A stretch of DNA of 64,000 bases from an uncultured Acidobacteriota bacterium (GCA_963836075.1 CAWIIB010000009.1:2688001-2752000); one strand, 5' to 3'. Positions 1-64,000 are shown, numbered from the stretch's first letter. Made by a program: numbers and translations. The notes: a model not told the origin generated them from the letters alone.

Positions 1-134
1 TGGAGGATCCCCAGGCCATCAAACCGCTGAAAAAGAAACTCAACGATCCCAGCCCCCGGGTGGCTAAGTTTGCCGAGAACTATCTCGAGCTGCTGGCCAT
101 CACCTACCCGGAGGCCGAGACCGGCGGCGAATAG
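1..134 (+). CDS. 3' end of a HEAT-repeat-like protein (partial, runs off window start)
   Basis: Frame from nt 3 reads EDPQAIKPLKKKLNDPSPRVAKFAENYLELLAITYPEAETGGE* (TAG 132-134); LxDPSPxV is a HEAT/PBS-like pattern. Confidence 0.6.
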   Translation, partial: EDPQAIKPLKKKLNDPSPRVAKFAENYLELLAITYPEAETGGE

Positions 135-158
135 CGCCCCGGTTGCGGAGAGACCTCA

Positions 159-887
159 ATGCCCACACCAGCCGCAGAGATCATCGTCGCCATCGATGTG
201 CCCACCGTGGACCAGGCGCTGGACCTGGCCCGGAAACTTGAAGGCCAGGCCGACCTGTTCAAGGTGGGCCTGCAGCTCTTCTCCGCCGAAGGCCCCGGGA
301 TCGTCGAACGTCTCTCGGCCACCGGGACCAGGGTCTTTCTCGACCTGAAGTACCACGACATCCCCAACACCGTGGCCGGCGCGATGTTGGAGGGCTGCCG
401 CTGCGGCGCGGCCATCGTCAACCTGCATGCGTCGGGCGGTCCGGCGATGATGACCGCCGCGGCCGAGGCGGCCCGGCGGTTCAGCGAGGAGAGCGGTCGT
501 CCCCAGCCGCTGCTGGTGGCGGTCACCGTGCTGACCAGTCTCGACGAGCAGGCCCTGGGCCGTGTGGGGATTGACCGGCCGGTGGAAGAGCAGGTGGTGG
601 GGTTGGCCCGCCTGGCTCAGGAATGCGGTCTGGGCGGTGTGGTGGCTTCGCCCAGGGAAGTGGTTTCGATCAAGGCGGCCTGCGGGGCCGATTTCAAGGT
701 GATCACTCCCGGCATCCGGCCGGCCTGGTCCGCTGCCGGGGACCAGAGCCGTTTCACCTCTCCCGCGGAAGCGGTGAACCTCGGCTCGGACTACCTGGTG
801 ATCGGCCGGCCGATCACCGGGGCGGAGGATCCGCCCGGGGCACTGCAGCGGATCCGGGACGAAATCGCCTCCGCCGCCCGGCCCTGA
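159..887 (+). CDS. pyrF: orotidine-5'-phosphate decarboxylase
   Basis: IIVAID, FLDLKYHDIPNTV signature, VTVLTS, TPGIRP, VIGRPIT. Confidence 0.97.
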   Translation: MPTPAAEIIVAIDVPTVDQALDLARKLEGQADLFKVGLQLFSAEGPGIVERLSATGTRVFLDLKYHDIPNTVAGAMLEGCRCGAAIVNLHASGGPAMMTAAAEAARRFSEESGRPQPLLVAVTVLTSLDEQALGRVGIDRPVEEQVVGLARLAQECGLGGVVASPREVVSIKAACGADFKVITPGIRPAWSAAGDQSRFTSPAEAVNLGSDYLVIGRPITGAEDPPGALQRIRDEIASAARP

Positions 888-913
888 CCGGCGCCCCCTG
901 CGTCCATCACTCT

Positions 914-1711
914 TCAGTCCCCGGAGGGTTCCGCCTGCGTTCCCAGCAGGTCCAGCGATCGCCGCGCAGCCCTGATCACAGCGCCGTCCTCCTCCGCCTC
1001 GAGCAGCGCTTCCAGCCGGGCCGCCGATGCCGGCTCACCAATCCTCCCTGCCGCTACCGCGGCTTTCTCACGCACCGACGACGCTTTGTCGCCCAGTGCG
1101 ATGTGAATCAGTTCCGTTCCCTTCGGACTGCCGATTTCACCGATTGCCCAGCAGACGTTGGCCCGCTGCAGTTCGTCTCCGCCGTCGAATAGTTTCCGCA
1201 GCCGGCCGATGGCTCCGGGATTGTGGTAGAGCCCCACCGCCCAGGCGGCATAGGCCCGGGTTGCGGGGTCCGGGGCTTCCAGCAGAGTGAGCAGCGGGCG
1301 GTATCCGGTCTGCAGCGGGTGGTTGTTCATGATGAACACCGAGATGGCGGTGTGCTGCACTTCAAGGTTCTGGTCCTCGAAGGCCTTGATCAGGGCCGTG
1401 GTCACCACCTCCGACGGGTGGCCGATGGCCGAGGCCGCCGCGGCCTGCCGGACCTGGGGTGCGGGGTCGGAGAGGCCGGCGGCCAGGGCCGTCTCCACAT
1501 CCGGTCCCTGGAGCGTGGCCAGTTCCCCGTAGGCCGCTACCCGCTCCTCGGTGGACCCGGAACGGGCCTGGTCGAGAAAGAAGGGCACCCCCTGGCCAAA
1601 GAGGCTTCCCGTCACCAGGAGCAGGCACAATGCCGGGCCGGCGCGGCTGACGGCCCGCAGCAGGGCGAAGCGTGCAGTGGCGGGGCAGTGGCGAATCCTG
1701 GTCTGGTCCAT
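914..1711 (-). CDS. exported HEAT-repeat protein
   Basis: Repeated LxDxxxxVRxxAAxxLG units; hydrophobic N-terminal segment; ATG at 1711 preceded by GGAGGT. Confidence 0.8.
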   Translation of the reverse strand: MDQTRIRHCPATARFALLRAVSRAGPALCLLLVTGSLFGQGVPFFLDQARSGSTEERVAAYGELATLQGPDVETALAAGLSDPAPQVRQAAAASAIGHPSEVVTTALIKAFEDQNLEVQHTAISVFIMNNHPLQTGYRPLLTLLEAPDPATRAYAAWAVGLYHNPGAIGRLRKLFDGGDELQRANVCWAIGEIGSPKGTELIHIALGDKASSVREKAAVAAGRIGEPASAARLEALLEAEEDGAVIRAARRSLDLLGTQAEPSGD

Positions 1712-1968
1712 GGGTCGAATACCTCCATCCTTGGCATAGTCGTTGATCTCCGGCGACCGGTTCGGTTGCGCGGGTGCGAGTTTATGGTAGCAGAAGGCCG
1801 GGCCGGTGAGAAAGGGGGGAGGAAACGGGGTGGCCGCTGTTGCGGACCCGCTCACGATCTTCTACACTTTTTAGAGAGACCATAACGCCGGCGGCCGGAG
1901 TTGAGGGGGCGGCGCGGCAGATCAGGGCACGGGTCCTTGGCGTCCCGGAGCCCGGAGAATGTGAACCA

Positions 1969-2910
1969 ATGAAAAAGTATCCCACAGTTTCATGTGCAGC
2001 GCTCCTCCTGGTCATCTGTTTTCTCGGCGGGCTGGTCAGCCTGCCGCTCCAGGCCCGGGACTTCTCCATGTTCGACAAGGTCAGCGGCGCCGAACTGGTG
2101 ATCGTGGGGCGGGTTGTGAAATACAAGACCAAGGCTGAAATCGAGGTGCTGGAGGTGTTGAAGGGGGAGTGGTCCGAGAAGACGCTGGAGATCCGCTTCC
2201 GCACCGCCAACTACGAGCGGCAGAAGATCGGTGTCGAGAAGATCCAGTTTTTCGAGGATGAACGGCTGCTCCTCTTTCTCCAGGCCCGTGACGACAAGGC
2301 CCGCAGCAAGGGGCGCTTCATTCTCTACCCCGAGGACATGCGGGGCCGCCTGGAGCTGCACGACGACGAGGAGGCCCGGCTGATCCTCGAGGCGGTCAAC
2401 ACCTGCGTGGGAGCCAGCTTCACCAACCGCGAGGAACTGCGTGAGATCTGGCGGCAAATGGCCCGGGAACGAAACGTGTATCTCCGGCTCTGCGGCCTGG
2501 AGAGCCTCGAATATGACCGGGCCCTGGATCTGGACGCGCTGCCGCTGCTGGCTGCGCTCTACAACGACCGCTACCCGGTGATTCGCAGACGGGCGCTGCA
2601 GCTGACGTCGGTGGTGGTCCGCTTCCGGCCCGAAAGTTTCCGCGACACGCCGGAGCGCGAGATTCTGATGTACGAAGTGCTGCCCCTGCTGGAGGACGAG
2701 CACGAAGAGGTGCGCCTCGAGGCGGTGAGCACATTGCAGCATTTGGGGGATCAGCGGGTGCTGCCCACACTGCGCCGAATCAGCCAGAGCGACCCGGTTC
2801 AAGAGGTCCGTCTGGAAGCCACGCGGGTGATTTTCCAGGAGGAGTCCGGCTGGCTGACGGCCAGTGAGCCGCCCCCTGCCCCGGCTGAATCAGAAACACC
2901 GGAAAGATGA
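1969..2910 (+). CDS. exported protein with C-terminal HEAT repeats
   Basis: Signal peptide MKKYPTVSCAALLLVICFLGG...LQA; LEDEHEEVRLEAVSTL and SDPVQEVRLEA repeats. Confidence 0.75.
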   Translation: MKKYPTVSCAALLLVICFLGGLVSLPLQARDFSMFDKVSGAELVIVGRVVKYKTKAEIEVLEVLKGEWSEKTLEIRFRTANYERQKIGVEKIQFFEDERLLLFLQARDDKARSKGRFILYPEDMRGRLELHDDEEARLILEAVNTCVGASFTNREELREIWRQMARERNVYLRLCGLESLEYDRALDLDALPLLAALYNDRYPVIRRRALQLTSVVVRFRPESFRDTPEREILMYEVLPLLEDEHEEVRLEAVSTLQHLGDQRVLPTLRRISQSDPVQEVRLEATRVIFQEESGWLTASEPPPAPAESETPER

Positions 2911-3061
2911 AATCAATTTAGCGAAGTTGATTAATAGGCTTAATTATCTGAAGGTTGTGCATGAATTTTATTCATTTTCTTTGGGGACTGTGCTAGAGTC
3001 AGGCTACAAACCCCGGGGGGCGGATACGGACCCCCGGGAGCGTTCGATCCGGAGTGAGGGC

Positions 3062-3931
3062 ATGAAACTTCACAAACCGATCCTGGAACTGGTGCGGCGG
3101 ACGTCCACCCAGTTGCCTGCCGACGTGCTGAAGGCCATCCAGCGCCACCGTGATCGAGAGGAGCAGGGCTCCCCGGCCAGAAGCATCCTCGACGCCCTGG
3201 AAAAAAACGTTCGCCTCGCCCGGCGCAACGGCACCCCGGTCTGCCAGGACACGGGGATTCCGGCCTTTGCCATCAGCCATCCGGTGGAGATGGTCCAGGA
3301 GGAAATAGTCACCGCGATAAAGTGGGCGGTCCGCCAGGCCACCCAGCTGAACTTTCTCAGGCCCGATGCGGTGGATTCGATCACCGGGGTCAATACCGGC
3401 AACAACATCGGCCATGGCTTCCCGGCGATCAGCCTGCACCAGTGGGGCCGGCGGTTCCTCAAGGTGGAGCTGCTGCTCAAGGGGTGCGGCAGCGATCTGT
3501 TCAGCAGGCAATATTCGCTCCCCGATGGACAGCTGAAGGCCGACCTGGGCCTGGAGGGCGTCCGGCGCTCTGTCCTCGACGCGGTGTACCGGGTCCAGGG
3601 CCGGGGGTGCGGTCCCGGTGTGCTGGGCGTGGGCATCGGCGGTACCCGATCCACCGGCTACCGCCAGGCCGACCACCAGTTGTTTCGCAAACTGGACGAC
3701 GAGAACCCCAACCCGCAACTGGCCCGGCTGGAGGAGGATCTCCTGCGGCAGGGCAACGAACTGGGCATCGGTCCCATGGGCCTGGGCGGGCAGACCACCC
3801 TGCTGGCGGTGAAGATCGGAAACGAGCACCGGCTGCCTTCATCCTGTTTTGTCTCCGTATCCTGGATGTGCTGGGCCTGTCGGCGAAAGACCATGAAACT
3901 GTACCCGGACGGAGAGGCCCGGTATGCGTAG
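3062..3931 (+). CDS. class I fumarate/tartrate hydro-lyase alpha subunit (Fe-S), divergent
   Basis: PVCQDTG, GCGPG, LGIGPMGLGGQTT, MCWACRR; overlaps the beta subunit start. Confidence 0.88.
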   Translation: MKLHKPILELVRRTSTQLPADVLKAIQRHRDREEQGSPARSILDALEKNVRLARRNGTPVCQDTGIPAFAISHPVEMVQEEIVTAIKWAVRQATQLNFLRPDAVDSITGVNTGNNIGHGFPAISLHQWGRRFLKVELLLKGCGSDLFSRQYSLPDGQLKADLGLEGVRRSVLDAVYRVQGRGCGPGVLGVGIGGTRSTGYRQADHQLFRKLDDENPNPQLARLEEDLLRQGNELGIGPMGLGGQTTLLAVKIGNEHRLPSSCFVSVSWMCWACRRKTMKLYPDGEARYA

Positions 3932-4523
3932 AAGAGACAAGAACGTGCGGCAGCTGAAACTCCCCCTGGCCGAAGCGGCGGTGCGGGAACTGCGGGCCGG
4001 GGAGTCGGTGGATCTGAGCGGCGTGGTCCTCACCGCGCGGGGGTCGGGGCACCGCTACCTGCTGGACCAGGAACCGCGCCTGCTCAGCGACCTGCTGCAC
4101 CACGGCGGCATCTATCACTGCGGCCCGGTGGTGCGCAAGATGAAACGGAAGGAGGAGTGGAAGATCGTGGCTGCCGGTCCCTCATCCAGCATGTTCCTCG
4201 AAGAATATACCGCCACCGTGATCGCCCGCTACGGCGTCCGGGTGATTATCGGTGCGGGGGGGATGGGCGCAGGAACGCTGGAGGCCTGCCGCCGGCACGG
4301 TGCGGTCTACCTCGCGGCGGCGGGCGGCGCCGCCGCGCTGCTGGCCGGAACGGTGGTCCGGGTCCACGGGGTCTCGAAGCTCGATTTCGGTATTCCCGAA
4401 GCCCTGTGGGAACTGGAGGTCCGGCACTTCCCGGCACTGGTGGCCATGGACACCCACGGCGAAAGCCTCTACCAGCGTGTGGCCCGCACTTCGGAGACCC
4501 GCTACCGGGAACTGGTGTTGTAA
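3924..4523 (+). CDS. class I fumarate/tartrate hydro-lyase beta subunit, divergent
   Basis: LRAGESVDLSGVVLTAR, IYHCGPVV, AAGP, GAVYL..GGAAA, PEALWELEV..FP..VAMDTHGESLY. Confidence 0.88.
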   Translation: MRRRDKNVRQLKLPLAEAAVRELRAGESVDLSGVVLTARGSGHRYLLDQEPRLLSDLLHHGGIYHCGPVVRKMKRKEEWKIVAAGPSSSMFLEEYTATVIARYGVRVIIGAGGMGAGTLEACRRHGAVYLAAAGGAAALLAGTVVRVHGVSKLDFGIPEALWELEVRHFPALVAMDTHGESLYQRVARTSETRYRELVL

Positions 4524-4527
4524 TCCC

Positions 4528-7500
4528 ATGAATCCCCGTCCTTTCCGATCCTCCCCGGTCCTGCTGCTGATCTTCATTTCCGGGGCTGCCGGCCTGGTCT
4601 ACCAGGTGGCCTGGATGCGCCAGCTGCAGCCCGCCATGGGCGGATCGGTCTATTCCGTCACCGCGGTGCTGGCCTCATTCATGGCCGGCCTGGCCTTGGG
4701 AAGCGCGGCCATCTCCCGGGTGGCGGCCCGGCTGAAGCGGCCGCTGGCGGTGTATGCCGGTCTGGAACTGTTCATCGCCGGCTGGGGCCTGCTCTCCCCG
4801 CTGCTGCTGTCGCTGGCCGCGCCGGCCTTCAACGTTCTGCACCCGGCGGCGGGCGGCGGAGCGTCCGACCCCGCCCTGGCCGCCTGGCGCTTCCTGCTGG
4901 CCTTCCTGCTGCTGCTCCCGCCCACCCTGGCCATGGGGGCCACGCTGCCGGCGGTGGCCCGGTTTTGCCGGCCCATCAGCCGCCACAGCGTGGGGCGGCT
5001 GATGGGCCGGCTCTATGCAGCCAGCTCCGCCGGCGCCGTCTGCGGAGCACTGGGCGCCGGGTTCCTGGTCCTCCCCGCCCTGGGTCTGGCCGGCGGCTGC
5101 CGGCTGGCCGCCCTGGGCAACCTGGCCGCCGCCGGCGGCGCCTGGCTGCTGCACCGGCGGCGGGGCACTGCCCCTGGCCCGGTGGAGGGTGAAGCGCCGG
5201 ACGGTGCCGCCAGCGGTGTGGAACCGCTGCGGGGCGTGGGGTCCCGTCTGCGCACCGTCCACCTCGCCGCACTGCTCAGCGGCGCGGCGTCCATGGCCCT
5301 GGAGGTGGCCTGGAGCCGGAACTTCGCCTTGCTCTTCGGCTCTTCGGTCTATGCCATTTCCCTGGTGCTGGCCGCCTTTATCGGCGGCATCGCGCTCGGG
5401 GCCTATGTGCCGTCCCGGTTTTTCGACCGCTGGGGGCCCGGCCGGGTGCCGGCCGCCGCGGCACTGGCCCTGGCTGCCGCGTTCACCGCCCTGGTGGCCG
5501 CCTCCGGCTCGGTCCTGCCGCTGGTTTCCCTGCGGCTGTTCTGGTGGTCGGGCGGCGCGCCGGCCCTGGCCTACCCGCTGCAGCTGCTGCTGGCCGGCCT
5601 GATCCTGCTCCCCGGCACCTTCTGCACCGGGGCAGCCTTTCCGCTGCTGGTGCGCACTCTCTCCGTGGATGGCGGCCGGCCGCCGGAGCAGGCACTGGGC
5701 ACGCTCTACGCGGTGAACACCGCCGGGGCCGTGGCCGGGACCGTGCTGGCCGGTTTCTTCGTGCTGCCGGCGCTGGGTATGGAGCGGACCTCGCTGTCCG
5801 GTTCCGCACTGCTGGCCCTGGCCGCCGCCGGACTGCTGCTGGGGGGCCGGCGGCGCTGGTGGCAGCCGCTGCTGCCGCTGGCCCTGGTCTGCCTTGCGGC
5901 CCTGCCGGTGATGCTGCGCCCCTGGGACCAGGACCTGGTCACCAGTGGCCCCTTTGTCTATGCCGGCATCTACCGCGAGATCGCCGCCCTGGACCGGGCC
6001 TGGGACCCGCAGCGGGAGACCGCCGGTGAGGACCGTCCCTGGACCACCGCCGCCGATGACCCGGTGGCGGCGACACCTTCCGGTTTCCAGGGCCTCCGGG
6101 AACTGGTGCGGGCCCGTGGCGAACTGATCTGGCACCGCCAGGGCGCCGACGCCTCGGTGGCGGTTCGGCGGTCGGCAACCGGCACCCTTTCACTGCAGAT
6201 CAACGGCAAGACCGATGCCTCCACCGGCGGGGACATGAAGCTTCAGCTGCTCAGTGCCCGCCTGCCCCTGCTGCTGCACCCCGACCCGCGGGAGGTCTTT
6301 CTCCTCGGCCTGGCCAGCGGGGTGACCCTCGGCGCGCTGCTGGAGCACCCTGAGGTGCAGCGGGCCACCTGCGCCGAGATCTCGCCGGCGGTGGTGCAGG
6401 CCTCCCGCTTCTTCGATGCCGTCTCCGGCGCCCCCCTGGACGATCCCCGGGTGGAGCTGGTGGTGGAGGACGGCCGCAGCGTGCTCCAGCGGACGGCGGC
6501 CGGTTCCTTCGACGTGATCATCTCCGAGCCCACCAACCCCTGGATCGCCGGGATGGCCGACCTCTTCTCGGTGGAGTTCTTCCGGCTCTGCCGCAGCCGT
6601 CTGGCCGATGGAGGGCTCTGCTGCCAGTGGGTCCAGAGCTATGCCCTGGAGACCGGCGACCTGCGGCGGGTGACCGCCACCTTTGGCGCGGTCTTCCCCC
6701 GGGCCACCCTGTGGGCCGAGAAGGCCGCCGGTGGTGACTACCTGCTGATCGGCTTTGCCGACGGCCCGCAGGTCCGGGTCACCGGCCGGGAAGAGCTGGC
6801 CCGGCGGATGGCCGATCCGGGGCTGACCTGGTGGGGGGGGATGGACGACCTTCCGGCCCCGCTGCAGCTGCTGGGCCACCTGGCCTGCGACACGGCGGGA
6901 CTGGCCGGTTTTTGTGGCGGCGCTCCGCTGATCACCGACGACAACATCAGCCTCGAGTTTTCCGCCCCCCTGGCCCTGCACCGCCGAACCCTGGCCGGGA
7001 ACCTCGAGGCGCTGCTGCCGCACCGGGCCAACCGCGGGAACCTGCCGCCGTGGCTGCCCCTGGGCGGGGAGGCCGAGGCCGATGATTTGGCCGCGTTGCT
7101 CACCTCCCAGGCCGAACTGGAGATGGCCTGTCTGGCCGCCCTCGGCATGGACCTGGAGACGGCGGTGCTCCACCTGGAGGCCTCGCTCTCCGCGGACCGG
7201 GGAAACCCCGAAGCCCGGGAGTTCCTCTACGCCGTGGCGCCGGCCTTCTGCGGCCGGCTCACCGCCGCCGGCCAGCCCGCGGCCTCGCTGATCCTCTGCC
7301 GGCTCTACCTGGTCCGCCGGCCGGACGAGACGGGGATGCTGGTCGAGGAGGGCCGGGCCCTGGCCGCCCTGGGCCTGCACGAGGCGGCGGTTTCGCGGTT
7401 CCGCCGGGTGGCTGCGGCCAGCCCCGGTGACGGGGAGGCGCTGAACCAGCTGGGCCTGGCCCTGCACCGGGCCGGGGACACCGCCGGTGCGCAGGAGACG

Positions 7501-7881
7501 TTCATTGAAGCAGCCCGTCTGGCGCCGGGTGTGGCCGGCCCGTTGGCCAACCTCGGGGCGGTGCTGCTGGAGGCGGGGAAGGCCGACCAGGCGGAGATCT
7601 ATCTGAACCGGGCGCTGGAGCTGGACCCGGCCCACGCCTCGGCCTGCAACAACCTGGCGGTGCTGCTGCGCCGCGACGGCCGTATCGAGGAGGCGGTGCT
7701 GCTCTACCGGCAGGCCATCGAGGCGGCCCCCGAACGGCCAGAGTTCAGGATCAACCTCGGCGTTCTCCTGGAAGCGATGGGGGACAGTGGGGGTGCGGCC
7801 GAGCAATACCGGGCGGTGCTGGAGTATGATCCGGAGAACGGTGAAGCGGCGGCGGGTCTGAGGCGGATTGCCGGCCCCTGA
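4528..7881 (+). CDS. multi-pass membrane spermidine-synthase-like protein (fused MFS/spermidine synthase family) with C-terminal TPR repeats
   Basis: SGAAGLVYQVAWMR and SGAASMALEVAWSR membrane repeats; INGKTDAS, LGLASGVT, EDGR, FDVIISEPTNPW; C-terminal TPRs (ALNQLG, LANLG, CNNLA). Confidence 0.88.
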   Translation: MNPRPFRSSPVLLLIFISGAAGLVYQVAWMRQLQPAMGGSVYSVTAVLASFMAGLALGSAAISRVAARLKRPLAVYAGLELFIAGWGLLSPLLLSLAAPAFNVLHPAAGGGASDPALAAWRFLLAFLLLLPPTLAMGATLPAVARFCRPISRHSVGRLMGRLYAASSAGAVCGALGAGFLVLPALGLAGGCRLAALGNLAAAGGAWLLHRRRGTAPGPVEGEAPDGAASGVEPLRGVGSRLRTVHLAALLSGAASMALEVAWSRNFALLFGSSVYAISLVLAAFIGGIALGAYVPSRFFDRWGPGRVPAAAALALAAAFTALVAASGSVLPLVSLRLFWWSGGAPALAYPLQLLLAGLILLPGTFCTGAAFPLLVRTLSVDGGRPPEQALGTLYAVNTAGAVAGTVLAGFFVLPALGMERTSLSGSALLALAAAGLLLGGRRRWWQPLLPLALVCLAALPVMLRPWDQDLVTSGPFVYAGIYREIAALDRAWDPQRETAGEDRPWTTAADDPVAATPSGFQGLRELVRARGELIWHRQGADASVAVRRSATGTLSLQINGKTDASTGGDMKLQLLSARLPLLLHPDPREVFLLGLASGVTLGALLEHPEVQRATCAEISPAVVQASRFFDAVSGAPLDDPRVELVVEDGRSVLQRTAAGSFDVIISEPTNPWIAGMADLFSVEFFRLCRSRLADGGLCCQWVQSYALETGDLRRVTATFGAVFPRATLWAEKAAGGDYLLIGFADGPQVRVTGREELARRMADPGLTWWGGMDDLPAPLQLLGHLACDTAGLAGFCGGAPLITDDNISLEFSAPLALHRRTLAGNLEALLPHRANRGNLPPWLPLGGEAEADDLAALLTSQAELEMACLAALGMDLETAVLHLEASLSADRGNPEAREFLYAVAPAFCGRLTAAGQPAASLILCRLYLVRRPDETGMLVEEGRALAALGLHEAAVSRFRRVAAASPGDGEALNQLGLALHRAGDTAGAQETFIEAARLAPGVAGPLANLGAVLLEAGKADQAEIYLNRALELDPAHASACNNLAVLLRRDGRIEEAVLLYRQAIEAAPERPEFRINLGVLLEAMGDSGGAAEQYRAVLEYDPENGEAAAGLRRIAGP

Positions 7882-7894
7882 GGCCGGTGTGCTT

Positions 7895-8647
7895 TCAGAT
7901 CCCGGCCATCCGGACGGCCAGCTGCTCCGCGGTCATCGCCGCCCGCTGCGGCCCGTCGAAGTCGGCCACCACCCGGCCGCGGCCCAGCACCACCGTCCGC
8001 TCGCCCAGGTCCATGGCCAGATCCACCCGGTGGGTCACCGCAATGGTGGTCAGTCCCCGTTCCTCCACCATCCGGCGGGTCAGCTCGAGGATCTTCCGTT
8101 CCGAGCCCGGGTCGAGGGACGCGGTGTGCTCGTCCAGCAGCAGCACCTGCGGCGTGCGCCAGACCGCCATCAGCATGGTCAGGGCCTGGCGCTGGCCGCC
8201 GGAGAGATGGGAGACCGGGGAGTCGAGACGCGATTCCAGGTCCATGTCGAGGCTGGAGAGGGTCTCGCGGAAGTGCCGCCGTTCGGCTGCGCCGATCCCG
8301 ATCTTCAGGCCGCGCCGCCGGCCGCGGGTGGCGGCCAGCCGGAGGTTCTGCGCCACGGTCATTTCGGGGGCGGTGCCCAGGCAGGGGTCCTGGAAGACCC
8401 GGCCGATGAGCGGGGCGCGGCGGTGCACCGGCCAGCCGGTGACCTCGGTGTCGCCGATGCGGACCGCTCCCCGGTCCAGCGACACCGTGCCGGCGATGGC
8501 GCCCATCAGGGATGACTTGCCCGAGCCGTTGGCCCCGGCCACCACGATGAAGCGCCCCTGGCGCACGCTGAGGTCGAGGCCGTCCAGCGCCCGCACCTCG
8601 CTGCCGTTGCGCCCGAAGACCTTGACCAGCCCGGTCACCTTGATCAT
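7895..8647 (-). CDS. ABC transporter ATP-binding protein
   Basis: Walker A GANGSGKSS, LSGGQRQAL, LLLDEHTASLDP, VTH. Confidence 0.93.
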   Translation of the reverse strand: MIKVTGLVKVFGRNGSEVRALDGLDLSVRQGRFIVVAGANGSGKSSLMGAIAGTVSLDRGAVRIGDTEVTGWPVHRRAPLIGRVFQDPCLGTAPEMTVAQNLRLAATRGRRRGLKIGIGAAERRHFRETLSSLDMDLESRLDSPVSHLSGGQRQALTMLMAVWRTPQVLLLDEHTASLDPGSERKILELTRRMVEERGLTTIAVTHRVDLAMDLGERTVVLGRGRVVADFDGPQRAAMTAEQLAVRMAGI

Positions 8648-9510
8648 GGTCCCTCCTCCTGGCGGCCGCCGGCGGCCCGCCGGGCGGTGCGGGTGAAGAG
8701 CAGCGCCGCCAGCACGAAGAGGGCGGTGAGCAGTTTGAGATCCCGCGGGGCCACCCCCGAGGCCAGGGCCAGGGAGATGAGCAGTCGAAAGAGCACCGCG
8801 CCCAGCACCACACCGAAGAGGGTCAGCGGCAGCTTCCGGCGACCGGCGGCGGCCTCCCCCAGAAAGACCGAGGCCAGGCCGAGGACGATCATCCCGAAGC
8901 CCATGTTGATGTCGGCAAAGCCCTGGTAGCGGGCCACCAGGCCCCCGGAGAGGGCGGTGAGGCCGTTGGCCAGGGCCACTCCGGCCACCCGGGTCAGCTC
9001 CACCCGGCCCCCCAGGGCGGAGAGCATCACCGGGTTGCTGCCGCTGGCCCGCAGGGCCAGGCCCATGTCGGTGCGAAAGAGCAGCACCAGCAGGCCCCAG
9101 ACGGCCACGGCCAGCAGCAGGTGGGTCAGCAGGAAGGACGTGTCACCCGGCGTCTCCGATCCGTCAAAGCGGTGCAGCAGGGGAATGTTGGGCCGGCCCA
9201 TGATGCGCAGGTTCACCGAGTAGAGGGCGGTCATCACCAGGATGCCGGAGAGCAGGGCCCCGGCGCCCAGCCGGGTGTTCACCAGCCCGGTGAGCGTGCC
9301 GGCGGCCATGCCCGCAGCCACGGCGGCGGCCAGGGCGGCGGCCGGGGCTGCGCCGGCCGCCGCCAGCACCGCAAAGAGCGCGGCACCCAGGGTGAAGCTG
9401 CCGTCCACGGTGATGTCGGGGAACCTGAAGATGCGGAAGGTGATGAAGACGCCGAGGGCCAGAAAGGCGTAGGCCAGTCCCAGCGCGCACGCTCCGGTGA
9501 TCAGATCCAT
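8644..9510 (-). CDS. ABC transporter permease (putative aromatic amino acid import family)
   Basis: FRFPDITVDGSFTLG, LYSVNLRIMGRPNIPL, QGFADINMGFG; 4-nt overlap with the ATPase gene. Confidence 0.88.
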   Translation of the reverse strand: MDLITGACALGLAYAFLALGVFITFRIFRFPDITVDGSFTLGAALFAVLAAAGAAPAAALAAAVAAGMAAGTLTGLVNTRLGAGALLSGILVMTALYSVNLRIMGRPNIPLLHRFDGSETPGDTSFLLTHLLLAVAVWGLLVLLFRTDMGLALRASGSNPVMLSALGGRVELTRVAGVALANGLTALSGGLVARYQGFADINMGFGMIVLGLASVFLGEAAAGRRKLPLTLFGVVLGAVLFRLLISLALASGVAPRDLKLLTALFVLAALLFTRTARRAAGGRQEEGP

Positions 9511-9592
9511 TCCGCGTCTCCGTTCCCTTCGGTCCCAGGAAGCGGATGGATTGTACCCCACGGCGGCCCGTCAGTCACGCGTCAGCCGATAC

Positions 9593-10558
9593 TCAGGTGG
9601 TCTGCTCCGGTTTCACCGAGTGCTTGCTGATCGACAGCAGTTCGGGGTCGATCCCTTCGAGGATCGCCAGGGTCCAGGAGCGGACGAAGATGTGGATCGG
9701 CGCGGTGATCGTCTGGTAGATCACCGGCAGCACCCCGATGCAGCAGGTGAAGCAGGCCACCGCCACCCCCAGCGCACCGGTGACGATATAGATCACCAGG
9801 CGGAAGAGCAGGTAGACCATCAGGTCGCCGATGTGGCGGCGCCACAGGGCGATAGATTTCTCCAGGGCGCCCAGCAGGTCGATGCGGTGGATCACCATCA
9901 CCGGGGTGACGAAGTCGCGGACCAGCAGGTCGGCCAGGCCGATCAGGATGGCCAGCGGGATGTAGAGCGCCACGAAGGGCAGCAGCGAGACCAGAGAGCC
10001 GGGGAAGGAGAACTCACCGGCGGCGGCCACCCGGATGATCCCCCAGGCCGGCAGGGCCAGCAGCAGGACAAAGCACCAGAAGAGGAGGATGAACACCGCC
10101 ACCCGCCAGAGAAAGAGGCTCCAGGCCGGCCGGGATGCGTTGCGCCAGGGCACGGCGACCTCGGCCTTGTTCTCCATGACGTTCTCCAGGAGCATGAAGT
10201 GACCCCGGGCGCCCAGATACTGGATGATCACGGCGATGAGATTGATCAGGATGAAGGCGGCGACGGCGATGAGCATGATCCATCCCACATGGTCCACCAC
10301 CCACTGGGCCGCCTGCTGCAGGTCCTGGGGGCCGTTTCCGTGCCGCTGGCGGCTCAGCTTGTCCTGGAGCCGGCTGCCGCCCCAGCCTCCGGAGTCGGCG
10401 CTGATCAACTGGGCCAGGAAGATGACAAAGCCCAGCACGAACCACTTGGCGATGTCGAACGGTTCGAAGAGCATCCGGCGGGTATGTTCCAGGGCCGGAG
10501 TGAACGCATCCACCGGCGACCTGTCGGCGCTGCCCTTTTTCAATGTCGTCTCGTTCAT
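9593..10558 (-). CDS. polytopic membrane protein of unknown function
   Basis: Several TM helices; A..HTRRMLFEPFD..KWFVLG start; CFTCCIG motif. The longer ORF call (to 11521) is antisense to epmA. Confidence 0.75.
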   Translation of the reverse strand: MNETTLKKGSADRSPVDAFTPALEHTRRMLFEPFDIAKWFVLGFVIFLAQLISADSGGWGGSRLQDKLSRQRHGNGPQDLQQAAQWVVDHVGWIMLIAVAAFILINLIAVIIQYLGARGHFMLLENVMENKAEVAVPWRNASRPAWSLFLWRVAVFILLFWCFVLLLALPAWGIIRVAAAGEFSFPGSLVSLLPFVALYIPLAILIGLADLLVRDFVTPVMVIHRIDLLGALEKSIALWRRHIGDLMVYLLFRLVIYIVTGALGVAVACFTCCIGVLPVIYQTITAPIHIFVRSWTLAILEGIDPELLSISKHSVKPEQTT

Positions 10559-10670
10559 TTTCCGCACCCCCTGCTGGATGAATAGACCGTCGTCGGCCGA
10601 GATACACTCCGCCGGTGGAATGTCGATTACACCCAATCTTACGTCGGTCCGCTCGGAAAAGTTTTGTCCG

Positions 10671-10699
10671 TTGACTTTTTTTGGCGGCAAGGCCACCAT
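10671..10699 (+). promoter_or_regulatory. putative sigma70 promoter of epmA
   Basis: TTGACT-N17-CACCAT upstream of GGGGAGGG RBS. Confidence 0.35.
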
Positions 10700-10726
10700 T
10701 CGTGGGACACTTGGGGAGGGCGCGGT

Positions 10727-11659
10727 ATGAGCAGTCAGGCCGAACAGAAGACGCTGGAACTGAGGGACCGGGTCATTCGCGGTATCCGGTCCTGTTTTCA
10801 CCGCCGCGGGTTTGTGGAGGTGGAGACGCCGAACCTGGTGCCCGCCCCGGGCCAGGAGGTCCACCTGGAGGCCCTGCCGGTGACCTGCCGCGGACCGGCC
10901 GGCCGGCCGCGGAAGCGCTGGCTGCACACCTCGCCGGAATATGCCATGAAACGCCTGCTCTCCCGGGGCATGGAGCGGATCTTCCAGATCTGCAAGGTCT
11001 GGCGTGACGGCGAGGGCGGGCCCCGGCACCAGGTGGAGTTCACCCTGCTGGAGTGGTACCGGGCCGGGGCGGACTACCACAGGCTGATGGATGACTGCGA
11101 GGGGCTGCTCCGCGAGACCGCCCGGCGGGCCGGGACCTTCCCCCGGTTGGGGCGCGCGGGAAACCATGTGCTGGTGGACGCTCCGTTCGAGCGGATCACC
11201 GTGGAAGAGGCTTTTCGCCGCCACGCCGGACTGGAGCTTCCCCCGGCAGAGGATGACGACCTCTTCTTCCGCACACTCCTCGACCGGGTGGAGCCGCGGC
11301 TGGGCCGCGGCCGGCCCACCTTCCTCACCGAGTACCCGGCCCGCATGGCCGCGCTGGCCAGGCTCAAGCCCGGCAACCCGTCGGTGGCCGAGCGGTTTGA
11401 ACTCTATGCCGGCGGACTGGAACTGGCCAACGCCTTCACCGAGCTGACCGACGCCGCGGAGCAGCGCCGCCGCTTTCTCGCCGAGCAGGAAGAACGGCGG
11501 AGCGCCGGCCGCGAGGTCCACCCGCTGGATGAAGACTTTCTCGCCGACCTGAAGCGTATGCCCCCTGCCGCCGGTATCGCCCTCGGTGTGGACCGCCTGG
11601 TGATGCTGGCTGCCGGCGCCGAGACCATCGGCCAGGTGGTGGCGTTTCCGGAAGGGTAG
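10727..11659 (+). CDS. epmA: EF-P lysine aminoacylase (GenX/PoxA)
   Basis: LysRS catalytic core with no anticodon domain: FVEVETP, LHTSPEYAMKRLL, HQVEFTLLEWYR, ERFELY..GLELANAF, GIALGVDRLVM. Confidence 0.93.
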   Translation: MSSQAEQKTLELRDRVIRGIRSCFHRRGFVEVETPNLVPAPGQEVHLEALPVTCRGPAGRPRKRWLHTSPEYAMKRLLSRGMERIFQICKVWRDGEGGPRHQVEFTLLEWYRAGADYHRLMDDCEGLLRETARRAGTFPRLGRAGNHVLVDAPFERITVEEAFRRHAGLELPPAEDDDLFFRTLLDRVEPRLGRGRPTFLTEYPARMAALARLKPGNPSVAERFELYAGGLELANAFTELTDAAEQRRRFLAEQEERRSAGREVHPLDEDFLADLKRMPPAAGIALGVDRLVMLAAGAETIGQVVAFPEG

Positions 11660-11669
11660 CGCTCCCCGG

Positions 11670-12575
11670 TCAGGGCGCCAGGATCTTCACCGCATCCGGC
11701 TCCACGCGGATCTCATCCGAGTCGGGTTTCAGCGCATCGCCGTCGACCTGGAAACAGTCCACTGCATCGGTGGAAAACCGGAGTTTGTTTGTCCGGCCGC
11801 TCCAGACCCATTTCTTCCGGAGATGTGTCCCGGTGAGAATGGCCCACAAGATCCTGAGAGGGCCCAGGGGGCCGGGACTGCGGAACAGAACCACGTCCAG
11901 CAGACCGTCGTGCATATCCGCCCCACGAGCCAGGATCTGATCGCCGGCATAGCGGGCGGCATTGGCGAAGAGCGCGAAATGGGCCGTTCGGGGACCGGAG
12001 CCGTCACCCGTATCCACCGTTATGGGCCGGCTCCGATACCGGGGCATCTTGAACAGTGCGGTCAATGCGTAGGAATATCGCCCGAACCACCGTTTCAGAG
12101 CGAGGGGGTTTTGCCGCACCACCCAGGCATCGTAACCATAGCTGACCATCAGCAGGAACGGATGGCTGCCGAACCAGCCCAGGTCGAAGGAGCGAGCCGG
12201 GGTGTTCAGAATGGCCCGGGCCGCTTCCCGGGGATCGAGGGGGATGCCCACCTCCCGGGCAAAGACATTGACCGTGCCCAGGGGAATGATGCCCAGCGGC
12301 GTGGAGGATTGAACCAGGGCTCCCAGCGCCTCGTTGATGCTGCCGTCACCGCCGGCCACGATCACGGCATCGAACCCCTCCCGGCATTCCCGGGCCAGCC
12401 GGGCGGGATCCCCCGGGGCTGCCGATCTGCTGACCTCCAGATCCACCCCTCCCTCACGCAGGATCTTCTCCACCTCCGGCAGGTGCTGTCTGATCCAACC
12501 TGGCCGTGAGGTGGGGTTGACGACCAGCCGGGCTTTCCTGATCTTCATCGCGGGGCTCTCCTGGGGGATCTTCAT
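11670..12575 (-). CDS. diacylglycerol/lipid kinase family protein (YegS/DAGK-like)
   Basis: VVNP, AGGDGSINE, IPLGTVNVFA, DGLLDV, FQVDGD; start may be the second Met. Confidence 0.9.
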   Translation of the reverse strand: MKIPQESPAMKIRKARLVVNPTSRPGWIRQHLPEVEKILREGGVDLEVSRSAAPGDPARLARECREGFDAVIVAGGDGSINEALGALVQSSTPLGIIPLGTVNVFAREVGIPLDPREAARAILNTPARSFDLGWFGSHPFLLMVSYGYDAWVVRQNPLALKRWFGRYSYALTALFKMPRYRSRPITVDTGDGSGPRTAHFALFANAARYAGDQILARGADMHDGLLDVVLFRSPGPLGPLRILWAILTGTHLRKKWVWSGRTNKLRFSTDAVDCFQVDGDALKPDSDEIRVEPDAVKILAP

Positions 12576-12679
12576 CGCAAACCCTGTTCGCCTGAGCGTA
12601 TATCAGCAGGGTGCTCCGGCACAATAAAGGGCCGGCCGGACTCCTACTGGACTCGTCCTGCTCTGCCGATATAATGGCC

Positions 12680-12825
12680 TGAAGCGGTTTCATAACCTCG
12701 GCTGAGGCCCGATAACGGCGTTGCCGGTTTCCTCGAAATGCTCACATACCACAAGAGTATGCTGCGCTTTCTCGTCAACCGTCGCCTGGTTCTCGAACCT
12801 CAGCCGAGGTTATGAAACCACTTCA
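12680..12825. mobile_element. MITE/REP-like palindromic element (146 bp)
   Basis: 28-bp terminal inverted repeats TGAAGCGGTTTCATAACCTCGGCTGAGG (12680-12707) and CCTCAGCCGAGGTTATGAAACCACTTCA (12798-12825), 1 mismatch; structured interior; intergenic. Confidence 0.7.
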
Positions 12826-12886
12826 AGGTCTTTTCGTCTCTCAACAGCCGGCGCAGCTGTACGGCTTTCTTATCGAGGTATGGCAG

Positions 12887-14678
<1,792 letters not shown>

Positions 14679-14681
14679 CGG

Positions 14682-14700
14682 GCGCCCCGCGGCGGGGCGC
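14682..14700 (+). terminator. GC hairpin right after the expected glmS stop
   Basis: GCGCCCCG-CGG-CGGGGCGC; weak U-tail. Confidence 0.4.
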
Positions 14701-14801
14701 GGTTGCTCCGGCGGTTTCATGGACATATATATTATATGGATATGGACCATCGAGTGGCCGGGCCGGCAGGTTCGGGCCCCTGGATGCCGAAGGAGATGCT
14801 C

Positions 14802-17346
14802 ATGACCGACGTCGGCCGTCCGAAGCGTGAACGGGTCCCAAAGCTGTTCGCCGGCGCAGCGCTGGCCGCGATCTTCCTCGTCTGGGCGGCTCCGGCCCGG
14901 GCCCAGCTGTTCGGCGCCAGGATGGATTTCGCCACTGCCGGCGGTGCAAACGCCATGGCGGTGGGCGACTTCGACGAGGACGGCGGGCCGGACCTGGCTG
15001 TGGCCGACACCAGCGGTGTCTCGGTGATGCTTGGCGCCTGGTACGGCACGTTTCACGCACCGGTCCACTACGGGACGGGTGAATCGCCCCGGGACGTGGT
15101 TACCGCCGATTTTAATGGTGACGGCCATGCCGACCTGGCCGTGGTCAACAGAATGAGCGCCACGGTCTCGGTCCTGCTGGGCGTCGGCGACGGCACCTTC
15201 CAACCCCCGGAGGACGTCGACGTCGCCATCACACCCACCGCGATCCATGCCGCTGATTTGGACGGTGACGGGGATGTGGACCTGGCCCTGGTCTGCAACA
15301 TCTTCGACGATGATCTCGCGATCCTGCTGGGCAACGGTGACGGCAGTTTCCAGGTGGCTCATACCTATGACGCCTGGGACTATGCCCGCTCGGTGACCGG
15401 TGGTGATTTCGACGGTGACGGGGATGTGGACCTGGTTGTGGCCAACGAATTCCAGAGTGAGATCAGGGTCTTCCGCGGCAACGGTGACGGCAGCTTTGGC
15501 TGGGGTGGCACCTACACTGTGGGCGTCAATCCCTGTGCCGTGGATGTGGCCGACCTGGATGGTGACGGGATTCTCGACCTGGCCGTGGTCAACGACGGCA
15601 GCAACTCGGTATCGATCCTTCTCGGTGACGGCGACGGTACGTTTCAGGCGGGTCGCAGCACTTTACCGGGCCTTTCGGGGGGCCCCGTGACGTGGTGGCC
15701 GTCGACCTGGACGGCGACGGTGACCGGGACCTGGCGGTGGCCAATGAGTATGGCGGCAGCCTGGCCGTCCTGCCGGGCAATGGAGATGGCAGTTTCGGGG
15801 CGGCCGTGCAATACGGCATCGGTGAGTACGCCGACCCCCGTGCGGTGGCGGTGGTCGACCTGGACGGTAATGATCGCCTGGACCTGGTGGGGATCAACCG
15901 AGGCTGGGGAAGCGTGTCGGTCTTCATGGGCCGGGGGGACGGTAGTTTCCGCATCCCGCCGGTTTATGGAACCGGCGACCGTCCCTGGTGCTCGAGCAGT
16001 GGCGATCTGAACGGCGACGGGCACGACGACCTGGTGATGGCCAACTGGGATTCCGACGACGTGTCTGTGCTGCTGGGCTATGGCGGCGGGATCTTCGCCC
16101 CGGCCGTCTCCTATGCTGTCGGATCACGCGCCTGGTCGGTGGCTGTCGGTGAGTTGAACGGTGACGGTGCGGCTGACCTGACGGTTACCTGCGACGTGGG
16201 CGGGTATGTGGCGGTGCTGCTGGGGAACGGTGACGGCACGTTTCAGGCAGCTCTGGACCAGGCGGCGGGCGGCGGCACCTGCGGTGTGATCATCGCCGAC
16301 ATCGATGGCGACGGCTTCACGGACCTGGCCGCTTCGAACTACATCGACGGCACGGTTTCCATCCACATCGGTTTGGGTGACGGCACCTTCCAGCCGGCGG
16401 CGCACTATACCGCCGGCGACCGTCCCTACGACCTGGTCCTGGCCGACCTGAATGGCGACGGGTTCGGCGACCTGGCCACACCGAACGATGACGGGCATGA
16501 CGTGACGGTGCTGCGGGGCAACGGGGACGGGACATTCCAGGCGCCGCAGCATTTCGCCGTGGGGTATCGACCCTGGTCCATTGTCGCGGCCGATTTCGAC
16601 GGTGACGGTGCCATCGACCTGGCCACGGCCGACTCTTCCAGCGATACCGTCTCGGTGCTGCTGGGCAACGGTGATGGCACGTTCCAGGCTCCGGCGGCCG
16701 CCCCGTGGGCGTGCTGCCCAGGGGAATGGTCACCGGTGATTTCGATGCCGACGGCCACCCCGATCTGGCGGTGGTGAACTATGGCAGCGAAACGGTATCC
16801 GTCCTCCTGGGACGCGGTGACGGTACCTTCCAGGACACTATATTTTTCGGGGTCGGCAAGGACCCGGCGGGTGTGACCGTGGGCGACCTGGACGGGTTCG
16901 GTTCGCCGGACCTTGCGGTGACCGGCAGCGGGGACAACTCGGTGACCGTGCTGCTCAACCGCAAGGGCCCCCTGGTGAACACGTGCTCAGCCGGGCTCGG
17001 CTGCCTGCCGGCGGCGGGTACGCTCCCCTTCGAAACCCGGATGACGGCGACGCTGATCAATCATTACGCGGGCTGCAGCCGTCGCATCGCCGCCCGGATC
17101 GATATCCTGCTGGCCGGAGGCCAGCCGGTCTCCAGGTGGCGGGCCGGGTTTGCCAACGTGATGCCGGACAGCAGCCTCCAGGCCGGCTGGGCCACCACCC
17201 TGCCGGCGCTGGGGACGCTGGCGGGGGAGAACCGCTTCACCATCGTGGCCGAGGATGTCACGCCATATCCCTACAACGCCCCGCCATACCCCCGGGCCGG
17301 GGATACCGGCACGGGTCACTGCACGGTGACGGGCGTCGCCCCCTGA
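14802..17346 (+). CDS. large exported FG-GAP/VCBS-repeat protein with a conserved C-terminal domain (two apparent frameshifts, near 15650 and 16700)
   Basis: Signal peptide ...AALAAIFLVWAAPARA; many DxDGDGxxDLAV..N....VSVLLGxGDGTFQ repeats continuing across ORFs 14703..16010, 15692..16777 and 16705..17346; AAGGAG RBS. Confidence 0.85.
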
Positions 17347-17544
17347 CCACATGGCCGGAGTCCCGGCTCAAGATTCCGGTTGAACTCCGGGCGGCGTTCC
17401 CGCGCTGCACCTCCCATCCCTGCCTGGGGACATGGTGAAGTTGACTCCCGCTGCAGGAATCGCTGACCTTAAAAATCCATCAATCTATGGTTAAGCGGTT
17501 TGGTGCTTGCCTTGGACGGAGGATCGTTGCCGGGCCACAGGGGC

Positions 17545-17577
17545 AAACCGCGGCTCCGGTTGTGAACGGAGCCGCGG
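17545..17577 (-). terminator. hairpin between convergent genes
   Basis: CCGCGGCTCCG-N8-CGGAGCCGCGG perfect 11-bp stem followed by UUU on the minus strand. Confidence 0.55.
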
Positions 17578-17601
17578 CGTGGTGATCGGAGAATTGCCGC
17601 T

Positions 17602-18705
17602 TCAGGGGGCCATCGCCGTTATGGTGCAGGCATCCACTGCCAGGTCACCGGAAAGAGCGTACGGCGGCTGGTTGTAGGGCGCTGGGGTGACATCCGCGCC
17701 GTGCAGGGTGAAGATGTTGTCACCCACCAGGGTGCCCAGGGCCGGGAGGGACTGCACCCAGTTGGTGGCGAAACTCGAGCCGCCGGCCACGTTGGTGTAG
17801 CCGGCGCGCCAGCTGGAGAACTGGGTCCCCGCGGCCAGCTGCACGTCGATCCGTGCTGCCATGGTGCGGGTGAACGGTGTGTGGTTCACCAGCATGGCCT
17901 GCTGGCCCACGCTGAAGGGCAGCGTGCCGGACTCCGGTGAACAGTCGAAACTCACCGTCAGCGTGTCGCCGATCCACCCGGCCTCGTCCATGGCGGCCTG
18001 CAGCACGTCCTTGTCGCCGACGTTGCTCTGCACGAACACCACCACGTTCAGGTCGCCGGCCGACCAGCCGGAGTCGACGGTATACGAGCGGGTGAAGCTC
18101 ATGCTCTGACCCGGTCCGGTGAGCGTGAACGGCTCGTCGGCGAGCACGGCCCGGGCCATCCCCGGCTCACCCTCGTAGACGTTGTCTTCGGTGATCACCG
18201 TGTGCACGACGTTGCTGGTGGTGAAGATGAACCCCGTGGAATCGATCTGCACCTCGACCATCAGGTCCAGTCCGTCCAGCGTGGAGACCACAGTGATCTC
18301 CAGCGGGCTGGATACGGCCAGGTGGCTGGAGACGATGGGATCGTAGGTGGAGAACATGGAGCTGCCGGAAGAGCCGAGCACGTCCTCCCAACCCTCGAAG
18401 AAGGCGTGGGGCTGGCCCGGGGAGCCATACCAGCTGTGCCTGGCATCCCCCTCGGGAATCTCGAATTCGTCGTTGTAGTGCCAGAAAAGCGGAATCAGCT
18501 CGGTATTGTCATACACGCCGACCAGACCGTCGAAACCCGCGACCGCGGATGGGCAGTTCGGTCACCAGGTGGCGGTGAACAGCTCACCGAGTACCGTGCG
18601 GTCGGCCGCGGTGGCGGCGCCGGCGGTGAGGATCAGACAGTAGAGCAGGGCCGCGGCCCGGAGGGCCGTGACACGGATGGGGTGAGCGCGAAAGGTGGTA
18701 TTCAC
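17602..18705 (-). CDS. exported Omp28-like thioredoxin-fold selenoprotein (UxxC; Sec at TGA 18562-18564) with shared C-terminal domain
   Basis: GTG start after AGGGAG; signal peptide; RTVLGELFTATW-TGA-PNCP in frame with the downstream 304-aa ORF (WYGSPGQPHAFFEG, VITED, LNVVVFVQ..VLQA); SECIS-like hairpin. Confidence 0.85.
18531..18560 (-). promoter_or_regulatory. bacterial SECIS-like element
   Basis: After UGA: AUCCGC-GGUC-GCGGGU (+12..+27), with possible lower stem CGAA/UUCG. Confidence 0.8.
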
Positions 18706-18896
18706 TGGTCTTGTCTCCCTGAGATTGTCCTTTGTTCTTTCGGTTGCAGTCGTGGCACAGACTGATTTCATTCGATTGCCTACTATTCTTATAGACTAAT
18801 TGGGCTATTCAGGCAAGTTTTTTTAAAAAATAATCAATTCCGTTGAGGCAGGGAGGGAGCGTATTTTCAAAAGTCTCGAGCCAGGATCGTGGCGGC

Positions 18897-21185
18897 TTAG
18901 AAGGACCCGGCGGCCACGGCCGTACCGTGACGCCAAGTCTCGGGGAACGCCTGGAGGGTGAAAATCAGGCTGATATCGCCGTCAGCGTAGGTGTACGCCG
19001 CCACCCGGCAGTCGATACAGGGATCGGACCCGCCGCCCGCCAACAGATCGTCCCGCCCGTCGCCGTCCAGGTCGGAGCCGGCATGGATCCGGGCCCCGAA
19101 CCGCGCCTCCTCCAGCGGCCAGGCAAAGAAGGTCAGCCCCGGCAGTGGTGTCACGGCCCCGCCATCCACGTTCCAGCCGCGGATGTGGGCGCCGAAAATA
19201 GGCCCCGGCCCTGGTGCAGTGGCGATCTCGTCGATTCCATCCCCGTCGAGGTCGCCGCAGGCGACATTGACCCCGTATCTCAGGGTGCCGTAGGCAAAGA
19301 AACTGACTGCGGGAAGCGCAGTTGCCGTTCCGCCGTCCACGTTCCAGCCGCGGACGTGGGGGCCAAACACATCCCCCGGCCCGGCGCCGGTGACGATCTC
19401 GTCCACGCCATCGCCGTCAATATCGCCGCAGGCCACGTTGACCCCCCATCTGAGCGTACCGTAGGCGAAGTAGTTGACCCCGGCAAGCGGGCTCACCGTG
19501 CCGTCACCGCAGCTGAAACCCCGGACGTGGGGGCCGAATACGGGCCCCGGCCCGGAGCCGGTGACGATCTCGTCGGTCCCGTCCCCGTTCAGGTCGCCGG
19601 CGGCGACATTGACCCCCCAGCGGGGTGTGCCGTAGGCCTGGAAGCTCAGACCGGGCAGTGGGATCCCCTGGTGAGTGAAGACCCGCACGTACGGGCCGTA
19701 GATCGCCCCTGGCCCGGCCCCGGTGATGATCTTGTCCGTCCCGTTTCCATCAATGTCGCCACAGGCGAGGTTGACGCCATAGCGGTCGCCGCCATAGGCC
19801 GCGAACTCGACCGCGTGGACGGCATCCTGCTCCGCCGGGAAGCCCCGGACCAGCGGCGGATGAATGCCATCTCTCGCCGGTCCGGGCCCGGCCACCAGTT
19901 CCACCACCCGGTGGTGCCAGCCGAGGTCGGCCACGTCCCGGTCGGCCAGGCCGTCGGTCCTGGTGGTGCCGCGAGGTGAAACTCCCGCCGGATCGCCGGC
20001 ATCGAGGCAGGGGCTGTTCGTTGTCTGTCCGGCCGCTGTCTGGGAGAGGCAGTACCCGCCAGGGGGGCCTTCGGCGAAGAGCGGGTCGGCATCGATGTTC
20101 CCGGTTCCCGGCCAGCCGTCCTGCACGTCGGACCAACTGACCGAAGGGCTGACACCGGCGGCCACTTGGATTCCGTGCATCCCATGGCTGGCATGGTTGG
20201 CCCAGATGATGCTGCGGGTAACCGACAGGCTGTCACCGTCTTCGGCAAAGATCCCGGCTCCATCCCAGGCCTCGTTGACGGCCAAAGTGCAGCCATCAAC
20301 CACGGTTGCGGTTTCATCCCCGTGGTAGAGACCCGCGCCCTCCACCGCCGAGTTGCCGAAGATCAGGTTGTTCTCCAGGGTCAGCAGGCCCGACCCGCGA
20401 TGGCAGACTCCGCCACCCCAGCCATCGGAGTAGTTTTCGCTGATCACGCAACCGGTGACCGTCGGCGAAGCCTCGGAGAGGACATAGATCCCCCCGGCGT
20501 CGCCATACATCGAGCCGTTGCCATGGATCAGGCTGTCCCTGATCAGCGGGGCAGCGTCCGTCACATGGATCCCGCCACCGCCGCCGTAGGCGGTGATGTT
20601 CCACTGGATCGTGCAGTCGCTGAATTCCGGGGAGCCCACCCTCCCGCAGTAGACGCCGGCGCCGTAAACGGCGCTGCAGCCGTGGATCTTCAAGTTGCGC
20701 AGCCGTGCTGTCGTTGGTCCGGCCACATAGATGCCGCCCCCGGTTTCGGCGTGGCAGTTGTCGATGTCGCAGTTGCGGATGGTGGGGGAGGCGTCGCGGA
20801 TGTAGAAGCCGCCGCCCATCAGATGGTGATACCCGTTGCGGATGGTGAAGCCGTCCACCACCGTAACCGGCCCCTCACCGGTTTGGAAGCGGAACCCGTG
20901 GGCCTGCAACTCGGCATCGATGATACAGGCTTCCCGCCCGCCCTCGGAGACCAGGCGCACCTCCTTGCCGTGGAAATCGAGACGCCGGTTACCAGGGCCG
21001 CTGTAGGTGCCGTCGGCCACCAGCACCGTGTCGCCGTCCACGGCGGCGTCGAGGCCCTCCTGGATGGTGGTGTATTCGCCCGGGACACGGAGGATGGCGG
21101 CCGCTGACGGGAGATGGAAGGCTGCAAGACAGAACAGTATTCCGACCGCGAAGCCGGTGGACTGAAAATTGCTCGGCCGGATCAT
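18897..21185 (-). CDS. exported right-handed beta-helix (pectin-lyase-like) protein with C-terminal FG-GAP-like repeats
   Basis: Signal peptide; VPGEYTTIQEGLDAAVDGDTVLVADGTY; N.A..GGGI repeats; GNIDADPLF; repeats AYGT.RWGVNVA.GD.DGDG.DEIVTG.GPG. Confidence 0.88.
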   Translation of the reverse strand: MIRPSNFQSTGFAVGILFCLAAFHLPSAAAILRVPGEYTTIQEGLDAAVDGDTVLVADGTYSGPGNRRLDFHGKEVRLVSEGGREACIIDAELQAHGFRFQTGEGPVTVVDGFTIRNGYHHLMGGGFYIRDASPTIRNCDIDNCHAETGGGIYVAGPTTARLRNLKIHGCSAVYGAGVYCGRVGSPEFSDCTIQWNITAYGGGGGIHVTDAAPLIRDSLIHGNGSMYGDAGGIYVLSEASPTVTGCVISENYSDGWGGGVCHRGSGLLTLENNLIFGNSAVEGAGLYHGDETATVVDGCTLAVNEAWDGAGIFAEDGDSLSVTRSIIWANHASHGMHGIQVAAGVSPSVSWSDVQDGWPGTGNIDADPLFAEGPPGGYCLSQTAAGQTTNSPCLDAGDPAGVSPRGTTRTDGLADRDVADLGWHHRVVELVAGPGPARDGIHPPLVRGFPAEQDAVHAVEFAAYGGDRYGVNLACGDIDGNGTDKIITGAGPGAIYGPYVRVFTHQGIPLPGLSFQAYGTPRWGVNVAAGDLNGDGTDEIVTGSGPGPVFGPHVRGFSCGDGTVSPLAGVNYFAYGTLRWGVNVACGDIDGDGVDEIVTGAGPGDVFGPHVRGWNVDGGTATALPAVSFFAYGTLRYGVNVACGDLDGDGIDEIATAPGPGPIFGAHIRGWNVDGGAVTPLPGLTFFAWPLEEARFGARIHAGSDLDGDGRDDLLAGGGSDPCIDCRVAAYTYADGDISLIFTLQAFPETWRHGTAVAAGSF

Positions 21186-21532
21186 CTTGAACCTGTTCTC
21201 CCGGCGATCATGCTGGTCACCCAGCCGCCGAGGAGGCTGGAGGACAGGATGATCAGCGCCGACCAGCCCAGGCCGGAGCCGACTCCCTGCTTCAACTGTT
21301 CGAGTCCGATGTTTCCGAGGAAGAGCAGGATGAGCAGGTAGGCCGGCGCGATCAGGGCCAGGGACCAGGCCCCGAATTTGTGCGGCCTTATTGCGGCGGC
21401 GATGCTGGAGGCCACCAGAAACACCACCGCGTCAATATAGAGGAAGATCGGCAACATTCCATAGATGACCTTGCCGATCGCCAGGGTCATACCCACGCCG
21501 AGACAACAGAAGAAAAATCTTGTATCGCTCAT
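21182..21532 (-). CDS. small membrane protein (about 4 TM)
   Basis: Hydrophobic 116 aa; GAGG RBS; 4-nt overlap with the downstream gene. Confidence 0.65.
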   Translation of the reverse strand: MSDTRFFFCCLGVGMTLAIGKVIYGMLPIFLYIDAVVFLVASSIAAAIRPHKFGAWSLALIAPAYLLILLFLGNIGLEQLKQGVGSGLGWSALIILSSSLLGGWVTSMIAGRTGSR

Positions 21533-22057
21533 CGGGATTCCCTCAGCATGGTTAAGATATTAAACATATATATACGAAACGTTTCCGACGGCAATTGGTT
21601 CGGTGATTAGTGAAAATTTCGTGTCAAGAGAATCGGTGATACGAACTCCGAACCCTCGCCGCGTGATCTCGAGATCAACCGGTATTCCAGGAATTCCACT
21701 TCCGCCAGTTGCTGAAATTCAACTGTTGAAGAGCGTTTCGGCCATGTTGAATTCCCCTCGGTGAATGCTATTATCCCCCTCGGAAATTGTCAACGTAGGG
21801 ATCGGTAAAATCGAATCGCTTGAAATGGAAATTCGCTCACCATAAATAGGTAATAACATACCGCCTGGGCGGAAGAGGTGATGCGGCGTTGAGTATGCGG
21901 GGGATGGTATCTGAATTCAAATTTCGGGGAGGACCGGCATCGTCGGTCACACGTGTAGTCCGGACGGTTCCACCATGCCGCTGATCAGCATCTGTCCGCG
22001 AAGATACAAACAGGACCAGACCTGAGTCGGTTATCCCGCCAGCGGAACCCGGGCAGG

Positions 22058-23771
22058 CTACTCCCCGTTGTTCTTCAGCAGGCGGTAGTTGCGGCGCCGG
22101 GCGATGGGTTTGGGGTAGGGGTAGTCGGTCTTGCGCAGCAGCAGCTCCTCCACGCTGTCCGGGTCGCCGGCGCCCTGCTCGGCGGCCTGGGCGGTGATGG
22201 AATCCAGGTTGGACAACAGCACCCGCACCAGTTCCGGGTCGAGAACGCTCCCCGACAGCTGCTCCAGTTCGGTGGCTGCCGATTCCAGCAGCTCGGCGGA
22301 CGGCCGGAGGTGCGAACCGGTGAGCAGGTCAAAGGTGCGGCAGAGGGCCAGAATCCTCGAGCCCAGAGGGATCTCCCGCCCGCGGAGCCGGTGCGGGGCT
22401 CCGGAGCCGTCGTAGTGCTCTCCCTGGTGGCGAATAATCCGCAGGGCTTCTTCGGGCAGACCCAGCGGCCGGAGAATCTCCACCCCCCGTTCCACCGGGT
22501 CAATGCCCGGGATGTCTGCGTTGCCGGCAGCGGAATCGCCAAAGGCCCCCACCTCGTGCAGCAGGGCGGAGGTACTTGAGCACCCGGATGCTCTGCGGCT
22601 TGGAGAGCAGGCGCCGGCCCAGCTCCACGGCATAGAGCGCGGTGTGGCGGCAGCGGGTGCGGGTGGCCGGGTCGTGCAGGCCCAGGGCCCGCAGCAGCGC
22701 TGACACCGCGCCGGCCAGGTGGTGCTGTTTGACCTGGGGTACCAATTGCGACGCGCTGGCCTTTCTCCGGGCCGGCTTGTCGTGGCTCTGCGGCTTCCAG
22801 CGCATGCTGCTGGTGATGAACTCCAGGTTGTTTTTCTGGCTGCAGAGGAAGTAGCGGTTGCGCCCCATCTTCTGCACCGAGGCCAAGGCGCTCTCGGCCA
22901 GGGCCAGCAGCTGTTCCGGGCGCTCCAGGTGGTTGTGCGGGTAGCAGGAGATGCCCAGGGTGATGGTCAGCGGCGGGGTGAAGCGCTCCCGGCCGGAAAA
23001 GTGGGCCTGGATGCTCTCGCGGACCCGCTCGGCAAAGGCGATGGCCCCGGGGACCTCGGTGTTGGGCAGCAGGATGCCGAATCGTCCCTCGGCCACGTGG
23101 GCCAGGATGTTGTTGCCCCGGGAGGTCCGGGCCAGCACCCGGGCGACGCTCTCGATGGCCGCGTCGCGCTCGAAGAGGCCCGTTTTCCGTTCGATGGCCT
23201 GCAGCCCGTCCACCTCGGCCACGATGCAGGAGAGCGGCTCCTTGAACCGCTCCACCCGTTTGAACTCCTCCTGGAGCCGGCGCACCAGGTAGTTGCGGTT
23301 GTAGAAACCGGTCTGGTCGTCGAGGAAGCGTTTGTCTTCGGGGAGCGGTTCGGTGGCCTGCTCCATCCTCCGCTTGAGACCGCAGAGATACTGGAGGCGC
23401 AGGGTCACTTCCTGCCGGTCGAAGGGCTTTTGCTGCACGCCGTCGGCGCCGGAGCGCACCGCTTCCAGGCGGGGTTTTACCCCCCGGCCGCCGTGGAGGT
23501 AGAGCAGCGGCACGTAGGGCAGGTTGGTGCCGTCAAAGGCGGTGCGGATTTTTGAGCTGAGGCTCAACGCCTGCCGGGTGGTCAGCCGCTCGCTGAGCAC
23601 GACGCAGTCCGGGCCCAGACGGCGGATCTCGTCCAGCAGGGCATCGTCGGTTCGGGGCGTGCAGAAGCGAAACCCCTCATCCTCCAGGGATTGCGCCAGC
23701 TGATCCACGAACCCGCTCCGCTCACCGATCACCAGGATGGTATGCTCCCGGTTCTGGTTGTGATCGCTCAT
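22058..23771 (-). CDS. REC-GGDEF-HD-GYP protein, degenerate motifs, apparent frameshift near 22571
   Basis: DDQTGFYNRNYL, AEGRF in place of GGDEF, TITLGI; HD-GYP-like ALLHEVG, EHYDGSGAP..LRGREIPLGSRIL in a second frame. Confidence 0.8.
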
Positions 23772-23850
23772 CCGCCCGCCTGTCTGGAAGTCTGGTAAAA
23801 AAAGCCCTCGGGTGTATTCAGAAACCTTTTCGGCTCTTCCGGTGAAAATA

Positions 23851-23879
23851 TTGACTACACGATGGACACCTGCAACAAT
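23851..23879 (+). promoter_or_regulatory. putative sigma70 promoter
   Basis: TTGACT-N17-AACAAT. Confidence 0.35.
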
Positions 23880-23920
23880 GATACCTGTTTACCGAACCCC
23901 AGTGAAGGAAAAGAACCACC

Positions 23921-24283
23921 GTGATCTATCTCCTCATTCTGCTTGTACTCATCTCGGCGGCAACCCTGGCGCTGGTCTGGTTCCTGCTCAAGCGATTCAC
24001 CGGGCACCTGCAGCTCCAGGAGCACCGCCTGCTGCGGATGGAACGGCTGGTCAGCGACCTCTACCAGGAAAAAACGGTCAGCCTGGTGCGCCAGATGCAG
24101 GGCCGGATGAGGATCGAGCACGAAGCTCACCGGCAGGCGCTGAACCATTCGGGCGAGGCCTGGGACGAGGTGGAGGCCCTGTTCCGGGACGAGGACAACA
24201 ACTTCTCCACCGCCCTGAGGATCCTCCTCGAGGCGCGCCGGATGTACGAGGAGCGGATGAAGCTCCTCGACCGTTTGAGCTGA
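23921..24283 (+). CDS. small N-terminally membrane-anchored helical protein
   Basis: TM segment then charged helical region; AAGGA RBS. Confidence 0.65.
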   Translation: MIYLLILLVLISAATLALVWFLLKRFTGHLQLQEHRLLRMERLVSDLYQEKTVSLVRQMQGRMRIEHEAHRQALNHSGEAWDEVEALFRDEDNNFSTALRILLEARRMYEERMKLLDRLS

Positions 24284-24483
24284 ATCGGCCGGCTCCGGAT
24301 GCCCCGCACCCCGGGGGGCGAATATTTTCATGAAATATTTGATTTCCGGTTTTGCTGATGATAGACTCCCCCTCTTTGAATGTTCGGCTGTTTTTCGGCA
24401 AGTATGCCTTATGAATATATTTGCCTTGAGGTAATTTTTTTCACACGAGGGGCTCTCGAAACCTGGAAGGGGCTGATTTCTGA

Positions 24484-24684
24484 ATGGAGAACCCGCTGGA
24501 AGTAAAGGTTCAGGATGACCTGGAAAAGGCCATCCGGGTGCTGAAACGGAAGATTGCGCGCAACGGTATTCTCAAGGAGCTGAAGAAACGACGGTTCTAC
24601 GAGAAGCCCAGCGAGCGGCGCAAACGCAAACGGATGGAAGCTGCCAAACGCCGCAAGAAAGCGATGCGGACGGGCCGCTATTGA
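24484..24684 (+). CDS. rpsU: 30S ribosomal protein S21
   Basis: LEKAIRVLKRK..GILKELKKRRFYEKPSERRKRK. Confidence 0.95.
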   Translation: MENPLEVKVQDDLEKAIRVLKRKIARNGILKELKKRRFYEKPSERRKRKRMEAAKRRKKAMRTGRY

Positions 24685-24693
24685 TCCTGGCGG

Positions 24694-24742
24694 AAAAGAA
24701 CCGGTAACGACGCCCTGGGCTCTCGTCACCGGTTCTTTTTTT
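24694..24742 (+). terminator. intrinsic terminator after rpsU
   Basis: AAAAGAACCGGTAACGA...TCGTCACCGGTTCTTTTTTT stem plus U-tract. Confidence 0.8.
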
Positions 24743-24783
24743 GTCCGGACGTACCGCAGGCGCCGGTATTGATGGGTGGGAAG

Positions 24784-26190
24784 ATGTCGAAGATGGCCGG
24801 GGATGCCGCCGACGATCCCTATCGCGGGTATCGCGGGGCGGCCAGGGATAAGCTGGAAGCATGCGGTGTGCGGGTCTGGAGCGAAGTGACCGCCGACACC
24901 ACCAGGGGCGGGTTCCGGGGAATCGTCCTGCCGCGATCCGAAACCGCCGACGACCGTCACGTGGTGCTCAAGCTGAAGACCGGGTACAACGTGGGCCTGG
25001 AAGTGGACTCCATCCTGGCGATGGAGGAAAAGGGCTACCGCAAGATCACCTATAAAATCCCGGCCAAGGATGTGCCCCACAACCCGGACCTGCCCAACGT
25101 GACCCTCTTCGGCACCGGCGGCACCATCGCCAGCCGTCTGGACTACCGCACCGGCGCGGTGATCCCGGCCTTTTCACCGGGCGAGCTCTATGGCGCCGTC
25201 CCAGAGCTGGCCGAGATCTGCAACCTGAAGACCATCAAACTCTACGGCGAGTTCAGCGAGAACATCGGCCCCGAGCACTGGAAGGGCACCGCCGAGGCCG
25301 TGGCCCGCGAGATCGAGGCCGGCGCCGGGGGGATCGTCATCGGCCACGGCACCGACACCATGCATTTCACGGCGGCGGCGCTCTCCTTCATGCTCCAGGA
25401 CCCTCCGGTGCCGGTGGTGATGGTCGGCTCCCAGCGCTCCAGCGACCGTCCCTCCTCCGATGCCGCCCTCAACCTGATCAACGCCTCCCACGCCGCGGCC
25501 TATGGCGACATCGCCGAGGTGATGGTCTGCATGTTCGGGCCCACCAGCGACCAGTACGACCTGCTGCACCGCGGCACCCGGGTCAGGAAGATGCACTCCA
25601 GCTACCGCAGCACCTTCCGCACCATCGGTGACATCCCCCTGGCCATGATCTCCCCCGGCAACTACCGCATACTGCACAAGGAGGTCAAGAAACGGCGCAC
25701 GGACCGCTCCGTGAAGCTGAACACCAGCTTCGAGGAGAAGGTGGCGCTGGTCTCCTACTACCCCAACATGCAGCCCGACGTGCTGAACAGCCTGATCGAC
25801 AACGGCTATCGCGGCATCGTCATCGCCGGCACCGGGCTGGGCCACGTGAACAAGGTGGTCTACCCCGTGCTGCAGCGGGCCAGGGACGAGGGCGTGGCGG
25901 TCTACATGACGGTACAGACCCTCTGGGGCTACGTGCAGATGTATGTCTACGACACCGGGCGGGATATGATGGAGCTGGGAGTGATCCCGGCGGCCAACAT
26001 GCTGCCCGAGGTGGCCTATGTCAAGCTGGGCTGGGTGCTGGGCCAGACCGACGACCTGGACGAGGTGCGGCGGCTGATGCTCACCCCGGTGTCCCACGAG
26101 ATCACCGACCGCGAGCCGCCCAACGGCTACCTGATCTTGCAGGGCGGCATCCCCGAAGTGGAAGAGTACATTCTCAGTCACAGGAAATAG
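24784..26190 (+). CDS. gatD: Glu-tRNA(Gln) amidotransferase subunit D (archaeal type)
   Basis: GatD N-domain (GIVLPR..VVLKLKTGYNVG) plus asparaginase fold GTGGTIASRLDYRTGAV, HGTDTM, GSQRSSDRPSSD, RGTRVRKMHS, MLPEVAYVKL. Confidence 0.92.
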   Translation: MSKMAGDAADDPYRGYRGAARDKLEACGVRVWSEVTADTTRGGFRGIVLPRSETADDRHVVLKLKTGYNVGLEVDSILAMEEKGYRKITYKIPAKDVPHNPDLPNVTLFGTGGTIASRLDYRTGAVIPAFSPGELYGAVPELAEICNLKTIKLYGEFSENIGPEHWKGTAEAVAREIEAGAGGIVIGHGTDTMHFTAAALSFMLQDPPVPVVMVGSQRSSDRPSSDAALNLINASHAAAYGDIAEVMVCMFGPTSDQYDLLHRGTRVRKMHSSYRSTFRTIGDIPLAMISPGNYRILHKEVKKRRTDRSVKLNTSFEEKVALVSYYPNMQPDVLNSLIDNGYRGIVIAGTGLGHVNKVVYPVLQRARDEGVAVYMTVQTLWGYVQMYVYDTGRDMMELGVIPAANMLPEVAYVKLGWVLGQTDDLDEVRRLMLTPVSHEITDREPPNGYLILQGGIPEVEEYILSHRK

Positions 26191-26203
26191 ACGGCGGCTT
26201 TGA

Positions 26204-28171
26204 TCAGCAGCCCAGCCTGGCGGCCAGCAGTTCCGCGGCCTGGCGGCCGGGGACCCGTCCGCCCACCCGGGACATCAGCAGGCCCATGGTGTGGCGCTGC
26301 CGCTGTGCCGGTCCGGCAAAGGGGATCTCCGCGGTGAGCGCCAGGGCGGCGTCCGCCTCGGTTTCCAGATCGGGCAGCGGTTGCCGGGGGTCGAGACCCA
26401 GGCCCTGGAGGGCCTGGTCCAGCGCCCCGTCACCATCCCCGCCGCTGGCGGTTTCGGCGAGCAGCGGCAGCAGCGGCCGCAGGGCTTCGGGGTAGAGCTT
26501 TTTCTCGGCCAGCAGGCGGAAGAGCTGGAAGAGATCGTCGTCGGTGATGCTCTGCACCCGGTTGGTGAGGCGGGCGGCATGCTTCAGTTCTTCCAGCAGA
26601 GTGGAGGCCACCAGCCGCGGATCCAGATCCAGCCGGGACAAGACCTGTTCGGCCAGCGCCCCCCGTGGTGAGACGGCCAGGGCGCGGGCCGCCGGGGCGG
26701 CCAGCCCCCGGACGGCAAAGGCTTCTTCGCGGTCCCACGGTTTCGAGTTCAGCACGGCGGTGATGCGGGCGATCCGGTCATCGCCGATGGCTTTTGGCGG
26801 CATGTCGGTGTCGGGATACATCCGGTCCGGCCCGGGAAGGATCCGTTCGAAGTCGGTCCGCCCGTCGGGCCGTGGCTGCCGGGTCTCGCTGGGCACGCCC
26901 TCGGCCGCTTCGGCGGCGCGGATCACCACTTCCTCGGCCGCGGTGGCGGTGTCTCTTTCCGGTCCCCAGACCAGGACCACGGCGTCGTCAGCGCCGGCGG
27001 AACACTCCTGCCGCACCTCGTCCCAGATCCGGCGGTCCGGCGCCCCGGCCGCCTCTCCGTCGGCCTGCTCGGCGTGGTAGAGGTTGGGCATCCGGTCGAG
27101 ACAGGCGATGACCCGCACCCGGCCGCCCAGCTCGTCGGCAAAGCAGGTTTCCGGCTGGGTGGGCCAGGGGAGGATCCCTTTGAACCCCTGCAGCCTGACA
27201 GCCCGGACGTTCAGCCCGGCATCGCCGTCCTCCGCCAGGTGCGTGCTGATCCTGCTGTCGCCGCCCCGGTGGCGGAAGAGGTCGGTGACCTCCACCGTGC
27301 TGTGGCCGTCTCCCTGCACCGATTCGGGGGTGATGCCGCGGGTCCGCAGTTCATCCCTGATGTCCAGCAGCGCCTTGTGCCGGTGGGCCTCCACCAGCAC
27401 CAGCTGCTCGATCAGCGGGATTCGCGACACCCCCTTGACCTCCACCCGGGTGGAGCCATCGATGCTCACGTTCACGTCCTGGCGGGCCGCTCCGGCGCCG
27501 CGCCGCACCTTGCCGGTGACCCGGGCCAGCCGGGCCAGCTCCCAGCCCACCGCCGCCGCTTCCTCGGGGGTGTACATTTCCGGTTCGGTCACCGTCTCGC
27601 AGAGCGGTATGCTCAACCGGTCGGTACGGTAGGTCATGATGTGGCCGATGTCGCTCACCTCGCGGCAGGCGTCCTCCTCCACGGCCAGCTGGCGGATGCC
27701 GATAGTCCGGCCGCGGAAGGGAATCCCGCCGTCCACGCCGATGATGGCCGTGCGCTGGAAGCCGGCGGGGATACTGCCGTCCAGATACTGCTTGCGGATG
27801 ATGTGGATTTCCCCCACCAGGCTGCAGCCGAGCATCAGGGCCAGCTCCAGCGCGATGTCCAGGGCCTGCTCGTTGAGCTCGAAGGGCGGGGCGTCGTCCA
27901 TCTCGTAGGTGCAGACCGACTCGCTGTTCAGGCGGTAGATCACATCCTTGCGGGTTTTGAACTCCATCAGCGCCGTGCCGTCGTATTCCCCCATCTCGGA
28001 GAGGGTGGGGCGCATGTGACGGAGCACCTCGGCGTCGAAGCGCTTGCTGTAGAGGCGCGCCGGGCAGCGGCAGAAGAGTTTTTTTTGGGTCAGCAGCTGC
28101 TGGTGGATTTCCAGGCCGCAGCGGAAGCCCAGCCCCCGGAAAGCGCTGTCGGACAGAAGCTGAAAGCTCAA
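26204..28171 (-). CDS. gatE: Glu-tRNA(Gln) amidotransferase subunit E (archaeal type)
   Basis: GLEIHQQL..KKLFCRCP, RPTLSEMGEYD, DGSIPAGFQRT, EEDACR, RQDVNVSI, RVEVKGV, insertion domain, VPSETR, LPGPDRMYPDTDMPP; TTG start after GGGAGGGAG. Confidence 0.92.
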   Translation of the reverse strand: MSFQLLSDSAFRGLGFRCGLEIHQQLLTQKKLFCRCPARLYSKRFDAEVLRHMRPTLSEMGEYDGTALMEFKTRKDVIYRLNSESVCTYEMDDAPPFELNEQALDIALELALMLGCSLVGEIHIIRKQYLDGSIPAGFQRTAIIGVDGGIPFRGRTIGIRQLAVEEDACREVSDIGHIMTYRTDRLSIPLCETVTEPEMYTPEEAAAVGWELARLARVTGKVRRGAGAARQDVNVSIDGSTRVEVKGVSRIPLIEQLVLVEAHRHKALLDIRDELRTRGITPESVQGDGHSTVEVTDLFRHRGGDSRISTHLAEDGDAGLNVRAVRLQGFKGILPWPTQPETCFADELGGRVRVIACLDRMPNLYHAEQADGEAAGAPDRRIWDEVRQECSAGADDAVVLVWGPERDTATAAEEVVIRAAEAAEGVPSETRQPRPDGRTDFERILPGPDRMYPDTDMPPKAIGDDRIARITAVLNSKPWDREEAFAVRGLAAPAARALAVSPRGALAEQVLSRLDLDPRLVASTLLEELKHAARLTNRVQSITDDDLFQLFRLLAEKKLYPEALRPLLPLLAETASGGDGDGALDQALQGLGLDPRQPLPDLETEADAALALTAEIPFAGPAQRQRHTMGLLMSRVGGRVPGRQAAELLAARLGC

Positions 28172-28254
28172 CGGATCTCCCTCCCGGCCACCATTTTCCC
28201 CGGCGGCACGCTGTCCCGAGCCGGTCAATGCCCGGCAGGGGTGCAAGCCGCGCT

Positions 28255-28283
28255 ATCTTAAATGGGGCCCGGCGGAGTGTCAA
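28255..28283 (-). promoter_or_regulatory. sigma70 promoter of gatE
   Basis: TTGACA-N17-TAAGAT on the minus strand. Confidence 0.65.
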
Positions 28284-28653
28284 GATTTCCCGTTGCCGCG
28301 ATGCGAAGAAGAGACTTGACATCCGGACGCCGCGGACCAATATTAGATCCTGTCAGCGCACCCTGCTCGAAAAGCGACTGTTCGACTCCCGGCCCCGCCA
28401 TCCGGATGAGCCTTGTCTGCTGTCCCTGCTGCTCCAACGGGCCGCCAACCCGTGCCAACTGAATTTTCCAGGTTGACATAATTATCGTTAATGAAGGTCA
28501 CCTGCTGTTCCGATAGGAGGAGCAAGGGTGTAGTGACCGCTCCACGGTAGCAGTGGAGACGTGTTTCCCGGTGCAGTGTCCGACGAATTCGCTCTCACAA
28601 CCGAATTCAATACTTATCTGTTTTGCGTTTCCGTAAAGCGGAAGGTGTCACCA

Positions 28654-29478
28654 ATGAAAGACACAACCAAGCAGGAACAAAGTGTCGAGGACCGGTCCGG
28701 CATTGTCGGCTCAATCCGGACCGACAAACTGAAACCGCTGGCCAGTCCTCTTGAGCGGCGCGGGAGCGGTCCGCTCACCGCCGCCGAGCAGCTGCGACAG
28801 CGTGAACGCCTGACCGCCATCGGCGAGATGGCCACCACGCTGGTCCACGAGATCAAGGCCCCGCTCAATGCCATTGGCGGGTTTGCCCGGTCGATGCTGA
28901 AGAACAACACCGGTCCGGTCTCCAACAAGGAACCGCTGGGCATCATCGTCAACGAGGTGTCCCGGCTGGAGCAGTTGCTCGACAACGTCATCGGCTTCGC
29001 CAACCCCGAGCGGATGCAGCTGGTGTCCTGCTCGATCAACCGCCTGGTGGCCGAGACCGCGGCGATCCTGGGGCCGATGTGCCGGGAGTCGAAGATCGAG
29101 GTGCGGATGGCTCTGGCCGAGGATCTGCCCGATCTGCTGCTGGACCGCAACCAGGTCCACCAGGTGCTGGAGAACCTCTGCGCCAACGCCAAGCAGGCCA
29201 TGCCCCGCGGCGGCGAGATTTCCGTGACCACCCGCCTGGTGGGCCGGGAAGTGGAGGTGCGGGTGGTGGACACGGGCCACGGCATCCCGCAGCTGCTGCA
29301 CCGGCGGGTCTTCGAGCCCTTCTATTCCACCCGCAGCATGGGAACCGGCCTGGGACTGGCGGTGACGGCGCGGGTGATGGCCGGCCATGGCGGATCGGCC
29401 TTCCTCGACGGCACGGTGACCGACGGCGCGGCCTTCTGCCTCCGTTTTCCTGTTCCGCAGACCACCCGTGGTGCATAG
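28654..29478 (+). CDS. cytoplasmic histidine kinase (HisKA + HATPase only)
   Basis: ERLTAIGEMATTLVHEIKAPL, NLCANAKQAM, DTGHGI, FEPFYST, GTGLGL. Confidence 0.9.
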   Translation: MKDTTKQEQSVEDRSGIVGSIRTDKLKPLASPLERRGSGPLTAAEQLRQRERLTAIGEMATTLVHEIKAPLNAIGGFARSMLKNNTGPVSNKEPLGIIVNEVSRLEQLLDNVIGFANPERMQLVSCSINRLVAETAAILGPMCRESKIEVRMALAEDLPDLLLDRNQVHQVLENLCANAKQAMPRGGEISVTTRLVGREVEVRVVDTGHGIPQLLHRRVFEPFYSTRSMGTGLGLAVTARVMAGHGGSAFLDGTVTDGAAFCLRFPVPQTTRGA

Positions 29479-29528
29479 AAAAACCCTTCTCCCGATCCGA
29501 CCGTTGCGGACCGCGAGAGGGGTTTTTC
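29478..29528. terminator. bidirectional intrinsic terminator
   Basis: GAAAAACCCTTCTC...GAGAGGGGTTTTTC between convergent genes. Confidence 0.7.
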
Positions 29529-29549
29529 AATTCCGTTGCCGGGCCGGGA

Positions 29550-30272
29550 TCAGTAGCGGCCCACGTCCTCGGGGATGCGGGTGGTGATCATGTCGCTGCC
29601 GGGCTGCCAGCCGGCCGGGGCGGCGTGGCCCGGGTTGGCGGCCACCGCCTGCATCGCCTTGACCTGCCGGATCAGCTCCTGCACATTGCGGCCCACCGGA
29701 CCGGCCAGGACTTCAACGCCCTTGATCGTCCCCTGGGGGTCGATGATGAACCGGCCGCGCTGGTTGAGACCCATGTTCGCCATGTAGACGCCATAGGCCC
29801 GGGACACCGCGCCGTTGGGGTCCGACGCCATGGCGTACGCTACGTTCTTCACCGTGGGGGAGGTTTTCTTGAACATCAGGTGGGAAAAAATGGTGTCGGT
29901 GCTCACTGCGATGACTTCAACACCCAGACCCTGCAACTCGTCGTAGACGTCTGCGACCGCAGACAGTTCGGTGGGTCAGACAAAGGTGAAGTCGGCGGGG
30001 TAGAAGCAGACCACCCGCCACTTCCCGTCGTAGTCGGAGAGCTTGACCTTCTTCACTTCATCACCCACCACGGCATCCAGCTCGAAGTTGGGAGCCTTCA
30101 TCCCGGGCAGGGGCACACCGCTCACCGGCTGGGCGGCATCCGCCACTGGCGCTGTGGCCTGGGGCGTATCGGCATCCGGGGTGCCGCAGGGCCCGAGTAC
30201 TTCGGCGGCGCAGGTGCCGGGGATCAGGAGCAATACCGCCACAATGGCGGCGGCGGACAGGACAGTTTTCAT
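29550..30272 (-). CDS. exported AhpC/TSA-type peroxiredoxin selenoprotein (Sec at TGA 29976-29978)
   Basis: [16 protein letters not shown] with TGA at the peroxidatic Cys of FTFVCPTE; in frame with [25 protein letters not shown]; signal peptide; SECIS-like hairpin. Confidence 0.92.
29948..29965 (-). promoter_or_regulatory. bacterial SECIS-like element
   Basis: After UGA: UGUCUGC-GGUC-GCAGACG (+11..+28), 7-bp stem. Confidence 0.85.
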
Positions 30273-30511
30273 CGAGTATCTCCTCTGGTTTACGGGTCAC
30301 GCGGCAGCGGATCCGGCCGCGACGCTCACTCCACAGTCACGCGTAACCCTATAATTAATGTAGGGATTAGCTCCCATTGGCCGACACCAGTTAGATGATC
30401 ATCAGCACGATTGGTTACATGTTTTTCAGAATAATTCAGGATGGTTGGGACAGGGGGGCAAGAAGGTAAAGTGTGGTGCGGGGCCGGACCGGGTCCGGCC
30501 CCAGGGATGAA

Positions 30512-31882
30512 TTACTGTTTCACCGCCTCGATGGCGCCTTCCACCAGGTCCCGCATCTCCTGCAGGCGTTCTGCGGTCAGAGCTTCGAAACGGAGCACCA
30601 GCACCGGCTGGGTGTTCGATGCCCGGGCCAGGGCCCAGCCGTCGGGGAAGACCACCCGTACCCCGTCCACGTCGATGATCTCGTGGTCCTTGCTCAGGCG
30701 CTCTTTCAGCCGTTCGATGAGCGGGAATTTTTCTTCGTCGGGGCACTCCACACGGATCTCAGGGGTGGAGACGGTCTTGGGCACATCGGCCAGCATGGCG
30801 GTCAGCGGCACATCCGAGGAGGCGGCGATGTCGATCAGCCGGCAGGAGGCATAGACCGCGTCGTCAAAGCCGTAGTAGCCGTCGGAGAAGAACATGTGGC
30901 CGCTCAGCTCGCCGGCCAGTTCGGCGGCGGTCTCCTTCATCTTGGCCTTGATCAGCGAGTGGCCGGTCTTCCACATCACCGCGTTGCCGCCGTGGGCCCG
31001 GATGTCGTCGTAGAGCGTGGTGGAGGCCTTGACCTCGGAGATGATGGTGGCTCCCGGCTTGCGGGAGAGGATCTCCCGGGCGTAGAGGATCAGCAGCTTG
31101 TCGCCCCAGATGATCCCCCCCTTCTCGTCCACCGCGCCGATGCGGTCGGCGTCGCCGTCGTAGGCCAGGCCGAGGTCGGCGCCCTCGTCCACCACCCGCC
31201 GGCGCAGTTCCGCCAGGTTCTTCTCCACCGTGGGGTCGGGGTGGTGGTTGGGAAAGGTGCCGTCCACGTCGCAGTAGAGTTCCACCACGTCGCAGCCCAG
31301 CCGGCGGAACAGCTGGGGGGCCACCAGGCCGCCGGTGCCGTTGCCGCAGTCCACCACCACCTTGAGCGGCCGCTTGAAGTTGAAGAGGCTGCTCAGTTCG
31401 TCGAGATACTCGGGGATGATGTCGTAGCTGTCCACCGCCCCGGTGCCGCTTGCCAGGTCGCCGCCCTCGATGACCCGGCGTACCTCCTGGATCTGGTCCC
31501 CGTGGAGGGTGCTGGTGCCCACGCAGAGTTTCATCCCGTTGAACTCCGGCGGGTTGTGACTGCCGGTGATCATTATCCCGCCTTCCTTCTCCAGCTTGTG
31601 GATCGAGTAGTAGAGCAGGGGAGTGGTGCAGAGACCGATGTCGGTGACCTGGATCCCGGCGGCCAGCAGGCCGCGGGTCAGGGCGGCGGAGATGCGCTCC
31701 GAGCTGAGCCGGCAGTCGCGGCCGAGGCTGATCCGCTTGCGGCCGTCCCGCTGCAGCATGGTGCCGAAGGCCCGGCCGATGGCCTGGACCACGTCGTCGG
31801 TGAGGTCATCAGCGGCGATGCCCCTGATGTCATATTCCCTGAAGATCGATGGGTTGAACTCCACCGCTGCGCTCTCGTTCAT
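30512..31882 (-). CDS. phosphomannomutase/phosphoglucomutase (AlgC-like)
   Basis: IFREYDIRG, ITGSHNP, FPNHHPDP, DGDADR, GELSGH, RASNTQP. Confidence 0.95.
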   Translation of the reverse strand: MNESAAVEFNPSIFREYDIRGIAADDLTDDVVQAIGRAFGTMLQRDGRKRISLGRDCRLSSERISAALTRGLLAAGIQVTDIGLCTTPLLYYSIHKLEKEGGIMITGSHNPPEFNGMKLCVGTSTLHGDQIQEVRRVIEGGDLASGTGAVDSYDIIPEYLDELSSLFNFKRPLKVVVDCGNGTGGLVAPQLFRRLGCDVVELYCDVDGTFPNHHPDPTVEKNLAELRRRVVDEGADLGLAYDGDADRIGAVDEKGGIIWGDKLLILYAREILSRKPGATIISEVKASTTLYDDIRAHGGNAVMWKTGHSLIKAKMKETAAELAGELSGHMFFSDGYYGFDDAVYASCRLIDIAASSDVPLTAMLADVPKTVSTPEIRVECPDEEKFPLIERLKERLSKDHEIIDVDGVRVVFPDGWALARASNTQPVLVLRFEALTAERLQEMRDLVEGAIEAVKQ

Positions 31883-31897
31883 TGTTCCTCGCTCCCT

Positions 31898-32608
31898 TCA
31901 GGCCGTGACCAGGGTGCCCACCGGCTCTCCCTGGGCCGCCTTTAAAATGGCATCATGATCGAAGATGTTGAAAACCACGATCGGGATGTTGTTTTCCATG
32001 CACAGCGATGCGGCGGTGGAGTCCATCACCCGCAGCGACTTCTCCAGCACCTCGCGGTAGGTCACCTGCTCGTAGCGTTTCGCGTCGGGGTTCGTTTCCG
32101 GGTCATCGTCGTAGACCCCGTCCACCCGCGTGGCCTTGAGCACCACGTCACAGTCCATCTCCACCGCCGAGAGCGCGGCGGTGGTGTCGGTGGTGAAGTA
32201 GGGGCGGCCGATGCCGCCGGCGAAGATCACCACCTTGCCCGCGTCGAGGTCCTCGAGGGCGTCGCGCCGGGTGTAGCAGCGGGCAAAGGCGCTCATGTCG
32301 ATGGAGGTGAAGAGGGAGGTGGAGAGGCCCAGCCCCTCGAGAATGTCCTGCAGGCCCAGCCCGTTGATCACCGTCCCCAGCATGCCCATGTAGTCGCCGG
32401 TGACCCGGCGGATCTGTTTCGGGGCCAGGCTGCCGCGGAAGATGTTGCCGCCGCCCACCACCACCGCGGTCTTGACCCCGGAGGCCACCAGGTGGGCGAT
32501 CTGGCCGGCGATGTAGACCGCGGTTTCGGGGTGGATCCCCATCTTTGCGTCGCCGGCCAGGGCCTCGCCGCTCATTTTGACCAGCACTCGCTCGTACTGC
32601 ACTCCCAT
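31898..32608 (-). CDS. pyrH: UMP kinase
   Basis: KMSGEAL, GGGNIFRG, DYMGMLGT, PYFTTDT, VDGVYDDDP, VMDSTA. Confidence 0.95.
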   Translation of the reverse strand: MGVQYERVLVKMSGEALAGDAKMGIHPETAVYIAGQIAHLVASGVKTAVVVGGGNIFRGSLAPKQIRRVTGDYMGMLGTVINGLGLQDILEGLGLSTSLFTSIDMSAFARCYTRRDALEDLDAGKVVIFAGGIGRPYFTTDTTAALSAVEMDCDVVLKATRVDGVYDDDPETNPDAKRYEQVTYREVLEKSLRVMDSTAASLCMENNIPIVVFNIFDHDAILKAAQGEPVGTLVTA

Positions 32609-32742
32609 ACTGCTCCCCCTTGCCATAGTCTGTGGTGGGTGCCGATCCGGCGGCGATGCCGGTGCCAGCTGCTGTTTCCGCCTGCTTGCCTGCCAAAAGC
32701 GGGAGTATCTTTGCAGGGCGCGGCCGGGTTGTCAACCGCGGG

Positions 32743-33705
32743 TCAGGGAGCGGTGCCCGGCTCGACGATGCGCAGCTGCATCCCCTCGGTTCCGCTGCCG
32801 GGGTCCACCACGTAGAGCCGCACTCTGGGCAGGATACGCTCCATGGTTTCCAGGTAGAGCCGTTCCCTGGTCAGCCGGGGTGCTCTCTGGTATTCGGTGA
32901 GCAGGGCCTCGATCCGCGAGGCCTCGCCCTCGGCCAGGGAGACCCGTTGGCCTTTGAACGCCTTTGCCCGGTCGATGATCCCCTGGGCCTCGCCCCGGGC
33001 CTTGGGCAGGATCTCGTTGGCGTAGCCCATGGATTCGTTGACCAGCCGCTCACGGTCGGCCTTGGCGTTCTGCACGTCCTGGAATGACTGGATCACCGCC
33101 CGGGGCGGCTCCACCAGCTTGAGGTTCATCGAGACCAGCAGGATGCCCAGGTCGTACTGGTCGAGCACCTCCTGGGTCTTCCGCCGGGCCGCCTCGAGCA
33201 TCGAGGCCCGGCCGGTGGTCAGGATGTCGTCGATGCCGGCCTGGCCCACCAGCTCGGTGATCGCCGCTTCGGTGATCCGCCGCAGCAGGAACTGGGGTTT
33301 GGCCGTGGCGAAGAGGAAGGTCGAGGGGCGGCTCACGGTGTACTGCACGATCACCTGCATGTTGACGATGTTGGTGTCCCCGGTGAGCCACTCCATCTCC
33401 ACCGCCGGGGGCTCGATGCCCTGGATCTCCTCGGCGAAGCGGAAGCCGATGCTCATGGTGAAGTTGGTGGTGGTGCGCAGGGTGTGCGAGGCGCCCACCG
33501 GCCAGGGCGGGCAGTAGTGCAGCCCCGGCCCCACCCGGTCCTTGTGCAGCCCACCGAAGAGCAGCACCACCCCTTCCTCGTCCTGGGAGACGGAGAAGAT
33601 GCCCGAGAGCAGGTAGAGGGCCAGCAGAAGCGCCAGTCCCGCGACGGCCCAGTAGCGGGTCCCCCGGCGGCGCCGTCCGTCCCGGCTGGTATCCCCATCG
33701 GTCAC
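32743..33705 (-). CDS. hflK: HflK-like SPFH protein
   Basis: TM then GVVLLFG..GPGLH, LTGDTNIV, VIQSFQDVQNAKAD, PKARGEA, RERLYLETME. Confidence 0.85.
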   Translation of the reverse strand: MTDGDTSRDGRRRRGTRYWAVAGLALLLALYLLSGIFSVSQDEEGVVLLFGGLHKDRVGPGLHYCPPWPVGASHTLRTTTNFTMSIGFRFAEEIQGIEPPAVEMEWLTGDTNIVNMQVIVQYTVSRPSTFLFATAKPQFLLRRITEAAITELVGQAGIDDILTTGRASMLEAARRKTQEVLDQYDLGILLVSMNLKLVEPPRAVIQSFQDVQNAKADRERLVNESMGYANEILPKARGEAQGIIDRAKAFKGQRVSLAEGEASRIEALLTEYQRAPRLTRERLYLETMERILPRVRLYVVDPGSGTEGMQLRIVEPGTAP

Positions 33706-34583
33706 TTGCCGGCCCCTTCGGTGAGCAGTTTCATCAGTTCCGAGTCGGTGGGCACCACCACCGTGGTTTGCCCGTCGATGATCTTTTCGTACGATTCGAG
33801 GGTGCGGATGAACTTGTAGAACTCGGGGTCCTGCTTGATCACCGACGTGTAGCGCTGGGCGGCCAGCGCCTCGCCCTCTCCGCGGATCTCCCGGGCCTGC
33901 TTGTCCGCCTGGGCCAGGATCTCGGTCCGTTCCCGCTCGGCTTCGGAACGGATGATCATCGACCGCTCCTCACCCTCGGAACGGAACTTGGTGGCGATCC
34001 GTTCCCGCTCGGCCCGCATCCGTTTGAACACGCTCTGCTTGTTCTGCTCGGGGAAGTTCAGCCGGCGGATGCGGAAATCCACCACCCGAATCCCCAGATC
34101 GGCCTCGGCCCGCTGCCGGCAGCGGGCGAGCACCGGGGCCACCACCTCGGTGAGCATGAAGGCCTCCCCGTCGGTGTTCACCAGCCCGCCAAAAGGCGTG
34201 TTGCCCAGTTCCGACCCCAGCTCGGAGGAGATGATGTCGGAGAGCCGGGCCTCGGCGCCCCGGCGGTTGAACACCCGCTGCATGAAGGTCAGCGGGTCCT
34301 TGATCTGCCAGATGGCGAAGCTGGAGACCACCACGTTCTTCTTGTCCTGGGTCAGGCACTCCATGTCCGGCGTGTCGTAGACCAGCAGCCGGTTGGAGAA
34401 CTTCTCGACGTTCTGCAGCAGTTTCAGCGGGCTGAACTTCAGGCCCGGCTCCATGCAGATCCGCACCGGTTTGCCGAACTGGGTCACCACCGCGTACTCG
34501 GTCTGGTGCACGGTGAAGAAGAAGCAGGGGCCGGCCAGGACCAGCAGCAGCAGGACGGCCAGGATGACGATTCCAGGTTTCAT
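33702..34583 (-). CDS. hflC: HflC-like SPFH protein
   Basis: VVTQFGKP, LTQDKKNV, RMRAERERIA..FRSEGEE, DPEFYKFIRTLESY. Confidence 0.9.
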   Translation of the reverse strand: MKPGIVILAVLLLLVLAGPCFFFTVHQTEYAVVTQFGKPVRICMEPGLKFSPLKLLQNVEKFSNRLLVYDTPDMECLTQDKKNVVVSSFAIWQIKDPLTFMQRVFNRRGAEARLSDIISSELGSELGNTPFGGLVNTDGEAFMLTEVVAPVLARCRQRAEADLGIRVVDFRIRRLNFPEQNKQSVFKRMRAERERIATKFRSEGEERSMIIRSEAERERTEILAQADKQAREIRGEGEALAAQRYTSVIKQDPEFYKFIRTLESYEKIIDGQTTVVVPTDSELMKLLTEGAGK

Positions 34584-36823
34584 CGGTTCGTGTCCTCCAC
34601 CAGCGCGGTTGCCGGGGTTTCCGGGGCGCAGGTTGGGCAATCCTCCGGGGAAGAGGAGCGGAGCCAGAGATCGAATTGTCCCACATCCCGCCCGCCGGGA
34701 GTGATGAAGAGCTGTGTCCGGGGCAGCACCCGTTCGGCGCTTTCCATGTAGAGCCGGAAGCGGGTCATTCTCTCGGCGCCGCCGATGGCCTCCAGCAGGC
34801 TCTGGAACCCTGCCGTCTCACCCTCGGCGGCCAGCACCGCACCTGTTTTCGCCGCCGTGGCCCGGGCCACGCTGCGGTCCGCCTCCCCCCGGGCCAGGTG
34901 CAGCCGCTCCTCGCGGTAGCCCTGGGCCTGGTTGACCATGGTGTTGCGGTCCTCCATGGCGCTGGCCACGTCGCGGAAGGCGTCGTGAACCTCCAGCGGG
35001 GCGTGGGTGTCCAGCAGGTGGAACGAGGTGACCAGGATGCCCGAGTCATACGACCCGGGGCTCTCCGAGTCGAGGATCTGCTGGGCCCGCCGGGCCGTCT
35101 CCTGTTCCACCGCCGCTCGGGCGGTGGTGTAGATTTCGTCGATCGGTTCCCGGCCGAGGATTTCCATCAGCACGCTGCCCACCACTCGGGCCACCAGCCG
35201 GTCGGCGTCCTCCACCGAGTAGAGGAAACGCTCAGCGTCGCTGACCCGATAGTGGGTGACGAATGCCGCCTGGATGATGTTCTCGTCACCGGTGATGAAC
35301 AGCGATTCCTCGTTGAACTGGCGGGCCGTGCCGCGCCGGCGGGACTCGCCCAGCGGCATCTGGTCATCGGCCGGCAGCGTCTCCTCCTCCATGGTCTGGA
35401 AGCCGCCGAACACCTGGCGTATCTCCTCGGTGAGGCAGATTTCGGAGAGGGCGAAGGGCCAGGGCGGGCAGTAGTGCAGGCCCGGGGGCACGGCGCTCCT
35501 GGTCAGGCTGCCGAACAGACGCACCATCCCCACCTCGCCCGGTCGGACAATGAAGAAGCCCTGGCTGAGGTAGAGGACGGCGATGAGCAGCGCGGTGAGA
35601 TAGAAACTGGGCCGCCGGAAGATCGCCGAGGGGTCGAAGCTGCGGAGCCAGGCCCCGAAGGTGCGGATGTGCTGCCACAGTTCGGCGATGTCCTTGCGGA
35701 ACCCGGTGCGCTGGAAACTGGCCCCGGCCAGCACGGTAAAGGCCAGCAGGCCGATGAAGCGCAGCAGGACGCCGGCCAGCGACGGCGGTGTTTCCTCCTG
35801 GCCCCAGAGCGTGAACTGGTCGGCGCTGAACAGGGCATTGGTGGCCATGCCGAGGGTCATGCAGACGATGATGATGGAGAGGAGGTAGATGCGCAGGAAG
35901 CGGCCGCCGAACACCCGGCCCACGATCATCAGCGTGCCGATGTTGGTCACCGGCCCGGCGAGGAGGAAGACCAGCCCGGCGCCGGGGCTCAGCCCCTTGG
36001 CCATCAGCGCCGCGGCCAGCGGCGTGGAACTGGTGGCGCAGAGGTAGAGCGGGATGCCCACCAGCAGCATGGCCACCATCTCCACGGTGGGGTTGCCCAT
36101 CACCTGGTCGAAAAAGTCGTTGGGCAGGATGGCGCTGAGGAAGCCGGTGAGCACCATGCCGAAGACGATCCAGAAGGCCAGGTCGTCCATCATCTCCACG
36201 AAGCCGTAGTGCAAGGCCTCACGGAGCACACTCTTCCACTGCCTCTTCCCGGCCGGCGGGGCTGCGGGCTCGGGCTCGGTTGTCTCTTCACCGCTGCCGC
36301 AGCAGCAGGACGGAGCCGGGGTGTCGCTCCCGGGCACTGCCTGCTGGTCCGGCGGCGGGCAGCAGGAGGCCTTCTCCTCCTCGGGCAGCGACTCGGCCCG
36401 GGCGCCCCGGCCGGGGGAGAGCAGGATCCAGGTGCCGGCGGTGATGGCGGTGAGCATTGCCACCAGCGGCCGGATCACCGCCATCAGCGGGCCGATCAGC
36501 CCCCAGGTGAGCAGGATCGACGGCAGACCGGTCTCCGGGGTGGAAATGAGAAAGGACATGGTGGCCGGCCGGCTGGCCCCGTTCTTGCGCAGGCTCACCG
36601 CGGCCGGCACCACCCCGCAGGAGCAGATGGGCAGCGGTGCGCCGAAGAGCGTGGCCTTGACCACCGAGGCGAAGCTCGACGCGCCCAGCATCCGCTGCAG
36701 CAGGTCGGTGCGCAGCACGATCCGCACCAGTCCGGCGAGGAAGAACCCGGCGAGGATGTAGATCGAGGCTTCATAGAAGACCTTGTAGGTCTCCGCGGCA
36801 AGATTGATAAAGAAACTGATCAT
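34580..36823 (-). CDS. metal permease (DUF318/ArsP-like) fused to an HflK-like SPFH domain
   Basis: GAPLPICSCGVVP, FLISTPETG, PLYLCATSSTP, FLLAGPVTN; Cys-rich loop (SCC, SCCC); SPFH ITGDENII, VHDAFRDVASA, ARGEA, RLYME; C-terminal CPTC. Confidence 0.88.
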   Translation of the reverse strand: MISFFINLAAETYKVFYEASIYILAGFFLAGLVRIVLRTDLLQRMLGASSFASVVKATLFGAPLPICSCGVVPAAVSLRKNGASRPATMSFLISTPETGLPSILLTWGLIGPLMAVIRPLVAMLTAITAGTWILLSPGRGARAESLPEEEKASCCPPPDQQAVPGSDTPAPSCCCGSGEETTEPEPAAPPAGKRQWKSVLREALHYGFVEMMDDLAFWIVFGMVLTGFLSAILPNDFFDQVMGNPTVEMVAMLLVGIPLYLCATSSTPLAAALMAKGLSPGAGLVFLLAGPVTNIGTLMIVGRVFGGRFLRIYLLSIIIVCMTLGMATNALFSADQFTLWGQEETPPSLAGVLLRFIGLLAFTVLAGASFQRTGFRKDIAELWQHIRTFGAWLRSFDPSAIFRRPSFYLTALLIAVLYLSQGFFIVRPGEVGMVRLFGSLTRSAVPPGLHYCPPWPFALSEICLTEEIRQVFGGFQTMEEETLPADDQMPLGESRRRGTARQFNEESLFITGDENIIQAAFVTHYRVSDAERFLYSVEDADRLVARVVGSVLMEILGREPIDEIYTTARAAVEQETARRAQQILDSESPGSYDSGILVTSFHLLDTHAPLEVHDAFRDVASAMEDRNTMVNQAQGYREERLHLARGEADRSVARATAAKTGAVLAAEGETAGFQSLLEAIGGAERMTRFRLYMESAERVLPRTQLFITPGGRDVGQFDLWLRSSSPEDCPTCAPETPATALVEDTNR

Positions 36824-36900
36824 CGCACTTCAGCTGGTATCCCGATCATCAAACAGCACTATCGTGGACACAAATAGTCTCGCATAATCGCCGGGCCAAT

Positions 36901-37908
36901 TCAATGAGATGATGGTTCGGCCCGCAGCTGGGCCGCGGCCTTTTCCGGGGAGACGTGGCTGATGTAGATCCCGGCGCCCCACTCGAACCCGGCGATCCAG
37001 CTGAACTCGGGCAGCAGTTCCAGGTGCCAGTGATAGCTCTCCCCGTGCTCGTCGCCCGTGGGCGCGGTGTGCAGCACCAGGTTGAACGGCGGGTTGTTGA
37101 GCAGCTCCTTCATCCGGGTCAGCAGCCGCTTGAGCATGGCGGCCAGGTCGTCGATCTCGCGGTCGGTGGCCAGCGGGAAGCCTGCCGAGTGCCGGCGGGG
37201 GATGATCCAGGTCTCGTACGGCTTGCGCGGGGCATAGGCGGCCAGGGCGGCAAATCCGTCGCTCAGGGCCACCACCCGCTCCTGCTCCCGCTCCTCCTCC
37301 TCGATCATGCTGCAGTAGATGCAGCGCCCGGTCTCCCGGTGGTGGCGGGCCGCGCCGGCCAGCTCCTCCAGTACGTGCTTGGGCACCACCGGCAGGGCGA
37401 TGATCTGGGAGTGGCTGTGGGACAGCGACGCCCCGGCCTTGGCGCCGTGGTTCTTGAAGAACATCACGTGCCGGATCCGCCGGTCCCGGAGAAGTTCGGC
37501 CATCCGGTCGCGGCAGAGGCGGAGCATGGAGGCGATGTGGACGGGATCCATGTCGGCCAGCCCCTGCCGGTGCAGGGGCGTCTCGATCAGCACCTCGTGG
37601 GACCCGGCGGCGGACATCCGGCTGCGCAACGCGCCGCCGCCCGGCTCGGCCTCGCCGGTGAGGCGCAGCGCCGGGTAGCGGTTGGGCACCAGCCGGGCCT
37701 GCCAGCCCGGCCCGTCGGCCGGGGATCCGTCCGGACGGATGGCGACGATCTCCGGCGGGGTCTCGGCCTCGTTCCCCGCGCAGAAGGGGCAGTCGGGGCC
37801 GCCTTCCGCACCACGTGACGGGTGGTGAAAATCGTGGGGCCGGTCTGCCCGGTCGGGGGCGATGATCACCCACCGGCCGTTCACCGGGTCTCGGCGCATC
37901 TCCGACAC
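36901..37908 (-). CDS. galT: galactose-1-phosphate uridylyltransferase
   Basis: RRDPVNGRWVIIAPDRADRP, CPFC.GNE, NRYPAL, AGASLSHSHSQ, CIYC, YHWHLE. Confidence 0.9.
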   Translation of the reverse strand: MSEMRRDPVNGRWVIIAPDRADRPHDFHHPSRGAEGGPDCPFCAGNEAETPPEIVAIRPDGSPADGPGWQARLVPNRYPALRLTGEAEPGGGALRSRMSAAGSHEVLIETPLHRQGLADMDPVHIASMLRLCRDRMAELLRDRRIRHVMFFKNHGAKAGASLSHSHSQIIALPVVPKHVLEELAGAARHHRETGRCIYCSMIEEEEREQERVVALSDGFAALAAYAPRKPYETWIIPRRHSAGFPLATDREIDDLAAMLKRLLTRMKELLNNPPFNLVLHTAPTGDEHGESYHWHLELLPEFSWIAGFEWGAGIYISHVSPEKAAAQLRAEPSSH

Positions 37909-37963
37909 GGTCCAGTCCCTCCTCACGGTTGGTATTCCCGGCCGGTTGCCGGGTTTCGCGGTG

Positions 37964-37993
37964 AGCCTATGGTGGAACCCCCCGGCTTGTCAA
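37964..37993 (-). promoter_or_regulatory. putative sigma70 promoter of galT operon
   Basis: TTGACA-N18-TAGGCT. Confidence 0.45.
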
Positions 37994-38156
37994 CGCGAAT
38001 GAATATTTGAAAGAAATTCCGGCATGATGTAATCTTGCTCAGGAAAACTACCGACAACTTAGGTACATGCAAGGGAACACCCGGCAGCTCGGGGGGGGGA
38101 AGGCGCGGCGGTATGTGCGCAGCGCTCCATCGGAATATCACGGAGAAGTGAGAAAC

Positions 38157-39356
38157 ATGGTACGCAGTTGTGGCTGGTTGGTGGTGGTCGGGTTGGCGGT
38201 GCTGATCTGCATCGAGGCGGCAGGGGCCGGCACAGTGGCCGCCCAGCCCGTCGAGGGCCGGGATATCGAGTTCTCCAGGGGCTTCCTCGGCATCTACCGC
38301 AAGATGATGGAGATCGAACAGCCGATTCTGGACGCCTGCAAAAAATACGATCTCAACCCGCTGCTGGCCAAGGCGGTCTGCTGTTACGAGTCGGGCGGCA
38401 ACGCCAACCTCACCTCCTGGGCCGGGGCCAAGGGCTACTTCCAGGTGATGCCGCGCACCTTCCGCAGTTTGAAGGTGCGGACCAACATCGAAGCCGGGGT
38501 CAAGTATCTGTCCCAGCAGTACAAGGCGTTCCAGCGCGAGGATTACGCGGTGGCGGCGTACAACGGCGGGCCGGCCAATCTCAACCGCAACCGCTCGCTG
38601 CGCCTGGAAACGGTGCAGTATGTCATCGGTGTGGGCGACTTCCGCTCGCTGCTCTACAACCACGAAGCGGAGATCCGCGCCGAGGCCTCGAAACTGAAAC
38701 TGCGCACGCTGAAAGACGGCGATGACTGGTGGTCGCTCTCCCGCACCCTGGGGCTGCCGATGGTGGAGCTGCGGATGTACAACCCCTTCCTGGCCCACCG
38801 CACCTTGAAGAAGGGCATGATCGTCGCCTACCCGGCGCAGAGCGAGGGGATCAACAATCTCTTCGAGATGGAGGGACAGAACGTGGTCTACACCTCCCGG
38901 CCGGGGGACAACTACTTCCACGTGGCCTTCATCTTCGGCGCCGACCTCGACACCTTCCGCCAGGACAACTTCATCTGGCGCGTGCAGGCGCTGCCGCCCC
39001 TGACCCGGCTGGTGATTCAGCCCAAGCCGGCCAAGACCCGGATCATGCACACCGTCAGCGCGGGCCAGAGCATCCCCGACATCGCCACCCGCCGGGAGAG
39101 CGACCCCTGGACCGTGGTCAGCTACAACCGCCTCTGGACCCAGCAGGACCCGGCCCCCGGGACGGTGCTCGCCATTCCTCAGGAGCCCAAAAAGCCCGAG
39201 TACGTCTACCACCGGGTGCGCAGCGGGGAAAACCTGAGCAAGATCGCCCGGCGCTACGGGGTGACGGTGAGGGATATCCAGCGGGCCAACGGCATGAGCT
39301 CCCGCAACACCCGGATCATCACCGGCAAGAAGCTTAAGATCCCTCAGCAAGGATGA
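38157..39356 (+). CDS. lytic transglycosylase (SLT domain) with LysM domains
   Basis: Signal peptide; YESGG..S.AGAKGYFQVMP, AAYNGG, ET; LysM HRVRSGENLSKIARRYGV. Confidence 0.9.
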   Translation: MVRSCGWLVVVGLAVLICIEAAGAGTVAAQPVEGRDIEFSRGFLGIYRKMMEIEQPILDACKKYDLNPLLAKAVCCYESGGNANLTSWAGAKGYFQVMPRTFRSLKVRTNIEAGVKYLSQQYKAFQREDYAVAAYNGGPANLNRNRSLRLETVQYVIGVGDFRSLLYNHEAEIRAEASKLKLRTLKDGDDWWSLSRTLGLPMVELRMYNPFLAHRTLKKGMIVAYPAQSEGINNLFEMEGQNVVYTSRPGDNYFHVAFIFGADLDTFRQDNFIWRVQALPPLTRLVIQPKPAKTRIMHTVSAGQSIPDIATRRESDPWTVVSYNRLWTQQDPAPGTVLAIPQEPKKPEYVYHRVRSGENLSKIARRYGVTVRDIQRANGMSSRNTRIITGKKLKIPQQG

Positions 39357-39415
39357 GCCCGGTGACCGGGCCGAGCTGCGCGCCATCTGCGACGAAGCGG
39401 AAACAGAGGACGAGA

Positions 39416-41266
39416 TCATCGAGATGTTGAGTTGTCAGAAGTAGCGTGGATTTCTTCCGGGGAGACCGGCCGGGCCAGCACCGTTTCGAACCTCTTCAGC
39501 GTCACCAGCCCGGGGGCCGCGCCCTTGGGCCGCTTCACCGACTTGCGCCGGGTCAGGTGCACGTCCACGCTCTTGCTCCTGCGGCCCCGGGAGTAGTGGG
39601 CGGCCAGTCCGGCGGCCTGCTGGAGGGTTCTCGGCGGCAGCTTGTCCAGGCGCCCCGGGTTGCGCACCACCACGTGGGAGCCGGGCATCCCCCCGGCATG
39701 AAGCCAGAAGTCTTCAGGGCCGGCCAGGCGGAAGGTCACCTGGTCATTGCCCCGGGCACTGCGGCCCACCAGGATCTCCATGCCGTCGGCGGACTTCAGA
39801 CGGATCACGCCGGCGATGGTCTGATCACCGCCGCCCTTGCGGCCCGCCTCTGTCCGTACCACCGGGGCCGAGATGAGCTTTGCCGACTGCGCTTCCTGCT
39901 CCACCGCCCGCAGCTCTTCCACGGTCTCGGCCAGCTCGGCGGCGGAGAGCAGCTCATCGATGAAGGCGCCTTCGAGACGGATCGGCTCCAGACGGGTCTG
40001 CACCGATTCGAGGCCGCGCTGGGACCGGCGGTAGCGGCGGAAAAAGGACTGGGCGTTCTGCACCAGGGTCATTTTGGGGTCCAGCTGGATCTTTACCTCG
40101 GGACTGCCGGGCTGGTAGAGGTCATTCACCGTGACGCTGTCCAGACCCCGTTTCTTCCGCCCGCCGGCAAAGGTGTCCAGCGCCGCGGTGAGCAGTTCCC
40201 CGTTGCGCCGCAACTCTTCGGCCGCGGAGAAACGGGTCTCGTCCTTCTCCAGCCGCTCCAGCAGCTTGAGATTCTTCTTGCCCGCCCGGCCCAGTTTGCG
40301 CACCAGGTCCCGGCGCAGCCGGTCCATCCCCGCCCGGGCCAGGATCTCCTCCCGGCAGCGGGCTGACGCTTCGGCCAGGGTGGGGAACGATTCACGCCGC
40401 CACTGGCCGGAGGAGCGGGAGGCCTCCAGCGGGATGGCGCAAGCCACCGGAAGCGCCGCGGTGGGGTCCTGCGGGCGATGCAGGTGGCCGGGGTGGCTGC
40501 CGGACGTGCGCAGTTCCTCCAGCTGGCCGAGAAAGTGGTCCCAGGTTTCCATCACTGCCGGCGGCGGCTGGCTGAGCAGCCGGGCGGCCAGCTCCGAGGC
40601 ATAGACCGGGCCGAACCCCTCCAGGGCGCTGATCAGCGAGCGGTAAAGGCCCATCCGGTCACTGGCTGGAGCAAATCGCTCCAGGGTGTTGCCCAGATAC
40701 TGCTCCACCCGGTCCCGCTGCTCCCCGCCGGGGCCGGCGGAAAAGGGATCGAACTTTTCCCGGCCCGGGGCCCTTTTGGGCGGGCTGTACGGTGACCCGG
40801 GGAGCAGGCGATTGGCCGGCTGGCGGTCCGAGCCGAGCACGTTGCCCTGCTGATCGATCAGGGCCAGCAGGGCGCTTTTACCGGTCAACTCCACCACCAG
40901 CGTGCTGGCGGCCCGGGCCCCGCCCGGCATGGTCTTCTCCGCGGCCAGGAGAAAGATCCGTTCCAGGCGCACCTTGCGCAGCGATGCCACCCGGGCCCCC
41001 TCCAGATACTTGCGCAGCAGCATCAGGAAAGGGGAGGGGGGGAGGTCCGGTTTTGGCCCGGACGGGCTCCGCTCGCCGCCCAGGGGCAGGAGGCAGGGGT
41101 AGAGCGGGCCGGGGGAGACCAGAAGCCACGGCGCGCCCGGCCCGTCCAGCCGGAACAGGATGCCTGCATGGTCCGGGGCCGGGGCCGGCGTGATCTTGCG
41201 GATCACGGCATTGCCGGCACTCTCGGAGAGTGGTTGCTGCAGGGCCAGAAGGTCGAAGTTTTCCAT
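39416..41266 (-). CDS. rqcH: RqcH/Rqc2 (FbpA/NFACT) ribosome quality control protein
   Basis: FLMLLRKYLEG, LERI, LVVELTG, IQLDP...QNAQSFF, VGRSARGND, WLHA..PGSHVV, PGLV. Confidence 0.88.
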   Translation of the reverse strand: MENFDLLALQQPLSESAGNAVIRKITPAPAPDHAGILFRLDGPGAPWLLVSPGPLYPCLLPLGGERSPSGPKPDLPPSPFLMLLRKYLEGARVASLRKVRLERIFLLAAEKTMPGGARAASTLVVELTGKSALLALIDQQGNVLGSDRQPANRLLPGSPYSPPKRAPGREKFDPFSAGPGGEQRDRVEQYLGNTLERFAPASDRMGLYRSLISALEGFGPVYASELAARLLSQPPPAVMETWDHFLGQLEELRTSGSHPGHLHRPQDPTAALPVACAIPLEASRSSGQWRRESFPTLAEASARCREEILARAGMDRLRRDLVRKLGRAGKKNLKLLERLEKDETRFSAAEELRRNGELLTAALDTFAGGRKKRGLDSVTVNDLYQPGSPEVKIQLDPKMTLVQNAQSFFRRYRRSQRGLESVQTRLEPIRLEGAFIDELLSAAELAETVEELRAVEQEAQSAKLISAPVVRTEAGRKGGGDQTIAGVIRLKSADGMEILVGRSARGNDQVTFRLAGPEDFWLHAGGMPGSHVVVRNPGRLDKLPPRTLQQAAGLAAHYSRGRRSKSVDVHLTRRKSVKRPKGAAPGLVTLKRFETVLARPVSPEEIHATSDNSTSR

Positions 41267-41279
41267 GGTGCGCTCCGGG

Positions 41280-42503
41280 TCAGGCCGGTCCCGTCCCGTC
41301 GAGGCGGGCCAGCAGCTGGTCGCGCCATCTGTTGTAGCTGTCCATCTGCTCTTCGGGGACCGAGGTGGCCGGCGGAAACTCCACGGTCAGCGGGTTGACC
41401 CAGCTGCCGTCGATCATGATCCGGTAGTCGCAGTGCGGCCCGCTGGCCAGGCCGGTCTGGCCGACGTAGCCGATGACCTGCCCCTGGCTCACCCGGGCTC
41501 CCTTGCTGATGCCCCTGGCAAAACGGGAGAAGTGGAGATAGGAGGTGGTGACCCGGCTGTTGTGACGGATCCGGACCATCCGGCCGCCGCCGCGGTCCCA
41601 GCCGGCCATGGTCACCGTCCCGTCGGCGGTGCTCATCACCGGCGTGCCGGTGGGCGCGGCGTAGTCCACCCCGTGGTGCGGCATCCGCCGGTGCAGCACC
41701 GGGTGGAGGCGCGAGCGGGAGTAGCGGGAACTGATGCGGGTGAAGGCCAGCGGGGCCTTGAGAAACTCCTTGCGCATCGACGTCCCTTCGGCATCGAAAT
41801 ACTCGGGGCCCATCTCGGCGTCCGCCTCGTAGCGAAACGCCAGGTGCTCCTTCCCGGCGCAGGCGAAGCTCACGGCAAGAATGGTGCACGCTGCGGTCTC
41901 CTCCGAGCCGAGGAGCTGTTTTTCCCTGAGCAGCAGGCGGAAGCTGTCCCCGGCCTGCAGGTCCCGCATGAAGTCCACGGCCCAGGAGAAGATGTCGACA
42001 AAGCTGCGGGCCCCTTCGGGCGGGATGCCCGCTTCCTCGGCCGCGGCAAAGAACGACCAGGTCACCTCCCCGGCGGCCACCCGCTCCACCCAGCGGAAGG
42101 GGTAGCTCCGTGTCACGGCCTGCCAGGCGCCGTCCGCTCCCTGCTGAGCCAGCAGGTAGTGCTGGTCGTCGATCTGAAAGGTCATGGCGCAGAGGGAGCC
42201 GTCCACCGTGGTCCAGAACTCGTAGCGCATGCCCGGTCTGATCCTGGTCAGGTCGAACAGTCCCTCCGTCGCCTCCAGCAACGGGGGGATGAGGACCGCG
42301 GGCAGCTCGTGAGCACCGAAAATGGCGGAGAGGGTCTGTCCACGCCGCACCTCGCCGCTGTGGGCCAGGCTGGACCGGGCGCCACCGGGGATCGGCATGG
42401 AGAGCACCGGTTCACCGTCCGCACCGCTGTCGGCAAAGGCCTGCGGCAGTCCCGGGAGGCACAGACAGAGGACGAGGAAAAGCGCGGCCGGGGTGCCGGG
42501 CAT
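41280..42503 (-). CDS. M23 family peptidoglycan DD-endopeptidase (MepM-like)
   Basis: HHGVDYAAPTGTPV, YLHFS, TGLASGPHCDY; N-terminal signal. Confidence 0.9.
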   Translation of the reverse strand: MPGTPAALFLVLCLCLPGLPQAFADSGADGEPVLSMPIPGGARSSLAHSGEVRRGQTLSAIFGAHELPAVLIPPLLEATEGLFDLTRIRPGMRYEFWTTVDGSLCAMTFQIDDQHYLLAQQGADGAWQAVTRSYPFRWVERVAAGEVTWSFFAAAEEAGIPPEGARSFVDIFSWAVDFMRDLQAGDSFRLLLREKQLLGSEETAACTILAVSFACAGKEHLAFRYEADAEMGPEYFDAEGTSMRKEFLKAPLAFTRISSRYSRSRLHPVLHRRMPHHGVDYAAPTGTPVMSTADGTVTMAGWDRGGGRMVRIRHNSRVTTSYLHFSRFARGISKGARVSQGQVIGYVGQTGLASGPHCDYRIMIDGSWVNPLTVEFPPATSVPEEQMDSYNRWRDQLLARLDGTGPA

Positions 42504-42555
42504 ACGGCATCGATGTGTGGTGGGGGTGGTCATCGGGGATGGGGCAGGGCGAGGG

Positions 42556-44591
42556 TCAATCGTCTTCGTCCTTCTCTTTATCGTCGTCCTCGTCCTCATC
42601 CTCGTCATCCTCATCGTCTTCGCAATCCCAGCGCACCTGGATCTCGTCCCGATTGATGCGTTTGGTTTCGATGCTGATGCACCGTTCCTGGTCGACCTTG
42701 AACCGCGCGTTGACGTGCACCGGATCGATGTCCTTGCCCGGCACGGTGACCTTGATCTCGAGGGGGTAGCGTCCCACCGGGACCTGGATGCCGAAATCCT
42801 TGAACACCGACCTTTTTACCATTTTCGAGGCCTTGCTCAGCATCCCCTTGAAGCCGCTCTTGGCCGTGCCGCCGCTGAAGTGCTGGCTGTAGATCTCGGT
42901 GCCGTTGGCACGGATGGTCAGCCGGCCGGCCTGGAAGCCGTGCTTGAAAACCACGTCGAGGTAGCCGAAATCCTGGGCGGTACCGGCAGCTGGAAGTTCG
43001 AGTCGGCCGGGGCGTCGTCGCCGGCTGTTTCCCCCGCAGGTTCGGCCTGCCGGGAGGTGCCGGCCGTGCCGCCCGCCGGGACCTGGCCCAGCTCTTCGGG
43101 CCGGGCCGGTTGCTGCTCCTTACTGGTGGCCTGCTGGCTTGTGGTGGCCGGCGGGTCCTGCCGCGGTGGTTTAGTGGTTACCAGCGGGGTTTCCTTCGGT
43201 GGTGCCACAACCCTGGGCGGCGTTGTCTGCTTTTTGGCGGGCTGTTCCACCACCTTGTCGGCCACGGCTTCGGGCTCCGCGCGGACCGGGGGCTTGCCGG
43301 CCGCCGCCGCGTGACGTTCTTCAGGCGGTTCAATGATCTCGGTGGCCGTGCCGGCTTCCGCCGCCTCCGGTTCGGCGGCCGCGGCCGTTTCTTCAGCGGG
43401 CGGCGTCTCGGCCTGGGCCAGCAGCATCTCGGGCGTGTCCGCGGACTGCTGTTCTGAAGACGTGTCATTCCGGTTGTTCCAGACCAGGTAGCTGACCAGG
43501 AAGACCACCACCACGGTGAGGGCGGCGGCAAACCCGATCAGGGTGGCGTGGCTCTTCGATTTCTTCACCGGAGCCGCCGCTGCCGGTGCAGCTGCCGCAG
43601 CCGCCGGCTGTGCCGGGGCGCTCACCGCCGAGGTGGCGGCGGTGGTGGATCCGCTGTCCGGGGCCACGGCCGGGGCGGCCAGGCTGGAGGTGTCGATGGT
43701 CTGGGCGGCCAGGGGCGCCTGGGGCGCCATCATGGCGGCGTCGACGCCGGCGTGGACGGTCGGCTGGCCCTGGAGCAGTTGCCGGAGGTCTTCGGCAAAC
43801 TGCCCGGCATCCTGGTAGCGGTCCGCGGGTGTCTTGGCCAGGCCTTTCATCAGGACCATGTCGAACCCGCCGGAGAGGCCGATGTTGAGCTTGGTGGCCG
43901 GCAACGGTTCCTGGTTGACGATCTTGTAGAGAATGGTGGTGATGTTGTTCCCGGAGAACGGCTTCTCCCGGGTCAGCAGCTGGTAGAAGACCACGGCCAG
44001 CGAGAAGAGGTCCGAACGGCCGTCGATCTGGCCGCCGGCGATCTGCTCCGGCGCCATGTAATACGGGGTGCCGAGGAACTGCCCGGTGCGGGTGAGGCTC
44101 GAGGACTCGATGCGGGCAATGCCGAAATCGGTAATCTTGACCAGGTTCTCCGGGGTGAGAATCACGTTGGCCGGCTTGATGTCCCGGTGGATGATGCCGT
44201 TGCGGTGGGCGTAGCCCAGGCCATCGGCAATCTGCACCACGACCTGCAGCGTTTCTTCAGGGGTAAAGATCCGGTCGCCGTCCAGCAGCTGCTGCAACGA
44301 CTGGCCTTCGATGAACTCCATGGCGATGAAGGAGATCTTCGCTTCGGGGTCTTCGTCAGCGTCGAAGATGGTGACGATGTTGGGGTGGGAGAGATTCCCC
44401 GCGGTCTGGGCTTCGCGGTAGAACCGTTCGTAGAATTCCTTCTGCTCATCCTTGCTCAGCGCGGTGCCGGGATGGATTGTCTTCAGGGCCACCACGCGTC
44501 CAATCCGCGGGTCCTTGCCCTTGTAGACGATACCCATGGCACCCTGGCCAAGTTCGCCAATGACCTCGTAGCGCCCGATCTTTTTCAGCAT
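42556..44591 (-). CDS. membrane Ser/Thr protein kinase with extracellular C-terminal domain (apparent frameshift near 42975)
   Basis: LGQGAMGIVY, VALK, HRDIKPAN, DFGIA, GTPYYMAPE; TM; Pro/Ala linker; ORF 42556..42954 continues after a 1-nt deletion. Confidence 0.88.
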
Positions 44592-44803
44592 GGGATGGTG
44601 TCCGAACGTTGGCGGCAGACTCTATCTGTCGGAACTGACAGAGTTTGCCGATAAGTTGGTCATAAACCGAACCTCGATTGATCGTACGACAAACCGAGCG
44701 GGAGTGTCAATTCCCCCTGCCGGCGTCCGGCGGCGGTTTCCCGCGGATGGAGCGATGACAATCGGATCGACGGGATCCGCATTTTTGCCAGGAGAAGGAA
44801 ATC

Positions 44804-45163
44804 ATGAAGAAGATGCTCTTGATCGCCGTGGTGGTTATTGGCGCCCTGCTGGCATACAACTTTGCCACCACCGGGGAGTTCACCCTGCTGCCCCGGGGCC
44901 CGCTCAGCGGGGAGGAACAGGAACTGCAGCGCCTGGAACGGGAGTTCGAGACGGCGGCCGCCGAGTTCAACCAGGCCCTGCGCTCCGCCGGGCTGGCCGG
45001 TCTGGACACCACCGGAGATGCCGACGCGGCGATGCGGGAGGTGGAGCGGATCGAGCGCAAGCTGGACCAGCTGCTGCAGCGCGTGGAGACGGAGGACGCC
45101 CGCAAGGCTGCCGAGCGGCTGCAGCTGCGGGTCAGGGAGTTCAAGCGCAAGGCCGGCGCCTGA
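44804..45163 (+). CDS. small exported or membrane-anchored helical protein
   Basis: AAGGA RBS; MKK plus hydrophobic stretch; coiled-coil-like. Confidence 0.75.
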   Translation: MKKMLLIAVVVIGALLAYNFATTGEFTLLPRGPLSGEEQELQRLEREFETAAAEFNQALRSAGLAGLDTTGDADAAMREVERIERKLDQLLQRVETEDARKAAERLQLRVREFKRKAGA

Positions 45164-45170
45164 GAATGCA

Positions 45171-48100
45171 CTACCGTTCTTCCGGCTCCTCGGCGATCAG
45201 CCGGGCCATGGCGCCCCGGCCGACGGACCAGAAGAGTGCCGGCCGGAGGATGAACTCGAAGAGCGTCGAAGTGATCAACCCGCCGATCACCACCGTGGCC
45301 ACCGGGTAGAGGATCTCCCGGCCCGTCTCGCCGGCGGCGAGGAGCAGCGGTGTCAGACCGGCCCCGGTGGTCAGTGCGGTCATCACCACCGGTGCGGCCC
45401 GTTCCCTTCCGGCACGAATCAGCAGCTCCGGGGTCAGGGGGACCCCTTCCACCTGGATCAGTTGCAGATAGTGGGCCACCAGCAGGATCCCGTTTCTCGC
45501 GGCGATACCGGCCAGGGAAACGAAGCCCACCAGGGCGGCCACGCTGAACGGCTGGCCGGTGGCCATGAGCAAGGCCAGGCCGCCGATGAAGGCAGCCGGC
45601 AGGCAGGCCAGGATCTGAAATGAAAGGTTGAGCGAACGGAACTGGCCATAGAGGATGAAGACCATCGCCGCCAGGCTGGCCAGCGAGAGTTGCAGGATCA
45701 AACGGGTGGCCCGCAACTGCGACTCGAACTGGCCTTCGAGGCGGATAAAGGTCCCCTCCGGCAATCCCGCTTCCACCGGCTTCATGGCCGCCCGGAGATC
45801 CGAGGCCACCTCGCCCAGTGAACGGCCCCCGACATTACAGCTCACCGCCACCCGCCGCAGCATGTTGTCGCGGGAAATCGAGTTTGGACCGGCGGATTCC
45901 TCCACCCGGGCCAGGTCGCCCAGCCGGGCCCAGCCGCCGCCGGGCAGGCTGATCGGGAGCCGGCGCAAGGTCTTGATCGAGTCGCGGTCCGGCTGCTGCA
46001 GACGGACGAAGAGGTCGAAGGAACGTTCGCCTTCCAGCAGGTTTCCCACCACGGCTCCGCCCACCGCGGTTTCCAGTTCGTGGGCCAGTTGGCCCGGGCT
46101 CAGACCAACCTCGGCCAGCCGTTCCCGGTTCATGCTCACGTGGAGCTGCGGCACCAGCACCTGGGGTTCGATGTAGAGATCGGTGACCCCGGGGACCGCG
46201 GCGGCCGCCTCGGCCATCTTGCGGGCCGTTTCGCGCAGCACATCGAGGTCGGTGCCCATGGCCTTAATGGCGATCTGGGCCTGGACGCCGCTGAGGATGT
46301 GGTCGATGCGGTGGGCCAGGGGCTGGCCGATGTTCAGGGCGATTCCCGGCACGTCGGCCAGCCGCTCCCGGACCCGCTCGATCATTTCTTCGCGGGAGAG
46401 GTCGTACTCCGGGTCGAGGGTCAGCAGAATGTGTGAGATGGTGACCGGGGCCGCGTGTTCGTCATGTTCCCCCCGGCCGGTGTAGCGGCCCACCGAAATG
46501 ACCCCGGGCATGCCCACCAGCCGCTGCTCCAGTTCGCCGGCCACCCGGTCCGATTCGTCCAGCGAAGTGCCCGGGGGCATAAAGCTCATAACCAGCGCCG
46601 TTCCCTCGTCAAAGGGGGGCAGGAACTCGGTGCCCAGGGTGAAGAGTGCGGCAAAGGCACTGAGGGCCAGGACGGTGAACAGAGCGATCACCAGTCCCCG
46701 CCGCCGCACCGACACTCCGATCAGCCGGCCGGAGACACGCTGCAGCAGCCGCAGAGCACGGGTCCGCCTGGCCTCGTGGAATTGGGGCCGATCGGCCACC
46801 CGGCGAAAGAGGAGCAGGGAGAGCACCGGGGTGACGGTGAGGGAGACCACCATCGAAGCGAGGAGCGAGACCACGTAGGCGATGGCCAGCGGGGTGAAGA
46901 GCCGGCCCTCGATGCCGGTGAGGGCGAAGAGCGGGATGAAGACCAGAATGACGATCAATGTTCCGCTGAAGATCGGCCCCCGGACTTCCGAAGAAGCGTC
47001 GGCCACCACCGAGGCCACCGATGGCCCTTTCGGCCCACGGAGGCGCAGGCGACGTACCACGTTCTCCACCCCGACGATGGCGTCGTCCACCAGTTCGCCC
47101 ACGGCGATGGCTATTCCACCAAGGGTCATGGTGTTGATGGTCAGCCCCATAAGATGGAAGACCAGCCCGGTGGCGGCCAGGGAGAGGGGCAGGGCGGCGA
47201 GGGTGATCATCGAGGCGCGAATGTTGGCCAGGAAGATCAGCAGGATGATGACCACCAGGATGGTGCCATCGCGGAGCGCTTCCACCACGTTGTCCACGCC
47301 CCGCTGGAGAAAGGTCGCCTGGCGAAAAAGGTCGCTGCGCAGTTCCGCACCCTGGGGAAGGGCCGAACGGATGGCCTCCACCTCATGGTCGATGGCCCTG
47401 GTCAGCGAGAGTGTGTTCACCCCCGGCTGCTTGAAGACCACCAGCATCACCCCGGGAATGCCGTCGATGGAGGCGGAGCCCCGCCGGAACTTTGGGCCCA
47501 CTTTCACAGTGGCCACATCTGCCACCCGTACCGGGCGCTGGCGCTCGGGCGCGACGATGACGTTTAACACATCCCGTATGCCGTGCAGCCGGCCCAGGTG
47601 GCGCACCAGAAACTCCGTGGTGCCCTGCACCAGGTACTGACCGCTGGTATTCCGGCTCGCGTCGGCCAGCGCGTCCTCCACCTGCTCCAGGCTCACTTCA
47701 TGACGGAGAAGCAGGTCCGGGTCGGCCAGCACCTGGTATTGCTTGCGCTCCCCGCCGATGATCACCACCTGGGCCACGCCGGGCACCGAGAGCAGCTGCC
47801 GCCGGACGACCCACTCGGCCAGGGTCTGCAGTTCCATGGAAGACAGGCTGCCGTCCGGGCTGTTCAGCCCGAGGTTGAGGATCTCGCCGGTGATCGAGGA
47901 AATCGGGGCCATTTCCGGATTCACCTCCGCCGGCAGGTCGGTCCGCACCAGCTGGAGCCGTTCCTGGACGATCTGGCGGTTGAGGTAGATGTCGGTGTGC
48001 CAGTCAAACTCGAGACGGACGATGGCGATGCCGTCCCCGGAAGTGGAGCGCATGCGGAGCAGCCCCTGAATGCCCCCCAGCGCCGATTCCAGGGGCAGGG

Positions 48101-48296
48101 TGACCAGTGTCTCCACCTCCTCCGGCGCCAGGCCGTGGGCTTCAGCCAGCACGGTCACCGTGGGCTGGTTCAGGTCGGGAAATATATCCACCGGCCGCTG
48201 GACCAGCTTCATCGCCCCCAGCCAGAGCATCACCCCGGCCAGGGTGAGCACCAGCAGGCGGTGGCGCAGCGAGCTGCGGATCAGGTAATCGAGCAT
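45171..48296 (-). CDS. czcA: heavy-metal RND efflux permease (CzcA/CusA family)
   Basis: VDIFPDL, NTMTLGGIAIAVGELVDDAIV.VEN, EGRLFTPLA, EFLPPFDEG, MTALTT. Confidence 0.9.
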   Translation of the reverse strand: MLDYLIRSSLRHRLLVLTLAGVMLWLGAMKLVQRPVDIFPDLNQPTVTVLAEAHGLAPEEVETLVTLPLESALGGIQGLLRMRSTSGDGIAIVRLEFDWHTDIYLNRQIVQERLQLVRTDLPAEVNPEMAPISSITGEILNLGLNSPDGSLSSMELQTLAEWVVRRQLLSVPGVAQVVIIGGERKQYQVLADPDLLLRHEVSLEQVEDALADASRNTSGQYLVQGTTEFLVRHLGRLHGIRDVLNVIVAPERQRPVRVADVATVKVGPKFRRGSASIDGIPGVMLVVFKQPGVNTLSLTRAIDHEVEAIRSALPQGAELRSDLFRQATFLQRGVDNVVEALRDGTILVVIILLIFLANIRASMITLAALPLSLAATGLVFHLMGLTINTMTLGGIAIAVGELVDDAIVGVENVVRRLRLRGPKGPSVASVVADASSEVRGPIFSGTLIVILVFIPLFALTGIEGRLFTPLAIAYVVSLLASMVVSLTVTPVLSLLLFRRVADRPQFHEARRTRALRLLQRVSGRLIGVSVRRRGLVIALFTVLALSAFAALFTLGTEFLPPFDEGTALVMSFMPPGTSLDESDRVAGELEQRLVGMPGVISVGRYTGRGEHDEHAAPVTISHILLTLDPEYDLSREEMIERVRERLADVPGIALNIGQPLAHRIDHILSGVQAQIAIKAMGTDLDVLRETARKMAEAAAAVPGVTDLYIEPQVLVPQLHVSMNRERLAEVGLSPGQLAHELETAVGGAVVGNLLEGERSFDLFVRLQQPDRDSIKTLRRLPISLPGGGWARLGDLARVEESAGPNSISRDNMLRRVAVSCNVGGRSLGEVASDLRAAMKPVEAGLPEGTFIRLEGQFESQLRATRLILQLSLASLAAMVFILYGQFRSLNLSFQILACLPAAFIGGLALLMATGQPFSVAALVGFVSLAGIAARNGILLVAHYLQLIQVEGVPLTPELLIRAGRERAAPVVMTALTTGAGLTPLLLAAGETGREILYPVATVVIGGLITSTLFEFILRPALFWSVGRGAMARLIAEEPEER

Positions 48297-48315
48297 CGTT
48301 TTCCTCGGCGTCAGT

Positions 48316-49773
48316 TCAGTGCTGGTGCCCGTGGTCGCTGCCGTCGGTTGCGGCGCCGCCCTCGCTCATCTCCTGCAGGGCCAGTTTCAGCTGCAGGGCG
48401 CCTTGCACCACCACTTCATCCCCATCGGCCAGACCGCAATCCAGCGGAAGAATTGCCAGGCCGGCATCAACCGACTCCACCGACACGAAGATGCGGTGAT
48501 ACTCGCCCCCCGTTTTACGGAAGACCGCGGTGCGTCCTGCTTCACGGACCAGGGCGCCATTGGGGATCACAAAGTTTCGTTCAATCTTGCCCGTGGCCAC
48601 CAGGATCTGCACCCGGGACCCGACGCGGTTTTCCCAGTCGAGATATCGGGCGCCGTCAACCGTCTTTTCCCAGAGCAGGTTATTGGGGAAGGGAACGAGG
48701 AAATGGGTCACCCGATTGACACCGTCCAGCGTTCCCTCCACAACGGCGATCCGCAGATCGGGAACCGTGCGGTCCTCGGCGGGGAAAAAGAGGGTCACCG
48801 GCAGATCTTCCCGGGCCGCGCGGCGTACGGCGGCCAGGTCGGCCTCGAAGGCCTCGCCAATGGCCATCAGCTGGTCCAGAGCCACCAGGGAGAAGATCGG
48901 GCTGCCGGCGGCCAGAGTCTCGCCCACCGCCACCGGTCGTTCGGACACCTCCATCTGGGGAGTGCCTGCCAGCCGGGGGGCAAAGACCTCGATCCTGGTG
49001 GACACCGCACCGTTTTCCTCCAGTTCGCGCAACTGGCGGTCGCTCAGTCCCACCACCTTCAGCGAGGCCAGGGATGCCTCCAGGGCGCTCTGGTGGGAAG
49101 CGGTCCGCGCCTCCAGGACCGCCAGGTCGGCTTCCACACGGCGGATCTCCACTTCCAGCGGGTCGTCCTGGGCCCGCAGCACCTCGAGGTAGGCCCTGGT
49201 GCGGTCCAATTCGGTTGTGGCGGCGAATATTTCAGCCCTTGTTTCCACCGCCCGCATCTGGAGCTGCCGTGCCTCCGGATCGACCAGCTCCAGCACCGCC
49301 ATGCGCTGGCCGGCGCGCACCGTGCTTTTCGGCGGCAGGTCGAGCGCCACCACTCGGACCATCGCCGGGGCGGACACTTCCACCTCCCGGTCGGGTGCCC
49401 GGGAGACGACCCCCGGGATCTTGATCGTGTCCGAGTAGAGGGTGGGGCTGACCCGCTCCACTCGTATGCCGTAGGCGGAAGAGCCGGACCGCTCCTCGTC
49501 ACGGTGATCGTATTCCCCGGCCGGGACGTCGGGGTGAGCGTGCCCATCATCTGCCGGTGGCTCGTGATCGTGACCATGGTCGTCGTCAGCCGGGTGCTCG
49601 TGGCCGTGGCCATCGTCCGCCGGCTGGTCGTTGTCCCCGTGGTCGTGGCCCTGGTCTGCGGTGTGATCGTGTTCATCGGCGATCTCTGCCGTGTTCTGGC
49701 CGCAGCCCGGGGGGAGCAGGGCCAGCAGTGCGATCCCGGTGAGGATGATCATCAGGTGAAGGATGCTTTTCAT
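48316..49773 (-). CDS. RND membrane fusion protein with His-rich N-terminus (CzcB-like)
   Basis: Lipoprotein-like signal (PGC), His/Asp repeats, helical hairpin, IPNGALV, GLADGDEVVVQGALQL, C-terminal DHGHQH. Confidence 0.85.
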   Translation of the reverse strand: MKSILHLMIILTGIALLALLPPGCGQNTAEIADEHDHTADQGHDHGDNDQPADDGHGHEHPADDDHGHDHEPPADDGHAHPDVPAGEYDHRDEERSGSSAYGIRVERVSPTLYSDTIKIPGVVSRAPDREVEVSAPAMVRVVALDLPPKSTVRAGQRMAVLELVDPEARQLQMRAVETRAEIFAATTELDRTRAYLEVLRAQDDPLEVEIRRVEADLAVLEARTASHQSALEASLASLKVVGLSDRQLRELEENGAVSTRIEVFAPRLAGTPQMEVSERPVAVGETLAAGSPIFSLVALDQLMAIGEAFEADLAAVRRAAREDLPVTLFFPAEDRTVPDLRIAVVEGTLDGVNRVTHFLVPFPNNLLWEKTVDGARYLDWENRVGSRVQILVATGKIERNFVIPNGALVREAGRTAVFRKTGGEYHRIFVSVESVDAGLAILPLDCGLADGDEVVVQGALQLKLALQEMSEGGAATDGSDHGHQH

Positions 49774-51074
49774 GGTCCAGTCTCCGTGGCGGCCGAATCG
49801 TCCGCACTGTTCAGCGGCCGTCCCACCGCCAGAGAAAGATCGAGCCAGGTTTCCCTGAGCTGCAGCAGCGTGTCCAGACGTTCGATCCGTATCTCGGCAA
49901 AGGCCCGGTGGGCCAGGAGGAGATGCAGCACGTCGATTTTGCCGGTGGACCAGCGGGCCTGGGCCAGGCGGAATGCCTGGTCGGTGGCTTCGGCGGCCTC
50001 GCCGCTCAATTCGGCCAGCCCCTCTTCCAGGGCCTCCAGCCGGGCCAACAGGATCTCCACCCGCACCGGGAGCGCCCGGCTCTCCAGGTCGAGGGCGTCC
50101 TCCGCCCCCAGCTGCCGGGCCCGGGCGGCTTCGAGATCGGCCCGTGTCCGGCCAAAGAGCGGCAGCGGGATACCCACGGCCAGGCCCCAGGATGTGCCGA
50201 TGTCATCCCACTGCACCGCCGGCCCGAGGTGCAGGTCAGGCAGCCTGGCGCGGCCGGCCTGCTTCACTTCCTGCCCGCGTTGTTCCAGACGCAGCCTGGC
50301 GCCGGCCAGGTCCGGCCCGTTCTCCAGGGCCATGCTGAGCAGGGTTTCGCGATCCAGCTCCGGGGGGGCCCAGCTGAGGGGTGTCGTCTCGATCCACTCT
50401 TCCCCGGGGGGCAGGCCAGCCAACAGGCGGAGCATTGCGGAGATGGAGCTCTCCTCGTTGCGGCTTTCGATAAGCGCCCGGCGGTCGCGGGCGGCGTCAG
50501 CCAGCACCAGTGAGACTTCCAGCGGGTCGGCCAGGTTGGCCTCCCGGCGCTGCGCCGCCAGCCTGGCCTGTTCCGATGACCTGGCGGCCAGGGCCTCGTT
50601 CAGCTCCACCAGCGAGCGGGACCAGGCCAGCCGGGCCAGCTGACGGTCGGCCTCCACCGCCGCCTGGTGCCGCGCCGTTTCCAGGTCCAGCCGGGCCAGC
50701 TCCACGTTCAGCTGGGCGGCGTGCCGCGCCGACGCCAGGCGGCCGCTCCAGGGTATGGGGAAGCGCAACGCGCCCTCGATATCCGATCCGCCGTCACCGT
50801 CCCAGAGCACCCGCCCCTCCAGCTCCGGGTCGGGCCAGCTGCCAGCGCCGCGGCGCGCCGCCTCGGCTTCCCCCAGGGCGGCGCGGGCCGCCGCCACCGC
50901 GGGGTGCCGTTCCACGATCATGGCCCGCAGGTCGGCGGCACGGATGGCCGCTGCGCTGCCGGCGCCGGCGGTGGCCGGCCGGCAGAGGCAGAGCGCCACC
51001 GTGAGCAGCAGGAGGCCGGCCCAACGCCGGCCGTGGCGCCGGCCCGTTTCGATCTGCTGATGACGACTTGCCAC
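49770..51074 (-). CDS. TolC-family outer membrane efflux protein (CzcC-like)
   Basis: HPAVAAAR, WPDPEL, RLPDL, IPLPLF; 4-nt overlap with MFP gene. Confidence 0.85.
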   Translation of the reverse strand: MASRHQQIETGRRHGRRWAGLLLLTVALCLCRPATAGAGSAAAIRAADLRAMIVERHPAVAAARAALGEAEAARRGAGSWPDPELEGRVLWDGDGGSDIEGALRFPIPWSGRLASARHAAQLNVELARLDLETARHQAAVEADRQLARLAWSRSLVELNEALAARSSEQARLAAQRREANLADPLEVSLVLADAARDRRALIESRNEESSISAMLRLLAGLPPGEEWIETTPLSWAPPELDRETLLSMALENGPDLAGARLRLEQRGQEVKQAGRARLPDLHLGPAVQWDDIGTSWGLAVGIPLPLFGRTRADLEAARARQLGAEDALDLESRALPVRVEILLARLEALEEGLAELSGEAAEATDQAFRLAQARWSTGKIDVLHLLLAHRAFAEIRIERLDTLLQLRETWLDLSLAVGRPLNSADDSAATETGP

Positions 51075-51180
51075 GTTGCCCCCGAGAGTGTGATCGGGTA
51101 CAAGGAGACCCTGTCCGCCGATAGGCTACCTTATAGATGGAACTTGTTCAATCGGGGAAGGAAAGGGGCCGGGGGCCGCC

Positions 51181-53157
51181 TCAGCCGCCACGCGCCCGGT
51201 AGCCCTTGCGGGTGCGAATCTCATATTTTCCGCGGTTGCGGGATTTGATATCCACCTTGCGCCAGGTGCCGTCGGGCAACTCCCTGGTCGGCCGGTAGAC
51301 GAAGACATACTGGCTGCGCAGTTCGGCGGCGATTTCGTCGTAGGACTGGGTGAGCGCGCCGGCCGACTCCACCAGGAAGGCCCGTCCGCCGCTGTCGTCG
51401 GCGAGGCTGCGCAGCACCGACTCCCCGGGGTGGATGCTGTTCAACGCCGAGGAGTAGGGGCCGCTGCTCATCCCGCCCCTGGCGGTCATCCTCGCCCGCT
51501 GCATGCCACCCCCGGAAAAGCCGATGGTGTAGATCATCACATCCTTGAGCACCGCCTTCTCCATCACTTCGTCGATGGTGGCCTTGCTCCCCGAGTCAGC
51601 CCCGTCGCCGAAGAGGACGATGACCCGGCGCACCGAGTTGTCCGGTTCGCCGATGCGGTCCAGGGCGTAGACCAGGGCGTCGTACATCGCCGTGCCGCCC
51701 TCGGCTTTGGTGCGGTCCACCGCTTCGGCCAGGCGCCGCTGGTCGTTGGTGAACCCCTCCAGCAGGGTGACCTCGGAGGCGAAGGAGACCACCATGGCCT
51801 TGTCTTCCGGGCGGATGCGGGTGATGAAGCGCTTGGCCGCGGTCTGGGCCTGGGCCAGGTCGTTCTGCATCGAACCGCTGTCGTCCAGCAGCATGGCCAG
51901 CACGATGGGCCGGGTTTCCACCTCCAGGGCAAGGATCTCCTGCTCCTCCCCGTCCTCCAGCACCTTGAACTCCTCTTTCTGCGCGCCGGCCACCAGTTTG
52001 CCCAGTTTGTCGCGGATGGTGGCGTTGAGCAGCACCCGCTGCACCTCTTCCACCAGGTCGGTGACGATGGCCTCCACCCGTACCCGGGCCACCGCCCGGT
52101 GCTCGTCCAGGTCAAAGGCCCGGGCCTCCACCACGTGCGGTCCCGGACTGGCCCCGGGGTTCCAGGTGGCCTGGTATGGCTGCTGGTCCACGCTGGCCAC
52201 CTGTTTCTCGTCCACCCAGTATTCCACCCGGGCCACATCGTCCTCGGGAACACCGGACACCCGCACCTCCAGCAGGGTGGGGCCGGAGACCAGGTCGTTT
52301 TCCCGCAGCGAGGTGATCTGCACCTCCAGCGTGGAGACCTCGGCCGCGGCGGGGCCGCCCACACCGGCCGCGCCGGGCTCCACCGAGGTGTTGAACAGGG
52401 CGTTGCCGCGGTAGCCGTTGGCCGAGAGGGCGATGGCCTGGATCACGTGGTCGCCGGGCGCGGCGCCGAAATCGTGTTCGGTGCGGAATGGCGGCTCGTG
52501 GAGCGTGGCCGCTGTCTCGCCGTCCACCAGCAGGCGGACTTCGGTCACCCGGTCACCCTCCAGCACCCGTACGTCGGCCTCGATGGCCATGGTGCCGGAG
52601 AGCGTCCGTTGCCAGGGCTGGAGGATCTTCACCGACAGCGACGCCAGGTCCGCCGGGGTGAGGGGGACGTCCACATCGGCGGTGATCGGCACCCGCAGGG
52701 CGGTAGTCAGGGTGCCCTCGCCCGGCTCGCGCTCTTCGCCGTGGACGGTCTCCCTGATGCTCAGGAAGAGCCGGTAATTGCCCGGCGGCAACTTCAGCGG
52801 CAGTTCCACCGTTTCATAGCGCGTCTCCTCGGACTCCAGGTCCGAGGGGAGACGGAAGATGCGAAAGGTCTTTGCCACCTGGTCGAGGACATCTTCGCCC
52901 GCGCCCCGCACCTCGCCGCTGACCCGCACCGACCCCCTCTTGCGCCATCCCTGGTCGTCGAGGTGCAGGTCCGCCACCCGGATCTTCACTTTGACGGTCA
53001 CCGGTGTTTCGCTGAAACTGCCTTCGCCGAACTCGAAGGTCACGGAGGAGCGGATGTTTCCCTCCACCACGGTTTCCCCCTGGTCGCCGCAAACGGCGCC
53101 GGAGACCGCCAGCATGGCGAGAAAGAAGACAAGAGCGGCCGGTCCGATTCTGTTCAT
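51181..53157 (-). CDS. exported Ig-like (Big) plus VWA-domain protein
   Basis: Signal peptide; two Ig-like repeats (V.Y.VD...A....PY); MIDAS LDDSGSM, GGTAMYDA, FGDGAD, ELRSQY..Y.P, RTRKGY. Confidence 0.88.
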   Translation of the reverse strand: MNRIGPAALVFFLAMLAVSGAVCGDQGETVVEGNIRSSVTFEFGEGSFSETPVTVKVKIRVADLHLDDQGWRKRGSVRVSGEVRGAGEDVLDQVAKTFRIFRLPSDLESEETRYETVELPLKLPPGNYRLFLSIRETVHGEEREPGEGTLTTALRVPITADVDVPLTPADLASLSVKILQPWQRTLSGTMAIEADVRVLEGDRVTEVRLLVDGETAATLHEPPFRTEHDFGAAPGDHVIQAIALSANGYRGNALFNTSVEPGAAGVGGPAAAEVSTLEVQITSLRENDLVSGPTLLEVRVSGVPEDDVARVEYWVDEKQVASVDQQPYQATWNPGASPGPHVVEARAFDLDEHRAVARVRVEAIVTDLVEEVQRVLLNATIRDKLGKLVAGAQKEEFKVLEDGEEQEILALEVETRPIVLAMLLDDSGSMQNDLAQAQTAAKRFITRIRPEDKAMVVSFASEVTLLEGFTNDQRRLAEAVDRTKAEGGTAMYDALVYALDRIGEPDNSVRRVIVLFGDGADSGSKATIDEVMEKAVLKDVMIYTIGFSGGGMQRARMTARGGMSSGPYSSALNSIHPGESVLRSLADDSGGRAFLVESAGALTQSYDEIAAELRSQYVFVYRPTRELPDGTWRKVDIKSRNRGKYEIRTRKGYRARGG

Positions 53158-53272
53158 CACTGTCACCCGGTGGCTGGTATGGTTGTCCATCTCAATTCCG
53201 CATACGCTGTAAAGTATATCGTACGGGGCGGGTCGGGCGGGGCAGTGGGCAAAACGGCCGCCGCCGGCCCGG

Positions 53273-53301
53273 TTGACTATTGCCCCGCCGGTTGTTCTAA
53301 T
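53273..53301 (+). promoter_or_regulatory. putative sigma70 promoter
   Basis: TTGACT-N17-TCTAAT with TG extension. Confidence 0.45.
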
Positions 53302-53340
53302 GCGGGCAACGACTGTATCTTCCGACCGGAGGCCCGTGCC

Positions 53341-55167
53341 ATGAAGGCAATATTCGTTGGCGGCGGCGCCGGCTGCCGGGACGTTCTCGAACTGTTCATC
53401 CAGGGACAGCTGGCCATTCTCGACCTGGAAATTCTCGCCGTGGTCGACACCGACCCCGATGCGCCGGGCATGATTTTTGCCCGCCAGCGGGGCTGGCCCA
53501 CCATGACCGACCTGGAACAGGCGCTGCTTCTCGACGGCCTGGAACTGATCATCGAACTCACCGGCTCCGAAGACGCGCTGGACAAGATCTTCTTCAACAT
53601 GCCCCCCGGCGTTCGGGTGATGGACCACGTGATGGCCCGGGTCTTCTGGGACCTGGAAAAGCTGACCCAGACCATCCGGCAGCAGCTGGGTGAAAAGACC
53701 GTCCTGGAAGCGCGCATCGACAAGGACCGGGCCGAGCTGCAGGAAATCCTCGACAACCTTCCCGATTCGGTGATGGTCATCGACAAGGACCGCCGCATCC
53801 TGCGGGTCAACCAGCGGTTCGAGGAGGTCTCCGGAAAACGGCGCGAGAACGTGGAGGGCCTGGCCTGCAGGGAAGCCTGCATCTTTGCCGGTTGCGGGAA
53901 CACCTGCGACGGGTTTCCCGGTCCCTTCCAGACCGTGCTGCACACCACCAAGCCGGTCAGGCGCGAGGGGCCGGACGGCCCGGTGTTCGAGGAAGAGGAC
54001 AAGTACTACCAGATGACGGTAAAGCCGATCCTCGACGAGGATGGCGAGGTCTCCCGCGTGGTGCGCACCTCCCGCGAGGTCACCCAGCAGGTGAGGCTCA
54101 AGCAGGAGACCGAGGAGTGGGCCCGGCACTTTCACCAGCTGGTCCAGGCGGTGCACGGCATCATCACCATCAAGGACCTCGACGGCCGCTACACCCTGGT
54201 CAATCCCCGGGTGCTGGAGATCTCGGGCCTCAAGGAGAACGAGCTGCTGGGCTGCACCGCCCGGGAACTGTTCGAGCCGGAGGCGGCGGAAGTGATCGAG
54301 GGTAACGACCGGCGGGCCCTGGAGGGCGGCGGATATTACGCCACCGAGGAGCGGGTGATGGTGGGGGGCAAGGAACGGATCTTCTTCTCCGAACGATTCC
54401 CGCTCACCGACTACCGGGGAAACGTGGTGGCCATCTGCTGCCTCTCCCGCGACGACACCGTGGCCCGCCAGCTGCAGCAGGACCTGGTGCAGACCGAGCG
54501 TCTGGCCGCGGTGGGCAAACTGGCCGCCGGAGTGGCCCACGAGCTGAACAATCCGCTCACCGGCATCCTCACCTTTGCCGAGGACCTGATGCTGGAAGCC
54601 GACCCGGCCGACCTGAAGCGCAAGGACTACGAGGTGATCGTCAACGAGACCATGCGCTGCCGCCACATCGTCCGCGACCTGCTCGACTTCTCGCGGCAGA
54701 AGGTTTCGGAGCGGCTGCGCACCGACATCAACACCGTGATCCGGAACACGCTGACCATTATCGAGCGCCAGGCGTCGTTCCACAACATCGAGTTCCGCCT
54801 GGAACTGGCTGAGGGGATGCCCCAACTGCTGGTGGACCCGCGGCAGATGCAGCAGGCGATCCTCAACCTGGTGATCAACGCCTGTGATGCCATGGACGCC
54901 GCGGGGGAGATCGCCATCCGCAGCCAGCTGGAGGACGAGGGTCACCAGGTGTCGGTGGCGGTGTCGGACCATGGCTGCGGCATTCCCGAGGAGCTGATGG
55001 GCGACCTGTTCCAGCCCTTCTTCAGCACCAAGGGCGACCAGGGCAATGGCCTGGGGCTGGCCACTGTTCTCGGCGTGATGCAGCGGCACAACGGCCGGGT
55101 TGACGTGGAGAGCACCGTCGGCCGGGGGAGCACCTTCACCCTCACCCTTCCGGTAACTGACGCGTGA
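53341..55167 (+). CDS. histidine kinase with N-terminal Rossmann-like domain and two PAS domains
   Basis: AIFVGGGAGC N-domain; PAS with CREAC..C..C; ERLAAVGKLAAGVAHELNNPL, NACDAM, GNGLGL. Confidence 0.9.
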   Translation: MKAIFVGGGAGCRDVLELFIQGQLAILDLEILAVVDTDPDAPGMIFARQRGWPTMTDLEQALLLDGLELIIELTGSEDALDKIFFNMPPGVRVMDHVMARVFWDLEKLTQTIRQQLGEKTVLEARIDKDRAELQEILDNLPDSVMVIDKDRRILRVNQRFEEVSGKRRENVEGLACREACIFAGCGNTCDGFPGPFQTVLHTTKPVRREGPDGPVFEEEDKYYQMTVKPILDEDGEVSRVVRTSREVTQQVRLKQETEEWARHFHQLVQAVHGIITIKDLDGRYTLVNPRVLEISGLKENELLGCTARELFEPEAAEVIEGNDRRALEGGGYYATEERVMVGGKERIFFSERFPLTDYRGNVVAICCLSRDDTVARQLQQDLVQTERLAAVGKLAAGVAHELNNPLTGILTFAEDLMLEADPADLKRKDYEVIVNETMRCRHIVRDLLDFSRQKVSERLRTDINTVIRNTLTIIERQASFHNIEFRLELAEGMPQLLVDPRQMQQAILNLVINACDAMDAAGEIAIRSQLEDEGHQVSVAVSDHGCGIPEELMGDLFQPFFSTKGDQGNGLGLATVLGVMQRHNGRVDVESTVGRGSTFTLTLPVTDA

Positions 55168-55188
55168 CGGGTGGAGAAAGGACAAGCG

Positions 55189-56052
55189 ATGAAGAACATG
55201 GAGAACAACAGTCTGGGCGGCACGGCCAACGGAATTTCACCGGCGAGAATCCTGGTCATCGATGACGAGGACGTGGTGCACGTGAGCCTGCACCGGATTC
55301 TGGGCCGTTGCGGCCACCACGTGGATGCGGAACTGAGCGCCGCCGCCGGCCTGGAGCGTCTGGCCGCCGGCCCGCCCTACGACCTGGTGATCACCGATCT
55401 GATGATGCCGGAGATGAACGGGATCGAACTGCTCAAGGAGATGAGAGAGCGGGCACTGGCGGTGCCGGTGCTGATGATCACCGGCTATCCCACCATCAGC
55501 ACCGCTCTGGAGGCGCTGCGTCTCGACGCGGTGGACTACATCGCCAAACCGTTCACCCGCCAGGAACTGCTGGGGCCGGTGAACCGGGCCCTGCGGCGGG
55601 GCGTCGGGGTGCCGGCTGAGGAACAGCCGGTGGTGGATCCCGGCCCGGATTCGGAGGGCTTTGAACGCTCCTGTCCGGGGATGGCCACCGGGGTGCGGAT
55701 GTGCCTCCGGCGGCACTCCTGGGCGCTGTGCTGCCAGGACGGCACGGTGAAGGTGGGCATCCAGCCCTCCTTCTTCGAGGGCATCGGCCAGATCAGCACG
55801 ATGAAGCTTCCCGAGGAGTCGGACCTGGTGGAGCAGGGGTATGCCGGCATCCACCTGTGTACCGTTCTGGGGGAAGAGCACGCCGTGTTCATGCCGCTCA
55901 GCGGGCGGGTGGTGGCGGTGAACGAGGACGCCGCGGGCCGTCCGGGGGAACTGAACGCCGACACCTGGCTGGTCCTCATCCTGCCCGACCGTCTGGACAG
56001 CGAGCTTCAACGGCTCAGCCGCTGCCGGCAGCGGCCCCCTGAGCGCAGCTGA
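55189..56052 (+). CDS. response regulator receiver fused to a glycine-cleavage-H-like domain
   Basis: ILVIDDE, ITDLMMP, ITGY, AKPF; HSWA...DGTVKVGI, LPEE...V.QG, MPLSGRVVAVNE, WL. Confidence 0.85.
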   Translation: MKNMENNSLGGTANGISPARILVIDDEDVVHVSLHRILGRCGHHVDAELSAAAGLERLAAGPPYDLVITDLMMPEMNGIELLKEMRERALAVPVLMITGYPTISTALEALRLDAVDYIAKPFTRQELLGPVNRALRRGVGVPAEEQPVVDPGPDSEGFERSCPGMATGVRMCLRRHSWALCCQDGTVKVGIQPSFFEGIGQISTMKLPEESDLVEQGYAGIHLCTVLGEEHAVFMPLSGRVVAVNEDAAGRPGELNADTWLVLILPDRLDSELQRLSRCRQRPPERS

Positions 56053-56071
56053 CCCGTTCCCAACGGGCCGT

Positions 56072-57043
56072 CTACCTCTCCGCCGACAGCCGCGGAATCT
56101 CCCGGCCCAGATCCTCCCGGATCTCGGTCAGGGTATGGTAGTAGTTGGTGGTGTGGGCCGAAAAACGCATCAGCATCTCGTTCAGCGAATGGGGGATGTA
56201 GGGGAAGATGGTGCGCAGGTTGGCCAGGCGGTAGGTGAAGAAGAGCATGGCGTCCTCGGGGGCCGGGGGCCGGCTGCGGTCCCGCTGCTCTTCCGGAGAA
56301 TTTTTCTGCGGCCGCAGGGTCCTGATCCCCTTGCCCACGGCGTAGGTCAGCAGGTTGCCCACGCTCCACAGGTCGTAGTCGAGAAAGTTCACCTCATAGT
56401 CGAAGTCGATCCAGCGATACTCGCCGCTGTCGATCTCCACGATAACGTGGTCATTGCGCACGTCGCCGTGGTGTTCGTTGTTCTCGTGGAGCAGTTCGAG
56501 GGCCTCGATGACACCGTCCAGACGGGTGAGGATCGAGGGCAGGGAGTTGCGGAAATATTCCTCATGGGTTTGATCGATGGCCGAGATGTGGCTGAAGAGG
56601 GATTTCCCGCGGATGATATCGAGAATGCGGATGTTATTGCCCACCCTGTCCCGGACGGTTCGCCCCTGCATGAAACGCATGTCGCCGTCCACCAGATCGA
56701 GGATCCGGCTTTCCTTGTCCGGGTTCCGTGTGCAGCGGGCGGTGAACGGGCCCAGTTTGGCCACGAACTGCTCGTGGAAGACGAGCTTGATGATCTTCCG
56801 CGACCCGTCACCCAGGTCCACGGCGTACTTGACCCAGTGTTTTGGCTGTTCGTCGATGCCGAAGCGCCCCTCCCGGGCTTCGGTGAGCACGTAGTAGTCG
56901 CAGCCCTCCACGCGGAGCACCGTGCCGGTGCTGATCCGGAAGTAGTCGGTGGTGTCTTCGCTGACCGTGATCTCACGGGGCGCGCGGCGGCCCAGCAGTG
57001 ACTCGATCCGTTCCCTGAGCAGTTTCTCGTCTTCGAAGATCAT
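56072..57043 (-). CDS. protein kinase-like family protein
   Basis: EGRFG..QPKHWVK, KIIKLVF, HGDVRNDH, WIDFD. Confidence 0.75.
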   Translation of the reverse strand: MIFEDEKLLRERIESLLGRRAPREITVSEDTTDYFRISTGTVLRVEGCDYYVLTEAREGRFGIDEQPKHWVKYAVDLGDGSRKIIKLVFHEQFVAKLGPFTARCTRNPDKESRILDLVDGDMRFMQGRTVRDRVGNNIRILDIIRGKSLFSHISAIDQTHEEYFRNSLPSILTRLDGVIEALELLHENNEHHGDVRNDHVIVEIDSGEYRWIDFDYEVNFLDYDLWSVGNLLTYAVGKGIRTLRPQKNSPEEQRDRSRPPAPEDAMLFFTYRLANLRTIFPYIPHSLNEMLMRFSAHTTNYYHTLTEIREDLGREIPRLSAER

Positions 57044-57223
57044 TCCGCGCTCCGCCCGGCATGGATGGTGATGGAGCCGCTATCATAATACGGATCGGCC
57101 GGCTGGTCACCACGCCGGCCGGTTGATCCACCGCCGCCGGCGTGGGGTATAATCATCTTTCATTTACGATACCGGCTGCCGGCGCCCGAGGGGTGCGGTT
57201 GTCCCGCGCGAGGTCAGAATCGG

Positions 57224-58141
57224 ATGCTTTCCAGGAAGCAGCCGCCGGTGGAGTCGTTGCCGCTCCGCCTGGCGCTCAATTTCTTCCAGTCCATTTCGCT
57301 GGAGGCCGGTCTGGCCATCGGACGCGCTCTGGGCACGCTGGTCTACTACCTGCTGCCCGACCGGCGGCGTATCGGCCAGATCAACCTCAAGCTGGCCTTT
57401 GGTGACCAGCTGGATCCCGCCGGGCGCCGGCTCATCCTGCGGCGCATGTGGCAGAACTACGGCTGCAGCCTGGTGGAGTTCTTCCGCTTCCCCCTCTACC
57501 GCCAGGAGAACCTCGACCGCTACGTGGAGTGGCAGGGTTTCGAGCACCTGGAGCGGTCGGTGGCCGCCGGCCGGGGCACCCTGGTGCTGACGGCCCACCT
57601 GGGAAACTGGGACCTGCTGGCCCTGGCCACCGGGATCCGGGTCAAGCCGGTGGGGCTGGTGGCCAAAACCCTGAGCAGCCGTTTCTGGAACCACTTCCTG
57701 GTGGGCCAGCGGATGGAGACCTTTGTCCACTCCTTCCTCAAGCGGAACTCGCTGCGCGAGATCATCCGCAGCCTGCGCACCAACGGCATCGTGGGCATGG
57801 TGCTGGACCAGGACGCCCAGGATTCCGACGGCCGGGTCTTTGTCGACTTCTTCGGTCACAAGGCCTCCACCATCTCCAGTGTGGCCGTGCTCTCCCAGCG
57901 TCTGGAACTGCCCATCCTGCCCATGTTCGACATCCGCGGGCGGCGGGGCAAGCACCGGATCATGGTGCTGCCGCCCATGGAGTTCGAGAAACGGGAGACG
58001 CTGGAGCAGGGAATCCTGCACAACACCCGGCGCTACCAGGAAGTGCTGGAGCAGGTCATCCGGCAGCACCCCGAGCAGTGGAACTGGATCCATCGCCGCT
58101 GGAAGCGCCGCCCGCCGGGCGAAGCCGCGATCTATGATTGA
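57224..58141 (+). CDS. lipid A lauroyl/acyltransferase (LpxL/HtrB family)
   Basis: NLKLAF, TAHLGNWD, LDQD, FVDFFG, PEQWNWIHRRWK. Confidence 0.9.
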   Translation: MLSRKQPPVESLPLRLALNFFQSISLEAGLAIGRALGTLVYYLLPDRRRIGQINLKLAFGDQLDPAGRRLILRRMWQNYGCSLVEFFRFPLYRQENLDRYVEWQGFEHLERSVAAGRGTLVLTAHLGNWDLLALATGIRVKPVGLVAKTLSSRFWNHFLVGQRMETFVHSFLKRNSLREIIRSLRTNGIVGMVLDQDAQDSDGRVFVDFFGHKASTISSVAVLSQRLELPILPMFDIRGRRGKHRIMVLPPMEFEKRETLEQGILHNTRRYQEVLEQVIRQHPEQWNWIHRRWKRRPPGEAAIYD

Positions 58142-58147
58142 AGCTGA

Positions 58148-58486
58148 CTATTCCTCGTGGGGGTGACGGGGCCGGGAGGAGACCAGCCGGAAGGGCAGAC
58201 GCAGCCGGAGCCGCCGGTTGCTGTCCGCAGGCGGGGTCTGCCGTTCCCGGGCCGGGGAGACCCGGATGCTGTGCTCACCCACCATGGTGCCGTCGAGGGC
58301 GGCCATGGCACCGTGGGCCTGGCCGTCGGTGGCCATCTCCACGAAGCCGAAGCGCCGGGATTCGCCGGTCTGCCGGTCAAAGATAACGGTGGCCTTGCGC
58401 ACCTCGCCGTGGGGAGCAAAAAGAGCCTCCAGCCCGGGATCGGTCATCGTCCGGTCCAGGTTTCCCACGAAGAGTTTTCTGACCAT
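58148..58486 (-). CDS. RRM RNA-binding protein
   Basis: RNP2 KLFVGNL, DRQTGESRRFGFVEM (RNP1). Confidence 0.9.
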   Translation of the reverse strand: MVRKLFVGNLDRTMTDPGLEALFAPHGEVRKATVIFDRQTGESRRFGFVEMATDGQAHGAMAALDGTMVGEHSIRVSPARERQTPPADSNRRLRLRLPFRLVSSRPRHPHEE

Positions 58487-58580
58487 GCTGTATTCTCCCA
58501 ACGGCAACCGGCAAAGGCTTTACGATAAATATACCGCAGCAATTTCCCCCCCGCAATAAAACCTGTCTCCCGGTCTCCGG

Positions 58581-58610
58581 TTGACGCCCGGACGATGATT
58601 TTCCTAGAAT
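58581..58610 (+). promoter_or_regulatory. putative sigma70 promoter
   Basis: TTGACG-N18-TAGAAT. Confidence 0.5.
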
Positions 58611-58689
58611 CCCCGTAACATCTAATCATATACCGTAGCCCGGCCGGCCGGTTCCACCGCCCCGCCGGGACGCGGCAGGAGCAGGATCC

Positions 58690-59718
58690 ATGAAGAATCG
58701 CATCCCGGTCCGCCGTTTGACCCTGGCCCTGGCCGCCCTTTTCCTCTTCGCCCCGGGACCGGACGCCTTTGCTCAATCCGGTGGAGTTTCGGGCGTCAAC
58801 AAGGTTACGGGAGTGGTCAGGGGTGACGGTGATCCCCTGAAAGGGGCCCAGATCACCATCCTCGATTCTAACAGGAACAAGATGTCCACCTTCAGCGCTG
58901 AAACCGACGCTCAGGGGCGCTACACCATTCGCGGCCTGCCCTGCGGGACCTACCTGCTCCAGGTGGAAGCCCCGGGGTTCGAGGCCCTGGAAGTCACCTT
59001 CTCCTGTTTCGACGAGTTCGCGGGAGGCCGGGGTGACAGGGGTGCATTGGCCGGCGGGGTGGAGAAGAACATCAACCTGCTGCCCGAGGGGAGCACCATC
59101 ATCCCCCGGGAGGACCTGGAGCCGTTTCCCGACAAGGCCGCCCGGGCCTACACCAAGGCGCTGAAAAAGATGGACAAGGGCGAGATGGACGGCGCGGAAA
59201 AGACCCTCACCGAGGTGCTGGAGATGGATCCCGGGTTCTACTACGCCAGGGCCAAGCTGGGGGAGATCCACAAAAAAGCGGGGCGCATCGAGGAAGCGAA
59301 GAAAGAGCTGTCCACCGCCGTGGAGCAGAATCCCAACGAGGTGATGGGCCGGGTCTACCTGGCCGCGATCCACATCCAGGCCGGCGAGCTGGGCCCGGCC
59401 GCGGAACTGCTCGAGCAGGCGGTGGCGGTGGCCCCCGGGTACGCCGATGCCTGGTTCAACCTCGGTCTCTGCTGCTCCCAGCTGGAAGGAAAGGCCGAGC
59501 GGGGGGAGGAGGCGCTGCTCAAGGCGCTGGAACTGGACTCCGCCGAGCTGGCCGATGCCCGCCTGCTGCTGGCCAACGTCTACCTGGGCCAGGAGCGCCT
59601 GCGGGACGCGCTGAACCAGATGGAAGCCTGGCTCGAGCTGGGGATCGAATCGCCCATGACCCCCCGGGTCAAACAGACCGTCAAGGCCCTGCGCGAGGAC
59701 CTGGAGCCGGTTGATTGA
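58690..59718 (+). CDS. exported carboxypeptidase-regulatory-like domain plus TPR protein
   Basis: Signal peptide; GDPLKGA.I, TDAQGRY..GL..GTYLL.VEAPGF; TPR repeats. Confidence 0.85.
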   Translation: MKNRIPVRRLTLALAALFLFAPGPDAFAQSGGVSGVNKVTGVVRGDGDPLKGAQITILDSNRNKMSTFSAETDAQGRYTIRGLPCGTYLLQVEAPGFEALEVTFSCFDEFAGGRGDRGALAGGVEKNINLLPEGSTIIPREDLEPFPDKAARAYTKALKKMDKGEMDGAEKTLTEVLEMDPGFYYARAKLGEIHKKAGRIEEAKKELSTAVEQNPNEVMGRVYLAAIHIQAGELGPAAELLEQAVAVAPGYADAWFNLGLCCSQLEGKAERGEEALLKALELDSAELADARLLLANVYLGQERLRDALNQMEAWLELGIESPMTPRVKQTVKALREDLEPVD

Positions 59719-59802
59719 CCCTCCGGGGTATACTGATGGTTTCGACACTGATACGGCCTGCGCACGTGCGGAGAAAAGGCCCAAAATCAAGGAGTTTTAC
59801 AG

Positions 59803-60735
59803 ATGGCGGAAGCGAGGAAAGTGATCATCATCGGATCCGGTCCGGCCGGGTACACGGCAGCCATTTACACCGCCCGGGCCCGTCTGGAGCCGCTGCTGCT
59901 GGAGGGCCAGCAGCCCGGCGGCCAGCTGACCATCACCTCGGAGGTGGAAAACTACCCCGGGTACGCCGAGGGCATCCAGGGCCCGGAGATGATGGATATC
60001 TTCAAGGCCCAGGCCGCCCGTTTCGAGACCGACATCCGCACCGAGATCGTCGAGGAGGTGGACCTATCCTCCCGGCCCTTCAAGGTGCAGAGCGACCGGA
60101 GCGAGTACACCGCCGAAGCGCTGATCATCTGCACCGGGGCTTCGGCCATGCTGCTGGGGCTGGAGAACGAATCGAAGCTGATGGGCTCCGGCGTCTCCGC
60201 CTGCGCCACCTGTGACGGTTTCTTCTTCCGCGAGAAGGAGATCGCCGTGGTGGGCGGCGGCGACACCGCCATGGAGGAGGCCGATTTCCTCACCCGCTTC
60301 GCCTCCAAGGTCACCGTGATCCACCGCCGGGACGAGCTGCGGGCTTCAAAGATCATGCAGGAGCGCGCCTTCAAGAACCCCAAGATCGAGTTTCGCTGGA
60401 ACGCCACGGTGGAGGACATTCTGGGCAGCGTGGAGGACGGGGTGCATGCCCTGGTGCTCAAGGACACCAAGACCGGTGAAACCTCGGAATTCGCCTGCGA
60501 AGGGCTGTTCATCGGCATCGGCCACAAGCCGAACACCGCGGTGTTCAAGGGCAAGCTGGAGATGGATGAGTCGGGCTACCTGCTGGTGACCCCCGGACGG
60601 ACCGACACCTCGGTGGAGGGCGTCTTTGCCGGCGGCGACGTCTCCGACCACCGCTATCGCCAGGCGGTGACCGCGGCCGGCATGGGCTGTATGGCGGCGC
60701 TGGACGCCGAGAAGTTTCTTGCTGCGCTGGAATAG
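59803..60735 (+). CDS. trxB: thioredoxin reductase
   Basis: [41 protein letters not shown]. Confidence 0.97.
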
Positions 60736-60747
60736 ACCGGTGAGTTC

Positions 60748-62160
60748 ATGAGTCGGTTCTTTCCAGTGAGGTGCCAGGCAGCAGCTTTTATCAACAGGTT
60801 GCTGCCGCTGCTTCTTCTTCTGCTCCTGCTGGCCGGCCGCACCGCCTGCGGCCCCGCGGCCGAACCACCGAGCCTGGTGCTGATCTCCCTGGACACCCTG
60901 CGGGCCGACCGTCTGGGGTGTTACGGCTACCAGCGGGACACCTCGCCTACCCTGGACCGTCTTGCCGGTGAAGCGGTGCTCTTCGAATATGCGGTGAGCC
61001 AGGCCAACGAGACCGTTCGTTCCCACCGCTCGCTGCTCACCTCGGCCTATCCCGCTGAGGCCATGGCCCGCCGGGACCGGGTGATGCTGGCCACCCGGCT
61101 GCGCGAGGCCGGATTTGCCACCGGCGCCTTCACTGACGGTGGACCGATGTCCAAGGACTTCGGTTTCCACCAGGGCTTCGACCAGTTCGAGGAGTGGGGC
61201 AACGGTCTCGACCTCAAGCGCAACCAGGCGTTGAAATGGCTGGACAGTCTTCCCCATGGCCGGCGCTTCTTCCTTTTTGTCCACTGCTTCGACATCCATG
61301 CCCCTTACGCGCCGCCGCCGGCCTACCGCGAGATCTTCGGCAAGGGGAACCCCAGCCGTATCGAGCCGAAGCAGACGGCGGAGATCGGGCGCCGGATCCG
61401 CAACATCCTCTCCGAGGACCAGGGGGCGGTGACAGGGGAGAGGCTGGAACTGAGCAGGGACGACCGGCTCCGGATGAGCGATCTCTACGATTGCGGCATT
61501 CGCTACACCGACGAAATGCTTGACCAGTTGTTGCGGGATCTCGACTCCCGTGGTCTGCTGGAGAACACCATCATCGTGGTGCTCTCCGATCACGGGGAGG
61601 AGTTCTGGGACCACGGGTCGGTACTGCACGGCCACACGCTCTACCAGGAGATGACCCACGTGCCGCTGATCGTCCGGGTGCCCGGGCTCCCGGCCCGGCG
61701 GGTTGCGGAACCGGTGGCCCTGATCGATCTTCAGCCCACACTGCTCGAGCTGCTGGGGGTGGATGCTGCCGGAGACGCCAAGGGCGTATCCCTGGCGCCG
61801 CTGCTCCGCGGCGAGGCCGCTGCCCGGGGCGGGGGGCCGCTGATCAGCGAAGGGATGGAACCGGGTCACTATTCGGTGATCGAGCAAGGCTTCAAACTGA
61901 TCCGACGCCCCGATCGCCAGCTCTACGAGTTGTATGACCTGGAAGCTGATCCGGATGAAAAGGTAGACATCGCCTGGCGGGAGCCGGACCGGGTGGCCCG
62001 GATGAGCCAGGTGATGCGGAGCCACCACGAGGCTCTGCTGGCCCTGCCGCGGCCCGGCTCGCCCAAGGCCCCGCCGCCGGGTGAGCAGTTGGACCCGCGC
62101 ACCGTGGACCGGCTGCGGGAACTGGGCTACCTCGAGCCGGAGCCGGGCGAAACACCCTGA
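60748..62160 (+). CDS. sulfatase-like (alkaline phosphatase superfamily) lipoprotein
   Basis: SLDTLRAD, FDIHAPY, YD..IRYTD, SDHGEEF, HGHTLYQE, ELYDL..DPDE, LRELGY. Confidence 0.88.
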   Translation: MSRFFPVRCQAAAFINRLLPLLLLLLLLAGRTACGPAAEPPSLVLISLDTLRADRLGCYGYQRDTSPTLDRLAGEAVLFEYAVSQANETVRSHRSLLTSAYPAEAMARRDRVMLATRLREAGFATGAFTDGGPMSKDFGFHQGFDQFEEWGNGLDLKRNQALKWLDSLPHGRRFFLFVHCFDIHAPYAPPPAYREIFGKGNPSRIEPKQTAEIGRRIRNILSEDQGAVTGERLELSRDDRLRMSDLYDCGIRYTDEMLDQLLRDLDSRGLLENTIIVVLSDHGEEFWDHGSVLHGHTLYQEMTHVPLIVRVPGLPARRVAEPVALIDLQPTLLELLGVDAAGDAKGVSLAPLLRGEAAARGGGPLISEGMEPGHYSVIEQGFKLIRRPDRQLYELYDLEADPDEKVDIAWREPDRVARMSQVMRSHHEALLALPRPGSPKAPPPGEQLDPRTVDRLRELGYLEPEPGETP

Positions 62161-62161
62161 T

Positions 62162-63115
62162 TCAGATCTTCAGCTGGCCCTGCTCCAGAATGACCCTCCC
62201 GTCGAGGGTCAGGGTGGGCCGGCGGATCAGGCCGTCCAGGTGCAGCGGCACGTCGCAGGTCCCGCCCATGGAGATATTGTTGCCCACCGCGATGTGCGCG
62301 GTGCCGGCCACCTTCTCGTCCTCCAGCAGGTCCCCGCTGATGATGGCGGCATCGTTGGTCCCCACCCCCAGCTCGGCCACGTTCATCGCCTTCTGGCCGT
62401 AGGGGCTGAGCAGTGCCTTCAGTTTGCGCGCTTCGGCGCCGCCGCTGATCCCGGTGACGAACCCCTCGCGCACCTGGAAGCGGATCGGCGTCTTCACCAC
62501 ACCCACCCCGGCCATGGAGCCGTCCACCACGAAGGTGCCTTCGGCGGTCCCCTCGTCGGGGGAGAGGTAGGCCTCGCCCGAGGGCAGGTTGCCGAACTCC
62601 CCCGGCTGGCGGATCAGGCCGGTGGAGGCGATGGCGCTCATGGTTTTGATGGCCAGCGTGATGTCGGTGCCCGCCGGCGAGGTGAGGTGCGCCTGGCCGG
62701 CCCGGTCCAGGGCCGCGGCCACCCGGTGGGTCCGCTCGGCGATGGCCTCGTAGTCGGCGGTGAGGGTGCGGACCATCATCTCCTCGGTGACCCCGGGGAG
62801 AGTGGCCACCCGGGTGCCCGCCTCACAGGCGGTGCGCCGGGCGGCGGTGTGGGTCAGCGATTTGGAGGTGGGGCAGACCACCACGTCGGCGGCCTTCATC
62901 GCTTCCAGCACCAGGGCGGGCGGTTCGTCGCCGTGGGCCCGGCGGGGCGCCATCTCGATCAGCATCGCTTCGGCGCCGAGGATCCGCCCCTCCTCCCAGA
63001 AAGCGTAGGCGATGCGCCTCAGCGGCTCGTCGGTGATCACCAGCAGGCTCTCACCCGGACGGAGGGCGAGGCAGCTTTCCAGCGCGGTGCGCGCGGCGTT
63101 CTGGAGCGGTGTCAT
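62162..63115 (-). CDS. M29 thermophilic-type aminopeptidase
   Basis: GNLPSGE, AELGVGTN, EDEKVAGTAHIAVG, HLD. Confidence 0.88.
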   Translation of the reverse strand: MTPLQNAARTALESCLALRPGESLLVITDEPLRRIAYAFWEEGRILGAEAMLIEMAPRRAHGDEPPALVLEAMKAADVVVCPTSKSLTHTAARRTACEAGTRVATLPGVTEEMMVRTLTADYEAIAERTHRVAAALDRAGQAHLTSPAGTDITLAIKTMSAIASTGLIRQPGEFGNLPSGEAYLSPDEGTAEGTFVVDGSMAGVGVVKTPIRFQVREGFVTGISGGAEARKLKALLSPYGQKAMNVAELGVGTNDAAIISGDLLEDEKVAGTAHIAVGNNISMGGTCDVPLHLDGLIRRPTLTLDGRVILEQGQLKI

Positions 63116-63411
63116 GTCCGGTTCTCCTAATGTTCATGAGAGGTCTACCCCTCGAAAAAGTAGTACGTATATATCCACCACCGCCCCGGTCCGGGGCGGC
63201 TCGTCAACATTTGTATGAGCGTATTATAACAGCTTGTCCGGGCAGTCCGCCAAGGTGCCTGCGGGCTGCCGCTCAGACCACCGCCAGCGTGAGGTGGAGA
63301 TCGCCGGGCCCGTCGGGCGCCGGCCGGCCCAGTCCCTTGATCCGCCGCTCCATTGACCCGGACCGCGGACCGGGGGAAAATGTGGCACGACGGTGACCAG
63401 AAGAGGTGGAA

Positions 63412-64000
63412 ATGGACCTGAAGGATATCGAACGTGCGGTCCGGCTGAGAGAGCCCTGCCTGCGCAGCGAGGGGGTTGAGTTGGTGAGCGCCGTGCTGGT
63501 GCCGCTGATATGGCGGGAAGGGGAGTGGCGGCTGATCTTCGAGATCCGCAACCTGCGGCTCAAGCGGCAGCCCGGCGAGATCTGTTTTCCCGGCGGGGCC
63601 ATCGAACCGGGCGACACCACCCCGCAGGATGCGGCGGTGCGGGAGTGCTGCGAAGAACTGGGCCTCTCGCCGGGTGACGTTTCGGTGATCGCCCCGCTGG
63701 ACCCCTTTGTCAGCGGCTCCTATGTCCTGATCCACCCCTTTATGGGACGTCTCCCCCGGAACCCGGTGCTGACCCCGGACCCGGACGAGATCGAGGAACT
63801 GCTGGAGGTGCCCCTCGACTTCTTCCTTGCCACCCCGCCGGAGATCCACCAGGTGGAAACGGTGCTGCGGCCCTTGCCCGGGTTCCCGCTGGACCGCGTG
63901 CCCGAGGTCTACGGGTCGGACTGGGGCCGCAAACGGTTCTCGGTCTATTTCTACCAGTACGGGGAACACACCATCTGGGGTCTCTCGGCCCGGGTGCTGG
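63412..64000 (+). CDS. Nudix CoA pyrophosphatase family protein (partial, runs off window end)
   Basis: Not in the ORF track. ATG 63412 after GAGGTGG; SAVLVPL, QPGEICFPGG...AAVRECCEELG Nudix box, IWGLSARVL. Confidence 0.88.
   Translation, partial: MDLKDIERAVRLREPCLRSEGVELVSAVLVPLIWREGEWRLIFEIRNLRLKRQPGEICFPGGAIEPGDTTPQDAAVRECCEELGLSPGDVSVIAPLDPFVSGSYVLIHPFMGRLPRNPVLTPDPDEIEELLEVPLDFFLATPPEIHQVETVLRPLPGFPLDRVPEVYGSDWGRKRFSVYFYQYGEHTIWGLSARVL

Follow-up and report, generated by a model that had tools for sequence, protein, structure and literature searches.

The window, a stretch of 64,000 nucleotides from the genome of an uncultured Acidobacteriota bacterium, carries two convergent genes, gatD and gatE, encoding the two subunits of a Glu-tRNA(Gln) amidotransferase of the archaeal kind. 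Their positions and those of the nearby features are summarized in Table 1. The frame of gatD is open upstream as far as a TTG at 24769, and the full gatE open reading frame covers 26204-28246 on the minus strand, the likely start being the TTG at 28171, which is preceded by a GGAGG-like stretch. The layout described in the first-pass annotation, i.e., two full-length genes arranged tail-to-tail, a bacterial rpsU adjoining gatD and a sigma-70 promoter for gatE, was recovered in all its parts, the promoter as a putative one.

Table 1. Features of the gatD-gatE locus (positions counted from the first nucleotide of the window).
Feature	Position	Strand	Description
rpsU (ribosomal protein S21)	24484-24684	+	Pfam Ribosomal_S21, 70.8 bits; upstream of gatD
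Intrinsic-terminator-like hairpin with U-run	24691-24747	+	Between rpsU and gatD
gatD	24784-26190	+	468 aa; glutaminase subunit; GatD N-terminal domain and two type-I-asparaginase domains
Spacer	26191-26203		13 nt separating the convergent stop codons (ends 26190 and 26204)
gatE	26204-28171	-	655 aa from TTG at 28171; kinase/transamidase and tRNA-binding subunit
Sigma-70-like promoter match	28255-28283	-	TTGACA-17-TAAGAT; 10/12 consensus; upstream of gatE

The hairpin that follows rpsU has a folding energy of -28.5 kcal/mol (z = -4.29), and none of 200 shuffled sequences folded as well. Promoter matches of the type found upstream of gatE occurred twice in the stretch 24300-28700, versus 0.6 +/- 0.8 times in shuffled sequences. 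At the 13-nt junction no terminator-like structure was found, and the fold of 26150-26250 was not significant against shuffles (z = 0.32), so that a terminator shared by both genes was rejected. The GC content of gatD (0.62) and gatE (0.69) resembles that of the window (0.61-0.73) and of the contigs (0.62-0.67), as first described.

Concerning the identity of the proteins, both exceeded the cut-offs of the NCBI curated models: GatD scored 519.5 bits with TIGR02153 (cut-off 324) and 512.5 bits with NF003217 (cut-off 310), and GatE scored 478.1 bits with NF003107 (cut-off 456, a narrow margin) and 396.4 bits with TIGR00134 (cut-off 319.55). The scores of GatD on asparaginase models were lower (386.7 bits for type I and 143.8 bits for type II), and GatE gave 124.6 bits with the best GatB model (cut-off 338), in keeping with its being a GatB paralogue. 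GatD contains the Pfam domains GatD_N (44.2 bits, cut-off 25.7), Asparaginase and Asparaginase_C, and aligned to the solved archaeal chains 2d6f_A (Methanothermobacter thermautotrophicus, 424.8 bits) and 1zq1_A (Pyrococcus abyssi, 414.4 bits). The motifs TGGTIAS, HGTDTM and RKMH, inside which we take the catalytic residues to lie, match both chains identically or nearly so. According to PMC2330236, glutaminases of the asparaginase type use a Thr nucleophile and a Thr-Lys-Asp triad, and the Mg ligands of M. thermautotrophicus GatE are His15, Glu157 and Glu184. In the alignment to 2d6f_C these correspond to H23, E165 and E192 of the GatE studied here, which are invariant in all 33 GatE of the same clade (type B, see below) that were compared.

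GatE scored 293 and 324 bits with the M. thermautotrophicus and P. abyssi chains, respectively, its residues 11-647 being aligned to 1zq1_C. The AlphaFold model of GatE (pLDDT 82.5) gave its best match to that chain (TM 0.79), followed by weak matches to AspRS chains; over the structures compared, TM was 0.74-0.79 with archaeal GatE versus 0.55-0.73 with GatB. The domain plan of cradle, AspRS-like insertion and C-terminal helical part with a YqeY-like tail was found by alignment and in the model, and the Pfam GAD domain was not detected in the profile search of the protein. So, from family scores, alignments and the fold match of GatE, the two proteins are a true GatD and a true GatE with intact catalytic residues, and not the asparaginase and GatB against which the first reading had set them. 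An FCxC...C cysteine cluster, considered as a mark of type-B GatE by comparison with P. abyssi, was discarded, as type-A GatE has it too.

The host is a sediment bacterium with tmRNA and 54 tRNAs in its genome, and its bacterial nature is borne out by these together with S21, bacterial aminoacyl-tRNA synthetases and GatCAB. The genome encodes GlnRS (732.4 bits, cut-off 425.8) on the window's own contig, gatB (515.6 bits), gatC and gatA, AsnRS and two GluRS; gatA is intact in a genome of the same genus (G007). The proposal that GatDE displaces the bacterial route is thus not supported, every route having been kept in this genome, and the host differs from archaea in which, GlnRS being absent, GatDE is the sole route. 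The window is an informative bacterial case because a single genome combines all these enzymes with GatDE. The proposal of adapted tRNA(Gln) identity elements fared no better: when the 1-72 pair was inspected, tRNA(Gln)(UUG) and tRNA(Gln)(CUG) both showed U1-A72, with G73, which is the bacterial type and not the archaeal A1-U72. In PMC2330236, M. thermautotrophicus GatDE is described as recognising A1-U72, and GatCAB as recognising U1-A72. With U1-A72 in the tRNA(Gln) of the host, it is the enzyme rather than the tRNA that must have adapted, and the pattern points to an enzyme obliged to read a bacterial-type tRNA(Gln).

A sample of 201 genomes of the window's phylum was searched for the same enzymes. 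GatD was found in 39 of them, accompanied by GlnRS in 35 and by GatB in 15: 11 genomes had GlnRS and GatB, 24 GlnRS only, 4 GatB only, and none lacked both. GatDE is therefore never the only route in these 39 genomes. GatB was rarer with GatD (15/39) than without it (135/162), i.e., GatDE and the lack of a GatCAB match tend to go together, and a replacement of GatCAB is possible. This combination, never alone but favouring genomes in which no GatCAB was found, makes testable the old question of why indirect tRNA charging is kept by cells that possess the direct enzymes. Among species-representative genomes more widely, at least 590 stretches encode a relative, and most carry bacterial labels. 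The 80 that were kept are 67-94% identical, and their labels cover well over ten bacterial phyla and a few archaea (L085, L086). Instead of the sporadic bacterial homologues anticipated by the first-pass annotation, there is thus a large group, and NCBI and JGI already label bacterial relatives as GatD. Reviews treat GatDE as restricted to archaea, an "archaeal signature protein", and no paper describing the bacterial clade was found.

In phylogenetic trees the bacterial proteins formed one clade, type B, for both GatD (47 rows, SH-aLRT 100) and GatE (36 rows, SH-aLRT 100), which comprises bacteria and some Thermoplasmatota-labelled genomes for both subunits; gatD and gatE co-occur and agree in clade structure. 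The labels of its metagenome-assembled genomes (MAGs) include Ignavibacteria, Aminicenantes, Zixibacteria, KSB1/Zhuqueibacterota, Calditrichota, Fermentibacteria, Phycisphaerae, Gemmatimonas and others. Annotated relatives in this clade are 67-74% identical to the window's GatD and 35-57% to its GatE and fall with them in both trees. We read the pair as one ordinary representative of this large bacterial GatDE clade, which is already annotated in databases. The archaeal enzymes of M. thermautotrophicus (2D6F) and P. abyssi (1ZQ1) are like it in subunits, domain order, Mg ligands, asparaginase-type motifs and predicted GatE fold, but type-A archaeal GatD was only 37-48% identical among those fetched. 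The window's pair differs from them also in being convergent, in belonging to a separate clade and in residing in a bacterium with GlnRS, GatCAB and U1-A72 in its tRNA(Gln). The nearest archaeal GatD clade is that of Asgard proteins (labelled Hodarchaeales, Heimdallarchaeota, Hermodarchaeota and Thorarchaeota), which have the gene order of most bacterial loci, gatE then gatD, and are only 48-54% (GatD) and 25-38% (GatE) identical to the window's proteins. In the GatD tree Asgard GatD is the sister of type B, weakly supported at 84, and the GatE tree, with its 36 type-B rows, leaves this relation unresolved. The GatD tree was obtained with LG+G4 and a short search, so its deep joins are tentative.

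A GatE match was found at 75 of the 80 related loci, and in nearly all of these the two genes share a strand, with gatE immediately ahead of gatD. Unlike them, the window's pair is tail-to-tail, an arrangement seen in 2 of the 80 loci, one from the same genus (L020) and one from a Nitrospinota-labelled MAG (L021). Convergence of the two genes is a rare, derived state, and in the host the operon is broken, gatD and gatE no longer lying on one transcript. The convergent order probably arose in this genus by inversion of one gene of the usual gatE-gatD operon.

Taking these results together, we consider it probable, at about 0.65, that the pair is a working bacterial GatDE of type B, providing a route additional to GlnRS and GatCAB. 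As in the archaeal enzyme of solved structure, the complex is predicted to be an alpha2-beta2 assembly in which a GatD dimer would bear two GatE. GatD would release ammonia from Gln or Asn, to be tunnelled to GatE, and this would use ATP and Mg to phosphorylate the glutamate of Glu-tRNA(Gln) before amidating it to Gln-tRNA(Gln). The overall reaction of GatCAB on Glu-tRNA(Gln) is the same, but that enzyme has an unrelated glutaminase (the amidase GatA versus the asparaginase-like GatD) and a third subunit, GatC; in the host genome both enzymes occur. Counted against the preferred explanation are that no sampled genome needs GatDE, that U1-A72 does not fit the archaeal rule and that the tRNA-binding parts of GatE are the least constrained; the same holds for the broken operon, the non-diagnostic GluRS residue and the extra GluRS copies discussed next, and the lack of a gatE match among the long RNA pieces mentioned below.

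The Glu-tRNA(Gln) might come from a relaxed GluRS, most plausibly a GluRS2-like second copy, and be mopped up or exploited by GatDE. At the alignment column that we take, by way of chains other than the T. thermophilus one, to be that of Arg358 of Thermus thermophilus GluRS, the host GluRS encoded on C1 has Arg and that encoded on C9 has Lys. Lys was also found in chains of Thermotoga maritima "Glutamyl-tRNA synthetase 2", and Arg in GluRS1-type chains. This Arg position (Arg358; PMC2978374) was tried as a means to distinguish discriminating and non-discriminating GluRS. Arg was found in each of the 25 single-copy GluRS inspected in the phylum, five of them from genomes without GlnRS; therefore the residue decides nothing here, and it was abandoned as a test of discrimination. 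A link between extra GluRS copies and GatD was likewise rejected, as such copies were no commoner with GatD (15/39) than without it (72/162) in a hand count.

As to the origin of the clade, the first-pass annotation had proposed an old, ameliorated transfer. Both genes are under purifying selection (dN/dS 0.10 for gatD and 0.25 for gatE versus the same-genus locus L020), and this, with the host-like GC content and the spread of the clade over many phyla, supports long residence; the direction of transfer is one that we infer. The type-B clade would have spread among bacteria of many phyla, and some Thermoplasmatota-labelled genomes along with them. Tentatively, and with the odds somewhat against it, type B might be a distinct old branch that passed from an archaeal line into bacteria in one or a few events, switched to U1-A72 and serves as an alternative to GatCAB. 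It might then be the sister of Asgard GatDE, its donor line still being seen in some Thermoplasmatota. If so, tRNA-dependent amidation for Gln, and perhaps Asn, would persist even in the presence of GlnRS and AsnRS, the term "archaeal signature protein" would be wrong, and indirect charging beside direct charging would become directly testable in bacteria.

A different substrate was also considered, namely that type-B GatDE also or instead amidates Asp-tRNA(Asn), as a full stand-in for GatCAB in tRNA-dependent asparagine synthesis. The scarcity of GatB in genomes with GatD is in line with this, as are the fast-evolving tRNA-binding domains of GatE and the fact that the host tRNA(Asn) has U1-A72 like both tRNA(Gln), tRNA(Asp) and tRNA(Glu) beginning with G1. 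Neither AsnB-type genes nor AsnA were found in three genomes with GatDE and no GatB (G018, G166 and G064, 95-99% complete), a missing match in a draft genome being no proof of absence. However, AsnRS was present in all 38 GatD-bearing genomes searched and in the host, AsnB-type genes (matches to a family that includes paralogues) in 17 of 25 genomes, with four in the host, and AsnA in two of five genomes tested. Moreover, archaeal GatDE does not act on Asp-tRNA(Asn), as stated in PMC2330236. We hold this substrate to be unlikely.

It is likewise unlikely that the GatDE of this genus is a redundant remnant, subject to relaxing constraint and nearing loss or already devoid of tRNA activity, with GlnRS and GatCAB doing the real work. 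Redundancy of routes in the genome is full, the former operon has become a pair of convergent genes, and the GatE of the genus has a long stem branch (0.52) and an unusually diverged tail, for which Pfam GatB_Yqey gave 15.7 bits (cut-off 27) versus 25.8-78.2 bits in relatives. The tRNA-binding domains are the fastest-evolving and least constrained parts of this GatE, with dN/dS of 0.37 for the insertion and 0.46 for the helical part and tail. Yet dN/dS is far below 1 throughout, and 0.05-0.13 in the catalytic cradle; every Mg ligand is conserved, neither frame is disrupted in the three genomes of the genus (G000, G007 and G026), and the model folds residues 460-655 of GatE with confidence into a helical domain (pLDDT about 90 or higher). 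Contigs from metatranscriptome run X20, with 2-3 mismatches over about 250 nt, cover rpsU as well as the 5' part of gatD, which counts, as a weak hint of expression, for the preferred explanation; no long pieces of that run matched gatE, from which silence of gatE does not follow.

Very unlikely, in our judgement, is a role outside translation, in which the pair would feed a different pathway with Gln-tRNA or some amidated product or act as a regulated glutaminase or asparaginase. Such a role would accord with the presence of another route to Gln-tRNA(Gln) in each of the 39 genomes and with a glutamine synthetase gene that adjoins gatE at the related locus L086. Against it, GatE appears, by alignment and model, to keep the entire tRNA-binding architecture, and the informative neighbours are translation genes, S21 here and S16, S30AE, EF-G and a release factor at other loci. 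The 75 flanking ORFs examined at 38 loci included no recurrent partner, non-translational or other, and tRNA genes lay near only 3 of the 80 loci and GlnRS near 1, so that conserved neighbours were dropped as a clue to function. A close S21 (98% identity) adjoins gatD only in L020 among the 80 loci, and L079 has a distant S21 match (35% identity) about 4 kb downstream.

Finally, that archaeal DNA was misjoined to or misbinned with a bacterial genome, for which the contamination estimate of 4.61% and the few archaeal-labelled relatives might speak, can practically be dismissed, as can the chimeric contig considered in the first-pass annotation, since the window is embedded in a contig of 3.52 Mb on which GlnRS, gatB, gatA and one of the two GluRS genes lie as well, the flanking genes are bacterial, the convergent pair recurs in two further genomes of the genus and in one MAG contig (L020), and a contig from run X2 of another study (salt marsh) spans 25992-26626 and bridges the gatD-gatE junction.

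The window carries a gatD gene and a gatE gene, both full-length and arranged tail-to-tail, as the first-pass annotation had it, with 13 nt between their stop codons. The predicted GatD scored 519.5 bits on the NCBI GatD equivalog (cut-off 324) and the predicted GatE reached 478.1 bits (cut-off 456) on one GatE equivalog and 396.4 bits (cut-off 319.55) on another, and the scores of the pair on GatB and asparaginase models were far lower. Pfam models matched the GatD N-terminal domain and both asparaginase domains in GatD, and GatE could be aligned from end to end with the P. abyssi and M. thermautotrophicus GatE structures.

Features of the gatD/gatE locus, in window coordinates
Feature	Position	Strand	Remarks
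rpsU (S21)	24484-24684		upstream of gatD
gatD	24784-26190	+	468 codons
gatE	26204-28171 (frame open to 28246)	-	655-680 codons
sigma-70-like promoter match TTGACA-17-TAAGAT	28283-28255	-	10/12 consensus positions

The likely start of gatE is the TTG at 28171, preceded by a GGAGG-like stretch. The promoter previously proposed for this gene is present, but as a consensus match only (two promoter-type sites in the stretch versus 0.6 ± 0.8 in shuffles). Because rpsU is followed by a strong hairpin with a U-run (-28.5 kcal/mol, z = -4.29 in folding against shuffles), simple co-transcription of gatD with it is unlikely. A terminator-like fold was looked for at the gatD-gatE junction and none was found (z = 0.32). 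Contigs of a metatranscriptome run cover rpsU at 24459-24706 with 3 differences and, with 2 differences, the 5′ part of gatD (24813-25063), giving only a weak hint of their expression, because RNA libraries can contain DNA. Upstream of the pair, the minus strand also encodes a 762-aa protein with a right-handed beta-helix and FG-GAP repeats (18897-21185) and a response-regulator/GGDEF gene overlapped by an HD-domain ORF (22058-23771).

The host is bacterial, as seen from a tmRNA, 54 tRNA genes and flanks encoding S21, a GGDEF response regulator and a histidine kinase. Its genome (G000; 6.23 Mb in 10 contigs, 94.7% complete, 4.6% contamination) contains the locus on a contig, C9, of 3.52 Mb, with the window at C9:2688001-2752000. 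The possibility of a chimeric contig was checked and discarded: the same convergent pair recurs in two genomes of the same genus (G007 and G026) and in a same-genus MAG contig (L020), with GatD identities of 93-94%, and a 635-nt contig from a salt-marsh run of another study bridges the junction (25992-26626, 29 differences). The GC content over the pair (0.62-0.69) is within the window range of 0.61-0.73.

Concerning signs of function, PMC2330236 describes His15, Glu157 and Glu184 of M. thermautotrophicus GatE as Mg ligands whose mutation kills the enzyme. They align with H23, E165 and E192 of the window GatE, which are invariant in the 33 GatE aligned of type B, i.e., the bacterial clade plus some Thermoplasmatota-labelled genomes. 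GatD keeps the motifs TGGTIAS, HGTDTM and RKMH. The AlphaFold model of GatE (pLDDT 82.5, pTM 0.81) retrieved 1zq1_C (E 9.8e-39, TM 0.79) and 2d6f chains as top structural matches, with GatB chains after them. Against the L020 copies, dN/dS was 0.10 for gatD and 0.25 for gatE. The gatE value varies by domain: the catalytic cradle gave 0.13 and 0.05, the AspRS-like insertion 0.37, and the helical and tail part 0.46. The YqeY-like tail, which in known enzymes binds the tRNA D-loop (PMC2330236), reached no more than 15.7 bits on Pfam GatB_Yqey (cut-off 27), compared to 78.2, 38.8 and 25.8 bits for the GatE of three relatives. This fast-evolving tRNA-binding part of GatE is, together with the convergent gene order, special to the window. 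The divergent tail brings to mind a decaying redundancy; next to the kept Mg ligands and the low dN/dS of the cradle, this is an unlikely reading, and from their sequences both genes look functional.

Of the earlier interpretation, the true GatD and GatE of a bacterium stand, but not its suggestion that the bacterial route may have been displaced, with adapted tRNA(Gln) identity elements required. G000 encodes GlnRS (732.4 bits), GatB (515.6 bits), GatC (39.8 bits, under the 47.1 cut-off, its gene directly upstream of gatA), AsnRS and two GluRS (497.6 and 452 bits). Outside the window, the model matches of gatA (C9:2934320-2935709) and asnS (C9:2336284-2337553) are each split over two adjacent frames; these splits look like indel errors of the assembly, because G007 has both genes intact (gatA, 551 bits). 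A further particular of the window is that its genome combines every known route to Gln-tRNA(Gln). Both tRNA(Gln) genes show U1-A72 and G73, tRNA(Asn) also shows U1-A72, and the first base of both tRNA(Glu) and tRNA(Asp) is G1. According to PMC2330236, archaeal GatDE recognizes A1-U72 as the first pair and bacterial GatCAB U1-A72. As the host tRNA(Gln) is of the bacterial type, the enzyme itself would have adapted, if it acts on tRNA(Gln). The window GatDE most likely serves as an accessory amidotransferase for Glu-tRNA(Gln) whose tRNA(Gln) is of the bacterial type. Among the other tRNA calls on C9 outside the window, ARAGORN gave a 98-nt tRNA-like gene with the four-base anticodon aggg (C9:1307917-1308014) and over-long tRNAs for Lys (88 nt, C9:814130-814217), Gly (95 nt, C9:2348452-2348546) and Ile (94 nt, C9:2671687-2671780); these could be miscalled, interrupted by introns, or unusual tRNAs.

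The co-occurrence of these enzymes was counted in the same 201 genomes of the window's phylum in every search.

Co-occurrence with GatD in the phylum sample
Enzyme	All 201	GatD-bearing	Without GatD
GatD over cut-off	39	39/39	0/162
GlnRS	143	35/39	108/162
GatB	150	15/39	135/162
At least two GluRS (hand count)	87	15/39	72/162

The tallies include three unpublished genomes without GatD (G024, G048 and G151); when they are left aside, the GatD-negative counts become 132/159 for GatB, 106/159 for GlnRS and 70/159 for at least two GluRS. The 39 GatD-bearing genomes are spread across at least 16 families; 11 have GlnRS and GatB, 24 GlnRS only, 4 GatB only, and none lacks both. Across these 201 genomes GatDE is in no case the only route, and its occurrence leans towards genomes in which no GatCAB was found, a pattern drawn from related genomes that are not independent of one another. 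In many genomes of the sample the GlnRS and GluRS genes are adjacent, a few hundred bases apart (e.g., G017:C2:214411-217658 and G035:C12:86365-89556).

A dual Glu/Asp specificity of the enzyme has to be considered alongside the U1-A72 shared by tRNA(Asn) and tRNA(Gln). In three genomes with GatDE and AsnRS (G018, G166 and G064), neither GatB nor an AsnB-type gene (E <= 1e-60) nor AsnA was found in the whole genome. AsnRS was over the cut-off in all 38 other GatD-bearing genomes, and dual specificity seems improbable. A non-translational role of the pair is more doubtful still.

Concerning the source of Glu-tRNA(Gln), it is plausible that the second GluRS would supply it to GatDE. The C9 GluRS of G000, at C9:2597494-2598915, has Lys where GluRS1-type chains carry Arg; T. 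maritima chains named "Glutamyl-tRNA synthetase 2" have Lys there too, among them the chain of the glutamine transamidosome entry 3AL0. All six two-copy genomes in which both copies were compared have one Arg copy and one S, K, Y or N copy, the latter being nearer to the C9 copy. As a diagnostic in this phylum the residue was rejected, because Arg is present in every one of the 25 single-copy GluRS, five of them from genomes without GlnRS. Elsewhere in G000 (C1:1157766-1159488, outside the window), the other GluRS gene, at C1:1158079-1159488, lies directly beside tRNA-Gln(CUG) and tRNA-Glu(CUC) on the same strand.

The window pair, with both genes intact, belongs to a large type-B clade of bacteria that databases already annotate. 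Among the best 120 relatives listed, those named at 71-74% identity are called GatD by NCBI or JGI, and they carry MAG labels such as KSB1, Zhuqueibacterota, Calditrichaeota, Krumholzibacteriota, Tectomicrobia and Aminicenantes. At least 590 stretches of species-representative genomes encode a relative (590 of 599 candidates listed). The 80 loci kept, at 67-94% identity, carry labels such as Ignavibacteria, Melioribacter, Kapabacteria, Chlorobiota, Aminicenantes, Zixibacteria, Fermentibacteria, Latescibacteria, Caldithrix, Myxococcota and Nitrospinota, with two Thermoplasmatota-labelled contigs; relatives of a neighbouring protein cluster are labelled Phycisphaerae, Planctomycetota and Gemmatimonas. 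A literature search, with most subscription journals outside its reach, found no paper reporting bacterial GatDE.

A GatD tree of 106 rows (LG+G4, short search, SH-aLRT support) was rooted on three type-I asparaginases. Every bacterial row falls in one 47-row clade (support 100), together with eight rows that come from seven genomes in the phylum to which the Thermoplasmatota-labelled contigs belong (L085 and L086, so labelled, and L117, L122, L127, L128, L129 and L131, from unlabelled genomes); the archaeal-labelled rows are basal or unresolved. Its sister, with support 84 for the join, is an Asgard-like clade of 13 rows with Hodarchaeales, Hermodarchaeota, Heimdallarchaeota and Thorarchaeota labels, plus one Bathyarchaeia label. 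The typical GatD of the Thermoplasmatota-labelled phylum is 37-48% identical to that of the window and is located upstream of gatE. Each of three genomes of that phylum, G210 (L117), G252 (L131) and G261 (L129), with L141, L142 and L143, has two GatD genes: one of the typical archaeal type, 38-46% identical to the window GatD and with gatE after it, and one of type B, at 60-67%. In five more genomes of this phylum, type B is the only GatD. In the GatE tree (69 rows), type B forms one 36-row clade (support 100), in which the bacteria group together (support 82) and the archaeal-labelled rows branch at the base; that tree gave no resolved relation among type B, the typical archaeal type A and the Asgard-like clade. 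We read GatD and GatE as having travelled together. As to the old transfer suggested at first, an archaeal origin of type-B GatDE is likely; any given direction or number of transfers would be tentative.

The tail-to-tail order is a derived inversion, not the ancestral state. A GatE match was found in 75 of the 80 loci, and in nearly all of them gatE immediately precedes gatD in the same orientation; convergent order occurs only in L020 and the Nitrospinota-labelled L021, which neighbour the window inside a 7-row clade of the GatD tree (support 99). Asgard-like loci, with a GatE match in 61/80 that is co-oriented with gatD and starts about 2 kb ahead of it, share the gatE-gatD order of most bacterial type-B loci. 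In the four type-B loci of the Thermoplasmatota-labelled phylum with gatE found (L085, L086/L108, L127 and L131) the genes are divergent. Among the 80 loci, rpsU lies beside gatD in this genus only. On the Thermoplasmatota-labelled contig L086, a glutamine synthetase gene (1264-2562, minus strand) is directly downstream of the type-B gatE, on the same strand. Finally, in P0124, a single predicted protein of 943 aa from the representative library, an N-terminal GatE catalytic part (Pfam GatB_N, residues 24-304) is joined to a full GatD (residues 491-936) that is 59% identical to the window GatD; P0124 is either a natural fusion of the two subunits or an artefact of gene calling.
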